Shown here in pieces: positions 1 to 64,000 of a DNA stretch of 64,000 bases. The first letter of the stretch is position 1, and each line of letters begins with the position of its first letter. A program made the position numbers and the translations under genes. Source of the stretch: Conexivisphaerales archaeon (GTDB taxonomy: Archaea; Thermoproteota; Nitrososphaeria; Conexivisphaerales; UBA164); assembly GCA_030756715.1 (NCBI GenBank), contig JAVBJD010000002.1, positions 4,085-68,084 on the forward strand. The letters run 5' to 3'. The notes beneath the pieces are model-generated. The model was given only the letters and a program-made list of their open reading frames with translations. It did not search any database and was not told where the DNA came from.

Positions 1-223
1 GGTCTTCCCTTAGCAGGGGCTCTCCCCCTGTGAGCTTCAGTTCTTTTATCCCGAAATCCTTGAAAATTAGCCCGATTCTATAGATTTCATCAAGCTTAAG
101 GACATCCTCTTCCTTGACAAAATCTGGGTTGCTGGGCATGCAGAAAACGCACCTGTAGTTGCATCTGTCGGTAACCGAAAGCCTGAGCTTCTCCGCAATC
201 CTCGAGAACCTGTCTACCAGCAT
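1..223 (-). CDS. moaA: GTP 3',8-cyclase MoaA (radical SAM, molybdopterin synthesis); N-terminal part only, runs off the window
   Basis: Not in ORF track. Manual translation from ATG at 223: MLVDRFSRIAEKLRLSVTDRCNYRCVFCMP...LTGGEPLLR, containing CxxxCxxC and the MoaA-type SVTDRCN and TGGEPLLR motifs. Confidence 0.9.
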   Translation of the reverse strand, partial: MLVDRFSRIAEKLRLSVTDRCNYRCVFCMPSNPDFVKEEDVLKLDEIYRIGLIFKDFGIKELKLTGGEPLLRED

Positions 224-324
224 CTGCTAATAGAAATGAACAGGTAAATTAAACGTTTTTGTTTATTTTTCTGCCTTTTAAAACATAAATTACAGGTTAT
301 TAATGGATCTTCTTATAATACACA

Positions 325-338
325 GAAAGATTTATATT
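325..338 (+). promoter_or_regulatory. BRE-TATA promoter of tRNA-Gly
   Basis: gaaaga-tttatatt about 25 nt upstream of the tRNA 5' end at 363. Confidence 0.5.
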
Positions 339-362
339 AAAAACATCTTAAAAAATTTCTGA

Positions 363-436
363 GCGGTCGTCGTCCAGCCTGGCAGGACGTCAGCTTCCCA
401 AGCTGAAGATCGCGGGTTCAAGTCCCGCCGACCGCA
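363..436 (+). tRNA. tRNA-Gly(CCC), no intron, CCA not encoded
   Basis: Cloverleaf: GCGGTCG/CGACCGC acceptor, GTCC/GGAC D stem, TCAGC-TT-CCC-AA-GCTGA anticodon arm, GCGGG-TTCAAGT-CCCGC T arm, discriminator A. Confidence 0.97.
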
Positions 437-442
437 TTTATG

Positions 443-697
443 TCACTTATATTTGAGCTTTAAGATAATCAAGAGAAGTATTAGCAGGGCAGACACTCCG
501 TTTGCAGCTATAACAGGGATTGAAGTTATAAGCAACCCATAGTATAACCAGAGTAGAGCTCCTGTTAGCATGGTAAAAAGCCAGATCAAAGATATCCCCT
601 TTGTGTCCTTTGTGTTGAAAACTTTTATTACTTCGGGAACGTAAGCTACGGTGGTCAAAAAACCCGCAACTAAACCCAATAAAAGAACAAATCCCAT
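443..697 (-). CDS. SemiSWEET / PQ-loop family small transporter
   Basis: Three hydrophobic helices; GFLTTVAYVPEVIK..TKDTKGISL..WLYYG..PVIAAN pattern. ATG at 697 preferred; ORF track starts at 709. Confidence 0.8.
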   Translation of the reverse strand: MGFVLLLGLVAGFLTTVAYVPEVIKVFNTKDTKGISLIWLFTMLTGALLWLYYGLLITSIPVIAANGVSALLILLLIILKLKYK

Positions 698-815
698 AAA
701 AGCCTTCAAAAAACGTGTCTTAAAAACATATCTAAGTTAACGCTTTTCAATCAGCTAATGCGCAGAACAAAATTTAGAATACTTATTTATTCATGAATAT
801 AAAATAATTATATAG

Positions 816-1871
816 ATGAAAAAGGAGGCTCAGCTTCTGAAGAAAAAGGATGGCAGAATTGAGTGCCTTGCATGTGCAAGAGGCTGTACACTAGGCGAAG
901 GCCAGATAGGGTTCTGCGGCGTTCGAGGGGTCTATGGCGGAAAACTTTACCTCCTTAACTACGGAGTTTTAAACGCTCTGCACATGGATCCCATAGAAAA
1001 GAAACCACTGGTTCATTTTCACCCAGGCAGCAAAGTGCTCAGCATGGGGACCACTGGCTGTAGTTGGGCATGCTCCTTCTGTCAGAACTATGATCTTTCA
1101 CAGAGAAAAAGGGTAGAGGGTTATGAAATTACTCCAGAAGAAGTTTTGAACATCGCGAAAAAGTACGAAGCTGATGGGCTCGCTTACACCTACAACGAAC
1201 CCAGCATATTCGCAGAATTTGCCCATGACGTGGGAGTTATGGCGCACAGATCAAGTCTGTTTAATGTTTTTGTGAGCAACGGATATTTTACTGACGAAGG
1301 CGTCGATTACTTTTCTGAATTCCTTGACGGAATCACTGTTGACTTTAAAGGGAACGCCAATCGTGATTTTTTGAGAAAATACGCTGCTGTCCCTGATCCA
1401 GAGCCTATATTCAGGTCTTTAAAAGAGTTAAAAGATAAAAAAATACACATAGAAATAACTGACCTTGTAGTCCCAAAAATAGGCGATAACATAGAAGACG
1501 CAAAAAAACTTTCCAGATGGATAGCTGACAACCTTGGAGAAGATACCCCAATTCACTTTTTAAGATTTCATCCAGATTACAAACTTCTTTGGTTGCCAGA
1601 AACTCCTGTAAAAACGCTCGAAGAACACTACAGAGCAGCTAAAGGAGAAGGACTGAAATACATCTATATTGGAAACGTACCAGGCCATCCTTACGAGAGC
1701 ACTTACTGCCCTAACTGCGGGAGTCCCGTAATAAAAAGGTACGGTTTTGACATCATAGAATATAATTTAGACGAAGACAACAGGTGCAAATTCTGCGGCT
1801 ATAAGCTCCCGATAGTAGGCAAATTTAAGAAAGAGCCGTTTGAAAGGAGGTTTTTCCCTGTATGGCTGTGA
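816..1871 (+). CDS. amrS: AmmeMemoRadiSam system radical SAM enzyme
   Basis: N-terminal C..C...C.....[24 protein letters not shown] (CxxxCxxC), YTYNEP, C-terminal CPNC. Confidence 0.9.
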
Positions 1872-1918
1872 GCGACGTGGACAGATCGTTCAAAAGCTTT
1901 CTTAATCGGTGCTTTTAA

Positions 1919-2596
1919 ATGAAAAAATGTCTTGAAATAAAAGATGAGTTACGCGAAGGACTTGTGGTTGAAAGGTCTAACAGGTTCGCAGTAAAAGTTT
2001 TAGAGGGCTCAAGATTAAGGCTTTGTCATCTACACGATACGGGAAGGTTAGAAGAGCTGATCTTCTCCAATAACGCTGTACTTTTTGTAGATAAAAGAAG
2101 AAAAGCAACCGATTGCGAGATCATTGCAGCTAAATCACGCGATAACTGGGTAATAACTAACTCGCTCCTTCACAGAGACCTCGCGCTATGCGTTTTCCAA
2201 AGAAAATTAAATCTTGTACCAGAAGTTAAGCTTTACGAAAGCAGAATAGACTTCTTCATACCACCTGACCTTTACGTTGAAACTAAAGGATGCACGCTCA
2301 TCAGAAGAGGGGTCGCCATCTTTCCTGACGCGCCAACAGAAAGGGGCAAGAAGCACCTGCTAACTCTGATGAAAGCCGTCGAATCCGGTTATAAGGCTGA
2401 AATCATGTTTCTTGTTATGAGCGAGGAAGCGAAGTGCTTTTTCCCTAACTACAGGACGGATCCAGAGTTTAAAGAGTTGCTCTTTAAAGCTATGAGAATG
2501 GGAGTAAAAGTGAGGGTGCCTGTATTTTCGCTGAAAGGAAAAACAATTTACTACTTAAGGGAAATAAGCGTTTGCAAAGATCAACCTCAGATCTAA
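1919..2596 (+). CDS. sfsA: DNA/RNA nuclease SfsA (sugar fermentation stimulation protein)
   Basis: R.NRF, HLHDTGRLEEL, SRIDF, VETKGCTL, FPDAPTERGKKHL. Confidence 0.9.
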   Translation: MKKCLEIKDELREGLVVERSNRFAVKVLEGSRLRLCHLHDTGRLEELIFSNNAVLFVDKRRKATDCEIIAAKSRDNWVITNSLLHRDLALCVFQRKLNLVPEVKLYESRIDFFIPPDLYVETKGCTLIRRGVAIFPDAPTERGKKHLLTLMKAVESGYKAEIMFLVMSEEAKCFFPNYRTDPEFKELLFKAMRMGVKVRVPVFSLKGKTIYYLREISVCKDQPQI

Positions 2597-2661
2597 AATC
2601 CCAAAATATAAAGGAAAAAAGGTATTGTTTATTTACTTTTGAACGATTTTTTATAACATAA

Positions 2662-3630
2662 ATGGTTACAAACTTAACAGAAGAAGCCAAGGCTATATGG
2701 TCAAAGGCTATAATGACCAGGGATCCAAGTGAGAAGCTTAGACTTTTACAGCTGTTTTTTTCAAAGATGCCTCATCATAAGGGAACAGAAAAGCTAGAAG
2801 TTTCGATAAAAAGGCAGATGGCTTCATTAAAAGAAGAAATAGCTGAAAGCAAGAAAAAGAAAGCTGTAAGGAAAGACGTATGGATAGTAAAGAAAGAAGG
2901 CATTTTAGCTGTGGTAGTTGACTTCAATTTTACAGATTCGTTTCACAGGCTCACCGGCGTAAATATGTCAAAGTATGAAGTGTTTTCAAGGCCCGTTGTG
3001 GCTCCTATAAAAGCTCTAGATGTAACGCTTCAGACATATTACGCTCCGATCGGCGCTGGAAATTTCAGAAATTTCCTCAAGTTAATAAAACAGGCTGATG
3101 TGCTCATCATTGCAGACAAAAGGGCCATCGAGCTGATCGAAAATGAAGGCATAGTGCTAGTAACGAACAAAAGGAGACTTGTTGAAATCAGCAGGATGCC
3201 GAGCGGCGGCATAAGGATAATAGGTAAATCAAAAAATATTAACGAAGAAGAGCTCAGGAAGTTTTTGAAGAGCTATGGGCTTGAGAACTGTGTTATAAAG
3301 CTTAGCGAAGACGCAACGCTTGACGACGTCGAAGATTACATATTCGGGAGGATGCAAAAAGTTTATGTTTTTCCAACATATGATAAAGAAAAAGACGTCA
3401 GAAACGTCCTCAACGCGCTTGGACTTATAAGGGTCTATACCTTGGATTCCTCTGGAGTTGTAGAAGGTCCGCCGCTTTTGGTAAATGAAAACAGCACTGC
3501 CCAGGATATTGCTAACAAGATAAGCATAAAGAACATGAGGTTTGCTTATCTTATCAGGGACAATATAAGGATAAAGGTAGGAAGCAACTTTGTCTTAAAA
3601 GACGGTGACAAAATAAGGATAGTGCCATAA
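2662..3630 (+). CDS. DRG/Rbg-like TGS-domain protein with degenerate GTPase motifs
   Basis: Archaeal DRG N-terminus (MPHHKGTEKL), S5D2L-like insert (SGGIRIIG..LKSYGL) and C-terminal TGS (IRVYT..GDKIRI) present; no GxxxxGKS, DxxG or NKxD. Confidence 0.75.
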   Translation: MVTNLTEEAKAIWSKAIMTRDPSEKLRLLQLFFSKMPHHKGTEKLEVSIKRQMASLKEEIAESKKKKAVRKDVWIVKKEGILAVVVDFNFTDSFHRLTGVNMSKYEVFSRPVVAPIKALDVTLQTYYAPIGAGNFRNFLKLIKQADVLIIADKRAIELIENEGIVLVTNKRRLVEISRMPSGGIRIIGKSKNINEEELRKFLKSYGLENCVIKLSEDATLDDVEDYIFGRMQKVYVFPTYDKEKDVRNVLNALGLIRVYTLDSSGVVEGPPLLVNENSTAQDIANKISIKNMRFAYLIRDNIRIKVGSNFVLKDGDKIRIVP

Positions 3631-3642
3631 GATGGTCTCCGC

Positions 3643-3873
3643 GTGAACTACCCCAATCCTGCGATTGGGACTTTGTTCAAAGGCACCCCTACAGTATGAG
3701 TGATACTGTTGAATTCAGAGACTCGTGGAAGAGGCGCGATCATCCTAGGGCGATTCACCTGGGTTCCACAGGAAAGCCGTCTCTAGCAAAAAATTACTTG
3801 CTGAAATGTTTAAAAAGTTTTATATTATTCATTCTTTCCCTCGCGGAAAGGGCTTTCCTCCCCATTTATCGCC
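3643..3873 (-). mobile_element. Non-autonomous IS200/IS605-family mini-element (omegaRNA/PATE-like), no ORF
   Basis: Minus strand ends ...cccaatcgcaggattggggtagttcac (RE-type hairpin + TTCAC); left-end hairpin ctttcc-ctcgc-ggaaag; TTGAT directly 5' of the left end; homologous to 50323-50543. Confidence 0.7.
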
Positions 3874-3879
3874 ATCAAG

Positions 3880-3900
3880 TTTAAGACTTTCAGTCTTAAA
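3880..3900. terminator. Perfect 9-bp hairpin, possibly a terminator downstream of dph2
   Basis: tttaagact-ttc-agtcttaaa, 30 nt past the dph2 stop. Confidence 0.3.
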
Positions 3901-3930
3901 ATGCCTTATTTTATTTGTAGTAAACAAAAA

Positions 3931-4935
3931 TCAGAACCATAAAGCTCCTCTATAAGGGTTTGTAACTGGGATCTTCTTCTTTATCTTTATCAGCGCAAGA
4001 GCTTCTGGATAAGAAAGCAACGGTTTTTTGAAGCCTTCAACGTTCATGGGTATCCGTGGACAGGCTGTCTCAACAAAAGCATCCATGCCTTGAAACTTGT
4101 TAACCTTTTCAGGCGTTATTTCGTTCATAATAATCATGAAAGTTGACACGTTGAATTTTTTAAGCTCTCTACTGATGAAGTCTGCTTTCTGAAGGTTTGC
4201 CTGTCCTTCTTTTTCACCTACTATTATGCCTATCTTTTCTGCCCTGTTTGCTATAGCTATCCTTGCAAAAGAAGCTTTAAGGTATTTGTTTGCTTCTTCG
4301 CGCACGCCAGTTATCTCTTTTGTATGCGGATCAAGCATGAAGGTTTCCTTTTCAGTTGAAAGTTGCAAACCAATAGCGTGAAAAAGGCTTTCTCCAAGGA
4401 AAAAATTGTAATCTGTGTTTGGGACAAAAGCTGAATAAAAATTACAACCAAGAACCTGGCCTAGCAAAAGAGTTTCGTATTTGCCAGGTTTAGCTATATC
4501 GACCTTTCCTTCTAGCTTTTTTATAAGCATAGTATAAGCAGAATAATAGTTTGAAATCGTGTAGATCCCAATTTTACCGTTAAGTCTGTTTTCATTTATA
4601 TATCCGATCATCAGCTCTGTTATTTTTTCTATATCTTCTTCGTCAAAAATGTACTGAAAATTTATGAACCTTACATTTCCTATACTCTCAAGCCCTATTG
4701 TGTGTCCCACGTTTAAAATCAGGTCGGCTCCTGCTACGTACGCCTTGTTTAGCTGAAGGTCGCAGGAGCCATAAGATGGATCTCCGGATACATAAGCTCT
4801 AACTCCCATTGTCTCTAACTTTTTACCAAGATCTAGCAAAACGTCAACTATCCCGTCTGGACCAACAATTATTACTTTTTTTGGCTTCTCTTTTCTTACT
4901 ATATCTTCTACTCTCTCCCAGTCTAACCAGATCAA
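3931..4935 (-). CDS. dph2: Diphthamide biosynthesis enzyme Dph2 (Dph1/Dph2 family)
   Basis: PDG, DPSYGSCDL, VLGCNF, GEKEGQ, ETACPRI with three Fe-S cysteines; adjacent to rpl10e. Confidence 0.87.
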   Translation of the reverse strand: MIWLDWERVEDIVRKEKPKKVIIVGPDGIVDVLLDLGKKLETMGVRAYVSGDPSYGSCDLQLNKAYVAGADLILNVGHTIGLESIGNVRFINFQYIFDEEDIEKITELMIGYINENRLNGKIGIYTISNYYSAYTMLIKKLEGKVDIAKPGKYETLLLGQVLGCNFYSAFVPNTDYNFFLGESLFHAIGLQLSTEKETFMLDPHTKEITGVREEANKYLKASFARIAIANRAEKIGIIVGEKEGQANLQKADFISRELKKFNVSTFMIIMNEITPEKVNKFQGMDAFVETACPRIPMNVEGFKKPLLSYPEALALIKIKKKIPVTNPYRGALWF

Positions 4936-5438
4936 GATGAAGCGGGTTTTACCTGTATTATTTCAAGCTTTGTCTTCATCGGGAGCTTTGACCTTGCTAT
5001 CCTCATAGCTTCTTTTGCTTTGTCCAGGAACTCTTTCTTAACATAAATCTCTAAGACAGAGTCACCGGGTTCAATCCTCGCGGCCAGCCCTACAGGCTTA
5101 CCAAATGCCCTCCTCATACCTTCAGATAGCCTATCCGCACCGGCAGTGGCTATCATCTTGTTCTCCCTGAGTATTACATGCGGAAAAGGGACAAGCCTTA
5201 GAAAGTAGTTATCTTCCCCTATCTTTTCTATTACCTTGTTCGCGGCTACTCTGGCCGATTCTAAAGCGTTCTGCCTAACCTGAACGCTGGACTCTGAAGA
5301 CAACCTTAAAATATAATCATAACCGCTCGTAAGCTTACCCATCGTGAACTTGGCTATCCTTAAACCTGGTATTGCGTCTATGTATTCCCTTCTCACATAG
5401 GGCATTCCTTCAGGTCTTCTATAGTTTCTCCCTTTCAA
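4932..5438 (-). CDS. rpl10e: 50S ribosomal protein L10e (uL16)
   Basis: YVRREYI, QVRQNALESARVAANK, ENKMIATAGADRLSEGMRRAFGKPVGLAAR; TTG start. Confidence 0.97.
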   Translation of the reverse strand: MKGRNYRRPEGMPYVRREYIDAIPGLRIAKFTMGKLTSGYDYILRLSSESSVQVRQNALESARVAANKVIEKIGEDNYFLRLVPFPHVILRENKMIATAGADRLSEGMRRAFGKPVGLAARIEPGDSVLEIYVKKEFLDKAKEAMRIARSKLPMKTKLEIIQVKPASS

Positions 5439-5519
5439 CTTAGCATACCTTTGTCAATATCTGCTTAAAAACGTTTTGCGAACTGTTAAACCTTCGCATA
5501 ATGGTAGAAGCTCTAATTT

Positions 5520-6296
5520 TTAGTCAAGAAAAGCTATTGGAGGCATTCTTCTCTTGTGCTCGCTAGATCTCATTAGGCTTATAACTCTGGAAGCGCTTTC
5601 TCCATACTTTCTCATGATTTCTTCTTCTGAAACCTTAACGTCTATGAGTTCATGTAGAATTATGTCCGCAACCTCGTACGCGATACCGAGTTCGTCTTCT
5701 GCTGTCTGACCTGGCCAGAGCCTCGGGCTGCTCTTTTTGCCCGTAATTGTTTCAGGTATGTTAAAGTGAACCGCGAGTTCCCTTACTTCTGTTTTGTAGA
5801 CATCACCTATGGGCAGAATGTCCACACCGCCGTCCCCGTATTTGGTGAAGTAACCCAAGTATATTTCGCTTTTATCACCTGTTCCTATAACTATGGCATC
5901 ATTTATGTTTGCGAAATAATAAAGGATGCTCATGCGTATCCTTGCCTTCAGGTTCCCAAGCGCCTTTTTATCGATGACATCAAAGTTAGAAACATAGGAA
6001 CGCAAGATTCCATCGATGTACATTAGGCGGTAGTTTATGCCTAACCAAGACGCCAGCGTTAAAGCGTCCCTTATGTCTTCATATGGAGTTGATGATGATT
6101 CGGGCATTATTAGCCCCAGAACTTTTTCCTTTCCGAGCGAGGATACAGAAAAATATGCCGTAAGAGAAGAATCAATGCCTCCACTGAGCCCTATTACTGC
6201 TTTTTTATCTCCAACTTCTTTTTTTATGAAGCCTACTATTTTTTCTTTTACGTTATCGTAAGGCAACCCCCTTAAGCTTGTCTTTCCAAATAACAT
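5520..6296 (-). CDS. nadE: NH3-dependent NAD+ synthetase
   Basis: GLSGGIDSS, GNLKARIRM, GYFTKYGDG, SPRLWPGQTAEDELG. Confidence 0.95.
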   Translation of the reverse strand: MLFGKTSLRGLPYDNVKEKIVGFIKKEVGDKKAVIGLSGGIDSSLTAYFSVSSLGKEKVLGLIMPESSSTPYEDIRDALTLASWLGINYRLMYIDGILRSYVSNFDVIDKKALGNLKARIRMSILYYFANINDAIVIGTGDKSEIYLGYFTKYGDGGVDILPIGDVYKTEVRELAVHFNIPETITGKKSSPRLWPGQTAEDELGIAYEVADIILHELIDVKVSEEEIMRKYGESASRVISLMRSSEHKRRMPPIAFLD

Positions 6297-6397
6297 ATAA
6301 TAAATTATTAAATATTGATAATTAAGCGTTTATTAAGCTTTTAGCTTGATTAATAATAAAGCCTTCTAGTATACAGAAATTTTTAAAAAACAAAAGC

Positions 6398-7066
6398 TCA
6401 TTGCTTGCGAGCCTCATCCATAGCTTCTTTTAAAATTTTCACAAGCATCTCCATTGTGAGCTTTTTAGTAAAAGTGTTTTGAGGAGAAGGGTGATAAGAA
6501 CAGATAACTGTTACCGGGCCGGCCTTAACATTACATCCGTGCGAGAATTTTTTTGCATCTTCCGGCTTTTCTCCCAAAGAATCAAGGACCTTAAGAGTCC
6601 AGTAATAAGCAAAGCTTCCCAGCACAACAATTACCTTAGGATTGATGTACTGGATCTCTCTTTTCAGGAATTTCTCGCTACATGTTCTTGCTTCCTCGGT
6701 TATAGGTTTGTTTTCCGGCGGTGCACATTTAACAACTGCTGTTATGTAAGCTTCATTTACTTCTAAGCCATCTTTCCTGTTGATTGAAGTGGGTTTGTTG
6801 GAATATCCCGCTCTATAAAGAGCTTCAAACAGGAAATCCCCGGACCTATCCCCTGTAAAGACCCTTCCGGTCCTGTTACCTCCTTGTGCGCTGGGTGCAA
6901 GGCCTATTATCATTATCTTTGACCTTGGATTCCCGAAACCAGGAACCGGTTTTTTCCAGTAACCTTCTGGGGCTTCCTTTATTTCTGGCACTGATTCTCT
7001 GTACTTTACAAGCCTCGGACATGCCCTGCATGATATTATTTCATCGTAAAATATAGATTCGGACAA
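6398..7066 (-). CDS. udg: Uracil-DNA glycosylase, family 5
   Basis: C..CPRL, GLAPSAQGGNRTGRVFTGDRSG, VKCAPPENKP, SYHPSPQNT. Confidence 0.9.
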   Translation of the reverse strand: MSESIFYDEIISCRACPRLVKYRESVPEIKEAPEGYWKKPVPGFGNPRSKIMIIGLAPSAQGGNRTGRVFTGDRSGDFLFEALYRAGYSNKPTSINRKDGLEVNEAYITAVVKCAPPENKPITEEARTCSEKFLKREIQYINPKVIVVLGSFAYYWTLKVLDSLGEKPEDAKKFSHGCNVKAGPVTVICSYHPSPQNTFTKKLTMEMLVKILKEAMDEARKQ

Positions 7067-7067
7067 C

Positions 7068-7952
7068 TTAACCCAGTAACCTTTCTACGACCCACGACGG
7101 CTTGAAAGGGGTCAGATCTTCATAACTTTGTCCTGTCCCGAGGTACATTATCGGTTTCTTAGTGTAGAACGCAAGATTTAGTATGGAGCCGCCTTTAACT
7201 TCTGCGTCTACCTTTGTAACTATCGAGTGAGAAAACCCGGGGTTCTGAAGGAAGGTCGTTGCTTGGTTTATCATGTCGTAACCTGCGAGAGCGTCACCTA
7301 CAAAGACGTTCAGGTCGGATTTTACTACGTTAACGAGCTTTGCGAGCTCGTTCAGTAGCGACTCATTCGTTTGCATCCTGCCTGCGGTATCTATTAAAAG
7401 TATTTCATAACTGTTGGCTTGAGCGTACTCATAAGCTTCCCTTGAGAGAGCTGCAGGATCAGCGCCGTATTTTTTTGAATAAACTTCAACCCCTATCCTT
7501 GAGCCATGTTCTGCGAGCTGTTCTATAGCACCTGTTCTGTAAGTGTCAGCGGCCACCATCAAGGGTTTGAGCTTCATTTTCTTCAAATAATATGCAACTT
7601 TTGCTACAGTGGTCGTTTTTCCGGTTCCGTTTATCCCTAGAAAAACTATCACAAAGGGTCTCCTCGGCGATCTGCCGTATATCTCAGGAAGCGTTTCTGA
7701 TTCTTGGAATATACCGGCTATAGTCTTTTCAAGAAGCTCTTTCAGTGTTTCGCTTTTTGTGCCGTTGACCTTTACGTTCTTTACCTCTTCGATAAGCTTT
7801 TGCTTAAAATATTCAATAACGTCGATTGAAACGTCAGCTTCTATAAAGTCTATTTCCCTTTCCTTAAAAAATTCTTCTATGTCCTTTTCGCTTATCTTTC
7901 CTGTAACGCTTGAAATAAAATCGGAGAATACTTTCTTTAACTTATCGAACAT
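7068..7952 (-). CDS. ftsY: Signal recognition particle docking protein FtsY
   Basis: GINGTGKTTT, DTYRTGA, DTAGRMQT, TKVD, GTGQSYEDL. Confidence 0.95.
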   Translation of the reverse strand: MFDKLKKVFSDFISSVTGKISEKDIEEFFKEREIDFIEADVSIDVIEYFKQKLIEEVKNVKVNGTKSETLKELLEKTIAGIFQESETLPEIYGRSPRRPFVIVFLGINGTGKTTTVAKVAYYLKKMKLKPLMVAADTYRTGAIEQLAEHGSRIGVEVYSKKYGADPAALSREAYEYAQANSYEILLIDTAGRMQTNESLLNELAKLVNVVKSDLNVFVGDALAGYDMINQATTFLQNPGFSHSIVTKVDAEVKGGSILNLAFYTKKPIMYLGTGQSYEDLTPFKPSWVVERLLG

Positions 7953-8376
7953 TTTGAGATCTTTTAAGCAGCTCGTTAAGCTCGTACCTGGCTTCTTCGA
8001 GCTTTTCTTCGACGGTTTTTTTATCCTGCTGCGCGCTGTTAAGTGCTTTTTCCAGCTCCTCTATCCTTTCTTTCAAAAAACTTATGGCTTCGTCCTTCTT
8101 TTTCACCATTACTACGCCTCCGCCAACTTTCAGCATTATCTTGCTTGTTGCGTCAGCTTTAGTTTTCAGCAGGACATCTCCGCCGAGCGGAACTACTATT
8201 TCAGATTCTTTCTCTTGCGGGAGTATTTCAATTGCCGCTTGAGCTGCCTTTGTTTCTTCTATAGCCTGCCCTATAAGGTAAATGCGCGAAATTATGCTTT
8301 CGTAATAATTTTCTAGAACCTGTATAGCGCTTGCGAGTTCGTTGATCCTATTTTCTACATCACTCTGGCTCTGCAA
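7942..8376 (-). CDS. pfdA: Prefoldin subunit alpha
   Basis: Coiled coils flanking a VVPLGG..VGGGV.V beta-hairpin region; directly upstream of ftsY. Confidence 0.92.
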   Translation of the reverse strand: MQSQSDVENRINELASAIQVLENYYESIISRIYLIGQAIEETKAAQAAIEILPQEKESEIVVPLGGDVLLKTKADATSKIMLKVGGGVVMVKKKDEAISFLKERIEELEKALNSAQQDKKTVEEKLEEARYELNELLKRSQNVR

Positions 8377-8431
8377 TTTATGTTTACACCATAAAATTAT
8401 TGGTTAATTAACTTATTTATCTTTTTATGCT

Positions 8432-9406
8432 CTAAAGCCCGACTATCTCTTTCAGGACAGATTTAAAGCCCGATATGATCTTTTTAGATTCCACATCCGA
8501 GTTGCCTATGTAGATCCCGAACCCGTTTAAAAGAGATTCCACGATGTTGTTAACAGAAAAGACCTGAATAAAATTATGATAATAGGTAACGGTTCTCTTA
8601 GGTGGCAACAGATGAAACACTATTGCATAGTCGCTCTTTGTAACGTTATGAAGTGTCTTTGAGACCGTTAAAAGTATAAAAGCGAGATCCTGAAGCTCTT
8701 TTTGAGTGAGTTTCGTTATAGGCTTATAGTGGGTTGTGCTGGTTATTCTTACCTCGTTTATTCTGGAAGGAGACCAAGGGTAGTACGCAAGCCAGTTTTC
8801 GTTGCTGTAAATAAGCTTTGAACCTGACTCTTCAGCTTTTATGACCTCGCATATAGGGCATGAGTTTTTCTCTTCAAACGACTTCATGAATTTGTTCATT
8901 TCTTCGTTTATCGTCTTAGGAACGAAAGGCAGCCCAATGACGTCAAAGTGCGGGTGTCCTTCCATGTCTGCGCCGTTTGCAGAAAGCATTATGACAGCTA
9001 TGTATATTATTCTGTTCAGGTCCGCAAGCTTCTTATAGGTTTCCTGTATAGCATAAAGCGCTTCGTATACCTGATCCTTCGAAAGTTCATGAAAAGGTAC
9101 GTGATCTTTACCTATAAATACCGAATAGTGTTTCCCCTTTGCTGGCTCGCTTTTGTATGGCCAGTCGTTCCACTCACCGGTGTACTTATCGTCCACTAAA
9201 GGCTGTGGGTGTTCCCCTACCAAAACGTCCCAGCTCTCTATATCATCCTTCTTTATCCTGAGAAAGCTTGACCTGTTAACGCTTTCCTTAGATATAGAAA
9301 AGATAGAACTAAAATCGTTATTACAAACGGGGCACTTAATAGGAAAGGTTACATCCCACTGTATATGGGAAACGCCGCTTATGTTATCGTACCTGATCTG
9401 AGGCAT
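8432..9406 (-). CDS. GalT-like (galactose-1-phosphate uridylyltransferase / HIT superfamily) protein
   Basis: CPVC and CPIC Zn sites, HPH nucleophile motif, PWSPSR..E.RI. Confidence 0.7.
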   Translation of the reverse strand: MPQIRYDNISGVSHIQWDVTFPIKCPVCNNDFSSIFSISKESVNRSSFLRIKKDDIESWDVLVGEHPQPLVDDKYTGEWNDWPYKSEPAKGKHYSVFIGKDHVPFHELSKDQVYEALYAIQETYKKLADLNRIIYIAVIMLSANGADMEGHPHFDVIGLPFVPKTINEEMNKFMKSFEEKNSCPICEVIKAEESGSKLIYSNENWLAYYPWSPSRINEVRITSTTHYKPITKLTQKELQDLAFILLTVSKTLHNVTKSDYAIVFHLLPPKRTVTYYHNFIQVFSVNNIVESLLNGFGIYIGNSDVESKKIISGFKSVLKEIVGL

Positions 9407-9425
9407 CGTATCTATCTATTAACCT

Positions 9426-10052
9426 CTACAATAAAAGTTTTTTAAGCTCGTACTTCTTTGTTGCCCTGCCTTCCTCGTTTATTTCATATACTATTGGTAC
9501 GCCGGTCGGTATCTCGACGTTCACTATGTCCTGCGGAGGTATGTTTTCCAAGTACATCACGATAGACCTGAGGCTGTTGCCGTGGGCCACTACAAGCACG
9601 TTTTTCCTGTAATAAGTTAGGTCAAGCATCACGGTGTTCTTAAAGAACGGCACTGTCCTTTTCTGAGTGTCTTCCAAGCTTTCACCTCCTGGCGGTTTAA
9701 CGTCATAGCTTCTCCTCCACAGTTTTACCTGATCATCACCATAGATCCTTGCCGTCTCTGCTTTGTTTAGGCCCTGTAGATCACCGTAGTGCCTTTCATT
9801 TAGATGATAATCTTTTATTACGGGTATATCTTCCCCCAGCTCTTTCAGTATAATTTCGAGAGTTTCTATGGCCCTTGATAGCTGGCTTGTGTATGCAACG
9901 TTGATCTTGATCCCGCTCTCTTTTATAAGGTTCCCGGCGCTCCTTGCCTCTTCTCTGCCTTTTTCTGTAAGCGGTACGTCGACCCAACCCGTGAACCTGT
10001 TCTCCATGTTCCAGAGAGATTCCCCATGTCTTACTAGTATCAAATAAACCAT
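9426..10052 (-). CDS. gpmA: 2,3-bisphosphoglycerate-dependent phosphoglycerate mutase
   Basis: LVRHGESLWN.ENRFTGWVD, LNERHYGDLQGLNK, WRRSYD, AHGNSLR; start at ATG 10052 (ORF track extends upstream). Confidence 0.93.
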   Translation of the reverse strand: MVYLILVRHGESLWNMENRFTGWVDVPLTEKGREEARSAGNLIKESGIKINVAYTSQLSRAIETLEIILKELGEDIPVIKDYHLNERHYGDLQGLNKAETARIYGDDQVKLWRRSYDVKPPGGESLEDTQKRTVPFFKNTVMLDLTYYRKNVLVVAHGNSLRSIVMYLENIPPQDIVNVEIPTGVPIVYEINEEGRATKKYELKKLLL

Positions 10053-10177
10053 GCAAAGGTTTTGGTTGATCAGAAAATAAACTTTTTTATAAAAGCCAGG
10101 AATAAAAGCAAAGGACGTGCTTATCGTTTGCTGTATTTTAAATAAACGTTTTAAACGCATAAAAAAGAAGCTATTGT

Positions 10178-10798
10178 ATGGCTTTAACAGTATTTTTCGT
10201 AAGGCACGGTCATGCTGAAAACAACAGGGACGGATTCTTCCCTGATGACCAGAGATTCGATTACAAGCTAACTGAGAAAGGTGTGGAACAGGCTAAGCAG
10301 GCCGCTGAACTGCTTTATGACTCAAAAGCAGAAGCCATTTTTTCGAGCCCCGTTTACAGGGCTTACCAGACCGCGCAGATAATAGGAGAGAGGCTTTCTT
10401 TAAATGTTATTAAGGACGAAAGGCTTAGAGAAGTTGAGCTAGGCAACCTGAAAAATGCTCAAACAAAAGAAATATTTGAAAACGACCCGGACTGGTTCAT
10501 GGAATATTTTAACGTCAAAACCGTTTACGGTCTGGAAAAGTACGATAGCATAAGAAGAAGGATGCTCGATTTTGTAAAGAGCCTCTTTGAAAAGGGTTAC
10601 ACAAGAGTTATAGCGGTTAGCCATCTAGAACCAATAAGAGCTCTCGTAACTTTGCCTTTAAACGTAACTGGAAAAGAAGTCAGGAAAATAGAGATACACA
10701 ACGCATCTATAAGCACTTTGAGGTTCGAAGATCCAGGTCTAAATGAAATTAGGATACTTTCGGTAGACTGTGTTCCTATAAACCGTTTCTTTTCATGA
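10178..10798 (+). CDS. Histidine phosphatase superfamily protein (PGM-like)
   Basis: VRHG, LTEKG..QA, SSPVYRAYQTA, LREVELG, VSH. Confidence 0.87.
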   Translation: MALTVFFVRHGHAENNRDGFFPDDQRFDYKLTEKGVEQAKQAAELLYDSKAEAIFSSPVYRAYQTAQIIGERLSLNVIKDERLREVELGNLKNAQTKEIFENDPDWFMEYFNVKTVYGLEKYDSIRRRMLDFVKSLFEKGYTRVIAVSHLEPIRALVTLPLNVTGKEVRKIEIHNASISTLRFEDPGLNEIRILSVDCVPINRFFS

Positions 10799-10847
10799 TT
10801 AAGGATCTTTAAGCAAAAAATAAAAGCCTGCATTGAATAATTTTTTC

Positions 10848-11102
10848 ATGCAAATTATACTGTACGGAAGCCTCTCCAGAAAGCTGGGAAAGGTCCTTGA
10901 AATAGACGCTGATGGCCAGAAGACAATAAGGGATATATTACAAGAGCTTTCGACAAAAGAACCTGAACTTAAACCTGACAACCCGAACATACTTGTTTTT
11001 ATAAACGATGCAGAAGCTTCCTTGCTCGGAGGCCTCAGCTACAGGCCAAAGAACGAGGACAAAATTGCTGTATTGCCAGTAGCGCATGGTGGAGCGCAAT
11101 GA
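10848..11102 (+). CDS. Urm1/SAMP-like ubiquitin-fold (MoaD/ThiS family) protein ending HGG-AQ
   Basis: ILVFIND.E..LLGG and IAVLPVAHGG resemble Urm1; stop follows GG-A-Q; start at ATG 10848. Confidence 0.85.
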   Translation: MQIILYGSLSRKLGKVLEIDADGQKTIRDILQELSTKEPELKPDNPNILVFINDAEASLLGGLSYRPKNEDKIAVLPVAHGGAQ

Positions 11103-11434
11103 AGTTATACGTAGATAAGCAGCCGAATGAACCCTTTCTGTTTAAGGTGCACATAAAAGCAGAATGCATCAAGAGGATTGAAGTCCTTTATCTGATCGCG
11201 ATGCAGACCCTCTTTGCTTTGAAGAACAACGAGCTATTAGCAAAAACGCCGGAAATTGACTTTTTGATGAGGCTTGCCAGATCAGACCAGATATTTAAAG
11301 CAGAAAATGCATGTAGCGGCTCAGCTCATACGGTTTATGTTGTAGAATCTGGAGAAAATGAAAATCTTCAGATAAAAGAGGAGGATCTTGACGAAGCTGA
11401 GCTTTCTGCTTTAACGGTCTCAGAAAAAAGCTGA
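11099..11434 (+). CDS. cgi121: KEOPS complex subunit Cgi121-like protein
   Basis: LLAKTPEIDFLMRLARSDQIFKA matches the Cgi121 helix pattern; ATGA overlap with the Ubl gene. Confidence 0.65.
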   Translation: MKLYVDKQPNEPFLFKVHIKAECIKRIEVLYLIAMQTLFALKNNELLAKTPEIDFLMRLARSDQIFKAENACSGSAHTVYVVESGENENLQIKEEDLDEAELSALTVSEKS

Positions 11435-11472
11435 AAACGCTTATGTAAACAACATTTCTTCTGGTATATTAA

Positions 11473-12522
11473 ATGATTGATGATAGATTTTTGAATCGTT
11501 ATTCGAGGCAGATAGTGCTTAAAGAAATAGGTTTTGAAGGCCAAGAGAAGCTTCTAAAATCAAGGGTTACAGTCGTCGGCGTGGGAGGGCTTGGTTCAAT
11601 GGTAGCTTCGCTCCTTGCAAGGATGGGCTTTGGTGAAATCCACATAATTGACAGGGACATAGTGTCTTTGAGCGACCTGCACAGACAGATACTTTATGAC
11701 GAAGACGATCTGGGCCTGCCAAAAGTTTATGCTGCACAAAGAAAGCTTCAAAAGATAAACTCTGATGTAAAGGTTTTCCCGCATGCTATGAGCGCGAATA
11801 ATTATGAGCTCATGAAAGACGTAATCGATAGAACTGATGTAATAGTCGACGGCCTTGATAACATGAGGGCCAGGTTCAACGTCAACCTTTTGGCCGTTAC
11901 GCTAAAGAGGCCGTATGTGTTTGCGTCTGCCATAGAAAACTATGGAAACCTCAGCACTGTAATACCAGGAAAAACACCATGTCTGAACGAGTTCTATGGT
12001 GAATTCAGAGACAGAGAACTGCCAACGTGCGCTACGTCCGGTGTAAACCCGGCGATCGTCACCTCGGTTGCTTCTTTAGAAGTTAATGAGGCATTAAAAA
12101 TGATTGTTGAAGGCAGTTCGCTTTTCTCCGGAAAACTGGCGTTGCTGGACCTCAATCAGGGAAGCTTAGAGGCGATAGATCTAAAAAAGGACGAGGAATG
12201 CGAGGTGTGCAATATGAGAGCAAAACCAGAAAAAGAACCGGTTATAGAAATAAGCTGCAGCAAGGATGGTTTCTCTACAGTTTTTGTAAACAACTACGCT
12301 GGCAACATAGATACAGAAAATATTTCTCAAGTCCATGGAGTTAAGATTACAGCAAAAAATGACCTTTACGTCTCTGGAGCCTATGAAGATTCTTCTTTTA
12401 CTGTATTTAACAACGGTTATGCTGTTTTTCAGTTTAAATATTATGACGACCAGATAAAAAACAGGGTTGAAAGAATCTATGGAGAGCTCGTTGGGAGATT
12501 TAATAATAAGCAGGCTTTCTGA
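11473..12522 (+). CDS. ThiF/MoeB/E1-like ubiquitin-like-protein activating enzyme
   Basis: RYSRQ, GVGGLGS, DRDIVSLSDLHRQILY, DGLDN, PTCATSGV (catalytic Cys), CEVC, C-terminal extension. Confidence 0.9.
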   Translation: MIDDRFLNRYSRQIVLKEIGFEGQEKLLKSRVTVVGVGGLGSMVASLLARMGFGEIHIIDRDIVSLSDLHRQILYDEDDLGLPKVYAAQRKLQKINSDVKVFPHAMSANNYELMKDVIDRTDVIVDGLDNMRARFNVNLLAVTLKRPYVFASAIENYGNLSTVIPGKTPCLNEFYGEFRDRELPTCATSGVNPAIVTSVASLEVNEALKMIVEGSSLFSGKLALLDLNQGSLEAIDLKKDEECEVCNMRAKPEKEPVIEISCSKDGFSTVFVNNYAGNIDTENISQVHGVKITAKNDLYVSGAYEDSSFTVFNNGYAVFQFKYYDDQIKNRVERIYGELVGRFNNKQAF

Positions 12523-13153
12523 GGTTTACAGCATTAAAAAGGATGAATTTGCGCCTCTTAACTTCAAAGATCCATTCCTGATAATTGTTTCGATCATACT
12601 CAGCCAGAACACCACAGATAAAAACGCGCTTAAAGCAATGGAGAATTTAGTTTACAATGGACTTGAAAAACCCGAGGACTTTTTGAAAGCAGGAAGAGAA
12701 AAAATAAAAGACATGATCAGGGTTGCAGGGCTTTACGATCAAAAAGCTGAAGCCATAATCAGGCTTGCTAAGTGGAGCGTTCAAAAATATGGAGGAGACC
12801 TTTCTCTGTTAAAGAACGAAGATCCAGATCAAGTCTTCAATGAACTCACGAGCATCAAGGGAATAGGACCTAAAACAGCAGACGTTTTTCTCGTTTTTTA
12901 CTTAAGAGCTAGGACCTTCCCGATTGATACGCATATAAGGAGGGTTGTAAAGAGGCTCGGAATAGCTGACGGTAGTTACGATAAGATGAAAAAAAGGCTG
13001 CTGGAAATTTTCCCAGATCCCATGAAAGCTCACATACTTTTGATAAAACACGGGAGGACTACATGCAGGGCCAAAAACCCTAACTGTGAAAAATGTGTAC
13101 TAAATGACGTTTGCAGATATCATTTAACTTTAAAGACCGAAAAAAAGGCTTAG
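12479..13153 (+). CDS. nth: Endonuclease III (HhH-GPD DNA glycosylase)
   Basis: ILSQNTTD, KGIGPKTAD, FPIDTHIRRV, C-terminal CRAKNPNCEKCVLNDVC 4Fe-4S motif. Confidence 0.92.
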   Translation: MESSLGDLIISRLSEVYSIKKDEFAPLNFKDPFLIIVSIILSQNTTDKNALKAMENLVYNGLEKPEDFLKAGREKIKDMIRVAGLYDQKAEAIIRLAKWSVQKYGGDLSLLKNEDPDQVFNELTSIKGIGPKTADVFLVFYLRARTFPIDTHIRRVVKRLGIADGSYDKMKKRLLEIFPDPMKAHILLIKHGRTTCRAKNPNCEKCVLNDVCRYHLTLKTEKKA

Positions 13154-13158
13154 ATATA

Positions 13159-14502
13159 TTAGTCTGATAATGTTTCAAAAAGCAAGGCAAAGGCTTCGTT
13201 AGCGCTTGCTGCATGCTCGGACGAATTGTTAAGTTCTGAATACAAGTAAACAAGGCCTTCTGAAAAGTTCTTCGATATACCTGCCGGAACCCCCCAGCTC
13301 ACAGGATCAAGCTTGACCTTCTCGAGGACTTCTCTGGCGTTCCTGAATTTGCTTGGTTCAAACGAGTACATCTTCATGTCGTTCTCGACCCAGACGTACC
13401 TGTGGCTTTTAAGAAACGCCACAGAGCTTTCAGGTGAATAAACCGATGGCCCTGTTCTGATTTCAAAATCTCTTTTTTCAAATTCGAGAAAGATAGCGAA
13501 GCTGACCCACCCGCGTTCTTCTGATACTGCAGACCTTATTATCCTGTAACCTGCAGTTCTTAGAGCGTTCCGTAAAGCGTCTTCAGCCTTATAGTACATC
13601 CCCCACTTTATGTCCTCGACGAGATCTGGGGCTCTGAAAGAAAACATAACTACGGTACCAGTCGAACTGAAATCAGGTGTGATCTTCTTAGCCCTGAAAT
13701 AATTAATTTTGGGGTTAATAATAAACTCAAGAGATATAACTTTAAGTTTTGCAAAAACCCTGTTTTTTATCGCTAAAGCCAAGTTTCTTTTTTGATCTAC
13801 AGGGTCAAGGATTATTACCGGCGTATTAAAAACCTTCTTGGGGTCATAATCATAAGGCTCAAGAGCAATAACTTCTCCCTGGGACCACATAACTATGTTC
13901 TTCAAAAGCTCAACAAAAGAACCGTACTTTACAGTTAAAACTTCAGAAACATAACCGCTGAGCCCGCCCACCTTTATTTCAGCCCCATAGAGACCGTTGT
14001 TTTTCAAAAATTTCTTGAAAACTCTTATTTCACTTCTCAGCTCATCGTTGAGTTTTTTTATCAGATAGTCATTGTGATACCTGCTTCTGTCCATGCTCGT
14101 TATCCACTTCCCTGGAGGAACGTCAGCGCAGGGAACCAAGTTAAATTTTATACCGTTGATGGTGCCTTCTATATAAGGGTGCTCAGCATAATTAAGCCAG
14201 TAGTTTAAGCCTCTTACGACTTCTTTAAGGTCCTCGAGACCCTTTTTCCCTATCTCATCAGCGCCAAGTTCAGGATCGTACAGGACAAAAAAATCTATGT
14301 CTGCGTCTTCTGGGAGCCAAGTATCCCTTGCGTAAGAGCCTCCAAGCACGAACTTTAAACCTTTTGCCTTCAGCCTTTCAGAGATAACCTTTTCAGCTTC
14401 TTTTAATTTGTTCCTCTGTTCATGAGTCGGCGTGACTTCTGTCTTTATGATTTCGATTACTTTTTTTACCCCTTCGTAATCAGCTTTTAAATCCAAATTC
14501 AT
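13159..14502 (-). CDS. cca: CCA-adding enzyme (class I, archaeal)
   Basis: GGSYARDTWL..DADID, YAEHPY, DRSRYH, YGAEIKVGGLSGY, DPVDQKRNLA. Confidence 0.95.
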   Translation of the reverse strand: MNLDLKADYEGVKKVIEIIKTEVTPTHEQRNKLKEAEKVISERLKAKGLKFVLGGSYARDTWLPEDADIDFFVLYDPELGADEIGKKGLEDLKEVVRGLNYWLNYAEHPYIEGTINGIKFNLVPCADVPPGKWITSMDRSRYHNDYLIKKLNDELRSEIRVFKKFLKNNGLYGAEIKVGGLSGYVSEVLTVKYGSFVELLKNIVMWSQGEVIALEPYDYDPKKVFNTPVIILDPVDQKRNLALAIKNRVFAKLKVISLEFIINPKINYFRAKKITPDFSSTGTVVMFSFRAPDLVEDIKWGMYYKAEDALRNALRTAGYRIIRSAVSEERGWVSFAIFLEFEKRDFEIRTGPSVYSPESSVAFLKSHRYVWVENDMKMYSFEPSKFRNAREVLEKVKLDPVSWGVPAGISKNFSEGLVYLYSELNNSSEHAASANEAFALLFETLSD

Positions 14503-14556
14503 ACGCTGAACCTGAATACTATTTTAAACTATTTTAACGTTATTTTGCGATAACCT

Positions 14557-15075
14557 TTACTCAAAACCATAAGCTATTTCTTTTAAAGCTGTTTCTTCTG
14601 GTTTTTGAAGTTTTTTAAGAAGAAAGCCTATGCCCAAGCTATCAGCAATTTCTGGGTTAAAACCACCTTTTAAAGCCTCGCCCAGTATCCTCCTGGCTGT
14701 TTCGAAGTTTCCCCTCTGGTAATGGACTACTGCTACACAAACCTTAATAATGCTGTGTATTTCTTCTTTTTCGGACCCGTTTGCTTTATGCCATATCTCC
14801 TCAAGAACTTCATGAGCTTCCCAGCACCTTCCGTTTTTTATCAGTTCTTGCAGCGTTCTTCCGCATTTTTCAAGCTCACATTCTTCGACCTTTCTTAGTT
14901 TTAAAATATCCCCTATCTTTTCTCCTAAAAAAGAATCTGAAAAATAATCAACTTCTACAAACTTACCAACCCTTACGTCGTTTGCCTGAATTTCATTAGA
15001 TCTTAACAGGGATTTAAGAGATTGAGCTTGAGCGCTTCCATACCTATCGTTTTCAAAAATGGAAAGGCACCTCAT
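14557..15075 (-). CDS. DUF309 domain protein
   Basis: WEAHEVLEEIW..VAVVHYQRGN pattern. Confidence 0.75.
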   Translation of the reverse strand: MRCLSIFENDRYGSAQAQSLKSLLRSNEIQANDVRVGKFVEVDYFSDSFLGEKIGDILKLRKVEECELEKCGRTLQELIKNGRCWEAHEVLEEIWHKANGSEKEEIHSIIKVCVAVVHYQRGNFETARRILGEALKGGFNPEIADSLGIGFLLKKLQKPEETALKEIAYGFE

Positions 15076-15158
15076 GTTTAAGAATTAGGATAGCCTGTTT
15101 AAAAACACATGCAGCTGATATGCTGACCGAAAAATCAAGCGTACAAGAAATGCATCAA

Positions 15159-16496
15159 TCACTGTATAAATTCTTTATGAACAGCGCTTATTGCTTTTTT
15201 ACAGTCTTCGCTGTTGATTACAAAACCTATGTTTAGTTCGCTTGACCCCTGAGTTATCATTATTATGTTAATCTTTTCTCTAGCGACAGCTCCAAAAAGC
15301 CTGCTGGCGACCCCGGGCGTACCTTTCATACCTTCGCCAATTATTGAAACTGCGCACACGTTGTCGATAATTCTGTAATCCTGTATTTTTTCACCCATGA
15401 ACTGAATTTCAATAAGGTTTCTATACTTGTTTACGTCTTTCCTGTCAATTATTATGTTCACTTCTGAACCTGATGCGTTCTGTGTCACCGTGTAAAATTT
15501 AAGGTTTGAAAGCAAAAAACTGTTAAGAAGGTTTGGCAACAGGGACCTTAACCCTGTCCCGATTATAGTGAATATAGCCAGACCATCCAGATTTGCAACC
15601 GCTTTAACTACATTAGTTGAAATCACCCCTTCGCCCCTTATTTCTGTGCCGTTCTCTATCGGCTGCTTTATGTCGTTAATGTAAAGCCTTACGCCTTTTG
15701 ATTTAAGAAGTTCCATCGCTTTTGGATTAAAAATGTTAGGGTTAAACGAAAGGATTTCCAAAGCCTCATTGTAAGAAAGAATATCTATTTTATTGGCGTT
15801 ACTTATTATACCAGGGTCTGCGCTCATTAACCCTTGAGCGTTTGTCCACAGGTCAAGCTTCTGGCTCTCAGCAGATATAGCAAGTAAAGTTGCCACAAGG
15901 TCTGAGCCCCCTTCAGGAAGCCTGACTACTTTTTTATCAGAAGTTAAGGCCGTCAGACCTCCCACAAGGTTTATGCTTTGAGTATCAATGCTTTTGATAA
16001 AGCTCTTTCCTCTTTGAACAGAAGAGTTTATCATAACTTCATATCCTGATATCTGGTCCACTATGAGCCCTGCTTCATACCCGTGGAATACGTTTATCGC
16101 TTTGCCTATTTTGGATGATAAAAATTTCTTGATAGTAGAAAGAGTCATATCCTCAACCGAAAGATAAATCTGCCCTTCCAAGGCCGGGTATATTTCCTTT
16201 ATTTTTGAAATCAATTCAAAGATTTCAATTGATCCATTAAAAGATTCAAGAACCTTTTTTTCGTCATGAAAACCATTAACTCTGAACTTTTCATATACGT
16301 TCTTAAAAGCTAATGCGGCTTCTGCTTTGCCGCTCAATGCCAATTCGATGGCTTTCCTTATGTCGTTTTTTACGTTAGAAGGCACTGAAACAATAAAAAC
16401 CCCAGTAGCGTTGTACCTTTTTTCGATGAGCTTTTCTATGTCTTCATAATTAGATACATCAACTGCGCTACCACTAATCTTTGCTATTTCTTGCAC
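15159..16496 (-). CDS. Aspartokinase-like protein with two ACT domains and a divergent kinase domain
   Basis: GGSD, WT..G.MSADP, C-terminal VSIIGEGMKGTPGVASRLF..ITQGSSELNI; GTG start at 16496 preferred over ORF-track 16616. Confidence 0.8.
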   Translation of the reverse strand: MQEIAKISGSAVDVSNYEDIEKLIEKRYNATGVFIVSVPSNVKNDIRKAIELALSGKAEAALAFKNVYEKFRVNGFHDEKKVLESFNGSIEIFELISKIKEIYPALEGQIYLSVEDMTLSTIKKFLSSKIGKAINVFHGYEAGLIVDQISGYEVMINSSVQRGKSFIKSIDTQSINLVGGLTALTSDKKVVRLPEGGSDLVATLLAISAESQKLDLWTNAQGLMSADPGIISNANKIDILSYNEALEILSFNPNIFNPKAMELLKSKGVRLYINDIKQPIENGTEIRGEGVISTNVVKAVANLDGLAIFTIIGTGLRSLLPNLLNSFLLSNLKFYTVTQNASGSEVNIIIDRKDVNKYRNLIEIQFMGEKIQDYRIIDNVCAVSIIGEGMKGTPGVASRLFGAVAREKINIIMITQGSSELNIGFVINSEDCKKAISAVHKEFIQ

Positions 16497-16609
16497 GAAA
16501 ATACAGAAAAGGGTTTTAATATAAATTTTTTCATAGCAAAAAATTTTAACTGATAATAAGTATGAAAATAGTATAATATGTGAAATTATATGAATAAAAT
16601 TTCTTTTAA

Positions 16610-16625
16610 TTAACACCCCTGTTAA
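16610..16625. promoter_or_regulatory. Inverted repeat, candidate operator
   Basis: TTAACA-CCCC-TGTTAA about 30 bp upstream of the TATA-like tttata (16655-16660) of the wHTH gene pair. Confidence 0.3.
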
Positions 16626-16693
16626 CTTTCCGTTACATTCTTTGAAGAAAAGCTTTTATATAATAAACTGAAAATAAGTTAAAGTGAAAGAAA

Positions 16694-17176
16694 ATGTCAG
16701 TGAATTATTCTAAGGTTCGTTTGAAAATAGGTGTAAATGAGATAGAAATTTATGGAGTAAAGGAAGACATGGAATACCTCAGTCAGTTAGCTTTAAAGAT
16801 CTACGAAGGTATTTCTAAAAATGTACCTCAATCACAAGGTAAAGTGACGATCATAGAGAAGGAGGAAGAGCAGTCAAAGCAAGCTGAAAACATAATCCAG
16901 CTTCCTGATATACAGCCCGATCCAAATTCTTCTCTGCCAGCAAACATATTGAAGCTCTTTGTAAGCGAATGGGGCAAGAAGCCCAGGAGGCTTTCAGAAG
17001 TAAAGGAAGTGCTGGACAGCTTTGGGCTTGTATATCCCAAACAGACGGTGGCTGTTTCTCTTTTGAGGCTAGCTAAAGAGGGTAAAATACGCAGGTTTAA
17101 GAACGAGCGCGGTGAATACGTATATATTTCAGTTCCTTCAAAGATACTGCAAGAGGAGCAAGGTGAAACGGCATGA
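16694..17176 (+). CDS. Hypothetical protein, probable C-terminal winged helix-turn-helix
   Basis: PRRLSEVKEVLD..TVAVSLLRLAKEGKIRRFK..YVY wHTH pattern. Confidence 0.6.
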   Translation: MSVNYSKVRLKIGVNEIEIYGVKEDMEYLSQLALKIYEGISKNVPQSQGKVTIIEKEEEQSKQAENIIQLPDIQPDPNSSLPANILKLFVSEWGKKPRRLSEVKEVLDSFGLVYPKQTVAVSLLRLAKEGKIRRFKNERGEYVYISVPSKILQEEQGETA

Positions 17177-17676
17177 GTTCAAACGCATTAAAGGTTGACA
17201 TAAGCTATGGAGAAGTTTCAGCTACTTTCAGCGGCAACCCTGATGAAGTACTCATAGCTGTTACTAAATTCCTATCATCTAACCTGCCGGCAATAGAAAT
17301 AGCGAAAAAAGTTATTCTCAATTATGATTTGCAGGACCTTATTCAGATGTTTTCAGATTATGTAAAGATCACTGAAGAGGGTCCCAGAGTTCTCGCAAGG
17401 GAAAACCTTAGCATCAAACAAAAGATAACATTACAGCTTGTCGGGAACAGGATAGCTTATTTGCTTAACAAGATCCCGCAAGAACCTGTAACGATTCAGG
17501 ATCTCATAAACGTGCTTGGGCTCCCAGGTAAATCCATAAGCAGCAGGCTGAGCGAGCTTGTTAAAGCCGGTCATGTAACCAGGATTCAGGATGCAAAAAC
17601 TACCAAGTATCAGATCTCGACCATGGGGATCAAGTGGTTATCAGATACCTTAACAGGAAAAATTAAAGCCGATTAA
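17173..17676 (+). CDS. Hypothetical protein, probable C-terminal ArsR/MarR-like wHTH
   Basis: TIQDLINVLGLPGKSISSRLSELVKAGHV..YQISTMG; ATGA overlap with the previous gene. Confidence 0.62.
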   Translation: MSSNALKVDISYGEVSATFSGNPDEVLIAVTKFLSSNLPAIEIAKKVILNYDLQDLIQMFSDYVKITEEGPRVLARENLSIKQKITLQLVGNRIAYLLNKIPQEPVTIQDLINVLGLPGKSISSRLSELVKAGHVTRIQDAKTTKYQISTMGIKWLSDTLTGKIKAD

Positions 17677-18752
17677 AAGAGTTCTTTTTGATCAAGTATT
17701 TTTATATTTCCTTCTTTATATTTTTCCAGTATCATGGCTTTGAGTTTATCCATGTTTGTCCCCTTTAACGCTGATATTTCAACGTATTCTTTTATGTGAC
17801 CATCCTTGAACTCAAAGTCGTTCTTTTTCTGGTCAACCTTGTTAAGTACTGCAACTACGTTATCCAGGTTTACTTCTAGTTCTTCTAGTACGTTCAAGCT
17901 AGCGATATACTTTCTCCAGAAAAGCTCTTCATCTAAGCTGTAGTCAAGGACAAGGAGTATTAGATCCGAGTACTTTAATTCTTCAAGAGTAGACTTGAAA
18001 GATTCTATTAAGTAATGAGGAAGCCTTTCTATAAAACCTACAGTGTCGCTCAAGTACACGTTTTCCATGCCATTAATTTTCCTTATGGTTGTTGTTAATG
18101 TTGTGAACATCTTGCCAGTAACTGTTTTGTTTTCGTTTGTAAGAGCGTTAAAGAGTGTGGTCTTGCCAGCCCCTGTGTATCCCGCAAGAGCAACTATAAA
18201 TTTATCCTCTTCTATCCTCTTTTGTCTCTGAAGGCTTCTTCTCATCCTCTCACGATCAAGCTTTTTTCTCAATCCATTTATCTGACGGTTAAGGAACCTT
18301 ATGTATTTATCCACTTCATAAGCGCCGTAACCCATCGGTCCCGTCTGTTCACCCATTTTAGCGAGCCTCACAGTCTCCCTTATCCTTGGCACTTCATATT
18401 GCAGTTCAGCCAGCTTTACCTGAAGTTTTGCTTCGGTAGTCATGGCCCTTTTCTCAAAAATGTCCAGGATGAGCCTGATCCTGTCGATTGTCTTTACCCC
18501 TAAAAGCTTTGAAAGGTGATAGATCTGCGAAGCAGTGAGCTGTTCATCTACTATTACCAGCTCAGGCTTCAACTCTTCTGCCATATTCTTTAATTGTTCA
18601 GCCTTTCCAGTTGGCAGACCGTATTTACCTTCTTTCATGCTTTTTACTTTAAAGGTGGTCAAGGGTCTGTAGCCTGCAGAAAACGCAAGCTCAAGAGCTT
18701 CTTGCTCTGAGTATTGCTCTCTGTAAGTTACGACTATTGAGGTTTCGTTCAC
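17673..18752 (-). CDS. hflX: Ribosome-splitting GTPase HflX
   Basis: IFEKRA.T.EAKLQV.LA, GYTGAGKTT, FTTL, DTVGFI, NKVD, SA. Confidence 0.95.
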   Translation of the reverse strand: MNETSIVVTYREQYSEQEALELAFSAGYRPLTTFKVKSMKEGKYGLPTGKAEQLKNMAEELKPELVIVDEQLTASQIYHLSKLLGVKTIDRIRLILDIFEKRAMTTEAKLQVKLAELQYEVPRIRETVRLAKMGEQTGPMGYGAYEVDKYIRFLNRQINGLRKKLDRERMRRSLQRQKRIEEDKFIVALAGYTGAGKTTLFNALTNENKTVTGKMFTTLTTTIRKINGMENVYLSDTVGFIERLPHYLIESFKSTLEELKYSDLILLVLDYSLDEELFWRKYIASLNVLEELEVNLDNVVAVLNKVDQKKNDFEFKDGHIKEYVEISALKGTNMDKLKAMILEKYKEGNIKILDQKELF

Positions 18753-19126
18753 TTTCTGAGTTTCACCTTTAAGCTGAACTCTATCTTTCTTAGAGTTTGA
18801 TAATCTGGCATTATCTTTTCCTGTTCAATCTTGGCCAGAAGGGAAGGCTTTATACCTATCTTCCTGCCCAGCTGTTCCTGAGTCAGGTTCATCTTTTCTC
18901 TCATTTCTTTGATTACTCTGCCGTAACCATCAATGAGCTCGTACTCTTCCTCTTCTTGGTTCCTTGAAACCCTGTTAACGTTTACCTCCTTTGCTCCAAG
19001 CTTCTTCTTTTCATTAACGACTTTTCCATACTTTGCGCATTCATCACAAACTTTTAAGTACGCACCATCTACCTCGATCGTTATGGGCTTACCGTATATC
19101 GGCTTACCGCATATTTCGCAATTCAT
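18749..19126 (-). CDS. mbf1: Archaeal multiprotein bridging factor aMBF1
   Basis: CEICG..C..C Zn ribbon plus C-terminal Cro-type HTH (REKMNLTQEQLG). Confidence 0.92.
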   Translation of the reverse strand: MNCEICGKPIYGKPITIEVDGAYLKVCDECAKYGKVVNEKKKLGAKEVNVNRVSRNQEEEEYELIDGYGRVIKEMREKMNLTQEQLGRKIGIKPSLLAKIEQEKIMPDYQTLRKIEFSLKVKLRK

Positions 19127-19258
19127 TCTTTTACCTTAATTATTGTTTTAGTGTATATATACGATTTGCGCTGACTTCTGCTCTAATATGAGCCCTTAAT
19201 ATGTATACTTAGCGTAAATACCAAAAAGTTAATTAAACGGCGCATAAGAACATTTAAT

Positions 19259-19432
19259 ATGCCGACACACGGAAGTATTACAAAAGCTGGGAAAGTAAGA
19301 TCACAGACCCCAAAATTACAGGGTAGGGAGAGGCATAATCCTCCGCCGCGTATATCGTTAAGGTCTAAATATGAAAAAAGGGTTGAACTAAAAAGAAACC
19401 CGGGTCAGAACTGGGTATTTTTAAGAAAGTAA
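19259..19432 (+). CDS. rps30e: 30S ribosomal protein S30e (57 aa)
   Basis: Not in ORF track. Manual translation MPTHGSITKAGKVRSQTPKLQGRERHNPPPRISLRSKYEKRV... Confidence 0.93.
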   Translation: MPTHGSITKAGKVRSQTPKLQGRERHNPPPRISLRSKYEKRVELKRNPGQNWVFLRK

Positions 19433-19435
19433 TTT

Positions 19436-20590
19436 TTACGGTAAAACTGATTCTAATAGTTCCTGTAGTTCTATCTCTGAGACGCCTTTAGTAAGGCTCA
19501 TGCGCCTTTTTTCCAGTACCTTTTCGAGCTTATGAATAGCGTCTACAAGAGAGTTTCTAATGCCCCATCCTTCTCCTGTTACGGAAGTCTTTACATATGG
19601 CCCGTTTACCTGGATCCTTATTATAACGTGAGGTTTACCTCTTTTCTGCTTCTGGTCTCCGCTCACGTATATTGTAATGCTTGAATTCTGCAGAATTCTT
19701 GAATACTTTCTCGTTAAGCTCAGCATTCTGCTCCTTATAGTTTCAGGATCATACTCGAGCTCTTCTATAACCCCCTTTCTCGACAGCTGCAAAAATATAG
19801 AAGGTTCATTTACGTTCATTGAAGCTATCTGCCTGAGCAGATCTTCTTTAGTTACTATTCCGCTCAGGTAACTTTTGTTCGTTACTACGACAGATGAAAA
19901 CCTGAACCTTTTCATAAGCTCAAATGCTTCAAATGCATTTGAATTTTCCTCTACAGTCTTAACATCTTCAGTCATTATTGATTTTACAGAACCCTGGGCT
20001 ATTTCCTTGATCTCTCCGATAGGGCGGTCCCTTTTTTGTCTGAACTTTGGCTTAATGACTTTCTGTATTATGTCGTGTAGCGTAACAATTCCTGCTATCT
20101 TCTTCCCATCCATTATTATGACCCTTGAAACTCCTGCATTTCTCATTGTAGATAAAAGCTGCCCAATTGTTGAATCTACATCTAAAGTAACTGGATCGGG
20201 GGTCATTATGTCTTTAACGGCAATGTTCCTGAAAACGTTGCGGCTCTGCGTTATCACATCATCTGCAAACACGCCACCTCCTAGTGTCCCATCTTGCAAA
20301 ACATAAGGCAAAGTTTTAAAACCGCTCTCGACCATTAGCTTGCTTACCTCCTCTATGTTTTCGTTGCCAGAAAGCTTTGGAGCAACCTTCATGAGAGTCT
20401 TGACCTTTGTAGTTGTTGGGTCGTAATTGATCTTGTAAGCCAAACTCTCGTTTATTATGCCTTCATAAAAAGATCCGTTTGAAACAACTATGAGGTCTCT
20501 CTGCTTTTCAAAGAGGTCCTGTATTTCTGATATCGTGCTGTTTTTATCAACAGTTATAACGTCCTTTTTTAGAACAGACTCTAAGCTCAT
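19436..20590 (-). CDS. Four-CBS-domain protein with C-terminal HPF/RaiA-like domain
   Basis: Repeated CBS motifs (GIVTLHD, GIVTKEDL, DIMTPDP, SIMTEDV); C-terminal beta-alpha-beta-beta-beta-alpha-like segment ending DAIHKLEKVLEKRR. Confidence 0.78.
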   Translation of the reverse strand: MSLESVLKKDVITVDKNSTISEIQDLFEKQRDLIVVSNGSFYEGIINESLAYKINYDPTTTKVKTLMKVAPKLSGNENIEEVSKLMVESGFKTLPYVLQDGTLGGGVFADDVITQSRNVFRNIAVKDIMTPDPVTLDVDSTIGQLLSTMRNAGVSRVIIMDGKKIAGIVTLHDIIQKVIKPKFRQKRDRPIGEIKEIAQGSVKSIMTEDVKTVEENSNAFEAFELMKRFRFSSVVVTNKSYLSGIVTKEDLLRQIASMNVNEPSIFLQLSRKGVIEELEYDPETIRSRMLSLTRKYSRILQNSSITIYVSGDQKQKRGKPHVIIRIQVNGPYVKTSVTGEGWGIRNSLVDAIHKLEKVLEKRRMSLTKGVSEIELQELLESVLP

Positions 20591-20623
20591 ATACAGATTA
20601 TTGACCTGATACAATAAAAACGT

Positions 20624-21193
20624 TTATTCCTGTTCGAAAGCTTTTAAGATCTTTCCCTGAAGAAGCTCAAACTGCTTGTAAAGATCTTCAAGGCTTATGT
20701 CTTCGTTAACTATCATGAAATCTGCTGTAGCTATAACTGAACCTATGCCCAGCTCCAGCTCAAGTTTATCTCTTTCCTTGAAGTCACTGAAGTCTTTAGG
20801 ATCGTCTTCTCTACCCCTGTTTTTAAGAAGAAAGAACCTTCTCTTTGGGCTAGCGTGCAGAGCCAAAACTATCATTTTTGCGTTTTTGCTAAAAAAATCG
20901 ACCTCTGTAGGGGACCTTATTCCATCTATTATTATTAAATCCGAATTGCTTTTTTCTATCTTTTCTAGAGTTAGCTTTGCAACTATATCTTTACCGCCTT
21001 GTTCTCTTAAGATCTTTACCACCTTTCTCTGGCCTTCTTTGCTTAGCCCGTAACCCATTTCTATACTTTTTTCCCTTATGACGTTTCCCATAGAAAAAGT
21101 GGGAATCCCAAGCTTGCCAGAGATATAAGAAGCTAAAGTCGTCTTGCCCGCACCTGGCATGCCCGTTATGCCTATAATCCTGACATATGCCAA
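20624..21193 (-). CDS. UPF0200 family P-loop kinase (dephospho-CoA/adenylate kinase-like)
   Basis: GITGMPGAGKTT, IDGIRSPTEV, RGREDDP, RDKLELELGIG. Confidence 0.8.
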   Translation of the reverse strand: MAYVRIIGITGMPGAGKTTLASYISGKLGIPTFSMGNVIREKSIEMGYGLSKEGQRKVVKILREQGGKDIVAKLTLEKIEKSNSDLIIIDGIRSPTEVDFFSKNAKMIVLALHASPKRRFFLLKNRGREDDPKDFSDFKERDKLELELGIGSVIATADFMIVNEDISLEDLYKQFELLQGKILKAFEQE

Positions 21194-21289
21194 CTCATAC
21201 CCTTTATGACAAACTATATTTTAATCATTCTGTTTGTTCGCAATTTTATAGGAAACCGTTTTTATTAGCAAGCAAATCAGATTCAGGCG

Positions 21290-22408
21290 TTGAAAGTTCT
21301 GACTACTACGATAAGGGGTTTTGAAGAATATTCTGCAAAAGAAGCAGAGCTTCTGAATTGCAGTGTTGTTGAGCTCAGGCAGGCAAGGGTTCTGCTAGAA
21401 GGAAACGAAAGCTGTATATACATCCTGAATAATTATGCCAGAACCGTTAACAAAGTCCTCATACTTCTTAGCAGAGAAACAGTTGATGGCCTTGAAGATA
21501 TATACAGAAAAGCCTTATCTTTAGATTATACCTTTATAAGTCCAGATCAATCTTTCGCAGTAAGATCTGAAAGGAGCGGAATTCATGGTTTTACTTCCAT
21601 CGACATCGCCAGAACTGTTGGACAGGCTGTTATAGACTCCTACCTGAAAGATAAAGGGAGCAAGATCAAAGTTGACCTGGAAAACCCCGACGTTGAAATA
21701 GAGGCCGACCTTATAGGAAACGAGCTTTTTATAAGTTTGAACACTACTGGCAACGGACTTAACTTCAGAGAATACAGGACGTACAACCACCCCTCTTCGC
21801 TAAAGCCAACCCTGGCATCATCTTTGGTGATTATGTCTCAATGGGATGGTTCAAGCTTAATAGATCCATTTACTGGAGGAGCAACGATACCAATCGAAGC
21901 GGCGCTTTATGCGTTTTCATCGCCCGTAAAGCCATCCGGTAATTTCAGCTATAAGAAACTGAGCTTTTATGACAAATTTCAGGAAGAAATGGCTTTGAAG
22001 AAGATCGACAAAAAGTTTGATATTAAGGAAAAGATCGTTGGTATTGAAATATCTCGCAAGCATTTTACAGGGGCCTTAAAAAATGTGAGTTCTGCGAAAC
22101 TTAACGAGTATATTGAAATCATTCGTGGAGATTCTATAAACATAGATTTACAGGACCGCTTTAAGTTCCTGATATCAAATCCGCCTTATGGCATTAGAAG
22201 CGGGAGAAAAGAAAAGGTTCTTAGGATATACGAACTATTTGTAAAAAGGCTCGATAAGGTGCTTGAAGAAGGAGGAGAAGGCGTTATGATAACAACCGAA
22301 TACAAAAAGCTCTCTGACCTCTTAAATCAGAGAGGGTACAGGATAATTAAGGTTAACACTGGGCTTCACGGAAAGTTATGGGTCGGCGCGATACTTTTCA
22401 GATCTTAA
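21290..22408 (+). CDS. trm14: tRNA (guanine(6)-N2)-methyltransferase Trm14 (THUMP + SAM methyltransferase)
   Basis: THUMP (FAVRSERSGIHGFTS), REYRTYNHPSSLKPTLA, DPFTGGATI, SNPPYG. Confidence 0.85.
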   Translation: MKVLTTTIRGFEEYSAKEAELLNCSVVELRQARVLLEGNESCIYILNNYARTVNKVLILLSRETVDGLEDIYRKALSLDYTFISPDQSFAVRSERSGIHGFTSIDIARTVGQAVIDSYLKDKGSKIKVDLENPDVEIEADLIGNELFISLNTTGNGLNFREYRTYNHPSSLKPTLASSLVIMSQWDGSSLIDPFTGGATIPIEAALYAFSSPVKPSGNFSYKKLSFYDKFQEEMALKKIDKKFDIKEKIVGIEISRKHFTGALKNVSSAKLNEYIEIIRGDSINIDLQDRFKFLISNPPYGIRSGRKEKVLRIYELFVKRLDKVLEEGGEGVMITTEYKKLSDLLNQRGYRIIKVNTGLHGKLWVGAILFRS

Positions 22409-23943
22409 CCTAATGATTTTCTTAAGATTGCCATTTCCGATATGTTTTTAATTACTTCTTCATCGTTCTTTTCAATGAAAGCAACTAGAGTAAGGGTAGA
22501 CAGCAATCTGTGCTTTAAAACATCGTATCTTTCGCTTGCTTTTTTGAAGCTAAAATATGACTCTATAAAACTGATATCGTTCTTTATCTGCTGAATGATA
22601 CTTTCATCTACAAGCATTTTTTCCTTAAGGATCCTGAGGTTTTCTTCTGAAAAATAGTTCACGGCCGCCTTAAGGTCTAGGTCAAGGTACCTGTAGCTTG
22701 AAATGAGCGTGTTCCACTCCTCTTCGTTAAGCTTTCCTAAAGAAGAAGTGCCGAAGATTTCCGGCGGAAGACCAAGGCTGTAAAGCGCGCTTACAAAAGT
22801 TATAGCTCGCGGCAAAGTTATCTTGCCCGTGCTTCTTGAGTATCCAAAAAGACCTATGTGTAGCTTCCTTGCTCTCCTTCTTGGTACAAAACCAGAAATC
22901 CCGTTTATAAGTGGCGCCAGGCCCTCTATGATGTTCTGGTAAGAACGCGTGTAAGTTTCTATAATCTTTCTGAAAATTTTCTGCTCGTCTGCGCTGAGTT
23001 CTTCTTTTTCATAAGGTTTGCTTATGTTGAGAAACCTTATTGCGCTTCTTGCTTCTTCTAAACCATAATCATACCTGAACGCAGATTGCACTGTATAAGT
23101 CCATATTCCTCTGTATTCGTTGAAAACGTTTTCAACGTTAGACGGGCTTAGATGTCCTCTGAAAGGAAGGCTCCCCACACCTATGATGGGGTATATTGGT
23201 ATATGGCGCTCTTCTTCTGTCTTCTTTAGTTCACTCAGGGCGTTTTTAGCAAGAAGTACAGAGGTAACCATGCCGTAGTTCATCGCAGGATCTGACCTCG
23301 CAATGAAAACCCTCAGGTAAGGTACTTTTACTGCATCGATGTACCTTTCGATTATCAATTTTATGTTAAGAAGAGAGTCCATGTCCTCTATCAAAGGTAT
23401 GACTTCGATCCATTTAGGTTTGGTTTCACCTATAAGATCCCTGACCTTCAGGTTTTCAGTTAGCTGCATCCCTTCTTTGTTTACGACCGCTTTTTCATAA
23501 TATCTGGCTAAAGCTATGAGCTGTTCAGCGTTTGTAGTGAAAGGTAATATTGTTTCAAAAACAGGAACCGTGACGGCTTCCCCATAAAATCTCTCGCCAA
23601 CGTCGTGGTTTATAGGCACACTTTCAAGAGTTTCAGCAAACACCTTTCTGTCAACGCCTTCTATAAAAGGATTTGGCAGCCTGTAAGTTAAGTAAATGTG
23701 CTTTCCTAGGACGTTGTCTTTAAAATATTCAGGGTACATGGTTAAAAGTTTTCTCACGACGTGAGTGTCTACATCTTTGCCTTCTGCGTCCCACATTACT
23801 TCTTCTACGCCATAAGAAGAGTAAGCTAGATACGCTTCATAGACTTCATCATCTCCTTCTATTGAACCTCTGCCTTTAACCCAGCCAGGTACGTTTGCAT
23901 TATCCGGATGCTGGGTTGCCATAGTTCGTGGTATTTTTCTCAT
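22405..23943 (-). CDS. ppcA: Phosphoenolpyruvate carboxylase, archaeal type
   Basis: IPRTMATQHPDNA, MWDAEGK, RVFIARSDPAMNYG, GSLPFRGH, LPRAITF. Confidence 0.96.
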   Translation of the reverse strand: MRKIPRTMATQHPDNANVPGWVKGRGSIEGDDEVYEAYLAYSSYGVEEVMWDAEGKDVDTHVVRKLLTMYPEYFKDNVLGKHIYLTYRLPNPFIEGVDRKVFAETLESVPINHDVGERFYGEAVTVPVFETILPFTTNAEQLIALARYYEKAVVNKEGMQLTENLKVRDLIGETKPKWIEVIPLIEDMDSLLNIKLIIERYIDAVKVPYLRVFIARSDPAMNYGMVTSVLLAKNALSELKKTEEERHIPIYPIIGVGSLPFRGHLSPSNVENVFNEYRGIWTYTVQSAFRYDYGLEEARSAIRFLNISKPYEKEELSADEQKIFRKIIETYTRSYQNIIEGLAPLINGISGFVPRRRARKLHIGLFGYSRSTGKITLPRAITFVSALYSLGLPPEIFGTSSLGKLNEEEWNTLISSYRYLDLDLKAAVNYFSEENLRILKEKMLVDESIIQQIKNDISFIESYFSFKKASERYDVLKHRLLSTLTLVAFIEKNDEEVIKNISEMAILRKSLG

Positions 23944-24076
23944 GTTTCTATAAGATTGTTATAAATGTGTATTTAGCCGTTTCTTTTAGCGTCGTCGACA
24001 GCATTCAAAATTTTCTTTTTTAGTTAATGTACTATGATCCCTGATTCAGAAGTTATAAAAAAGATTGAGCTTCTAC

Positions 24077-24646
24077 CTAAGCCCATCCGTTAAAATGAAA
24101 AACCCCTTCTTTCTGCAGATATTTTGGTTTTGGCAAAGCGCCTGGTCGACCAAGTAGTATCATCCACTGAGGTTCAACGTAGTCCGGAATCCTGAACATA
24201 TCCGAAAATATATCGGGCCTTACCAAGGGGATCGCCCTCCAGTGCGCCCCCAAGCCTAGACAGTTTGCGGCAATCAATACATTTTCCGCTGCAGCAGCAA
24301 GGCTCTGCATTCCCATAAGCCTCTCGTTATGACTATCGCTCCTGAGCTTTTTGATGTTCAGAAAACCTATGAGGATCACTTTAGCAGAGGAAACGATCCT
24401 GTAGGTCCTTTCAGCTTTTTCTTCGTCAGCTTTCCCACTCTTAATGTACTCTTCCTTAAGCTTTGAAGCAAGTTTTTCTATGGTATGTTTTTCTTTCAGT
24501 ATCAAGAACTCCCAGGGCTGCTCGTTGTGCGGGCTGGGAGCGCTGATAGCCGAGTTCAGAAGCGCCTCGAGCTCTTCTTCTTTAATATTCTCATCGGTGA
24601 ACTTCCTTATGCTTCTTCGCTTTAGGATGCCTTCCAAACAGTCCAT
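24077..24646 (-). CDS. Nitroreductase family protein
   Basis: RRSIRKF, APSPHNEQPWEF, AAENVLIAA..LGLG. Confidence 0.88.
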   Translation of the reverse strand: MDCLEGILKRRSIRKFTDENIKEEELEALLNSAISAPSPHNEQPWEFLILKEKHTIEKLASKLKEEYIKSGKADEEKAERTYRIVSSAKVILIGFLNIKKLRSDSHNERLMGMQSLAAAAENVLIAANCLGLGAHWRAIPLVRPDIFSDMFRIPDYVEPQWMILLGRPGALPKPKYLQKEGVFHFNGWA

Positions 24647-24690
24647 TGCTTTTTTTATAAAGGTTAAATAATTAAGTTTTTAATACATAA

Positions 24691-25572
24691 GTGAAATTGA
24701 AACTAGGTTTTATTGGATTGGGTAAAATGGGACAGGCTTTAGCTCTTAGGGCTATTCAGTCAGGGTATACTGTTTACGGTTATAACAGGACCAAATCAAA
24801 AGTTGATTCCATAAGGGACAGGGTAGAGATACTCCCATCAATAAGCGATGTAGTAGAAAAAAGTGACGTAATACTTGTAAGCGTAACGGATGATGAAGCC
24901 GATGAAGACGTGATACTCGGGAACCACGGCATATCAGATTATATAAGGCCTAACAAAATGATAATAGACTTTAGCACAATTTCGCCTATAATGTCAAAGT
25001 ATATAAACGAAAAGCTGAAAAGGAAAAACGCTTACAGGCTCGAGGTACCTCTTATTGGCGGGCCAGATAAAGCACTGAGGGGCGAACTGATAGCCCTTAT
25101 CGGAGGAGACAGGTCAAAGTATGAAGAAATGTCAGACTTGATCAAAACTTTTGCGACCAGAACAATTTATGCCGGCAATATAGGAGATGCGCTGTCGCTT
25201 AAGCTTGCGTTTAACCTCTTAGTTGCGGGCTATGCTGAACTGATAGCTGAAGGGTTAACCCTAGTGCAGAAAATGAAAGTTGATCCAAGGTTGTTTATTT
25301 ACCTTATAAACGCTAGCGGCTACAAGACAGAATTCAGCGAAACTAAAGGACAGAAGATGCTTGTGAGTAACTATGAACCTACGTTTTATCTAAAGCACAT
25401 GAAAAAAGATCTGGGACTTATTTCAAAAGTCTCGGATAAATACAGCATTTACCTCCCTGTTCATTCAACTCTCTGGAGCACGTACACGGGCGCCACCGAG
25501 TTTGGTTTTGCAGAAGATGATTTCAGCGCAATCCTAGAGTATTTGCTAAAAATTAATAAGCTAAAAGAATAG
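24691..25572 (+). CDS. 3-hydroxyisobutyrate dehydrogenase / tartronate semialdehyde reductase family oxidoreductase
   Basis: GFIGLGKMG, YNRT, STISP, KLAFN, HMKKDL. Confidence 0.88.
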   Translation: MKLKLGFIGLGKMGQALALRAIQSGYTVYGYNRTKSKVDSIRDRVEILPSISDVVEKSDVILVSVTDDEADEDVILGNHGISDYIRPNKMIIDFSTISPIMSKYINEKLKRKNAYRLEVPLIGGPDKALRGELIALIGGDRSKYEEMSDLIKTFATRTIYAGNIGDALSLKLAFNLLVAGYAELIAEGLTLVQKMKVDPRLFIYLINASGYKTEFSETKGQKMLVSNYEPTFYLKHMKKDLGLISKVSDKYSIYLPVHSTLWSTYTGATEFGFAEDDFSAILEYLLKINKLKE

Positions 25573-25583
25573 AAGAAATATGA

Positions 25584-25655
25584 GCCGGGGTGCCGGAACG
25601 GCCACGGGTGCGGCTGCAGACCGCATTTATGTGGGTTCAAATCCCACCCCCGGCT
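25584..25655 (+). tRNA. tRNA-Cys(GCA), no intron
   Basis: GCCGGGG/CCCCGGC acceptor, TGCGG-CT-GCA-GA-CCGCA anticodon arm, GTGGG-TTCAAAT-CCCAC T arm, U73 discriminator. Confidence 0.93.
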
Positions 25656-25674
25656 CGTTTTAAATTTCAAAAAA

Positions 25675-26121
25675 TTAACCTAGAGTTTGAATTACCTGGT
25701 TTAAAAGGTCTTTAGCTTTGGATACCTTTTCCTGCAAGTTCTTTAACTGATCTTCTAGGCTCTTAACCTGCTGAGGTTGTTCGCATCCAGGCATAGTAAC
25801 GATAAATCCTTCGTTCTTCAGTTTTTCATAACTCTGTTTTATTATCTGGCCAGCTTTGGTCTCGCCTTTCAAGTGTTTTCTTATAGTAGCCTCTGTTACT
25901 CCTATTTCATCAGCTATCTGGCTGGCAGTCATCCCGGCCTTGTCCCTTGCAAATGCTGCCGCAGCTACATAAAGAGAATCGACCCATGTTAGCCTTTCAT
26001 GCGGATTGCCGATTGCGTCAACAGTTTCTTTTGAAAACAAAGAAATTGTAAGCAGAGCGCTTTCTAGCTTCCTTATGTCTTCCTTTCCCACAGGTTTTAA
26101 TGGTACAGATTCTGTGCTCAT
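25675..26121 (-). CDS. KaiC-associated HTH regulatory protein
   Basis: GMTASQIADEIGVTEATIRKHLKG HTH, C-terminal coiled coil; directly downstream of the KaiC gene. Confidence 0.7.
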   Translation of the reverse strand: MSTESVPLKPVGKEDIRKLESALLTISLFSKETVDAIGNPHERLTWVDSLYVAAAAFARDKAGMTASQIADEIGVTEATIRKHLKGETKAGQIIKQSYEKLKNEGFIVTMPGCEQPQQVKSLEDQLKNLQEKVSKAKDLLNQVIQTLG

Positions 26122-26274
26122 ATTATATTTTTTAAAAAACTTATTTTTAAATTTTTAAACTAAATAGCAGTATCGAAAAACAGGAATTTTTACTATTTTT
26201 ACTGAAACATTAAACAAAATAGAAAAACAACGATTTTCAAAAATTAAAGCATCTCCAATTTAATCTATAAATTT

Positions 26275-27111
26275 TTAATATTCTTCTTGAACTTCATGAA
26301 CCCCTTTTTCCGCTTCTTCAACCGCCTTTTTCATTTCTTCTTTAACTTCTGCAGGAAGATCGCTTATCTTTGCGCCTGCAGGTGAAATGTTCAGAGATTT
26401 ATCCCAGAGAACCTTTATACCGTCATCATTTATTTCCATAGGGTGCCTAACCATTGAAATCTTCGAATCCCTCATCTTCCAGACTATCACAGACCTGTAA
26501 AGCCTGCCTTCTACCTCATCGAGATCTATTCTTACAATGCCGTCTACAGCGTGCTCAACGCCGGGTCCCCCGAAACCTCTTTCACCTACAGATATCTGGC
26601 TAACGAAAAGCGCGGTGTTACCAAGACCAGCAATAACTCTTTTTAGTATCATAACAGTACCTCTGGCAAGAGCTGGCTTCGTAAGATAAAGCGTGCTTAC
26701 GGAGTCTATCGCAACTCTTTTTGCGCCCGTGTCCTTAATGGCAGCCCTTAAAACGTCAACAAGTTCTTGAACGCTTTCAGGATCCTTTACCAAATATCTT
26801 TCTCTCTGAGCTGAAGAACCTATACCTGCTGTAAAAGCGTCAACTATTGCAAACGAGCCCTCCTTTTCATATTTAGATATGTCCCATGAAAAGTGAGCAA
26901 AGCTTCTCCTGACTGATACTGGGTGCTCTTCTAGCGCAACGAAAACCCCGTGTTCTCCCTTTAAAAGGCCGTTATAAAGGAACTGCTTTGCTAGTATTGA
27001 CTTCCCCGTACCAGGCCCTCCGGAAACAAGAACAACGTTCCTTTCAGGTATTCCTCCATAAAGTATTTCATCAAAACCTGGAACAAAAGTTCTTACTCTG
27101 AAGATTTTCAT
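26275..27111 (-). CDS. Single-domain KaiC-like RecA-superfamily ATPase
   Basis: [37 protein letters not shown]. Confidence 0.9.
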
Positions 27112-27197
27112 AATATAATAATCACGTTACTTTTTTATAATCGTTTCTGTACTGATTCCAGAAAGATAATGGTAAACGAAAAATATTAAATTTGTAG

Positions 27198-28409
27198 CTA
27201 AACCTTTGTAAAATACGTATATTCGTTAGCCATAAAAGAACCTTCGCCAAGCGACCATAATCCTAATGCCCTTACTTTTTCTCCTACTTTGAAGTCCTTT
27301 AACTTTGATGACAGTTCTGATGATGCCAATATTTTTCCTTCGCCTGAATCATCTCCTATCATCATTTCATACTTGTCAGGTGTCCTCATTACAAGTTCAG
27401 AAAGCACTATAAAATCAAGCGAAACGTAGCCTTTTTCTGCAGAAGTTACTTTTTGAAGCAAAGGTTGATAGTTCAGTTTTGCGTTATGCTTCAGACATTC
27501 TTCAACTATAAAAATTGGGAACTGAAACCTAGCTTTTTTTAAGATTACTGATTCAGAACCGGCGCACTCACTGTTAAGCTTAGACGGCCTGACGTTACCA
27601 AATTCATCCAAAAGCAGAATGTTTTCTCCAGCGCCATAAACCTCCATGATAGAAGGCGCTAATATCACTGTATATGGTTTCAAGAATGATACCTCTTGCC
27701 CGTAATCGCTTTTCCTGATTAGCGCAGGTGCTGCTGTTATCGTGAGGCCTTCTTCGATTGGCACTTCATATTCGTAGTCCCACAAAACTGCCCTGTACCT
27801 AGTTATGTTTTTTACAAAAAAGCTGACCCCGCTGCCCTCGGACCCGTCTTTTTTCTTGTATGAAACCTTTTTTACCGGGCCTTCAACTATGCCCCTAATT
27901 ATAAAATTCTTTGCGTTTGGGCTTTTTAAAAGAAGTTCCTCCAGCTTTAAGACTTCGTTTGTCGTGCTAACGCTTGATTGTGAGTTCAGATGAACCTCCA
28001 GCTGTTCTTTGTTGCCTTTTTTAACCTGAGCGTTTTTCAGTATTATTTTTGAGCCCAGTGGTATGCTCTTGAAAACATCTTCTTCTCCCCAGTATATACC
28101 TCTCATCAGGTACTCATCATAAATGTAAAAAACCGTCCTTTTTTCGTACTTTTTATAGGACAAAAGGTATGCGGTTAAGTTTACCCCTTTTTTCTCAGCC
28201 GTGATTTCAGATAACTTAGTGTATTCCTCCAACTTTATCCCAAGTTCGTTTAAAATTAGGTAAAGGGCACCGAGATCTGTAAGGTAACCCGCACCTATCT
28301 GCTGCTTTTTTTCTTTTATAAGTTCCATTAGCTTATCTTTTGTCAGATCTTTCCTTGACTCTAAAACTCGATCTATGATTCTGGTCAGTTTTTCATTTTC
28401 AGCATTCAT
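27198..28409 (-). CDS. Replication protein A-like multi-OB-fold ssDNA-binding protein
   Basis: N-terminal IKEKKQQIGAGYLTDLGALYLI helical module, OB-fold segments (YKKKDGSEG, RAVLWD, IGDDSG). Confidence 0.7.
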   Translation of the reverse strand: MNAENEKLTRIIDRVLESRKDLTKDKLMELIKEKKQQIGAGYLTDLGALYLILNELGIKLEEYTKLSEITAEKKGVNLTAYLLSYKKYEKRTVFYIYDEYLMRGIYWGEEDVFKSIPLGSKIILKNAQVKKGNKEQLEVHLNSQSSVSTTNEVLKLEELLLKSPNAKNFIIRGIVEGPVKKVSYKKKDGSEGSGVSFFVKNITRYRAVLWDYEYEVPIEEGLTITAAPALIRKSDYGQEVSFLKPYTVILAPSIMEVYGAGENILLLDEFGNVRPSKLNSECAGSESVILKKARFQFPIFIVEECLKHNAKLNYQPLLQKVTSAEKGYVSLDFIVLSELVMRTPDKYEMMIGDDSGEGKILASSELSSKLKDFKVGEKVRALGLWSLGEGSFMANEYTYFTKV

Positions 28410-29371
28410 TCTTTTTCCTTTATTTCCTGAAGATATCTTAAAGCGTCCAACGCTGCCTTTGCTCCCATGCCAGCAGCAGTGATTGCCTGCCTGTATACTG
28501 GATCTGCTATGTCTCCAGCCGCAAAAACCCCATTAATGCTTGTTCCTGTTTCTCCGTAAAGTTTTATGTACTTGTTCTCAGTAAGCTCGACCTGCCCCTC
28601 GACCAGCATCGTATTCGGTATGTGACCTATATCAATAAAAACGCCTTTTGCTGGAATAAGGGTAACTTCGTTTGTAATTTTGTTTTTTACTTTTACCCCT
28701 TCAACTCTGGTATCACCCACGATCTCCACTACTTCGCTGTTCCACACAAACCTTATGTTAGGCAATGAAAAAGCCCTTTTCTGCATTATAGCCTGAGCTC
28801 TGAGCTTATCCCTTCTGTGTATGAGTGTGACGCTTTTACAGATCTTCGCCAAATAGATAGCATCTTCAACTGCTGTATCTCCTCCTCCAACAACAGCCAC
28901 ATCCATGTTCTTAAAAAACATGCCGTCACACACAGCGCAGTATGAAACCCCTTTACCCTTGAACTTTCTTTCTGAAGGCAACCCGAGTTCTTTTGCGGAA
29001 GCGCCCATAGCTAGTATAACTGCATCTGCTAGGTAAGTGTCATCTTCAACCTTGATCTTAAATGGCCTCTCCATCAGGTTAATTTCCGTAGCGTCCTTAT
29101 CTATAATCTGTGCACCAAGCCTTTCAGCCTGTTGCCTCATCCTTTTCATCAGTTCTGGACCAAGGATGGGCTCTGGAAAACCAGGAAAATTTTCAACTTC
29201 GCTTGTAAGCATCAGTTGGCCTCCTGAAGAATATCCGCCTATCAGTATCATGTCTGCTCCTCCCCTTACAGCATATATAGCTGCCGTAAGACCTGCAGGG
29301 CCGCTCCCTATTATTACTACTTCGTGCTTTTCGGTTTTACCTCCTTCAAAGCCCGACAGCTTAAAACCCAT
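28406..29371 (-). CDS. trxB: Thioredoxin-disulfide reductase
   Basis: GSGPAGLTAA, ENFPGF, YCAVCDG, GGGDTA, FAAGD. Confidence 0.95.
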   Translation of the reverse strand: MGFKLSGFEGGKTEKHEVVIIGSGPAGLTAAIYAVRGGADMILIGGYSSGGQLMLTSEVENFPGFPEPILGPELMKRMRQQAERLGAQIIDKDATEINLMERPFKIKVEDDTYLADAVILAMGASAKELGLPSERKFKGKGVSYCAVCDGMFFKNMDVAVVGGGDTAVEDAIYLAKICKSVTLIHRRDKLRAQAIMQKRAFSLPNIRFVWNSEVVEIVGDTRVEGVKVKNKITNEVTLIPAKGVFIDIGHIPNTMLVEGQVELTENKYIKLYGETGTSINGVFAAGDIADPVYRQAITAAGMGAKAALDALRYLQEIKEKE

Positions 29372-29478
29372 GGTAAAGATAACGTCTTTCTAAAATAATA
29401 AGCGTTATGGAATAATATTCTCCTTTCTGGTTCCAAAAAGCCTTTAAAAGGCAAAGTTATGACCTAAGATGAGAAGAG

Positions 29479-30744
29479 ATGAGCTACGTAACAAAAATGG
29501 TTTGTTCAAGGTGTGGAAAAGTTTACGACCCTAAAGAAGGTCACGTGATGTGTGATAAAAAAGATCTGGGCAGACTGGACGTATTTTATGATTACGAAAA
29601 GATAAAAGAGAAGCTAACGAAGGAATCGCTTTCGAAAAGGCCCCACGACACATGGAGATGGAAAGAACTGATGCCGGTTGATGAAAAGTTCGCTGTCAAA
29701 CTCGGAGAAGGCGGTACGCCTTTGATAAAGGCCACAAGGCTTGCAGAAGCTTATGGTTTGAAGGAGCTCTATATAAAGGACGAAACCAGAAACCCAACAG
29801 GTTCGTTCAAGGACAGGTCCATGTCTGTCAGCGTCGCAAAGGCAGTTGAATTGGGGGTGAAGGTCGATACAACTGCCAGCAGTGGGAACGCTGCGGCAGC
29901 GCTTGCTGCTTACTCTGCAAAGGCTGGAATAAAGACAGTTGCGTTTGTTCTTTCAACTGCCAGCGTTTCTAAAGTGGCCCAGCTGAAACTCTACGGCGCA
30001 TCGGTGATAAAGGTAAGGGGCATAGAAAAAGGGGAAGATCCAACAGTAAAGATGATGCTTGCTGCTGTAGAAGAAATGGGCTGGTATCCTTCACCTTCTT
30101 TCGGTCCTTTTAACCCATACCAAGTTGAAGGGCCTAAAGGCATATCTTTTGAAGTTGCAGAACAGTTTGAATGGAAGCCTTATGACTGGATGCTCGTGCC
30201 GACAGGCAGCAGCTGTCTGCTAGCAGGGATTTGGAAAGGGGTAAGGGACTTAAAAGAGATAGGTTTTGTTAACTACTATCCTAGGCTTGTCCCCGTTCAA
30301 CCTGAGGGAAACAGCCCTCTGGTAAGGGCAATCAAGAACAACATACCTTTTGAAAAGATTGAGGCAGAAAAGCATCCTCATACAATCGCTTCAGGATTAT
30401 CAGACCCATATCCTTGGGATGGTGACGCTTCATTAGAAGGCGTTAAAAAGACGAGAGGTACGGGTGAAACTGCCAACGATGAAGAAATCGCTCAGGCTGT
30501 TAAAGACCTTGCTAAGTACGAAGGAATATTTGCCGAACCCAGTGGTGCCGCTGCTCTTGGCGCTTTAAGAAAGCTAATTGACAATAAGGTGATTGATCGC
30601 AGCGATCGTGTAGTAGTTCTGGTCACTGGCTCAGGGTTCAAGGATCTCGCGTTCGCACAATCCCTTTATAAAGAACCCCCTGAAATAGATGCAGACATAA
30701 ATCAGCTAAAAAAAGCATTAAAAGAAGAAGGAGTTCCTTTTTAA
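29479..30744 (+). CDS. thrC: Threonine synthase (PLP-dependent)
   Basis: LGEGGTPL, NPTGSFKDR, ASSGNA, EPSGAA, VTGSGFKD. Confidence 0.87.
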   Translation: MSYVTKMVCSRCGKVYDPKEGHVMCDKKDLGRLDVFYDYEKIKEKLTKESLSKRPHDTWRWKELMPVDEKFAVKLGEGGTPLIKATRLAEAYGLKELYIKDETRNPTGSFKDRSMSVSVAKAVELGVKVDTTASSGNAAAALAAYSAKAGIKTVAFVLSTASVSKVAQLKLYGASVIKVRGIEKGEDPTVKMMLAAVEEMGWYPSPSFGPFNPYQVEGPKGISFEVAEQFEWKPYDWMLVPTGSSCLLAGIWKGVRDLKEIGFVNYYPRLVPVQPEGNSPLVRAIKNNIPFEKIEAEKHPHTIASGLSDPYPWDGDASLEGVKKTRGTGETANDEEIAQAVKDLAKYEGIFAEPSGAAALGALRKLIDNKVIDRSDRVVVLVTGSGFKDLAFAQSLYKEPPEIDADINQLKKALKEEGVPF

Positions 30745-30748
30745 AAAA

Positions 30749-31225
30749 TTAAACCTTTTCTTTTTTATAGTATTTTTCTGCGTCTTTTACAGCTTCGTAT
30801 ATCTGATAATAAGTGCCACACCTGCATATAACACCGTTAAGTTCTTTTTTCAGTTCCTCACCATCTATATCAGGATTCTTGCTCAGAACGTAATGCGATG
30901 TAACTACAAAAGCAGGAGTGCAGAACCCACACTGCATAGCTCCGTGTTTAACGAAGGACTCCATGAGCTTCTTTGCTCTTTCATCAGAATACAGACCTTC
31001 TGCAGTTATTACCTCTTTTCCATCAGCTTCTACAGCAAGCGTCATGCAGCTCTTTACAGGAATGCCGTCAAGTAGAACTGTGCATAGCCCGCACTCACCT
31101 CTCCAGCAGGCAGCTTTAACGCTTGTTACGCCAAGTTTTTCTCTTAACACATTTAAAAGCAGTTCATTATCTTCTACAGCTACTTCTTTGACTATACCGT
31201 TAACCTTAAGTGAAATGGTCCTCAT
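30749..31225 (-). CDS. Xanthine dehydrogenase family small (2x[2Fe-2S]) subunit, CoxS/CutS-like
   Basis: C.RGECGLCTV, QCGFCTP, CRCGTY; GGAGG upstream of ATG 31225. Confidence 0.92.
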   Translation of the reverse strand: MRTISLKVNGIVKEVAVEDNELLLNVLREKLGVTSVKAACWRGECGLCTVLLDGIPVKSCMTLAVEADGKEVITAEGLYSDERAKKLMESFVKHGAMQCGFCTPAFVVTSHYVLSKNPDIDGEELKKELNGVICRCGTYYQIYEAVKDAEKYYKKEKV

Positions 31226-31226
31226 T

Positions 31227-32093
31227 TCAGGCACCTCCAAAAACTTCTTTTAGAGCACGAGCGGTAAGTATTTTTGACATTTCTTTTCTATATTCTGCGC
31301 TAGCCACAGCATCTGACATAGGTTGCACGGCTTTATATACCACGTCAGAAGCTCTCTTTATGTTTTCTGCAACAGATCCTTCCCAGTTCCATTGAAGAGA
31401 AGAGTTATCAAAATAATAAGGCCTAGGAGCTATAGCCCCAACCGACAAGGCCAATTTTTTCTTTTCATGATGCACTGTGACGGCAACTGTAGCAATGGCA
31501 ACTTCGCTGGCGTTAATAAATTTCAGATATGTTCCCATAACTTTTTCGTCGTTAGGTACGATTATCTTTGTAATGATCTCATCTTCTTTCAGAGATGTCC
31601 TTCCTATGCCAAGAACCAGCTCAGAGGAAGGCAAGAAACGTTTACCTTCAGAGCTCCTGACTTCCAGTACTGAATCCATAGACATAAGTGCAGGTAAACC
31701 ATCTGTACTCGGCATTCCAACACTTATGTTTCCGCCTATAGTAACTGTATGCTGTAGAGTCCTGTCTCCCATAAAGGAAGCCGCCTTAGCCAGCGCAGGG
31801 CATTTTTCTTTTATAAGTTTCGAATTTTGCAGTTCTATTGCAGTTACCATGCTTCCTATTTCAATTCCATTTTCTGTAACGTTTATCTTCTTCAATTCAT
31901 CTATGTTCTTCAAGTCTATTACGTATTCAGGAAAAATCTGCCTTTCTTTCATCAAATTTACAAGCATTATACCCCCTGCCATGACCTTTGCTCTTCCTTT
32001 GTGCTGCTTTAGCATGCCCAGCGCTTCTTCGATATTTTTTGGCTTGAAATAAACGAACTTGGGTAGAGTAAAATAAGGCGTTGTAAAGCTCAT
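31227..32093 (-). CDS. Xanthine dehydrogenase family FAD-binding medium subunit, CoxM/CutM-like
   Basis: MAGG, TIGGNI, AIAPRP, DAVASAEYRK. Confidence 0.92.
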   Translation of the reverse strand: MSFTTPYFTLPKFVYFKPKNIEEALGMLKQHKGRAKVMAGGIMLVNLMKERQIFPEYVIDLKNIDELKKINVTENGIEIGSMVTAIELQNSKLIKEKCPALAKAASFMGDRTLQHTVTIGGNISVGMPSTDGLPALMSMDSVLEVRSSEGKRFLPSSELVLGIGRTSLKEDEIITKIIVPNDEKVMGTYLKFINASEVAIATVAVTVHHEKKKLALSVGAIAPRPYYFDNSSLQWNWEGSVAENIKRASDVVYKAVQPMSDAVASAEYRKEMSKILTARALKEVFGGA

Positions 32094-34489
32094 ATCTGTT
32101 CAACCTCTTTTATGCCTTCTTCAAAAAATGATTTCAAGGCTTTATCTATCAGTTCTGGTTTCTGTTCTTTTATCGCCTTCCATAACTTTTCAGCTGTTAT
32201 AGGCAATTCGTTAATCTTAACTCCCGTTGCTCTGAATATCGCATTTGCTATTGCAGGGGCCACAGCAACCATAACGTGTTCTCCAACACCCCTAGCGCCG
32301 AGGGGTCCATCCTTTTGCGGAGTCTCTATAATATAACTCTCCATGCTTGCAGTCATGTCTTCAAAGTGAGGAACATAATAGGTTATGAGGTTTGGATTTA
32401 GAACTTTTCCGTCTTCGCCGAATTTTAACTGCTCAAACAACGCTGAACCGAGTCCCATTATAAAGCCCCCGTCCATCTGGCCTTTTACAAGCAGAGGATC
32501 TATTGCCTTCCCAACATCATATACCTGCACGGCTCTTAGCACTTTAACTTCTCCTGTAAGCAGGTCTATCTCAAGCTCCACACCTGTACCGCCGTATGTA
32601 TGAAAAACGGTGTTAGATCCATGGCCGTTTGCGTCCAAGAAAGTGTTCAAAATCGGTGCATAGCTTCCTCTTCCTATAACGGGCGAACCAACGGTCGTCC
32701 CATCCGGATATGTATAACCCATAGCAAACTCTCTGATCTCCTTTCTGATCCATGGGTGCGTTTTTGAGTAAGCATAGCCTTCTGATATTTCAACATCGTC
32801 AACCGGCACCTTGAAGACCCGTGAAGCCGTTTCCTTTATCTGATTTTTTGCGTCCTCGATAGCCCTAAGTAGAGCTATGCCGTCAGAGAAAAGCCCTCTG
32901 CTTCCAACTGTCTGCCAAGTATATGGGTTTGTATCCGTGCTAACCATTTCTAGCTGGTTTATCTTGATTTTTTCTAGAGGAACCCCAAATGCCTCTGCAG
33001 CTAAGATCGCTAAGGATGTCGGTGTTCCCTGACCCATGCTGCCGTTCCCTGTTAAAACGTCTATTGTTCCGTCTTCGTTTAACTTCACCACAGCTGAAGC
33101 TCCGGCGTTAGGCGGCTGAGAAGGCGCCTTTACCAAGAGCGCTATACCTTTTGCTCTTATTTTCCAAGGTTCTGAAGCCCTTTCTACATGGTTGAGGTCT
33201 ATTGCTTGGGCCAGAACACTAAGAACTTTTTGAGGGTCGCCTTCGTCTTCTCTAACCCGTTCCCCCGTTGCCCTTACAGACTCCCCTGGCTTTAGCAGGT
33301 TCTTACGCCTTATTTCAACAGGGTCAATTCCAAGGACGCTCGCGGCTCTGTCTAGAGTAAGCTCAAGTGCCCAGTGGTTCTCAGGATGTCCAAAACCCCT
33401 CATAGCTGTTGTTGGAATTTTATTTGTATAAACAGCGTAAGACGTAACGTGAACGTTCGGAATATCGTAAGCCCCGTCAGCAGAATAACCTGCTGTCCTG
33501 GCTACATTTATAGTATAATCTGCGTAAGCTCCAGCATCCAGGTAAAATTCTGCCTTGTATGCTACAAACCTTCCGTCTCTTTTAAATCCGGCCTTAACTT
33601 TTGCTATGAAGCCGTCCCTCGCTGGAGCAGAAGTCATCTGTTCTGCCCTGCTTAAAACCAGCTTAACGGGTTTTCTGCCTGCAAACTTTGAGAGAAGAGC
33701 CACTAGCGGCTCCCAGCCTAGCCCTGCCTTTAACCCAAAACCTCCTCCTGCGGGTGGTGCATGAATTATTATCCTGTTAACGGGCAACTTTAGAGCGTCG
33801 GCCATCAAATACCTTGTTGCAAAAGGCGACTGTATGCTTGTCCAAACCTCGACATAATCGTCAAATCTCCACCAAGCAAGCACGTTTTGAGTTTCCATTG
33901 TAACGTGGCTTATCTGAGGAAGTCTGTATGTTTCTTCAATTATAATTGTATCTTCCTCTTTTAGTGCATTTTCGACATCGCCGTGTTTAAGCTCAAAAAC
34001 GTTTGCGATGTTTGTCCCTGGAACTGGATGAAAACCTGGAAAAACTCTGTACTCTCCAAGCTTTTCGTGAATCAAAGGAGCATCCTTTTCAAGAGCCCTT
34101 TCAACCGTAAGCACGGGCTCTAGCGGTTCGTATTCTACTTTAACTTTTTCTGCGGCTTCTTCAGCAGCTTCTAGAGAATCAGCTATAACTGCTGCAACAG
34201 GATGCCCTATCCACCTTACTTTATCTACAGCGAGCACATCCCTGTCAGATAGATAAAGTCCAAGCCTGTATGGAAAATCCTTTCCGGTTGCAACGTTTAT
34301 AACGCCCTTTACTTTCAAAGCTTCCGATATATCGATGCTCTTTATTTTAGCGTGCGGTAACTTGCTTGTAACAAGCTTTGCATAAAGAGTTCCAGGAAAG
34401 TTAATGTCGAAAGCGTATTTCAGGGTCCCAGTTACTTTCAACCAAGAATCTGCTTGCGGGACCTCTTTTCCAACATTTTTATAAGTCAT
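32090..34489 (-). CDS. Xanthine dehydrogenase family molybdopterin-binding large subunit
   Basis: GGGFGLK, AMRGFG, MGQG, GQMDGG..MG.G, RGVGE (catalytic Glu). Confidence 0.93.
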   Translation of the reverse strand: MTYKNVGKEVPQADSWLKVTGTLKYAFDINFPGTLYAKLVTSKLPHAKIKSIDISEALKVKGVINVATGKDFPYRLGLYLSDRDVLAVDKVRWIGHPVAAVIADSLEAAEEAAEKVKVEYEPLEPVLTVERALEKDAPLIHEKLGEYRVFPGFHPVPGTNIANVFELKHGDVENALKEEDTIIIEETYRLPQISHVTMETQNVLAWWRFDDYVEVWTSIQSPFATRYLMADALKLPVNRIIIHAPPAGGGFGLKAGLGWEPLVALLSKFAGRKPVKLVLSRAEQMTSAPARDGFIAKVKAGFKRDGRFVAYKAEFYLDAGAYADYTINVARTAGYSADGAYDIPNVHVTSYAVYTNKIPTTAMRGFGHPENHWALELTLDRAASVLGIDPVEIRRKNLLKPGESVRATGERVREDEGDPQKVLSVLAQAIDLNHVERASEPWKIRAKGIALLVKAPSQPPNAGASAVVKLNEDGTIDVLTGNGSMGQGTPTSLAILAAEAFGVPLEKIKINQLEMVSTDTNPYTWQTVGSRGLFSDGIALLRAIEDAKNQIKETASRVFKVPVDDVEISEGYAYSKTHPWIRKEIREFAMGYTYPDGTTVGSPVIGRGSYAPILNTFLDANGHGSNTVFHTYGGTGVELEIDLLTGEVKVLRAVQVYDVGKAIDPLLVKGQMDGGFIMGLGSALFEQLKFGEDGKVLNPNLITYYVPHFEDMTASMESYIIETPQKDGPLGARGVGEHVMVAVAPAIANAIFRATGVKINELPITAEKLWKAIKEQKPELIDKALKSFFEEGIKEVEQI

Positions 34490-34627
34490 GTAAGCTTATA
34501 ATGAATGTTTGCTTATTTAAACTTTTTAACAAAAATAACAGAATTTAGACGAATTTCTATTTTTTAGCATTTTAAGTGTACAATAGGTTTTTAAAATGGG
34601 CAAAGATTGTTTAATATGGCTTTTTGT

Positions 34628-35332
34628 TTAATCTTCTAGCATCTTTATGTGCTTTACAGGGTTCCCTTCAAATTTAAAAGCTCTGCTTATTATCATGAGT
34701 TCTGGCCCTGTAGTGCTCCGACCTACAATAAGACCATTAGTATTTCCAACAATTCCCGAAGCTACAAAAGGTACCCCACCATTTATGGAGCCCACATCCA
34801 CATCAACGCCGAGCGCCTCTTTGGCTTTTTTAAGCTCTTCCCCGTTTGACATGGGATGCAGCAGCGCTCCGTTATTTGTAGCCATGCCAACAGCCCCAAC
34901 CTGAAAGTATCCCGCTATAGGCATCCTGATGAACTTTACTTTTAATACTCTAGATGCCTGCTCAACTTCCCTGTCAGAAAGAATGGGTGAGGCTATACCG
35001 CCATAGTCATTGACCAAAAAAAGGTTTCCAACTGATGTGTAAATAGAGTCGAGCCTTTCCACTTTTCCGCTTATCGATCTTTCTATCCCTGCTACTTCAT
35101 CATCAGTTGCGAACTTGGTCACAAGCGCCCCAGAAGAATTCATAACCATCAATGGCCCTAGTAGCCTTCCGCCCCCAGCACTGGCGTAATAAAAGTTAAC
35201 CCTAAGCATTTCGGCCATCAATTTTCCCTTTCTTTCAGGGTAACCTTGAGGAATCAATAATGCTCGCTCAGATACCTTTAGGAACAATCCAACGTTTGGG
35301 TTTCTGTATACATTGTAAAGGTATATCGACAA
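34628..35332 (-). CDS. eif6: Translation initiation factor aIF6 (eIF6)
   Basis: VGNLFLVNDYG, VGAVGMATNNGALLHP, GSINGGVPFVASG..N..G..VG..TTGPEL. Confidence 0.93.
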   Translation of the reverse strand: MSIYLYNVYRNPNVGLFLKVSERALLIPQGYPERKGKLMAEMLRVNFYYASAGGGRLLGPLMVMNSSGALVTKFATDDEVAGIERSISGKVERLDSIYTSVGNLFLVNDYGGIASPILSDREVEQASRVLKVKFIRMPIAGYFQVGAVGMATNNGALLHPMSNGEELKKAKEALGVDVDVGSINGGVPFVASGIVGNTNGLIVGRSTTGPELMIISRAFKFEGNPVKHIKMLED

Positions 35333-35413
35333 CTTTTGTTTCTGTAATTTTTCCCCTTTTAAACGTTTATTAAATTCCGCAATGTTTTTTATTACTTAAG
35401 TTAAAGTTTAGGT

Positions 35414-35971
35414 TTGATGCAGGAAGCCTTAAAAATAGCTTTGATCGCTGTTACTGCAATATTTTATTTGCCCGGCGCAATCGAAGATTTCCTCCATAGA
35501 GAGGTTGATGATATATTTATCTTTCTTCCTTATCTTTCTTACATAGTTACTTATTTTATATTTGGAATAAGGGTTGCCTTGTTTGGGGTTTTTATGGGCA
35601 TAATAATAGGAATAGCGTCCTACATATTATTTAGGTATAATTATATTGCAAGCGGTGACCTCCTCGGCCTGCCCGCTATATTTTCTGCTGTGTATGTTCT
35701 GGACTTTTTGCCCGTGTTTTTATCGATTATAACCATTTTTGACCTCATGAGGGTTTATCTAAGGAAGAAGGGGCTTAAGATAAAAAAGGACAAAATTAAA
35801 AACGAAGAAAGGAAGTTCTGGTTGCCAGAAAAACAAGGATCAGAAAATAATGAAAAACAAGATAATTCAAAAACAGAATTTTATCAGTATGGCGTTCCTC
35901 TACTGGGTTATGCATTTTTAGCGTATTTCCTGTCTGCTGTTTTATATTTAATCATAAACTTCTTTACATAG
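35414..35971 (+). CDS. Membrane protein, probable A24 family prepilin/class III signal peptidase
   Basis: D...REVDD in the first loop, ASGD (GxGD-like), C-terminal YGVPLL; highly hydrophobic. Confidence 0.55.
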   Translation: MMQEALKIALIAVTAIFYLPGAIEDFLHREVDDIFIFLPYLSYIVTYFIFGIRVALFGVFMGIIIGIASYILFRYNYIASGDLLGLPAIFSAVYVLDFLPVFLSIITIFDLMRVYLRKKGLKIKKDKIKNEERKFWLPEKQGSENNEKQDNSKTEFYQYGVPLLGYAFLAYFLSAVLYLIINFFT

Positions 35972-36016
35972 AGACAAACAATCTTATTTTTCGATCGGCT
36001 ACGACTTATTTTAAAA

Positions 36017-36090
36017 TGGGCCCGGTGGGACTTGAACCCACGACCGCCCGGTTATGAGCCGGGCGCTCTGCCATCCTGAGCTACGGGCCC
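36017..36090 (-). tRNA. tRNA with CAT anticodon, most likely tRNA-Ile2 (agmatidine-modified)
   Basis: GGGCCCG/CGGGCCC acceptor (Ile-type), CCCGG-CT-CAT-AA-CCGGG anticodon arm, GTGGG-TTCAAGT-CCCAC T arm. Confidence 0.92.
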
Positions 36091-36129
36091 TTTATCTTGG
36101 TTGTTGTTTTTTGTTTTTAACTTTGTCGT

Positions 36130-36504
36130 TTATTTAAGCAACACACCTGAAAGGGCGCCGTTCTTTGATGGTTTTGAAGTTATCCTAACTTTTCCTAGCT
36201 CTGTAGCTACAATAGCGCCTTTTGTAATAACGCCCCTTCTTTCATAATCTCTGTTAGCTGGGTTAGAAACGACGGATAAAATTTTAACGTTTTTAGTTCC
36301 TTCTGGAGTTGCAACGTTTACTTTATCTGTTCTCACCACATATGTTACTATATTTCCGCCCCTAACTCTTCTACTTTTAGTTATAAGCTCACCAACTTCA
36401 ACGACACGTGGCTGCGCTTTCCTTTCTCTTCTCCTTTTTCCCCTGTACGCTCTCCTTTTACCTCCCGTAATCTTTCTTTTGGTTAAATTTTCAATGTTTG
36501 GCAT
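36130..36504 (-). CDS. rps8e: 30S ribosomal protein S8e
   Basis: KRKITGGKR, RVRGGN, NPANRDYERRGVITKGA, RITSKP..G. Confidence 0.95.
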   Translation of the reverse strand: MPNIENLTKRKITGGKRRAYRGKRRRERKAQPRVVEVGELITKSRRVRGGNIVTYVVRTDKVNVATPEGTKNVKILSVVSNPANRDYERRGVITKGAIVATELGKVRITSKPSKNGALSGVLLK

Positions 36505-36664
36505 TTATCTCGCTTTTTCCTTTCATTTTATATAAATATAACTTTTTCGAGCAAAACTCCATGATTGCGATTTTTATGACCTCCTCTAAAACTTGAAAAT
36601 GCGTAAATTTGATCAGCTTCTTAATGAACGCTTTGTTTTTATAATGGGATAAAAAATAAGTTAA

Positions 36665-37969
36665 ATGATGGGAAATAATAATTTGCGAAGCTACATCAGC
36701 AATCTTGAAAGCAAAAAAATGCTTAAGGACGTAGGAGAAGTTGAAAGGAAGTTTGAAGCAGCAATCTACGAAAAAAACATAAATTCGCCCATCAAGATGA
36801 AGCCTAAGGATAAAAAAGGTTACATAGTATCGAACCTCATAATGTCGGAAAAAACTGTTTCTATAGCTTTTGATACAGAGCCAGCGAACATTCATGACGA
36901 ATTTATAAGATCCGTTGTGTCCCCCAAAAAAATTGTAACGAAAAACTTTGAGGTAAGCGGTTATCAAAAGATTTCAGACAACGACATCCCGGCGATATGG
37001 CATTTTGAAAAAGACCTTGGTTATTACGTCACATCGAGTATAGTTATTGCTAAGAGCCCAGATAATAAGATTCTCAACGCCAGCGTGCACAGGATCAGGC
37101 TCTTGGGAAACGGTAAAGGTGTCATAAGGATGGTTGAGGGAAGACATCTGCACGCTATCTGGAACATGTGGAAAGAATCAGGCAAAGATGCCCCGGTAAC
37201 TGTAGTTATAGGAGTTCATCCAGCAGTCGAAATGGCCGCAGCTTACCAGGCTCCTCTAGGAACGTTTGAAATGGAAATCGCCAATTCTCTTGCTGAAGGG
37301 TTAGATTTTTATGAAAGCCCATTGCACAAATTGCCAATTCCCGAATCTGAATTTGTTATAGAAGGTTACATAAGCAGAGAAGAAAGGGATTCTGATTGCA
37401 TGGTTGAAATGCTGGGAAATTATGACCATACCAGGCAACAACCAGTTATCAGATTTGAAGAAGTTTACAGCAAGATAGACCCAATTTACTGGGATGTCCT
37501 GCCCGGGGGAACAGAGCACAGATGGCTCATGGGTTTTCCTGTTGAAGCAAAGCTGAACAAAGATGTGAAGAGCTCAGTTCCATCGGTAAAAAAGGTTGTG
37601 CTGAGTGAAGGCGGAAGCAAATGGCTTCACGCAGTTATACAGATAAACAAAAAGCTAGAAGGAGATCCTGTTAACGCTATCATAGCGGCTTTTGCTGCCC
37701 ATCCTTCTCTGAAGCTTGCCGTAGTTGTTGACGATGACATAGACCCTGCTAATCCAGTTGATGTTGAACGAGCTCTTGCTACAAGGTTTCAAGCATCCAA
37801 GGGCCTGCTAGTGATCAAGAACGCTAAGGGTTCTAGCCTTGATCCCTCGAGCGATCAAGAAATGCTGTTAACAGATAAGCTAGGGATAGATGCCACGATA
37901 CCTTTAAGAGCAAACAAAGAAAGATTTAGAGAAGCAACGATACCTGGCGAAGCTAAAAATGAAAGTTAA
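36665..37969 (+). CDS. UbiD family prFMN decarboxylase, probable anhydromevalonate-phosphate decarboxylase
   Basis: NASVHR, EMLGNYD, VVVDDDID, GSSLDPS, KLGIDAT; coupled to DUF126. Confidence 0.88.
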   Translation: MMGNNNLRSYISNLESKKMLKDVGEVERKFEAAIYEKNINSPIKMKPKDKKGYIVSNLIMSEKTVSIAFDTEPANIHDEFIRSVVSPKKIVTKNFEVSGYQKISDNDIPAIWHFEKDLGYYVTSSIVIAKSPDNKILNASVHRIRLLGNGKGVIRMVEGRHLHAIWNMWKESGKDAPVTVVIGVHPAVEMAAAYQAPLGTFEMEIANSLAEGLDFYESPLHKLPIPESEFVIEGYISREERDSDCMVEMLGNYDHTRQQPVIRFEEVYSKIDPIYWDVLPGGTEHRWLMGFPVEAKLNKDVKSSVPSVKKVVLSEGGSKWLHAVIQINKKLEGDPVNAIIAAFAAHPSLKLAVVVDDDIDPANPVDVERALATRFQASKGLLVIKNAKGSSLDPSSDQEMLLTDKLGIDATIPLRANKERFREATIPGEAKNES

Positions 37970-38363
37970 AGCAGAAGTTATAGTTGAAGGTTCAGCTCTT
38001 ATAAGTTCAACACTAAAAATTGTTGAAAACCCGATATCTTTTTTAGGCATGGTCAATCCAAAAAGGGGAACCTTAAAAATTGATGATAGAGAAATAGAAA
38101 TAACGGGGAAAGTTCTATCCTTTCCATACATGATTGGAAGCACAGTCGCTCCATACATTATTTACAGTTTAAAGAAAAACAAAAAGGCCCCTTTAGCTAT
38201 AATAACTTCTTCAGTAGACGCGCTTTTGGCTTCAGGTTGCGCTATAAGCGACATACCCCTTTTGACGATAAGCCAACATGATTTTGATCTTATAAAGAAG
38301 TTCAACGATAAGGCTATTACCGTAGATCCAGTGAGCGGGGATGTTTACATTGATGAACAGTGA
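37959..38363 (+). CDS. DUF126 / AcnX swivel subunit, probable phosphomevalonate dehydratase small subunit
   Basis: PISFLG.V.P..G, GKVLSFP..IGSTV.PY..Y, AP.AII. Confidence 0.88.
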   Translation: MKVKAEVIVEGSALISSTLKIVENPISFLGMVNPKRGTLKIDDREIEITGKVLSFPYMIGSTVAPYIIYSLKKNKKAPLAIITSSVDALLASGCAISDIPLLTISQHDFDLIKKFNDKAITVDPVSGDVYIDEQ

Positions 38364-39141
38364 GATTGATTTAGAAGGCTTGCTTTCGTTTATATATGAA
38401 AGCTTTATAAAAAATGATAAAATAGTGCCAGATGAGGTTCTACGTTTTGTAAACGATAGTTTACTTGCTGAAGATATAGTGAGATCTTACAAAAATCTTA
38501 CTAGCGAGACGAACTATATCAAAAAAGGAAATTTTATAGTTGTCTCTGGAATCGATAAGTCTGGCAAAGAAACTCAGGCTATCTCAGGGAAAGGATGCGT
38601 TAAACCGCTAAAACAGTTTTTAACTGAAAAAGGGTATAACGTGCTTACAATATTGCAACCGTCTTATGAAACAAGGCTTGGAGGTTTGATCAAACATTAT
38701 CTTACTGAAAACAAAAAAACAATCAAGCTAGCCTGGATGCTTTGGAGCCTGGATAGAGCGCAGCACAAACAAAAGGTAATTGAATGGCTCGCCGGGGAAA
38801 AAAACGTGGTTCTTGCAAAGCGCTGGAGCGAAAGCAACGTAGTTTATCATGCGGCTAAAGGGATAAACGCAGAAGAAATACTAAATTTTGAAAAAAATGT
38901 GCCAAAGCAGGATCTAACACTAGTAATAGACATCAAACCTGAAACTTCTGTAAAACGAAATCCTGAGCCAGACACATATGAGAATTTGAACCTGCTCAAA
39001 CTCGTATGGGAAAATTATATGAAATTAAACTACTTTTATCCTTATGGCGATAAAATATACATAGAAGGCGAAGCCGATCCGTGCACTGTGAACAATACTT
39101 TACTTTCTATAACAAATGATTACTTAGAATTGATGACTTAA
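38353..39141 (+). CDS. Thymidylate kinase-like protein with N-terminal extension
   Basis: FIVVSGIDKSGKETQA, PSYET.LG.LI, DRAQH, PKQDLTLVIDI..E, YENL. Confidence 0.72.
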   Translation: MNSEIDLEGLLSFIYESFIKNDKIVPDEVLRFVNDSLLAEDIVRSYKNLTSETNYIKKGNFIVVSGIDKSGKETQAISGKGCVKPLKQFLTEKGYNVLTILQPSYETRLGGLIKHYLTENKKTIKLAWMLWSLDRAQHKQKVIEWLAGEKNVVLAKRWSESNVVYHAAKGINAEEILNFEKNVPKQDLTLVIDIKPETSVKRNPEPDTYENLNLLKLVWENYMKLNYFYPYGDKIYIEGEADPCTVNNTLLSITNDYLELMT

Positions 39142-39557
39142 GATTCCTGAATCAAGTACTGTGAAAATTTTCTGAGATCTTCTACATGGTTTATACCTTT
39201 AGCTATCTCCCTGACTTTTTTTCTCGTACTGAGATCTATCGTAACGCCGCCATATGATAATTTTTCTGTCACAGACTTGACTAGGCTTTCTCCTTTTTTA
39301 TCATAGTCCAGCATTATAACAATTTTTTTATAATAAGACAGTTCAGATGCAAGGTTTCCAGTGCCCTTTCCACTCCCGCATAGCTGGAATATTTTACCCT
39401 TATATCCAAGGCTTTTTATAGCGATATAATCTCTTTTACCTTCTACTACAACAATGGTTCCTTCATCATCTAACTCTGAAAAGAGCTTATACAAAGAAAA
39501 AGCAACTTTCCTTTTGCTCTCCATCTGCCATTTGCCTAACTGTTTTCTATCTTTCAA
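39138..39557 (-). CDS. Stand-alone TOPRIM domain protein
   Basis: VVVEGKRD, IMLDYDKKG. Confidence 0.8.
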   Translation of the reverse strand: MKDRKQLGKWQMESKRKVAFSLYKLFSELDDEGTIVVVEGKRDYIAIKSLGYKGKIFQLCGSGKGTGNLASELSYYKKIVIMLDYDKKGESLVKSVTEKLSYGGVTIDLSTRKKVREIAKGINHVEDLRKFSQYLIQES

Positions 39558-39696
39558 TACTATTTTGTGCCCCCTATTTTATTGATAAAATTGTTACTAA
39601 AATTTTTTCTCAGTTTTAATCTAAAAATGGCCGATAAAAACTTTCACTATGATTTTGTCATCTACTTTTATTAATCGAGCAAGCAAAAAATATACA

Positions 39697-40431
39697 ATGC
39701 GAGATCATGTCTTGCCAAACTACTTAAAGTTTGTTGAAGGATACCCGGCTATACTGATCTTTAACAAATATCTTGCAATAGCGGACCTCCATGTAGGTTA
39801 TGAAATATCTGAAAGAGAACGAGGGATATACGTGCCGATTCAAAAAGAAAGATACATAAAAAGAATCCAAGAGTTGAAGAGCATTACGGGTGCTGAAGAA
39901 CTGATAATTGTTGGAGACGTAAAAGACAGCATATTGATGCCGACAGCAGAGGAAATAAACGAGCTTGTATCTGTCTTTCAAGAAGTTTCTAAACTTTTCA
40001 AGATAACGATAATACAAGGTAACCACGATGCATACATAGATAAGATTCTTCATAACTTTGCAGCGTATGCCGGTTCGGAAGGCATAGTCCTAAAAAATGG
40101 CAGGGCTAAAGTCGGTCTAGCACACGGACACGCTAGGCCTTCTGATTCGTGCTTGAAAAGCGATGCTTTAGTTCTCGCGCATCTTCATTTTTATATAAAA
40201 TTCGAGAACAGCAAATATCCTGTTTGGCTCGTTGGAAAAAAAGGAAAACAAACGCTTGTTCTAATGCCTCCTTTTAACGATCTGCTGTCTGGATATTACC
40301 AAGAAGATGTTGATGCCAAAGTTCCGTTTACGGATTTCAAGCTTCAGGATTTAAAAGTAATAACGCTCGATGGCTATAATCTGGGAACGTTAAAAGATTT
40401 AAGAAGCATAATAGAGGAAGAATCGGATTAA
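39697..40431 (+). CDS. Metallophosphoesterase (calcineurin-like, ICC-related)
   Basis: ADLHVG, VGDVKD, GNHD, AHGH, AHLH, MPPFN; start at ATG 39697. Confidence 0.88.
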   Translation: MRDHVLPNYLKFVEGYPAILIFNKYLAIADLHVGYEISERERGIYVPIQKERYIKRIQELKSITGAEELIIVGDVKDSILMPTAEEINELVSVFQEVSKLFKITIIQGNHDAYIDKILHNFAAYAGSEGIVLKNGRAKVGLAHGHARPSDSCLKSDALVLAHLHFYIKFENSKYPVWLVGKKGKQTLVLMPPFNDLLSGYYQEDVDAKVPFTDFKLQDLKVITLDGYNLGTLKDLRSIIEEESD

Positions 40432-40511
40432 TTTCAAACGTTCATGCATAACGCTTGGGTAAAGCCTTTAAATCAAAATGCTTTTTAATATGTTGTTTGC
40501 ATTATTTTGAT

Positions 40512-40757
40512 ATGAATAGCGACCAGGTTTTGGGTGCAGTAATAATGATTGTAAGCATATTGGTCATATTCGTATATGGATATTTAATTTTCATGTATCC
40601 ATTAATCGTTTTGCAGATAACTGTATTCTTAGTTGTTGCGGTGCTTCTCGGGATTCTTGCTTGGATCGGATACACCCTTCTTACCACCCCAGCTCCTAAA
40701 CCGATCGAAGAAACTTCTGAAAACAGTACGCAAAACTCTCAAGCCGAACAAAAATGA
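40512..40757 (+). CDS. Small two-helix membrane protein
   Basis: MNSDQVLGAVIM..LAWIGYTLLTTPAPKPIEE; start at ATG 40512. Confidence 0.7.
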   Translation: MNSDQVLGAVIMIVSILVIFVYGYLIFMYPLIVLQITVFLVVAVLLGILAWIGYTLLTTPAPKPIEETSENSTQNSQAEQK

Positions 40758-41479
40758 AAGATTATGCTATCATATATGATCAGAGGCTTAAGAAGCTAGC
40801 CGCATCGCTTTCAAAAATAAGCGAGGCCCCCGCTTATCAGGCTGGAACGAGCGTTGTTTATGATCGATACATGGTGCTGTGGAGCTACAGAACAAACTAT
40901 TCTCAAGAAAGGAGCAAGCTCGAAAACTTGTTAAGAGAGCTTAATGATTCAGGATACATAGAGGTTCTTTTGTTACTGCCCGCACCGTACCAGAAAGGTG
41001 GAGATGTATCACAATTCATGCAGGAAGTTTCTGGATTCGATTTTGTTGGTAGAATAATATTCTTTGACCTAACGCCTGTAAGCAAGATAGGGCTTACTCC
41101 AAGGCCCTCGGTTAACCTTTCAGCTATCCCAACGCTTATAAAATATATGAAAGAAAACGGGTTGAAGGCTAAAGTTCTTACATTTAATCAAGAGCTTACA
41201 ACTCAGGCTAAGATAATAGAAAGCACAGCTGGTAAAAGCGATGATAGCGTGATGATCATTGATAATTATGTGGAAGATCCCGAAAAATTTGTTCCTGTGC
41301 TGGAGACGTACAAAGAAAAAGGTGTGAAGACCTATGTTTTTTCCACATTTTTTGCTGTGTCCCCAGAGTCAATAAAAAACATGTCCGAAGTTATAACAAC
41401 CAACGCTATATACTGGGATAACGTCATAACGCTAGATATATCATCAGCTATTGCAGAATTTGTAGATGCTGTAAGTTGA
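40754..41479 (+). CDS. Ribose-phosphate pyrophosphokinase-like protein with degenerate active site
   Basis: NLSAIPTLIKY, VMIID, VITTNAI, LDISSAIAE scaffold segments align by eye to Prs; catalytic motifs absent. Confidence 0.6.
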   Translation: MKDYAIIYDQRLKKLAASLSKISEAPAYQAGTSVVYDRYMVLWSYRTNYSQERSKLENLLRELNDSGYIEVLLLLPAPYQKGGDVSQFMQEVSGFDFVGRIIFFDLTPVSKIGLTPRPSVNLSAIPTLIKYMKENGLKAKVLTFNQELTTQAKIIESTAGKSDDSVMIIDNYVEDPEKFVPVLETYKEKGVKTYVFSTFFAVSPESIKNMSEVITTNAIYWDNVITLDISSAIAEFVDAVS

Positions 41480-42354
41480 AATGCGTAATAGCTGTTGACG
41501 TTGGCGCATCAAACTTAAGGTTAGCTACTTTTTCAGGCAGAAAGATGAAAAACAGAATTTCATTCAAGCTTCAGAGCTCTGTAAATCCGATAGACTATAT
41601 AGAAGAATACATAAAAAAATTTTCAAAAACATGTAGCCCTATAGGCATAGCTAGCGCCGGGCCGATAGACATTAAAAAGGGCTCTGTTAAGCTGATAAAT
41701 TATAACAATTTAACGATTAACTATGTAGAATCCTTAAAAGGGTACGGCGACGTATATATAACAAATGACTGTATAGCGGGACTATTGGCTGAAAAACGTT
41801 TTGGCGAAGCTAAAAAAACAAAAAATGCCGTTTATTTAACTTTCAGCAGCGGTATAGGGGCTGGCGTTATGGTAGACGGCCACATACTTATAGGTAAAGA
41901 TGGGAACGCACATGAGATCGGGCACCTTGTACTAAATTATGAAGATGATACAGTTTGCGGGTGTGGGAAAAACGGCCACTGGGAGGCTTATTGCGGAGGA
42001 AAATCTATGCCTAAATTCTTTTATAAAGTAACTGGCAAAAAAGTTATTTCTCCTGAAGAAATTTTCAAAATGTACTATGAAGGACAAAGCGAAGCTGTTG
42101 AATTTATAGAAAAATGTATGAAGATAAACGCAGCAGGACTTGCAAGCCTAATAGACGCTTATGATCCTGAAGTTATAATATTGAGCGGGAGCGTATACCT
42201 TAACAATGAAGATGTTTTTATGAAAAAGCTACAGGAACTAACAAAAAACTACGTGATGAACCGGATGCCAGAGCTAACAACAGCTAGGCTTAGAGAAGAT
42301 TCAGTTATATTTGGGGCTGGAATTTTGGCGACATTAAAAGGTAAACTTCCTTAA
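41476..42354 (+). CDS. ROK family sugar kinase (glucokinase-like)
   Basis: DVGAS, NDC.AG..AE..FG, SGIGAG, EIGH, CGCGKNGHWE. Confidence 0.92.
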   Translation: MKCVIAVDVGASNLRLATFSGRKMKNRISFKLQSSVNPIDYIEEYIKKFSKTCSPIGIASAGPIDIKKGSVKLINYNNLTINYVESLKGYGDVYITNDCIAGLLAEKRFGEAKKTKNAVYLTFSSGIGAGVMVDGHILIGKDGNAHEIGHLVLNYEDDTVCGCGKNGHWEAYCGGKSMPKFFYKVTGKKVISPEEIFKMYYEGQSEAVEFIEKCMKINAAGLASLIDAYDPEVIILSGSVYLNNEDVFMKKLQELTKNYVMNRMPELTTARLREDSVIFGAGILATLKGKLP

Positions 42355-42357
42355 CTT

Positions 42358-42888
42358 TTAGCCTATTTCGCTTATTTTACTTTTTATATGAGAGCTACAA
42401 AGGTCTTCAATTAAGTCATCCACATTTTCATAAAACCTAAATTTTCCGTTTTTTCTGCTATCCGGATATTCGCCTAACTTTTCAAGTTTATCTGATGGCA
42501 TGCCAAAACCTTTTAAGATAAAAACTTCCTTTCCCATAGCATATCCAATCAAAGCTTCGATCATCGTTCCTGAACTGCCTCCGAGCGCAATCAAAAAATC
42601 GGATGATCTGACTAAGGGGACGGACCTGGCTCTGTACTCTTCACCTGTTTTTATCAGGATTACTCCTTCAGGCGCTGAGATATTTTCGTTTTCAATCGGA
42701 AGCAAAAGTACAGTTTTCATAGAAAGCTTTACCGCCTGATCTACGACGGTTTTCATTAGGCCCCAGTAACCACCCAGTATCAATACTGCATCCTTACATC
42801 TTTCATTGAGTAATCTGACAAGCTCTTTTGTTTCTAAAGCTAAACTTTCTGGAATTTCGCCACTGTGAGCCGCTATTCCTATTTGCAT
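42358..42888 (-). CDS. LOG / TIGR00725-like nucleotide-binding protein
   Basis: GGYWGLM, RS..LVRSSD..IALGGSSGT..E. Confidence 0.82.
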   Translation of the reverse strand: MQIGIAAHSGEIPESLALETKELVRLLNERCKDAVLILGGYWGLMKTVVDQAVKLSMKTVLLLPIENENISAPEGVILIKTGEEYRARSVPLVRSSDFLIALGGSSGTMIEALIGYAMGKEVFILKGFGMPSDKLEKLGEYPDSRKNGKFRFYENVDDLIEDLCSSHIKSKISEIG

Positions 42889-42972
42889 GTGTTATTCTTG
42901 ACTGATGGTTTTATAAAATTACCTATATGTTTCAATTGTCAAGGTCTGCATTAAGCCTGGGACATCAAACAG

Positions 42973-43692
42973 CTAAGCCGTGTTATTCTCTTTTTCTTGT
43001 TTGTTCTTCTGCAGACTTTCTATCACAAGCGGTGCTACCTCATCGAAAGCATACTTAACTATATCTTCAACGGTACCTTTTGAAAACATCGTTATAACGC
43101 AGTTCCTTGTCAGACCGATTATTTGAGAAATGCTTTTAGCTCTTACAACGATGTACCATAGTAACCCGTGTTCTTGGTACATTTTAAAAAGATCCGTTTG
43201 AGAAAGCGCGTCCCCGTACAATGCAAGAACGTTTACGTTGGGTATATCAATCTGATCAAAATATGCTACGCGAGTTTCTTCCAAGCTTTTGTTATAATAG
43301 TCTAAAAATATGTTCGGATCTATCCTGGCTTCAACGACAAATCCTGGCCTTATGAACACTGCTTTGCTGAATTCGTTAGCCAAGTAATTGGCCAAAGGCT
43401 TTTTTGCGAGTATGAACAAAAAGTTATAACCCTGTATCTTTCTTATAAAAAACTGAACCTTCATAGTTGAAACTTCGGGCTTGAACCCTTCCTTTGTGCC
43501 AACTTTTATAACCCTGTCATAATAAATTATACCGTCGAGAGAATTATCATCATAAGTGTTTACTGAAAATTCAAAGTTTAACTGGACGTGCGTTTCTTCA
43601 TCTTCCCTAGTTATTTTAAAACTTGATAGCTTGTCAGCTATAAAAGCCAAACTCTGGTCTGTATTTATTTTAAAAAGCTTTCCTGCGAGCAT
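42973..43692 (-). CDS. Hypothetical protein
   Basis: 239-aa ORF with normal composition, co-oriented with the PAC2 gene; no motif recognised. Confidence 0.6.
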   Translation of the reverse strand: MLAGKLFKINTDQSLAFIADKLSSFKITREDEETHVQLNFEFSVNTYDDNSLDGIIYYDRVIKVGTKEGFKPEVSTMKVQFFIRKIQGYNFLFILAKKPLANYLANEFSKAVFIRPGFVVEARIDPNIFLDYYNKSLEETRVAYFDQIDIPNVNVLALYGDALSQTDLFKMYQEHGLLWYIVVRAKSISQIIGLTRNCVITMFSKGTVEDIVKYAFDEVAPLVIESLQKNKQEKENNTA

Positions 43693-43715
43693 TTTAACGT
43701 TTATGCTTATGGCTT

Positions 43716-44441
43716 TTAAGTATATATGTTTGTGGGCGGTTTAAACTCCTGTTGTGATGTTTCTTTTGCAAGCTCGGCTTCAATCGTTTCTGCTCCTTTT
43801 ATGAGCGGCGTAACGTCAATTTCGAATCCATAGTACTTTGATAGCGTCTCAACAGCTATGCTGGCGGCTCTGGGGTCAACCCTGTCTGGTGATGCGTATG
43901 CAAGAAGCGCTACTGCTGGGAAGTTCTTTATTTCAAAGTAATTCAGGAGTATGGCAACTGGTCCAACTATTATGTGCTCATCTTCAAGCGGCTTCGCTTC
44001 AGAAAGCAAACCCCGGAGCTTATAGGCGCTTGTTGCAGCGATCCTGTATTTACTATCGTCGGTCTTTAAAGTTGAATCAAGTCCTCCCACTAAAAATACT
44101 TCTTTGACCCCTTTCTTTATTATTTGATCTGCAAAGCTTCTGTAAAATTTAAGTTCTTTATCTTTCTGCACCGGGACATCTACTTTAAATATCGCAAGGT
44201 CATTATAAGTAAAGATCTCATAAGGGGTGCTTATCATTCCGTTAATAAGGGTAGAAACCGGCGCTGAATCTTCATAATCAACAATACAACATCTTTTAAC
44301 TGGCAACTTTTGAACAAGGTATTTTACGCTCCAGTACCCCGTTGCCCCTATTCCATGAAAACCGCTTATCAAAGTTTTGCCCTTTAGTGACGCGTTCTTT
44401 GGATATATCGATACGTAATTATTATAACTCAAACTTTTCAC
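43716..44441 (-). CDS. Proteasome assembly chaperone (PAC2 / PbaB-like) family protein
   Basis: GFHGIGATG, LVGG, VGPVA.LL, PDPR-like VDPRAA. Confidence 0.85.
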   Translation of the reverse strand: MKSLSYNNYVSIYPKNASLKGKTLISGFHGIGATGYWSVKYLVQKLPVKRCCIVDYEDSAPVSTLINGMISTPYEIFTYNDLAIFKVDVPVQKDKELKFYRSFADQIIKKGVKEVFLVGGLDSTLKTDDSKYRIAATSAYKLRGLLSEAKPLEDEHIIVGPVAILLNYFEIKNFPAVALLAYASPDRVDPRAASIAVETLSKYYGFEIDVTPLIKGAETIEAELAKETSQQEFKPPTNIYT

Positions 44442-44471
44442 CTAATCAGGTCAATTTTAATCTACCGCTTA

Positions 44472-44819
44472 TTAACTTTTTCCATTAACTTCTTCTTCAT
44501 ACTTTTTTAAAACAAGCTCTTCTACTTTCATAAAATATATCTGCGTGGGCTTAGGCATCCTGTTAAGGTTTTTCTCTATGGCCGCGATAAAATAGTCAAT
44601 AGCCCTCTTGCTAACCTTGATGTTGAACTTCATGGGAAGTATGGGATCCTGTTGAATTTCAAGCTTATCCTTTAATTCTTCTGGTGCTGTTTTGATATAG
44701 TCCTCTAAGATTATATTGTACCATTCAGAAAGAACTTCAGGAGTAAGGCTCTCTTTCTGCTCTATTATGTACTGGGCCATTTTAAAAACCATATCTTCGC
44801 TCACTTTAAACTCTGCCAT
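44472..44819 (-). CDS. Hypothetical protein
   Basis: 115-aa ORF; QDPILPMKFN..SKRA motif recalled from thaumarchaeal hypotheticals (unverified). Confidence 0.55.
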   Translation of the reverse strand: MAEFKVSEDMVFKMAQYIIEQKESLTPEVLSEWYNIILEDYIKTAPEELKDKLEIQQDPILPMKFNIKVSKRAIDYFIAAIEKNLNRMPKPTQIYFMKVEELVLKKYEEEVNGKS

Positions 44820-44893
44820 TTTCTATAAAACTTATATTTAAACAAATAAAAGACAACTTTTTTAAACCTAAAGCCAATTTAATTCGAGTTTAT

Positions 44894-45535
44894 TTATACC
44901 ACGTGCAGGTTTAAATCGTATATAAAAAGCCCTACATCCAGAACTCCTGGCGTTTTAACAAGATCTTCGTACAAGCCTTTGAGATCATAGCTTTCTGGAT
45001 AGTTTATGTCAAAGATGTAATTGCCATTTTCAGTTATAAAAGGATATCCCCTTGCATCGACCCTTAAGTTAGGCGTTAAACCCAGCTTTAATATCTTACT
45101 CTTAACAAGTGTATAAGCAAACGGCAAAAATTCTAGAGGTACGGGGTGATCCAGTTTCTCAACAACCTTTTCTTTTGATACAAAAACGTGTCTTTCTTTA
45201 GAAATTTCCCATACAATTCTTTCTTTAGTGAGAGCCCCTCCGCCTCCCTTTATGACATACCCGTTATAACTCGATACCTGATCCGCCCCATCTACTACAA
45301 CGTCAAGTGTATCAAAGATAGGCTCTGATATCAAAAAGAAGTCGGAAACTTCAAACTTTATCTGAGCAGATGTTGCAACGCCTATAGGCTTTATGCCTTT
45401 ATCGTTTAACCTTTTTCCGAGTTCTTTCAATACCTTTGAAGCCGTCCTTCCGCTTCCCAAACCTATTATGGGGGTGCGCTTTAATGCCAAAACCTTCTGT
45501 TCTAAAGCACCTAACGCTAGATCGAGTCCCTGCAT
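44894..45535 (-). CDS. rpiA: Ribose-5-phosphate isomerase A
   Basis: GLGSGRT, DGADQV, IKGGGGAL..E, TENGNYIFD. Confidence 0.95.
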   Translation of the reverse strand: MQGLDLALGALEQKVLALKRTPIIGLGSGRTASKVLKELGKRLNDKGIKPIGVATSAQIKFEVSDFFLISEPIFDTLDVVVDGADQVSSYNGYVIKGGGGALTKERIVWEISKERHVFVSKEKVVEKLDHPVPLEFLPFAYTLVKSKILKLGLTPNLRVDARGYPFITENGNYIFDINYPESYDLKGLYEDLVKTPGVLDVGLFIYDLNLHVV

Positions 45536-45559
45536 GATTAAATTATTAACGTAAACATA

Positions 45560-46576
45560 TTAAATGTTTATCTCGTCCAAGATATTTGATACTTCGTCTT
45601 TTGTTAAGTTAAGCTTGTGTAATATCGTATACCTTTCAGGTCTCAAAGAAGGAGCCAAAGTAACTGCTTCTAAAACTTCTTCTCTCTTTACCCCTATCTG
45701 TAAAAATGACACCGGTAGACCGACTTCCTGCATTTTAGCTTTTATTTTCTTCCAGTTCATTCCATAAAGGTAAGCTATGAGCACAGTGCTTAAAGCGACT
45801 TTTTCTCCATGTGTACCTTTTTCTGGCGCTATAATATCTAAAGCGTGAGATATCAGGTGTTCACTTCCGCTTAGCGGTCTACTGCTTCCAGCTATGCCTC
45901 CTGCAACCCCCGCGCTTATGAGGGCCTCCATTAAGTTTCTTACAGAAGAATATTTTAGATCCTCAATCCCCTTAGTGCTGATCATTGCGTGTTTGGCGCT
46001 TTCGTAGGCCAGCTTGGAAGCGTATTCCCCAAAATATTCTCCTTTTTCAATCCATGCAAGTTTCCAGTCCCTTGTAGAAGTGAATTTTCCTAAGAGGTCT
46101 CCTAAACCGCTGAGTATATACCTTTTTGGAGCCTTCATTATTACAGAAAGGTCTACAATTACTCCGCGGGGCGGTTTTACCTTAAGCGAGTATGGGTGTA
46201 TTCCTCCCTTTAACGAAGAAAACGGGCTGGCTATTCCGTCGTTTGATGCTGAAGTTGGAATGCTTATGACTTGAATGCCAGCCTTATAGCCAAGGTATTT
46301 TGCAACGTCCAGAACCTTTCCTCCACCGAAACCAATCACGGCCTCAGAGTTAACATCGAACTTTTCCCTGTAAATCTTTTCTGCTTCTTCGTATGTTGAA
46401 GATTCAACTATCGCTTTTTTATAATCAAAACCGCTTAAGGCTGAACTTATTTTTGATTCAAAAATGTTGCTTACGTTCGGCCCAGTTAGCAGAAATGCCC
46501 TTTTTTTGATAAACAAAGAAAGGTTTTCTTTATTAAATGTTTCATCGCCTATTATCACTGCTTCTGGAAGCTCCAT
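45560..46576 (-). CDS. egsA: sn-glycerol-1-phosphate dehydrogenase
   Basis: GGGKVLDVAK, PTSASNDGIASP, SSRPLSGSEHLISHALD, HGEKV, RPERYTIL. Confidence 0.93.
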   Translation of the reverse strand: MELPEAVIIGDETFNKENLSLFIKKRAFLLTGPNVSNIFESKISSALSGFDYKKAIVESSTYEEAEKIYREKFDVNSEAVIGFGGGKVLDVAKYLGYKAGIQVISIPTSASNDGIASPFSSLKGGIHPYSLKVKPPRGVIVDLSVIMKAPKRYILSGLGDLLGKFTSTRDWKLAWIEKGEYFGEYASKLAYESAKHAMISTKGIEDLKYSSVRNLMEALISAGVAGGIAGSSRPLSGSEHLISHALDIIAPEKGTHGEKVALSTVLIAYLYGMNWKKIKAKMQEVGLPVSFLQIGVKREEVLEAVTLAPSLRPERYTILHKLNLTKDEVSNILDEINI

Positions 46577-46584
46577 TATGTGGC

Positions 46585-47862
46585 TTAACTCTGCTCCCCC
46601 CTGTTTGATATAAATTCTTCGACCTTAATCAAGCTTTGTTTGTACAGATCATCAAAAACTAACTTTCCGTCTTTTTTCAAGTAAACCCCGTCAGAAATAA
46701 CGTCTTTTATAATCTCCGGATTGCCCTGATAGCCTAGAGCAGATATCATGTCCCATGAAGGATAAATTTTGCTCAGGTCGAATGTTATAAAATCCGCATT
46801 ATAGCCGGGTTTTATCGTACCAGAGCTTACCCCTAAAGCCCGATTGCCGTTTAATGATGCCATGTGCATTGCGTCTTTAACTGAAATGCCTAAGCTTGTG
46901 GTTGAAGCCCTTGACAACAGAGTTGCGAGCCTTATCTCGTTAAAAATGTTCAGTGTCTCTGAGCTTCCTGGCCCATCTGTGCCAATGGTTATCTGTATGC
47001 CTTTATTCTTCATTGCATTTATTTTTGCTATACCGCTTCCCAGCCTCGAGTTGGAAAATGGACAATGAGAAACAAATATGTTGTCTCTTGCCAGTTTGTT
47101 GAATCTAACAGGATCTAAATGAACTGCATGCGCAAGTATAAGCCATTTATCCAAAGCGTCAAGCCTTTCTAAAATTTGTATGGGATCATCGTTGTTATAA
47201 ACCTTTTTTATTTCCTCAATCTCTTCTTTGTTCTCAGCGAAGTGTATCTGGTACTTGAAGCCTTCTAGGCTGAAAAGCTGCTTTAACAATTCTTCGCTAA
47301 CTGCATAGAGAGAGTGAGGTGAAATGAAAACTTCAAATCCTTCGCTTTTAAGATCGCTTGATATGCTTTTTATGTTTTTTAGCCTCTTCCAGCTTTCCTC
47401 TTCCATGTAAGGCACTTTGTCCATAAAAGCAAGGCCAAGCTTTACCTTGATAGGCAAGCCTATCTCTTTAACCGCCCTGACCATCGGTTGTATGTCATAA
47501 AAATCAAGCACAGCTGTGACGCCAGAGTTTATCAGCTCGCCAAGGCCTAGGACGTCAGCGTAGTACAAAAGTTCATAATTTAATTTTGACTCTATCTGCC
47601 ATACTTCTTGCAACCAATCATAAAGAGCTTTGCTTTCTCCTATACCTCTGAGCGCAACCATTCCTACGTGCGCATGTGTGTCAGCAAAAGAAGGAGCTAT
47701 AACTACGTTACCCAGGTCATTAATTTCATCTGCTTCCTTTTTTAATTCATCGGTTTTTCCAACTTTAACTATTTTTTTATCCTCAACGAGAACAGAAAAA
47801 TCGTTAAAAAGTTTGTTTAAATAATCAGTTAATAAGTACTTGCCTTTAAAGAGTTTTTTCAT
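46585..47862 (-). CDS. Amidohydrolase (MTA/SAH deaminase-like)
   Basis: DTHAH, SPHSLY, IHFAE, AHAVH, GTDG. Confidence 0.87.
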   Translation of the reverse strand: MKKLFKGKYLLTDYLNKLFNDFSVLVEDKKIVKVGKTDELKKEADEINDLGNVVIAPSFADTHAHVGMVALRGIGESKALYDWLQEVWQIESKLNYELLYYADVLGLGELINSGVTAVLDFYDIQPMVRAVKEIGLPIKVKLGLAFMDKVPYMEEESWKRLKNIKSISSDLKSEGFEVFISPHSLYAVSEELLKQLFSLEGFKYQIHFAENKEEIEEIKKVYNNDDPIQILERLDALDKWLILAHAVHLDPVRFNKLARDNIFVSHCPFSNSRLGSGIAKINAMKNKGIQITIGTDGPGSSETLNIFNEIRLATLLSRASTTSLGISVKDAMHMASLNGNRALGVSSGTIKPGYNADFITFDLSKIYPSWDMISALGYQGNPEIIKDVISDGVYLKKDGKLVFDDLYKQSLIKVEEFISNRGEQS

Positions 47863-48533
47863 TGTTTCTTAGTGTATATTTCTGCAAATTCTACTTGGTT
47901 TATTTCTGGAATTATATCCAAAATGTCACTGGCAATCGCTCTTTTTATATACTGCAGCCCGTCTGTCAGGAAATACTGCTCTGGAATTTCAATCCTTACC
48001 TTGTTTTGATCAACCTTGTACGTTGGATTCTGGATATCTATTCTTCTCCGTATGAGCCTTTCTATTTTCTCGTTCAGGTCTGTTATTTCTTTAACTATTT
48101 CTATCTCATAAACTAACGTTTTACCGGCCAGCTTGTCATTAAAGTCTACCTGAACCCTGCCGCTGTTGATCGATATGACTGTTCCTATCTGGCCGTTATA
48201 TTCAATTTCATCCCCAACCTTAACGTCCTTTGCTCTATCTCCGAATTTTCTCAGTGGTATAACCTTTATCTTTGATGGATCGCGGTTACCAAAAGCTTTT
48301 TCTGGAGTGACTTCGATCGTGACTTTATCGCCTACGTTAAGTTTCTGAATTTCCTCGTCAAGTGCTTTAAGTATCCAGCCCTTTCCGACAGCAATCAGCT
48401 TTGGCTCATATTTTGTTCCTTCTTTGTAAATTTTGTTTGCCTTTGCTACTTCTTCTACAGTAGTTTCTATGATTTCTCCTGTTTCCTTTATCTTTGTTGT
48501 GTAATTTATTAATATCAGAGAGTTTTGGTTCAA
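47859..48533 (-). CDS. slyD: FKBP-type peptidyl-prolyl isomerase (archaeal long SlyD type)
   Basis: P..AFG.RDP, GRVQVDFN..LAGK.L. Confidence 0.9.
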   Translation of the reverse strand: MNQNSLILINYTTKIKETGEIIETTVEEVAKANKIYKEGTKYEPKLIAVGKGWILKALDEEIQKLNVGDKVTIEVTPEKAFGNRDPSKIKVIPLRKFGDRAKDVKVGDEIEYNGQIGTVISINSGRVQVDFNDKLAGKTLVYEIEIVKEITDLNEKIERLIRRRIDIQNPTYKVDQNKVRIEIPEQYFLTDGLQYIKRAIASDILDIIPEINQVEFAEIYTKKQ

Positions 48534-49699
48534 ACGCTATCTAACCCCTTTAACTTTTCCTCTGCCACCTCTATAGCTTTTTCAACATTAACATTTATGC
48601 CTTGCGCTATCATTGAATGGCCAACAGCGAGTATAGTTGGCAGTATCTTTGAGCGCTCAATTATTCCCATGTTACCTATTCTGAATATCTTCCCTTTGAG
48701 TTCACCGAAGCCACCAGTTATAACTATGTTGTAATTGTTTTCTAAGTATTTTCTGAATTTTACATCATCAACACCCTGTGGGTACTTTATTGAAATTACT
48801 ACGTTTGACCTGAACCTTTCCTCAACAAACGGTTGGAGCCCCATAGTTTCAAATGCCTTGTAATAAGCCTCTGCACCTATCTTGTGTTTTTGAATAATTT
48901 TGTCCAAGCCTTGTGCAGAAATCTTCTGCAAGGCGGTCTCAAGCGCGTAGAAAATTGGAAGCGCGGGCGTAAACGGAGTTTCAAACTTAGCCAAGAAATC
49001 TACGTAAGAGGCATAGTTAAAATACGTTGTTAAAGGAGGATCTTTTCTTACATAGTTAACAACATCGTCGCTAACACCTACCAGAGCAAGTCCTGGAGGT
49101 GTAAAGAGACACTTTTGGCTGCCCGCTATCACGACGTCCGCGTGCCATTCGTCCATCGGTAAAATATCTCCACCAAACACCGATATAGCATCTATAACGT
49201 AAAACATTCCATATTTTTCAGCTATGTCACCTATTTCTTTTGCGTATCTGTATGTTGTTCCGGGTGAGGTGTCATTATAAACTAAAAATATTCCTTTTGC
49301 GTCTTTGTTTTCAGAAACTGCATTTTCAATTTGTTCAACAGAAGGTGCAGTTCCAAAAGGCGCGTTTACTCTGACAACTTTCCCACGAGCTGCTTCGATT
49401 TGCTGCGCGAGCCTGCCGCTGAATTCACCGAAAACGGGTACTATAGCTTTATCTCCTGGTCTTATGATGTTCATGACAGCAGATTCCGCTCCGCCTGTTC
49501 CTGATGACGATAAAACTATGACGTTGTATTTTGTCTGAAAGATCTGCTTGCTTATCCTTTCTATATTTGCCATAAGCTGATGGAATTCCTCTCCTCTGTG
49601 ATTAATTACAGGCTTACTCATTGACATAAGGACATCGTCTGGAACATCTACAGGACCTGGTAGCATTATTGATTTCCTTTTAATTTCCATTTCAGTCAC
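48530..49699 (-). CDS. Class V aminotransferase (serine-pyruvate / alanine-glyoxylate type)
   Basis: MLPGP, HRGEEF, SSGTGG.E, DAIS, GSQKCL, FRIGNMG. Confidence 0.92.
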   Translation of the reverse strand: MTEMEIKRKSIMLPGPVDVPDDVLMSMSKPVINHRGEEFHQLMANIERISKQIFQTKYNVIVLSSSGTGGAESAVMNIIRPGDKAIVPVFGEFSGRLAQQIEAARGKVVRVNAPFGTAPSVEQIENAVSENKDAKGIFLVYNDTSPGTTYRYAKEIGDIAEKYGMFYVIDAISVFGGDILPMDEWHADVVIAGSQKCLFTPPGLALVGVSDDVVNYVRKDPPLTTYFNYASYVDFLAKFETPFTPALPIFYALETALQKISAQGLDKIIQKHKIGAEAYYKAFETMGLQPFVEERFRSNVVISIKYPQGVDDVKFRKYLENNYNIVITGGFGELKGKIFRIGNMGIIERSKILPTILAVGHSMIAQGINVNVEKAIEVAEEKLKGLDSV

Positions 49700-49843
49700 C
49701 TTGTCTTAACCTTAAAATTATTCGTTAATAAACGTTTAACTTTTATTCAAGAAGGAGTGCTTTGAAAGCAATGCAATATTACTATATTAAATTTGTTTTG
49801 TGTTTATATATTATTAATTAAAAAATCCTAGAAAAGTGTGCTA

Positions 49844-50278
49844 TTAGATAGTGAACTCTAGCTGAAGCACTTCGAGTTTCTTACCACTTTCATGAGGATA
49901 TATAACCGTAGCGTTGTAGCTATCTCCAAATATTATAACTATAAGGTCCTGATCGCGATATATTTCTGCCTGAAAGCCCGCTACAAAGAGCGTGCCCAGT
50001 GAATTTATTCTGTTTATTACATCTCTGAGCAGATCAGAAAAACCATCTTCCAGTAATTTTTGACAGTTCAGAGCTCCATGATCTTCGTGGACGTCAACTT
50101 CAAATTCACAAAGATCGGAGGCGCTTTCCGAAGCGTTTTTAAGCTCTTTTTGAAGGTCTAAGTTTTCTTGAGTTGGAACGGCTTCAACTGATAGTAACGC
50201 GCTGGTATTGCCGTTTTCTCTCATCCTAGATATTTCCTTATCCAGCTTTTCCCAACCAGATGATGCCACTTTAAACAT
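49844..50278 (-). CDS. Hypothetical protein (acidic, no recognised motif)
   Basis: 144-aa ORF with ATG start and an upstream TATA-like aaaggttaataa. Confidence 0.55.
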   Translation of the reverse strand: MFKVASSGWEKLDKEISRMRENGNTSALLSVEAVPTQENLDLQKELKNASESASDLCEFEVDVHEDHGALNCQKLLEDGFSDLLRDVINRINSLGTLFVAGFQAEIYRDQDLIVIIFGDSYNATVIYPHESGKKLEVLQLEFTI

Positions 50279-50322
50279 TTGTTTCCCTCATGCTTAAGTA
50301 CAAGTGCTTGTTATTAACCTTT

Positions 50323-50543
50323 GTGAACTACCCCCGCCTTTGCAGTTGGGGCTTCTGCTTCACTGGCAAGACTCTTGACCTGCGATCGTGGAAGTCTCAC
50401 CGTCCTCAAGCATACCGTCTGCGTTCCACGGGCAAAACCCTTTCGGACAAAAATACTATATCAACTTCATTTTATAAATTTGTCTATAATGGGCTATCCG
50501 CCTCCTCCCTCACGTAAAGGAGACTTTGCCTCCATTAATCCGC
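50323..50543 (-). mobile_element. Non-autonomous IS200/IS605-family mini-element (omegaRNA/PATE-like), no ORF
   Basis: Minus strand ends gaagcagaagccccaactgcaaaggcgggggtagttcac; left end gcggattaatggaggcaaagtctcctttacgtgagggag preceded by TTTAT; homologous to 3643-3873. Confidence 0.72.
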
Positions 50544-50736
50544 ATAAAGTTAAATTTATTTCAAAAACGATAAGAAAAATGGTAGAGCGATCAACGTTAG
50601 GTTTGATTATTGACCTTATTAATATAGAACCAAAGCCTCGCATTTTTCATTACTGACAGGTGTGCTATGCGTTTTTGGGGAAAGATTAAATAATAAGCCC
50701 GTCAATGTTTTCAAAAAGTTAAAAACTGAAGGCAAA

Positions 50737-51984
50737 ATGCAGATAAAAGTGTTAGGTGCCGGAGGAAACATAGGTAATTCCGGCATTTTGATAAAAGATG
50801 ATTCAACTAGTTTACTCTTAGATTACGGATTAAATCCAGGTAAAAATATAGTACACCCATTACATGTAAGGCCAAAGGACGTTACCGCACTTATTACGAC
50901 TCACGCTCACCTTGATCATATAGGCTACGAACCTTACCTTTACATAGACGGGAACGTGCCTCATTATGCTACTAAAGTCACAATAGAGCTTACAGAACTT
51001 CTCTTATACGATCTACTGAACATTTCTGGCGATAAACTTCCGTTTACACAGCAAGAAGTAAAGAAACTCGTAAGGATGAGCAAAGCGGTAAATTATAACG
51101 AACCGTTTAACATAAACAATTTGGAATTAGAATTTCTGAACGCTGGGCATATTCCAGGAAGTTCTATGGTTTATGTAAAGGGAAGCAAAAAAGTTCTATA
51201 TACAGGAGATGTAAACCACATACAAACAAGGCTCTTGGAACCAGCTTCTTATGATCTACCAGAAGTAGATTATTTTGTATCCGAATGCACTTATGCCATG
51301 CAGGACCACCCTGAAAGAGACCAAGAAGAAAAAAGGCTTATAGATTTTTCAAACGAAATAATAGAAAATGGCGGAACTGTCCTTATTCCGGCCTTTGCTG
51401 TCGGAAGAGCCCAGGAGCTTGCTGAAATATTTTATTCCTATGGGTTTAAACACGACGTTTATATGGACGGAATGGCTCTCACGGTCAACGACATACTTTT
51501 AAATAATCCACAATTTTTAAGGGACCCAGAATTTTTAAGAAAGGCTCTAGGCAGAGTAAATTACGTCAACGGGTGGGAAGACAGAAGAAAAATAATAAAG
51601 GAACCATCCGCGATAATTTCGCCCGCAGGAATGCTAATGGGTGGAGCTTCTGTATTTTACAGCAAAAAGATTTCAAAAAATCCTAATAACGGCATAGCAA
51701 TTGTAGCTTATCAGGTTGAAGGAACACCTGGCAGATCATTGGTTGAAGACGGTACTTTAAATTTCAACGGAAATCATTACAACGTTAATGCAAAGGTAAG
51801 TAAGTTCGACCTTTCTAGCCATTCAGGTAGATCACAACTGCTGAGCATGTTCAAGTCATTAAAAGGTTCCCCAAAAATAATTCTCGTACACGGCGAACAG
51901 GAAAGCTGTGAAGCTTTTGCGTTAGAGCTAAATAGTATGGGGCTAAACGCTACATGTGCAAGGACGGGTGAAATAATTGAGTGA
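50737..51984 (+). CDS. MBL-fold beta-CASP ribonuclease (aCPSF1b/aCPSF2-like)
   Basis: LLDYG, THAHLDH, AGHIPGS, YTGD, FAVGRAQE, SSHSG, VHGE; start at ATG 50737. Confidence 0.92.
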   Translation: MQIKVLGAGGNIGNSGILIKDDSTSLLLDYGLNPGKNIVHPLHVRPKDVTALITTHAHLDHIGYEPYLYIDGNVPHYATKVTIELTELLLYDLLNISGDKLPFTQQEVKKLVRMSKAVNYNEPFNINNLELEFLNAGHIPGSSMVYVKGSKKVLYTGDVNHIQTRLLEPASYDLPEVDYFVSECTYAMQDHPERDQEEKRLIDFSNEIIENGGTVLIPAFAVGRAQELAEIFYSYGFKHDVYMDGMALTVNDILLNNPQFLRDPEFLRKALGRVNYVNGWEDRRKIIKEPSAIISPAGMLMGGASVFYSKKISKNPNNGIAIVAYQVEGTPGRSLVEDGTLNFNGNHYNVNAKVSKFDLSSHSGRSQLLSMFKSLKGSPKIILVHGEQESCEAFALELNSMGLNATCARTGEIIE

Positions 51985-52504
51985 AAAAAAGATAAACAAA
52001 CTTGAAATCGATCTGTATTTTCTTAACGGGTACGTTACGAGATACATTGACAGTTATAAAATCGCGGCATCTTTATACAATATGATCCTAAAAGAGCACA
52101 ATGACGTTGACCTTAAGGTAGATTTCAAACAGTTTGACGGTGATTATATATTAAGAGAAATAAAAGAAATAGTTCCCAAGAATCATCATTATGTATTTAT
52201 AGTTTCAGGCTTGCCAATGATCGATTCCTCTGGATCAAGGATTTTTGGTATTGTCGACCCAAAAGAAAGGGTCGCCGTGCTTAGCGAAGACAGGCTGGTT
52301 TCAGATCCAAAGCTTGCCAAAGAAAGGATAATGAAAGAAGCGGCGCACCTTATAGGCCACTTCTGGGGTCTTGGACACTGTTTAAATCAAACATGTATTA
52401 TGAGCTATGCAAAATCATTAAAGGACGTTGACAATAAATTGCCGATGCTCTGCAAGTCTTGCCAAGAAGACTTTAAGAAAGCTTATAATGAAATGATTAA
52501 ATGA
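51977..52504 (+). CDS. Archaemetzincin-like Zn protein lacking the catalytic Glu
   Basis: KEAAHLIGHFWGLGHC..C.MSYA..L.DVD.K...C..C. Confidence 0.82.
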   Translation: MSEKKINKLEIDLYFLNGYVTRYIDSYKIAASLYNMILKEHNDVDLKVDFKQFDGDYILREIKEIVPKNHHYVFIVSGLPMIDSSGSRIFGIVDPKERVAVLSEDRLVSDPKLAKERIMKEAAHLIGHFWGLGHCLNQTCIMSYAKSLKDVDNKLPMLCKSCQEDFKKAYNEMIK

Positions 52505-52543
52505 TTCTTTATAAGAATTAATAGTATTGTTTTTATATTACTA

Positions 52544-53704
52544 ATGGGAATATCTTTAAAATTGAATGACGAAACAGAAGCTATTCATGGGCACGATTAT
52601 CATGACGAGTTTGGCTCAAGGATACCCTCGATTCATCTATCAGCTATGTTCGAACAAAGGGGAGAAGCCAACAAAAGCGATAGAAACGTAGATCTTAAGT
52701 ACTCGAGGGAAGAAAATCCGACAGTCCGTTATCTTGAAAAGGTTATTTCAAAATTAGAAAAAGCAGAAGACTCGCTTGCTTTTTCGAGCGGAATGGCTGC
52801 TATAGCTTCATTATATTTAAATTCTCTTTCTTCAGGAGATGAGGCTGTTGTTACGTGTGAAGCTTATGGTACCACCGTTAAGCTTCTGGAGTACCTTTCC
52901 AAGTTTGGCGTCAAGGCTAAAATAGTCTTACCCTCTGCTGAAGAAATTGCGTCTGCAGTAACAAAAGATACAAAATTAGTTTTTGTTGAATCAATGACAA
53001 ATCCGACGCTAAAAGTCATAGATCTAGATCATGTGAAGGATTCAATAAAAGGCAAAGCAGAATTTGTGATAGATAATACATTTCTTAGTCCTGTTCTATT
53101 CAAGCCCATAGAAAGAGGTGCTGATGCTGTTATAGAAAGCCTCACAAAATATATATCAGGGCACAATGACGTCATAGGTGGAATAATTGCAGGGAAAAAA
53201 GAAAAAATCTTGCAGCTCTGGGAAACTAGAAGGATGACAGGATCTATTCTGAGTCCGTTTAACGCTTATCTTACTTTAAGGGGCCTCAAGACGCTTTATG
53301 CCAGAATTAGAATTCAGCAAGAGAGCTCCCTTAAAATCGCAAAATACCTTCTGAATAACCCTAAAATTGAAGAGGTGATGTATCCTTGCTTGGAATCAGA
53401 TCCTTACTACAATCTTGCAAAGAAGTATTTTAATGGATGTGGAGGCGTTATCAGCTTTAAAGTAAAAGGTGGAAAAGAAGAAGCGATCACGGTGCTAAAA
53501 AATCTGAAGTTAATAATTCCGTCTCCAAGCTTAGGAGGAACAGAATCCATAATGACTTATCCTGTTCTTTCTGCATCCTCTTCTCTTAATGATGATTGCA
53601 AGAAAAAGCTCGGCATAACAGAAAACCTCCTGAGGCTTTCAGTTGGCTTAGAAAACCCTGAAGACATAATAAGCGATCTTGAAGAAGCTTTGAGCTTTAT
53701 ATAG
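52544..53704 (+). CDS. metB: Cystathionine gamma-synthase / methionine gamma-lyase family PLP enzyme
   Basis: YSREENPT, FSSGMAA, DNTF, SLTKYISGHNDV, SLGGTES, RLSVGLE. Confidence 0.88.
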   Translation: MGISLKLNDETEAIHGHDYHDEFGSRIPSIHLSAMFEQRGEANKSDRNVDLKYSREENPTVRYLEKVISKLEKAEDSLAFSSGMAAIASLYLNSLSSGDEAVVTCEAYGTTVKLLEYLSKFGVKAKIVLPSAEEIASAVTKDTKLVFVESMTNPTLKVIDLDHVKDSIKGKAEFVIDNTFLSPVLFKPIERGADAVIESLTKYISGHNDVIGGIIAGKKEKILQLWETRRMTGSILSPFNAYLTLRGLKTLYARIRIQQESSLKIAKYLLNNPKIEEVMYPCLESDPYYNLAKKYFNGCGGVISFKVKGGKEEAITVLKNLKLIIPSPSLGGTESIMTYPVLSASSSLNDDCKKKLGITENLLRLSVGLENPEDIISDLEEALSFI

Positions 53705-53705
53705 A

Positions 53706-55394
53706 TCATTTAGAAGTATATATTGCCTTTATGGTGCCATTTTCCATAGATTCTATCTTGCAGAAGAATTTCCTTTCAAGCTGAACAACTTTGTCTATTT
53801 CATCTTTAAGCCCAGTTTCCGCCAGCCCACGCAGTTCACTGCCATCATCTGTTAAAACGCTTATTTTAAGAGTTATATCTGACGGCAACCAGTGCAGATG
53901 CGGAAATTCTTTTGCTCTCATAAGATCGTTATCAGTATACTCAGCGTAGTCTTTTTTGAGGACAAAGTTGCCCAGGCCCATAAACCTTACATTTTTGCCT
54001 AGGTTTGATTCGTAGTCATTTTTCTCAAGAATTATTTCTGCCTTGCTAAGCGTTATCTCTCTTATTTCACTCTTTCTGTTAGGATGCTTATAAAGCTGAA
54101 CAGTTTTTGGCACTTCCACATTTTTTAATGAAATTTTAACGTATGGCTCAAATACAGCAAAATATCTGTTAGCCACAGGGTCTATCAGCTTCCTGTTTAT
54201 CGCATAGAGGTTTTCCATACTTATTATAGCGTCGTTTGTATTTATTCCCATTGAAAGCACCAGCTGCTTAATGGCTTCCGGCATTATACCCCTTCTTTTT
54301 AAAGCCCTTAGAGTGGCTAATTTTATATCGTCATAACCGCTGTAGATGCCGGTTTTGATTCCTTTTTCAATTTCAGATTTGCTGAGCGGCTTACCTTCTA
54401 TCATGAGCCTCCCGTAGTGTACAGCATATGGGTACTTCCATCCGAATGCAGAATAAAGATATTTCTGCCTGACCATGTTTACGAAATGTTCTTGTCCTCT
54501 GAATATGTGAGTTATTCCCATAAGGTGATCATCTATCGCTGAAGCCCAGTTGTAAAGAGGCCATACCCTGTATTTGTTTCCAACTATCGGATGCGCATAC
54601 CTTTCTGTATCTATAATTCTTAGAGCTGGCCAGTCCCTTACTGCTGGATTGGGATGTGAAAGGTCTGTTTTTACCCTTACAACGGCTTCGCCCTCTTTAT
54701 ACTCGCCTGAAAGCATCTTTTCCCATCTCTTAATCTGCTCTTTTACTGAGAGTTCTCTGTCAGGACATGGTTTCTGCTGCATTACGTATTCTTTGAACTT
54801 CTGCCTGTCACATTCAGTTATGTAAACGGCTCCTATTTTGATGGCTTTTTCGACGTAATCATAATAAATGGGCAACCTTTCGCTCTGATAATATTCTTCA
54901 TCCCATTTTATGCCTAACCATTGAAGGTCTTCTTCTATATATTTGTAGTATTTTAAATCTGACCGTTTTAACCTTGGATCGGTGTCTTCAAACCTTAAGA
55001 TGAATTTTCCTTTATAGAGTTTTGTATACTCATAAGACAAAATAGCTGCTCTTGAAGAACCTAAATGAAGTACACTATTCGGATTTGGCGCAAAACGAGT
55101 TACAACTCTACCTGTTTCTGCTCCTTCAAGAGGGGGTAGTTTGATTTCTTGCTTCTTTTTCTCCTCAAACTCTCCAGCTAGCTCTTTCTGTTTTTCAGGC
55201 GTCAAGTTCGTTACATAATCGCAAACCTCTTTAACTAAAGGCAATATTTCCTTTAACTTTGGTTTTAAATCTGGTCTCTCAGATACTATTTTTCCTATGA
55301 CCGCAACTTGATCAGCTTTACCTCCGTGCTTTGCCGCGTTTTGGGCTGCATACTTTATTATTAATGATCTTAACTCATCATCGCTGTCGCTCAA
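53706..55394 (-). CDS. gltX: Glutamate--tRNA ligase (archaeal)
   Basis: TRFAPNPN..LHLG, RFEDTDP, RDWPALRI, LSKS. Confidence 0.96.
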   Translation of the reverse strand: MSDSDDELRSLIIKYAAQNAAKHGGKADQVAVIGKIVSERPDLKPKLKEILPLVKEVCDYVTNLTPEKQKELAGEFEEKKKQEIKLPPLEGAETGRVVTRFAPNPNSVLHLGSSRAAILSYEYTKLYKGKFILRFEDTDPRLKRSDLKYYKYIEEDLQWLGIKWDEEYYQSERLPIYYDYVEKAIKIGAVYITECDRQKFKEYVMQQKPCPDRELSVKEQIKRWEKMLSGEYKEGEAVVRVKTDLSHPNPAVRDWPALRIIDTERYAHPIVGNKYRVWPLYNWASAIDDHLMGITHIFRGQEHFVNMVRQKYLYSAFGWKYPYAVHYGRLMIEGKPLSKSEIEKGIKTGIYSGYDDIKLATLRALKRRGIMPEAIKQLVLSMGINTNDAIISMENLYAINRKLIDPVANRYFAVFEPYVKISLKNVEVPKTVQLYKHPNRKSEIREITLSKAEIILEKNDYESNLGKNVRFMGLGNFVLKKDYAEYTDNDLMRAKEFPHLHWLPSDITLKISVLTDDGSELRGLAETGLKDEIDKVVQLERKFFCKIESMENGTIKAIYTSK

Positions 55395-56343
55395 CCAAAC
55401 TGTTCACCATTTTAACCAACTCAGAATTTGCATCTCCAGAACCCAGATGCCCGATAGCTGATAAAGCATTATCCAGGTATCCCTTAATAATCTTTTTAAC
55501 GTCCTCTTCAATCCCAAGATTCCTGATCATTTCAACTGCTTCGTTAATTTCTTTTTCATCTGCTTTTTTACCATAAACCTGCAAAATCTTATTTTTGAGC
55601 TCTTCATCGGCTTTTTTTAAAGCCAGAAAGATTGGCAGAGTTGACTTGCCTTCTCTAAGATCCGATCCGACAGGCTTTTTTGTCACGCTTGGATCACCTA
55701 CAAGACCTAGTAGGTCGTCAGTGAGCTGGAATATTATCCCAAAGTTTTCACCGAACTTTATCGCATACTCCTCAAGGTCAAACCTCCCTGCTGCATAAAC
55801 CCCATAGAGAGCTGATAATATAAAAAGCGAAGACGTTTTCTTTTTTATCAGTTCATAATAGAAATCTTCGCTGAACTGTGCCGGAGGCTTTATGTCCATG
55901 TTTTGCCCTTCACAAAGATCTATAACGTACTTGCTCAACGCCGTTACTGATTTATGAAACTTTCTTTCGTCATCCTTAAAAGGTTTAACGTCGTCAAGAA
56001 CTTTGTATCCCATGGCAAAAAGCAAGTCTCCTGCAAGTATAGCAACAGGTTCTCCAAATACTTTATGAACGGTAGGCACCCCCCTTCTAAAATCATCGTT
56101 GTCCATTATGTCATCGTGAATTAGCGTGAAGTTATGTACAAGCTCTACTGAAGCCGCAGCAGGAATTATATCGACGGCGTCGCCCCCTAAAGCCTCGTAG
56201 ACCCTTGCGACCATCAGAGGCCTTAGCCGTTTCCCGCCAGCAAAAACTAAATGAGCTGATGCCCTATAAACTTCAAAATTCTTTGATAAAGTATCTTTAA
56301 GGTATTCATCCACTCTTTTCAAAAGAACTTCTTGTTTTATCAT
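55378..56343 (-). CDS. idsA: Geranylgeranyl diphosphate synthase (polyprenyl synthetase)
   Basis: GGKRLRP, LIHDDIMDNDDFRRG, GQ.MD, FQLTDDLL; ATG 56343 overlaps the fni stop. Confidence 0.93.
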   Translation of the reverse strand: MIKQEVLLKRVDEYLKDTLSKNFEVYRASAHLVFAGGKRLRPLMVARVYEALGGDAVDIIPAAASVELVHNFTLIHDDIMDNDDFRRGVPTVHKVFGEPVAILAGDLLFAMGYKVLDDVKPFKDDERKFHKSVTALSKYVIDLCEGQNMDIKPPAQFSEDFYYELIKKKTSSLFILSALYGVYAAGRFDLEEYAIKFGENFGIIFQLTDDLLGLVGDPSVTKKPVGSDLREGKSTLPIFLALKKADEELKNKILQVYGKKADEKEINEAVEMIRNLGIEEDVKKIIKGYLDNALSAIGHLGSGDANSELVKMVNSLVERQR

Positions 56344-57407
56344 AAATAACCTACCTGTCTGGCCCACTCTGCCAGAGGACCTAAAAGAACCTTTCTTTTT
56401 CTCTTTAGTTCTTGAGCATTTTTCGAACCAGTCAAGAAAAGTGCTAATCTGTATTCATTTATGCTGTTAACCAAATATTCTTTAGCCTTTTCGTATCCAT
56501 TCTTTAACAATTCTTTCAAAACGCTGCCGGCCATAGCCCCTGCGTCAGCCCCAAGCGCGATAGCTTTTGCCACTTCAAGCCCGTTCTTTATACCGCCAGA
56601 AGCTATTATCGGGAGGTCTGTTACGCTTCTGACCTCTATTATTGAGACGGCAGTAGGAATTCCCCATTCACCAAAAACTTCTGCTAAATTGTAATTTTCC
56701 ATTTTCTTTGCTCTCTTTGCTCTCTCTCCTTCGATTTTTGCCCAGCTTGTCCCTCCGGCTCCTGCCACATTTATGGCAGAAATACCGGCCAGTTTGAGGT
56801 TTATTGCAACTTCTTTAGAAATTCCTGAACCAACCTCTTTAACTATTATAGGAACGTTTATTGACTTTGTAAGATCAGACAGCTTTTGTAGAACGCCCTT
56901 AAACTTTGGTTCTCCCTCCGGTTGGACGGCTTCTTGGAGGGGGTTTAAGTGTATGGCCAAAGCGTTTGCCTTTACCATTTCTACTGCTTTCTTTATCTTA
57001 TCTACATCGTACACTAAAAGCTGAGCAGCTCCAAGGTTGCCTATTATAAATATGTCCGGAGCTACTTCTCTTACCACAGAATAAGTATCAGCTAATGAAG
57101 GATCCTCTATGGCTGCCCTCTGTGACCCAACGCCCATACCAATTCCTAGTTCATGAGCCAGAGTAGCAAGGTTTCTGTTTATTTCTTTAGTCTCTTCGTT
57201 ACCACCTGTCATGCTGTCTATGAAAAAAGGTGCTGAGAGTTTAAACCCCAAAAAGTTTACAGTAGTGTCAACATCCTGAAGATCAATTTCAGGTAAAGCC
57301 TGGTGAATCAGGTATACGTATTCAAACCATCCGGAAGTTTCTTTATATTCAACTCCGCCTTTTTTTACTATGTTTATATGTTCCGCTTTCCTATTCTTTA
57401 CTTCCAT
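56340..57407 (-). CDS. fni: Type 2 isopentenyl-diphosphate delta-isomerase
   Basis: RKAEH, SMTGG, GVGSQRA, HLNPLQE, KEVG.G, GAGGTSW, ASGG. Confidence 0.96.
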   Translation of the reverse strand: MEVKNRKAEHINIVKKGGVEYKETSGWFEYVYLIHQALPEIDLQDVDTTVNFLGFKLSAPFFIDSMTGGNEETKEINRNLATLAHELGIGMGVGSQRAAIEDPSLADTYSVVREVAPDIFIIGNLGAAQLLVYDVDKIKKAVEMVKANALAIHLNPLQEAVQPEGEPKFKGVLQKLSDLTKSINVPIIVKEVGSGISKEVAINLKLAGISAINVAGAGGTSWAKIEGERAKRAKKMENYNLAEVFGEWGIPTAVSIIEVRSVTDLPIIASGGIKNGLEVAKAIALGADAGAMAGSVLKELLKNGYEKAKEYLVNSINEYRLALFLTGSKNAQELKRKRKVLLGPLAEWARQVGYL

Positions 57408-58203
57408 CAGACATCACTACACTACCCTCAAACTTATAACCCTTTATTGCTTTAATAATATTTTCTTTGTCAGCGGCATTTATAAAAGCTGAATTTATAC
57501 CCTTTTTAGCCAGTATGTATGCGACGTAAAGCTTGTAGCTGATCCCACCTGTAGCATCAGGAGAATTTTCAGACAACTTTAACAAAATTTTTTCAAACTT
57601 TTCGGCTCCGTTCCCTACCATGATTGGAACGTCACCTATATATACAGACCCTTTTGATTTTACTATGCTGATTTTTTCTATAATGTTTCCATTTTCATCC
57701 AAAATTCCCGGTGTGCCCATTATAAAAACAACTTTTTTTACAGGAAACTTATCGCTTAATTTTAAGGCTATCTCGTCTCCTCCTATAACCCTGAATCCCT
57801 TATTTCTTTCATAAATTACATCGCCATAAGTTAAAGGATAAACAGACTTTTCGATCATTTCTAAAATTTCATCCCTGTTAAGTACTTCTAAAAGCTGTGC
57901 AGGAAAATAAAATGTGGAAATGCCTTTTTCTAGAAGAAATTTTTGAACCTGAACGCTAAGCTGTTGCATTTTGATCTTTGTAAAACTTACACCTTTATTT
58001 GATTCGCAATAAATAAAGCTAGAAAGACCGTAAATTGCTGCTGCAGGGTGGCCCCATGAACCCCCTCCATGTATCAAAAAGTAGCGTTCTTTGGCATCAG
58101 CTAAAGCTTCTGCGATGTTTTTAATTCCATCTTCATTTATGCTGAACGGTTTATCCTTGAATGTTATGGATGAACCACCTAGCTTTATTATAAATAAAGA
58201 CAT
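57391..58203 (-). CDS. ipk: Isopentenyl phosphate kinase
   Basis: KLGGS.IT.K, HGGGSWGH, GD, DATGG..K. Confidence 0.92.
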   Translation of the reverse strand: MSLFIIKLGGSSITFKDKPFSINEDGIKNIAEALADAKERYFLIHGGGSWGHPAAAIYGLSSFIYCESNKGVSFTKIKMQQLSVQVQKFLLEKGISTFYFPAQLLEVLNRDEILEMIEKSVYPLTYGDVIYERNKGFRVIGGDEIALKLSDKFPVKKVVFIMGTPGILDENGNIIEKISIVKSKGSVYIGDVPIMVGNGAEKFEKILLKLSENSPDATGGISYKLYVAYILAKKGINSAFINAADKENIIKAIKGYKFEGSVVMSDGSKE

Positions 58204-58328
58204 TTGACTACGCTATTATTTGCTTAAAACTTAACCTTTTCTAACTTTAATTCTGTGCATTTATACAGAGCTTTATCATTGAAGCTTTCTGGAAAAAGCC
58301 ATAATGGAGTTTTGTTAAGGTTGACACA

Positions 58329-59234
58329 TCATCGAATTTTACCGTCCTGTTCGTAATCGCTTTTTTTAAAATTAATTTCATAAGATCCAGGAACTCCAAG
58401 TTTGGCCTCTTTTGTTTTTAAACCGTCTACGGTTCTAACGGGCAACCCTATAAGATAACCTCCTCCTCCAGCTCCCGTTATTTTTGCTGATATCCCTTCT
58501 TCATCAAGCTTTTTCAATATAGAACTTATTTTGGGCGTAGATACATCGATAATCTCCAAAAGGGCTTGGTTTATCTTGAAAAGCGCTTTAACCTTTTCAA
58601 CGTCTCCGTTTTCTAAAGCGTCTTTCATTGATAATGATATGTAATCGGCCATTTTTATGAGACCGTCGAACTTTTCCGGCTCGTTTTCTTTTAAATAGCC
58701 TACCTTGCTAACCAAAATGCCTGTATTCCTTCTCTGTCCAGAATCTATCAGTAAGATTTTATCGATCTTTGAACTTATGGGTAAATGCCCTTCTCCTCTT
58801 TTAAACAGTAACGTTCCCCCGTTTAAAACGGTCCACACATCGATACCGCTAGGGTTTTTGTGTACGTGCTTTTCGAGTTCCATTGCTTCATCGAATATCT
58901 TTTCCATTGTAGGAGTTATGCCTGCTAGTCTGTAAGAGGCTATTACAGCCGCTACGTGAAAAGAAGCTGAAGAACCGAGCCCGGCTGACTTTGGTATAGA
59001 GCTCTTAACCTGTATTTTGACCTTGCTAAGTCCTGTTATTTGTTTGACTTTTTCAAGCGTATAATCAGCGTGAATTATTTTACCGTTAGAGTATATGACG
59101 TCCTTAGCGTTATCCTCAACCTTTAGCTTTAAGTAAAGGTTTATAGCCCCAGCTATAGCCCTAGCACCATGAACTACGAAATGCTCCCCTGATAGAATAA
59201 CTTTTGCAGGAGCAATGGCTTGACCAGAGTTCAA
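58329..59234 (-). CDS. mvk: Mevalonate kinase (GHMP)
   Basis: APAKVILSGEH.VVHG, P.SAGLGSSA, PSGID, KITGAGGGG. Confidence 0.95.
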   Translation of the reverse strand: MNSGQAIAPAKVILSGEHFVVHGARAIAGAINLYLKLKVEDNAKDVIYSNGKIIHADYTLEKVKQITGLSKVKIQVKSSIPKSAGLGSSASFHVAAVIASYRLAGITPTMEKIFDEAMELEKHVHKNPSGIDVWTVLNGGTLLFKRGEGHLPISSKIDKILLIDSGQRRNTGILVSKVGYLKENEPEKFDGLIKMADYISLSMKDALENGDVEKVKALFKINQALLEIIDVSTPKISSILKKLDEEGISAKITGAGGGGYLIGLPVRTVDGLKTKEAKLGVPGSYEINFKKSDYEQDGKIR

Positions 59235-59310
59235 CCTACTAACAAATAAATCAGCCGCTTTAAAAACGATCTGCTATTTCTTACCCAAACCAGCTAACAG
59301 CGGTTACATT

Positions 59311-60162
59311 TTATGATTTATAGAAACCTACAGACGCATAGCCAACCACTGCAGAATAATCTCCTGTTACGTCTCCGCTGTTTGCGTGCTTGAGCAGTTT
59401 AACGCTGTTATAACCCATCAGGTTGCTTAAATGTATGAGCACGGATGCTGGGCCATAGCCACACATAGTTATGTCATATCTTCTAAGAACCCTGTAAAAT
59501 TCATCCAGGTCCTTCTTGATTATAGCATTTATCGCTATTTCGTCTTTTTTGTTAACGCTATCGGCCGGCTCATAATGCGTTAAATCAGATGAAGCTATTA
59601 TATAATAGTTCTTTTTATCTTTTATTTTTTTATAAATTATCTCAGCCACTTCGACAGCGTATTCTTTTTCCATCAAAGTCATTGAAATCGGCAATATTTT
59701 AAAGTCCTTTTTTATGTACTGTAAATACGGTATCTGAACCTCTATGCTGTGTTCTCTCCAGTGAGCCGCATCATCCATATCAATTATGGATCTTTCTGAA
59801 AGTATTTCATTTCTCAAACTTGTGTCTACCTTTACCTGCCCCAGAGGGGTTTCCCATATTTCGCTTTGAGGCAAAGCTATAGGGCTTCCTATCCCGTAAT
59901 GATTGGGCCCGAGAATTATGAAAGTTGAGCCTTCAGGTAATGCAGAAATTTCTAAATACGCGTGGGCTGCAACGTAACCGGAATATTCATAACCAGCATG
60001 AGGAACAAGATAACCTATTGCTTCTTTTTGCTCTTTTGATGGGGGAAGCTTTCCTGGACCTATTTTATCTGACTTAAAGGTTTCCTCTATTAAGCTTATG
60101 AGTTTATCCTTATCGCTTGGATAAAAATAACCTGCAACTGCTGGTTTTCTAACTCTCCACAT
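59311..60162 (-). CDS. amrB: MEMO1 family protein (AmmeMemoRadiSam protein B)
   Basis: R.PAVAGYFYP, PHAGYEYSG, EHSIEVQIP, SSDLTHYE, MCGYGP. Confidence 0.93.
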   Translation of the reverse strand: MWRVRKPAVAGYFYPSDKDKLISLIEETFKSDKIGPGKLPPSKEQKEAIGYLVPHAGYEYSGYVAAHAYLEISALPEGSTFIILGPNHYGIGSPIALPQSEIWETPLGQVKVDTSLRNEILSERSIIDMDDAAHWREHSIEVQIPYLQYIKKDFKILPISMTLMEKEYAVEVAEIIYKKIKDKKNYYIIASSDLTHYEPADSVNKKDEIAINAIIKKDLDEFYRVLRRYDITMCGYGPASVLIHLSNLMGYNSVKLLKHANSGDVTGDYSAVVGYASVGFYKS

Positions 60163-60820
60163 AGCTTCCTTCTTCAAACTTTGTTTCAAAGTCTGATGGG
60201 TTGTACTTCATGGCTTCGTTTGGCTGCATAGCTCCTGAGTTTATCAGATAGCTTCTGGCGAGTAACCAGAAAATCATAGCGAGGGATTTTCTGCCTCTGT
60301 TATTTCCGGGTATTATGAGATCTACAAAGTTGCAGACGTTGTTTGTATCACAGATAGCCACCACTGGTATGTTTACCCTAACGGCCTCTTCTATAGCTTG
60401 CTTATCAACAGCTGGATCCACAATGAGCACTACATCTACGTTCTTGTAATCTGGCAGATATGGATTTGTAAGAGTACCTGGCAAAAGCCTTCCGAGGACA
60501 TAGTTAACTCCAGTGAGCTCGGCGAATTTTGATATTGGTGTAAAAGCTGCCTCTCTAGTAGAGTAAACAAGAACCCTCTTCGGGTCATACCTTGACAAAA
60601 ACTTTCCAGCTATTTCTATCCTCGAGAGTATCTTGTTAAGGTCAAGTATGTTTAAACCGTCTTCCCTACGTCTAGCAACGAACTGTCTCATATGTTTTGT
60701 TGCAACGTTGGTTCCGATCCTTATTCCAGATGCTATAAGAGCGCTCTCTGTAAGCTGTACATTAATCTTCTTGTTCTCTGAACCTTCTTCACTTTTATCT
60801 TCAGGTTGCTTTTCTGCCAT
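60149..60820 (-). CDS. rps2: 30S ribosomal protein S2 (uS2)
   Basis: GIRIGT, PGTLTNP, DPAVDKQA..EA, CDTNN, PGNNRGRKS. Confidence 0.95.
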   Translation of the reverse strand: MAEKQPEDKSEEGSENKKINVQLTESALIASGIRIGTNVATKHMRQFVARRREDGLNILDLNKILSRIEIAGKFLSRYDPKRVLVYSTREAAFTPISKFAELTGVNYVLGRLLPGTLTNPYLPDYKNVDVVLIVDPAVDKQAIEEAVRVNIPVVAICDTNNVCNFVDLIIPGNNRGRKSLAMIFWLLARSYLINSGAMQPNEAMKYNPSDFETKFEEGSYVES

Positions 60821-62037
60821 TATATGCTCGGCCTCCAAAGAGGTATCTTTTCATTTTCTTCATTTATCCTGGCTAACCTTATAAGCTTTGACATTCTTTC
60901 TCCTCCAACAACCCCACTTTTCATCAAAGATGATCTCATACCGACAGCTATATCCGCAAGATAACCCTCGCACACATCTCCACTTCTGTGCGAAGTAATA
61001 ACAGCATAGTTGTTCTTGTGAGCTGTTTCGGCAAATAGTTTTGCCTGATATAACGTTCCAACTTGATTTACTTTGAGAATAACTCCATTAGCCGCCCCCA
61101 TTTTGACGGCTTTTTCCAGCCTCCTGTAGTCTGTGGTAAAAAGATCGTCGCCAACTATTAGCGATTTAGAGCTCTTGGTAAGCTCAGCAAAAGATTCGAA
61201 ATCTTCTTCAAAAAAAGGATCTTCAACGTATTTTAAGTCGAACTTGTTTATTATATCTTCAACGTATTTTAGCTGGTCTTCTTTTGAAAGTTTTTTGCCC
61301 TTTCTGGAATAATTGTAAACTCCATTTTCATATAGAGTTGAAGCCGCCATATCGACCCCCATTATTATCCTTACTCCATAATCTTTTGAAACCCTATCTA
61401 TGGCTGTCCTGACAACTTCTAAAGCTTCTTCATCTTTAAGTCTTGGAGCCCATGCGCCCTCGTCGCCTTTACCGCCTGCAAACATGGGATCCCTTTTTTC
61501 TATTTCTTTTCTGACTTCTCTGTGTACCTTGATGTTTAAAGTTATTGCTTCAAAAACGTTTTTAGCTCCAACCGGGGATGACAGAAATTCTTGTATGTCC
61601 GGAGAGCCAGGCCCTGCGTGTTTTCCTCCCCCTAGGACATTCCCCAGAGGGTACGGTATTCTAGGTTCAAACCCAATGAGAGTGTAAAAGGGTTTACCGG
61701 ACGCTAAGGATTCAGCAACTGAGGAAGCCACTGAGACGGCAAAGGCCGTTGAACCGCCTATTTTTTCAAACTTTTCTGAACCGTCTATTTTTAATAATGC
61801 TTCGTAAACAGCCTTAAGGTCTCCAGCGTCAACACCGATTAGTTTTGATTTATCAAAATTTTTTATTACTGTAGAAAAGCCGCCTTTTGGTAAATGAATG
61901 ACTTCTGTCTCCCCTGTACTTGCTCCAGCAGGTGCAGTAACTGTAGCGCTAAAATTTTTTATATATACTGTAGCTTCTACTGTGTCGTCCCCTCTGCTAG
62001 TAAAGCTTGGACGAAGCTTTACGTCAGTTATTTCCAA
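60820..62037 (-). CDS. eno: Enolase
   Basis: APAGASTG, GDEG.WAP, EDPF, VGDDL, ILKVNQ.GT, SHRSG. Confidence 0.95.
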   Translation of the reverse strand: MEITDVKLRPSFTSRGDDTVEATVYIKNFSATVTAPAGASTGETEVIHLPKGGFSTVIKNFDKSKLIGVDAGDLKAVYEALLKIDGSEKFEKIGGSTAFAVSVASSVAESLASGKPFYTLIGFEPRIPYPLGNVLGGGKHAGPGSPDIQEFLSSPVGAKNVFEAITLNIKVHREVRKEIEKRDPMFAGGKGDEGAWAPRLKDEEALEVVRTAIDRVSKDYGVRIIMGVDMAASTLYENGVYNYSRKGKKLSKEDQLKYVEDIINKFDLKYVEDPFFEEDFESFAELTKSSKSLIVGDDLFTTDYRRLEKAVKMGAANGVILKVNQVGTLYQAKLFAETAHKNNYAVITSHRSGDVCEGYLADIAVGMRSSLMKSGVVGGERMSKLIRLARINEENEKIPLWRPSI

Positions 62038-62268
62038 TTAAATTTCGTCCTCCTTTTCATTCAACATAGCAGTAGCTTCAGCATAAGGTAACATCTTGTT
62101 TAAAGATTCGAAATTACTTAATATCATTCTTCTGCAACAATACCTTTTTACGCCCAATTTATCCAGTGCCTTGGAAGGCTCCATACCCTTTGCAACAAGG
62201 GTATTAAACTTTTCATATTTATCGCCCAGTAAAGCTCCACAGCTAAAACATCTTATAGGTGAAAGCAT
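62038..62268 (-). CDS. rpoN: DNA-directed RNA polymerase subunit N (Rpo10)
   Basis: PIRCFSCG..LG..RYCCRRM. Confidence 0.96.
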   Translation of the reverse strand: MLSPIRCFSCGALLGDKYEKFNTLVAKGMEPSKALDKLGVKRYCCRRMILSNFESLNKMLPYAEATAMLNEKEDEI

Positions 62269-62355
62269 CGAACTAGTTAAAAAGGCTCTGAATATAAGTT
62301 TTTCTAATTAACCTAAAAACTTTAGAAATTTGAATCAATACAAAGCTTAAATAAA

Positions 62356-62892
62356 TCATAATACATTACGATGAACCCTGCATCTCGGTTCATACTGATC
62401 ATACCCGCCTATTAGGATCTCCTGTTGCTCTTTGCTCTTTCTTATTGTGAAACTAGCAGGTTCCCCGCATATCGGGCACACTGCTGTAAGTTTGATAACT
62501 TCATCGGCTATCGCTAAAAGCAATGGCATCGCTCCAAAAGGTTTGCCGAGAAAGTTCTTATCGAGACCTGCTACAACCACGCGTTTACCTTCGTCTGCAA
62601 GCTTGCTTACAACTTCAACAATTTCAGACCCAAAGAATTGAGCCTCGTCTATCCCTATGACTTCATATTCTTTTCCTATTTTATATATATCATAAGGGTC
62701 TGAAACCTTAAAAGCCTTCATCTTTCTCCCGTCGTGGCTTACAACATATTCTTCCCCATATCTGTTATCTATAGCGTGTTTGAACAGCGCTATCTTCTTT
62801 TTTCCAAGTTCATACCTTCTGAGTTCTATCAGCAATTCTTCTGTCTTCCTGCTAAACATAGGTCCCGTGTATACCTTTATCCATCCCTGCAT
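62356..62892 (-). CDS. tdk: Thymidine kinase (type II)
   Basis: GPMFSRKTEEL, IDEAQFF, AGLD..F, CPIC, YEPRCR. Confidence 0.95.
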   Translation of the reverse strand: MQGWIKVYTGPMFSRKTEELLIELRRYELGKKKIALFKHAIDNRYGEEYVVSHDGRKMKAFKVSDPYDIYKIGKEYEVIGIDEAQFFGSEIVEVVSKLADEGKRVVVAGLDKNFLGKPFGAMPLLLAIADEVIKLTAVCPICGEPASFTIRKSKEQQEILIGGYDQYEPRCRVHRNVL

Positions 62893-62926
62893 GAGCTTAC
62901 TTTTTATTTTTTATTTATATAAGGTC

Positions 62927-64000
62927 TTATACGTTCATTTTTACATACTTGTCAACAATTTCTTCAACGTCCATGAGCCTCACGTTTATTTTTGACTGAT
63001 GCTTAGTGTAAAAATAATGTTTGGCACTGTTGCTTACTACGCTAGTATATCCGAAAGTCTCTGGCAAATATGACAAAGAAGGACATATATCAAAGTATAT
63101 TTTGAGTCCTGAATCAGCCAAAGCCTCTTTTTCCTCATCAGCAAGTTTTGAAAAGCTTATCCTGTCTACAAACACATAAGCAGGTAAATTAAAATGCTTG
63201 CCCTGGACGAGATAAGCCAATTTTTTCATTTCTTCAACAGAAAGCAAAGGACAACCAAGCACAATAGCTTGGGGCTGGACGTCATCGTTTATCTTTGACA
63301 GGGCTTCTTTTAGCTGGTTTTCTTCTAAAGTGATAACTTCTGCGTCTTTTGTTTCTGGTTCTATGACGAACATTGGCTGAGGGCCATAAGTTCCAACAGA
63401 AGCCGATAGCGCTTTAAGTTCCTCTTTGTTTGCTGTCCTTATCCCTTTTATACCAACTATTTCCTTCGTTAGCTTACCTATAAAATAACCGAGAGCTCCA
63501 AATTGTACTGCTCCCTTGATCTCAAACGAGAGCCTTATGACCTTCTGAGGCTTTCTGTTTTCGTCTAGATGCATACCATAATTTGGAGTAAAACCGAGTA
63601 TTGCAGCTGCAAGGGCGCTTATTCCTCCTTCCTTATTGGTGTATATTCCCATAACAGAATTACCGTAAACCACAGCAGAACTTTCTGCCCAGCTAACGTG
63701 TTCTCCCTTTTTTGGCACGTTTAAACCATCATAAGGCACGCAAGTACATGAGTTCTTAGCTCCCATCTTCATAAAAGCGTTGTATATGACCCTTTGTTTT
63801 TCCACTAGTTCTTTGCTAAAGGTGGCATCATTTTCAAGCACTGGAGCTCCACATGGGTTTATGGACGTCGGAACCGCGAAACGAGCGACCTTTGAGATAT
63901 CGTTTAAAAGTTCTAAGCCTGCATCTCCTATGTTGTAATAATTTACACCTGAGATATGAGCTGAAGTTATTTTTATAAAGCCTTCTGATTTTGAAGCTTT
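62927..64000 (-). CDS. Aconitase X (DUF521) catalytic subunit, probable phosphomevalonate dehydratase large subunit; 5'-truncated by the window edge
   Basis: Frame is open to 64000 (AHISGVNY..IGDAGL); SCTCVPY, WAESSAV.YGNSV.G..TN.EGG, LGCP, DICP. Confidence 0.9.
   Translation of the reverse strand, partial: KASKSEGFIKITSAHISGVNYYNIGDAGLELLNDISKVARFAVPTSINPCGAPVLENDATFSKELVEKQRVIYNAFMKMGAKNSCTCVPYDGLNVPKKGEHVSWAESSAVVYGNSVMGIYTNKEGGISALAAAILGFTPNYGMHLDENRKPQKVIRLSFEIKGAVQFGALGYFIGKLTKEIVGIKGIRTANKEELKALSASVGTYGPQPMFVIEPETKDAEVITLEENQLKEALSKINDDVQPQAIVLGCPLLSVEEMKKLAYLVQGKHFNLPAYVFVDRISFSKLADEEKEALADSGLKIYFDICPSLSYLPETFGYTSVVSNSAKHYFYTKHQSKINVRLMDVEEIVDKYVKMNV

Follow-up and report, generated by a model that had tools for sequence, protein, structure and literature searches.

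The element at 50323-50549, on the minus strand of the 64-kb window (the whole stretch of DNA that was analysed), is very probably a protein-less and non-autonomous deletion derivative of a TnpB-type IS200/IS605 element, that is, a PATE, which has retained the omega-RNA end of its parent. We regard this element, here called copy B, as a further case of an already known class. It has no protein capacity, a second copy (copy A) is present in the same window and both copies are missing in related strains. Copy B would be made up of left-end (LE) hairpins, an AT-rich spacer of about 40 nt that contains a promoter-like box, and the terminal ~126 nt of the parent element, which would correspond to the omega-RNA scaffold that overlaps the 3' end of tnpB in full elements and closes with GGGGTAGTTCAC. 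That the element is a TnpB-less IS200/IS605 derivative had been predicted, and this was borne out by its right-end (RE) module and by the empty sites of its relatives. Copy B adds a case from thermophilic Nitrososphaeria to the known IS200/IS605 derivatives that lack a protein gene and have kept their guide-RNA end.

The window contains archaeal housekeeping genes and its locus is also present in Nitrososphaeria MAGs and in hot-spring metagenomes. Copy B is intergenic, between the gene for a beta-CASP RNase and a gene encoding a 144-aa protein, while copy A is flanked by a DRG-like GTPase gene and dph2, which converge on it. The ORFs that overlap copies A and B had no Pfam match, and the reading of the copies as coding ORFs was rejected. 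Comparison of copy B by blastn with plasmid and phage collections gave nothing meaningful. The motifs quoted in the original prediction are all present where they had been placed, namely GTGAACTACCCC, TCGTGGAAG (50386-50394), GTTCCACGGG (50423-50432), CCCTCACGTAAAGG (50507-50520) and TTTATAAA (50471-50478).

Boundaries and target site of copy B

Homologues of the neighbouring 144-aa protein gave access to the loci orthologous to that of copy B. One of them, L145, is 95% identical in protein and ~90% in DNA; its two flanks are contiguous, with BLAST breakpoints at 50322|50550, and the empty allele reads ...AAATAAATTTAA|AAAGGTTAATAACAAGCACTTG... or, in a shorter form, ...AAATTTAA|AAAGGTTAAT.... 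An independent metagenome contig (X5) has a joint 50322|50550 identical to that of L145. Since these relatives join 50322 directly to 50550, the limits of copy B are 50323-50549, which gives a complete inserted mini-element of 227 nt reading CTTTATGCGGATTAATGG...GGGGGTAGTTCAC from LE to RE. The lengths of 221 and 231 bp given earlier for copies B and A have consequently to be corrected to 227 nt, from the breakpoints, and to 237 nt, by homology, with copy B ending at 50549 and not at 50543. The element is likewise absent at the copy-B site in L146 and L148 (86%) and in L151 (63%), and in L147 an unrelated DDE transposase gene occupies the spacer where copy B sits in the window.

When copy B is compared with the empty alleles of L145 and the X5 contig, zero target bases are found duplicated, and its ends (CTTTAT.../...GTTCAC) are not inverted repeats. 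Copy B was truly inserted, with no duplication of its target, on the 3' side of TTTAA. This pentamer (50550-50554, minus strand; ttaaa on the plus strand) is read from the L145 empty site as the 5' flanking target and is presumed to be the TAM. It is the TAM-type flank immediately 5' of the LE in copy B, its counterpart in copy A being TTAAA, and it is also found 5' of the related LE in the X6 contig (which has CTATC in place of TTKAT) and 5' of copy 1 in L160. TTTAA is the TAM of SisTnpB1 of Sulfolobus islandicus (10.1101/2023.03.06.531077). The pentamers TTTAT and TTGAT, formerly taken as the flanks and combined into a TTKAT TAM, turned out to be positions 2-6 of the insert. An ISDra2-like TAM was also rejected, as TTGAT, the TAM of ISDra2, occurs in copy A solely within the LE and not as a flank. 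The natural empty site is unusually clean; it fixes the boundaries of the element and points to TTTAA as target and TAM.

According to the published rule for omega-RNAs, the scaffold covers both the 3' terminus of tnpB and the RE, and the guide is formed by the ~16-20 nt beyond the RE (PMC8612924). By this rule the would-be guide of copy B is AAAGGTTAATAACAAGCACT (50303-50322, minus strand), the flank immediately 3' of the RE, a region in which the TATA-like TTAATAA that belongs to the next gene downstream, for the 144-aa protein, is also found. The empty allele of L145 consists of TTTAA followed by the identical 22 nt of the would-be guide flank.

Copy B lies 44 nt before the ATG of the 144-aa gene, reads in the direction of that gene and abuts TTAATAA, and its RE is not followed by a T-run terminator. 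These features might speak for an element recruited by the host as a regulator, acting as promoter or by read-through for the 144-aa gene, or as the guide for a nuclease-dead TnpB-like regulator. We consider such a recruitment very unlikely. The same gene arrangement is found in close relatives without the element, no TnpB-like gene was found nearby, copy B evolves neutrally (see below), and the site of copy A between two convergent gene ends makes such a role impossible there.

The right end and the presumed omega-RNA scaffold

The RE of copy B, which would also form the 3' module of the omega-RNA, extends over 50323-50380 on the minus strand (UGAAGCAGAAGCCCC-loop-GGGGGUAGUUCAC), and its last 6 nt, GTTCAC, correspond to a transposon-encoded end motif. 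A scan of viral contigs with the 12-mer and TTGGG located the motif GAAGCCCC-hairpin-GGGGTAGTTCAC in L004, at the 3' terminus of an ORF of 446 aa, which carries the Pfam domains OrfB_IS605 and Cas12f1-like TNB and is a TnpB; in its opposite-strand form, GTGAACTACCCC-hairpin-GGGGCTTC, the motif directly adjoins this ORF. It was found at 103 viral-contig loci of IMG/VR (76 unique), and at least 34 of them are preceded, on the same strand, by a TnpB-like ORF, as detected with one divergent query. The RE hairpin covaries: the 54 distinct hairpins use 18 different stem sequences and have 3.1 extra stacked pairs beyond CCCC/GGGG, against 0.74 in shuffles.

A covariance model (R1) was built from 29 TnpB-linked right ends only. 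Copy B was the top match of this model in the window, with 27.5 bits (E=5.7e-5) over the full model length, at 50323-50380 of the minus strand. As judged from motif and model, copy B has as its right end the very module that elsewhere lies behind tnpB genes. The 3' hairpin of copy B has CCCC/GGGG only, without further pairs. Copy A reached only 7.3 bits (E=8) with the same model despite its identical terminal 12-mer, and in this copy GAAGCCCC is altered to AAAGUCCC.

The minus-strand stretch of 126 nt beside the RE of copy B (50323-50448), and the corresponding 145 nt of copy A, are presumed to be the omega-RNA scaffold of a tnpB element because of the TnpB-linked RE, the UGGAAC hairpin and a remnant of the TnpB C-terminus. 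The copy-B stretch has 57% GC compared with 40% for the window. Translated in the frame of L004, the tnpB codon remnant reads ...LPVERRRYA* in copy B and ...FPVEPR* in copy A, the TnpB tail of L004 being ...VPTVERSR, and the remnants of both copies end at the PVE motif. The assignment also agrees with the published rule for the extent of the scaffold (PMC8612924).

In the scaffold, the CCCGUGGAACGCAG block (50419-50432, minus strand) would correspond to the 'UGGAAC' hairpin loop of TnpB-linked omega-RNAs, a loop common to TnpB-linked ends that is found in covarying stems in L004, L206, L247, L193, L169, L164, L174 and L182. Its conservation is at the RNA level, because L004 and L206 translate the block in two different frames. 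The stem is intact in copy A (CCUG/CAGG) and degenerate in copy B (GCCCG/CAGAC, 3/5 pairs). The CUUCCACGA block (50386-50394, minus strand; TCGTGGAAG on the plus strand) is also kept in both copies and is a possible pairing partner of GUGGAA; it is invariant between A and B and so offers no covariation, and strains L139 and L140 carry non-compensating changes in both halves of this candidate pairing (50393 and 50429/50430). Single-sequence folds of RNA and DNA on both strands were not more stable than those of shuffles (z=-0.01 for copy B RNA).

GC-rich islands in AT-rich thermophile genomes are often stable RNAs, and copies A and B might in principle be a structured small RNA gene or a conserved non-coding element unrelated to transposons, with coincidental matches to the motifs. 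This explanation is hardly credible. Rfam at the gathering score recognised only the three tRNAs in the whole window, and nothing credible appeared at the loci of copies A and B even at E<=10. Moreover, the element is absent from the orthologous sites in all relatives and its end motif is that of a TnpB right end. With the empty sites and an end motif tied to TnpB, a host sRNA gene is as good as refuted. For the annotation of such genomes this means that GC-rich intergenic islands may be transposon ends and not host RNA genes.

Copy A, the left end and the promoter-like box

Copy A is placed at 3643-3879 of the minus strand, has 237 nt by homology to copy B and is preceded by the 5' flank TTAAA (3880-3884). 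The 12-mer GTGAACTACCCC occurs in the window only at 50323 and 3643 (0.15 occurrences expected with <=1 mismatch), and blastn of A against B detected nothing past it. The global alignment of the two copies has 160 identical columns (~68%) and a score of 53.5, compared with 7.4 +/- 2.8 for dinucleotide shuffles (z~16); this score was reached by 0/1000 shuffles, and random window segments gave a maximum of 20.5. As the score is far above that of shuffles, A and B are truly homologous, though distant. The claim that they form one family is upheld by this alignment (z=16) and by the ~100-nt relatives in L160. Both have the same layout, with a scaffold of 126 nt in B and 145 nt in A, a spacer of 41 and 47 nt and an LE of 60 and 45 nt, respectively.

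Copy A is absent in all the relatives examined, which include L158, L154-L157 and L323, and at its site the X5 contig has 58 nt where the window has 290 nt. A precise empty site was not found among them, L158 leaving no spacer beyond 6 nt, L154-L157 and L323 having unrelated fillers and L321 and L322 a different synteny. The left boundary of copy A rests for this reason on homology to copy B.

The LE of copy B (50490-50549, minus strand) is homologous to that of copy A and to that of mini-elements in L160 and L252, which are ~100 nt long and have the LE fused directly to the 3' module. Two overlapping hairpin candidates can be read in its sequence: stem 1, GGAG-GCAAAGU-CUCC (50519-50533, minus strand), and stem 2, CUCCU and AGGAG around a loop with CGUGAGG (50502-50522, minus strand). 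Stem 2 differs in a compensatory way between copies, being CTTTCC/GGAAAG in A, CTCCT/AGGAG in B and CCATCC/GGATGG in L160, and in each of them it encloses a conserved CGYGAGG loop. The comparison comprised four sequences only and single-sequence DNA folds were non-significant, so the compensatory pairing of this hairpin is suggestive only. The CGTGAGG loop motif recurs in an RE-like hairpin elsewhere in L160; in copy B, the LE and RE hairpins are alike only in a GCAAAG loop. A viral scan with the LE pattern matched L160 and L252 only.

Between the LE and the scaffold, both copies have a spacer of 15-17% GC with a box similar to archaeal promoters. In copy B the BRE/TATA-like box AGACAAA-TTTATAAA (50471-50485, minus strand) lies 22 nt before the first base of the GC-rich scaffold, G50448, and in copy A the counterpart ATAAAAC-TTTTTAAA lies 21 nt before G3787. 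Both closely resemble the BRE and TATA of the three tRNA genes of the window (gacaaagTTAAAAAC, etc.), and transcription from the internal box is plausible on this likeness. The two spacers are not detectably homologous (alignment z=0.55), and for this reason the boxes share their position and not their sequence context; a shared deletion junction was not demonstrable. Of the conserved promoter spacing that had been proposed, the common position of the box was confirmed, while conservation does not extend to the spacer sequence.

The lack of detectable homology between the central spacers raises the possibility that copy B arrived as a full-length element with tnpB and lost its core in place, the likeness of A and B resulting from independent truncations. 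[quoted passage not shown] Nevertheless the parts retained in A and B agree in kind and order and are near-equal in length, both codon remnants end at PVE, and a full-length element was found at neither site in any strain or relative examined. In addition, the contigs with related copies break ~70 nt past the scaffold, a break that would be expected from a short repeated LE coming next. Truncation in place is on balance the less likely reading, and copy B may have arrived as an already reduced, protein-less element.

Parts of the two copies have matches of 38-82 nt, 85-93% identical and in other sequence contexts, in metagenomes. Two contigs, one from X1 (4273 nt) and one from X4 (183 nt), match copy A at 3695-3776 (~93%, 82 nt), a second X4 contig matches it at 3732-3772, another X1 contig (3520 nt) matches copy B at 50359-50405 and an X6 contig (3309 nt), in which 2.8 kb follow inward of the LE, matches the left end of copy B. 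These matches suggest that further family members exist in those hot-spring metagenomes.

A full-length parent with the LE of copy B was not recovered. In the 64-kb window and ~150 kb of related loci, tnpB was not found with tblastn or with a TnpB HMM of 27 sequences, and no tnpA was evident, the profile used being that of TnpB. Several pattern scans were also performed. A scan of genome contigs for GTGAACTACCCC...TCGTGGAAG gave one chance match, in a Planctomycetota MAG, and a scan of metagenome contigs for the RE with GTGGAA and TTCCAC gave two, in high-GC coding DNA. Among viral contigs, TCGTGGAAG...GTTCCAC had >118 matches, none significantly similar to A or B by blastn, and TGGAACGCAG...GAAGCCCC had 70, nearly all of them one conserved and unrelated phage-contig sequence; in this last set only L206, L213 and L227 were omega-RNA-like.

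Divergence between strains and comparison with known elements

The strains compared were those with an identical 144-aa protein. L138 differs from the window by 26 differences in 20,435 nt, and 3 of these fall within the 227-nt element, one of them in the terminal 12-mer. L139 and L140 (98.1% identical to the window) have 330 differences from it in 17,345 nt, with 13 in the 227 nt of the element (5.7%). Elsewhere in the locus they diverge by 4.1% at the third positions of codons, by 2.9% in the remaining intergenic DNA and by 0.5-0.7% at the first and second positions. Of the 13 changes in the element, five fall in blocks that are conserved in both A and B (50334, 50393, 50429, 50430 and 50516), and none is compensatory. 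These figures, which come from a small sample of 13 substitutions, indicate that copy B evolves at about the neutral rate and without sign of current purifying selection. Since the strain comparison shows a neutral rate, copy B is most likely an idle or decaying copy and not a maintained RNA gene.

The conserved blocks had been attributed to selection on an RNA rather than to neutral decay, and this finds no support in copy B, in which divergence (5.7%) is not below that of third positions (4.1%) and compensatory changes number zero. The blocks shared by A and B are better explained by descent from functional parents, because all tnpB-linked right ends share them. Conservation of motifs between two copies is not in itself proof of selection acting on them.

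The way in which such an element would work can be outlined from its layout. A Y1 TnpA acting in trans would excise copy B and insert it as single-stranded DNA 3' of TTTAA. If the internal box fires, an omega-RNA with the guide AAAGGTTAATAACAAGCACT would be produced and, with a TnpB also provided in trans, could recognise TTTAA followed by AAAGGTTAATAACAAGCACT, which is the empty allele of L145 (in X5, at the TTTAA junction). The cut in the empty allele would then lead to re-copying, by which the element would be restored or spread.

This outline invites the proposal that copy B is an active and selected hitchhiker reduced to its omega-RNA, which uses its own promoter and a TnpB from elsewhere to cut empty alleles, the conserved blocks reflecting ongoing selection on the RNA. 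A BRE/TATA-like box 21-22 nt before the scaffold in both A and B, like the promoters of the host tRNA genes, fits with it, as does the fact that copy B of the window strain has the family consensus in every block that is mutated in other strains. Guide and TTTAA target are also intact, as an empty allele, in a co-occurring relative, and the role is one proposed for PATEs by Meers et al. (PMC10055086). However, the substitution rate between strains is equal to or above the neutral proxy, with 5/13 changes in conserved blocks and none compensatory, and L138 has a change within the terminal 12-mer. Both copies moreover show degeneration, B in its UGGAAC stem and in its 3' hairpin, which is short, and A in GAAGCCCC, which has become AAAGUCCC. 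The spacers that bear the boxes are not detectably homologous, and a search for TnpB through the window and ~150 kb of related loci found none. We judge the proposal to have a small chance of being correct. Because of the neutral drift and the weakened hairpins, present-day TnpB-guided homing by copy B is doubtful. The wider idea of self-promoted, TnpB-less guide-RNA hitchhikers, with an archaeal promoter of their own and a borrowed TnpB, that home between hot-spring strains appears distinctly improbable.

An idle PATE that keeps its omega-RNA end is thus the reading that we retain. If a cognate TnpB exists in the community, copy B would offer a ready scaffold, a TAM and a natural target for the use in trans of archaeal omega-RNAs.

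[quoted passage not shown] Copy B shares with the Haloquadratum PATEs the absence of protein, of terminal inverted repeats and of target duplication, candidate hairpins near both ends, the strain-specific presence, the loss of the core from a tnpB element and the remnant of C-terminal codons. The likeness is one of layout, and the hosts differ, a haloarchaeon in one case and a thermophilic member of the Nitrososphaeria in the other. In comparison with the Haloquadratum elements, copy B also has its own target, TTTAA, and, immediately before the scaffold that it retains, a BRE/TATA-like box.

In Geobacillus stearothermophilus, PATE-like minimal IS encode omega-RNAs and need TnpB in trans (Meers et al. 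2023, PMC10055086). Copy B resembles them in having LE and RE with a presumed omega-RNA and neither tnpA nor tnpB, both of which would be presumed to act in trans, as well as in the target/TAM at the LE and the end motif at the RE. The Geobacillus elements, in contrast, belong to a bacterial host in which the cognate TnpA and TnpB and the expression of the omega-RNA have been shown, whereas copy B is known from its sequence.

With ISDra2 of D. radiodurans (PMC8612924) and SisTnpB1 (10.1101/2023.03.06.531077), copy B would have in common an RE-derived scaffold of ~130-150 nt with ~16-20 nt of flank as guide, and a TAM identical to the target of TnpA on the 5' side of the LE, the flank TTTAA of copy B being the TAM of SisTnpB1. 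Unlike in these systems, TnpB was not found with copy B; the likeness described is in layout and TAM.

Among the sequences found in this work, the tnpB-linked ends of IMG/VR (L004, L206, L218 and others) have the same terminal 12-mer and GAAGCCCC-hairpin module as copy B and, in L004 and L206, the UGGAAC loop; unlike copy B, L004 and similar loci encode TnpB. The mini-elements of L160 and L252 are like copy B in their left end, which in L160 has the sequence TTAAKGG...CGTGAGG...GGATAGCC, but those of L160 have neither the 5' part of the scaffold nor the AT-rich spacer that copy B has kept.

Strain alleles and assembly breaks at the two sites

The site of copy A, the diverged sibling of copy B placed between the convergent DRG-like GTPase and dph2 genes, is occupied in 85%-related genomes by a different filler of 226 nt (L156:3755-3980, L157:3567-3793), which contains two hairpins, TTCTTCTGC...GCAGAAGAA and CGTGAACCGCGTGCTTCACG. 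A strain encoding a 98%-identical DRG-like protein changes to this filler-type allele from about window position 3565, within the gene (L323:2912-2927). Since the allele switch begins inside the DRG-like gene, the strain difference at the A locus is a block replacement and not a simple excision.

In the window, the spacer between the beta-CASP RNase gene and the 144-aa gene holds copy B, a gene-less IS200/IS605 mini-element. In an 86% relative (ERZ27246775 contig, L147:2727-3779) this spacer is filled by a gene encoding a 350-aa DDE_Tnp_1 (IS4/IS5-type) transposase, and thus two unrelated mobile elements were independently inserted into one spacer.

Short-read assemblies of the same community (Logan contigs of the hot-spring metagenome run X1, SRR6311224; L141:1 and L323:2927) end or start less than about 30 nt from element B, with L141 starting 12 nt ahead of the 144-aa gene's ATG. 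A contig with an A-like copy terminates about 70 nt beyond the GC-rich scaffold. Both observations would fit assemblies that were interrupted at these elements by repeats or polymorphism.

Related sequences on IMG/VR contigs

Mini-elements of about 100 nt with a B-type left end were found on two IMG/VR contigs, L252 and the 39%-GC "viral" contig L160 (3300005977; positions 5562-5668, 7380-7438 and 8141-8262). L160 carries two of them, in each of which the left end is joined directly to the right-end module, and also a third right-end-like hairpin with the terminus GGGGTAGTTTAC and the left-end motif CGTGAGG in its loop. None of the L160 ORFs of at least 120 aa matched the window.

The pattern TGGAACGCAG...GAAGCCCC (L254-L320) retrieved mostly one highly conserved sequence of about 125 nt, GCCTGGATAGAGTGGAACGCAGGTTAGG..., which recurs across dozens of IMG/VR contigs. 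This sequence has no relation to TnpB ends and presumably belongs to a conserved phage gene.

Candidate signals at the scaffold and the left end

On the minus strand, both copies have a run of five to six T (window 50449-50453 in B, 3788-3793 in A) directly ahead of the G with which the GC-rich scaffold starts. T-runs are termination signals in archaea, so the run may stop transcripts arriving from the left end, or it may simply belong to the initiation region.

The 5' flank is echoed by a motif within the left end (window 50530-50554 and 3862-3884, minus strand): the internal motif is (A/G)TTAAT with the flank TTTAA in B and the copy from metagenome run X6, and ATAAAT with the flank TTAAA in A. 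From these two variants only, the motif could be a DNA "guide" by which TnpA reads its target.
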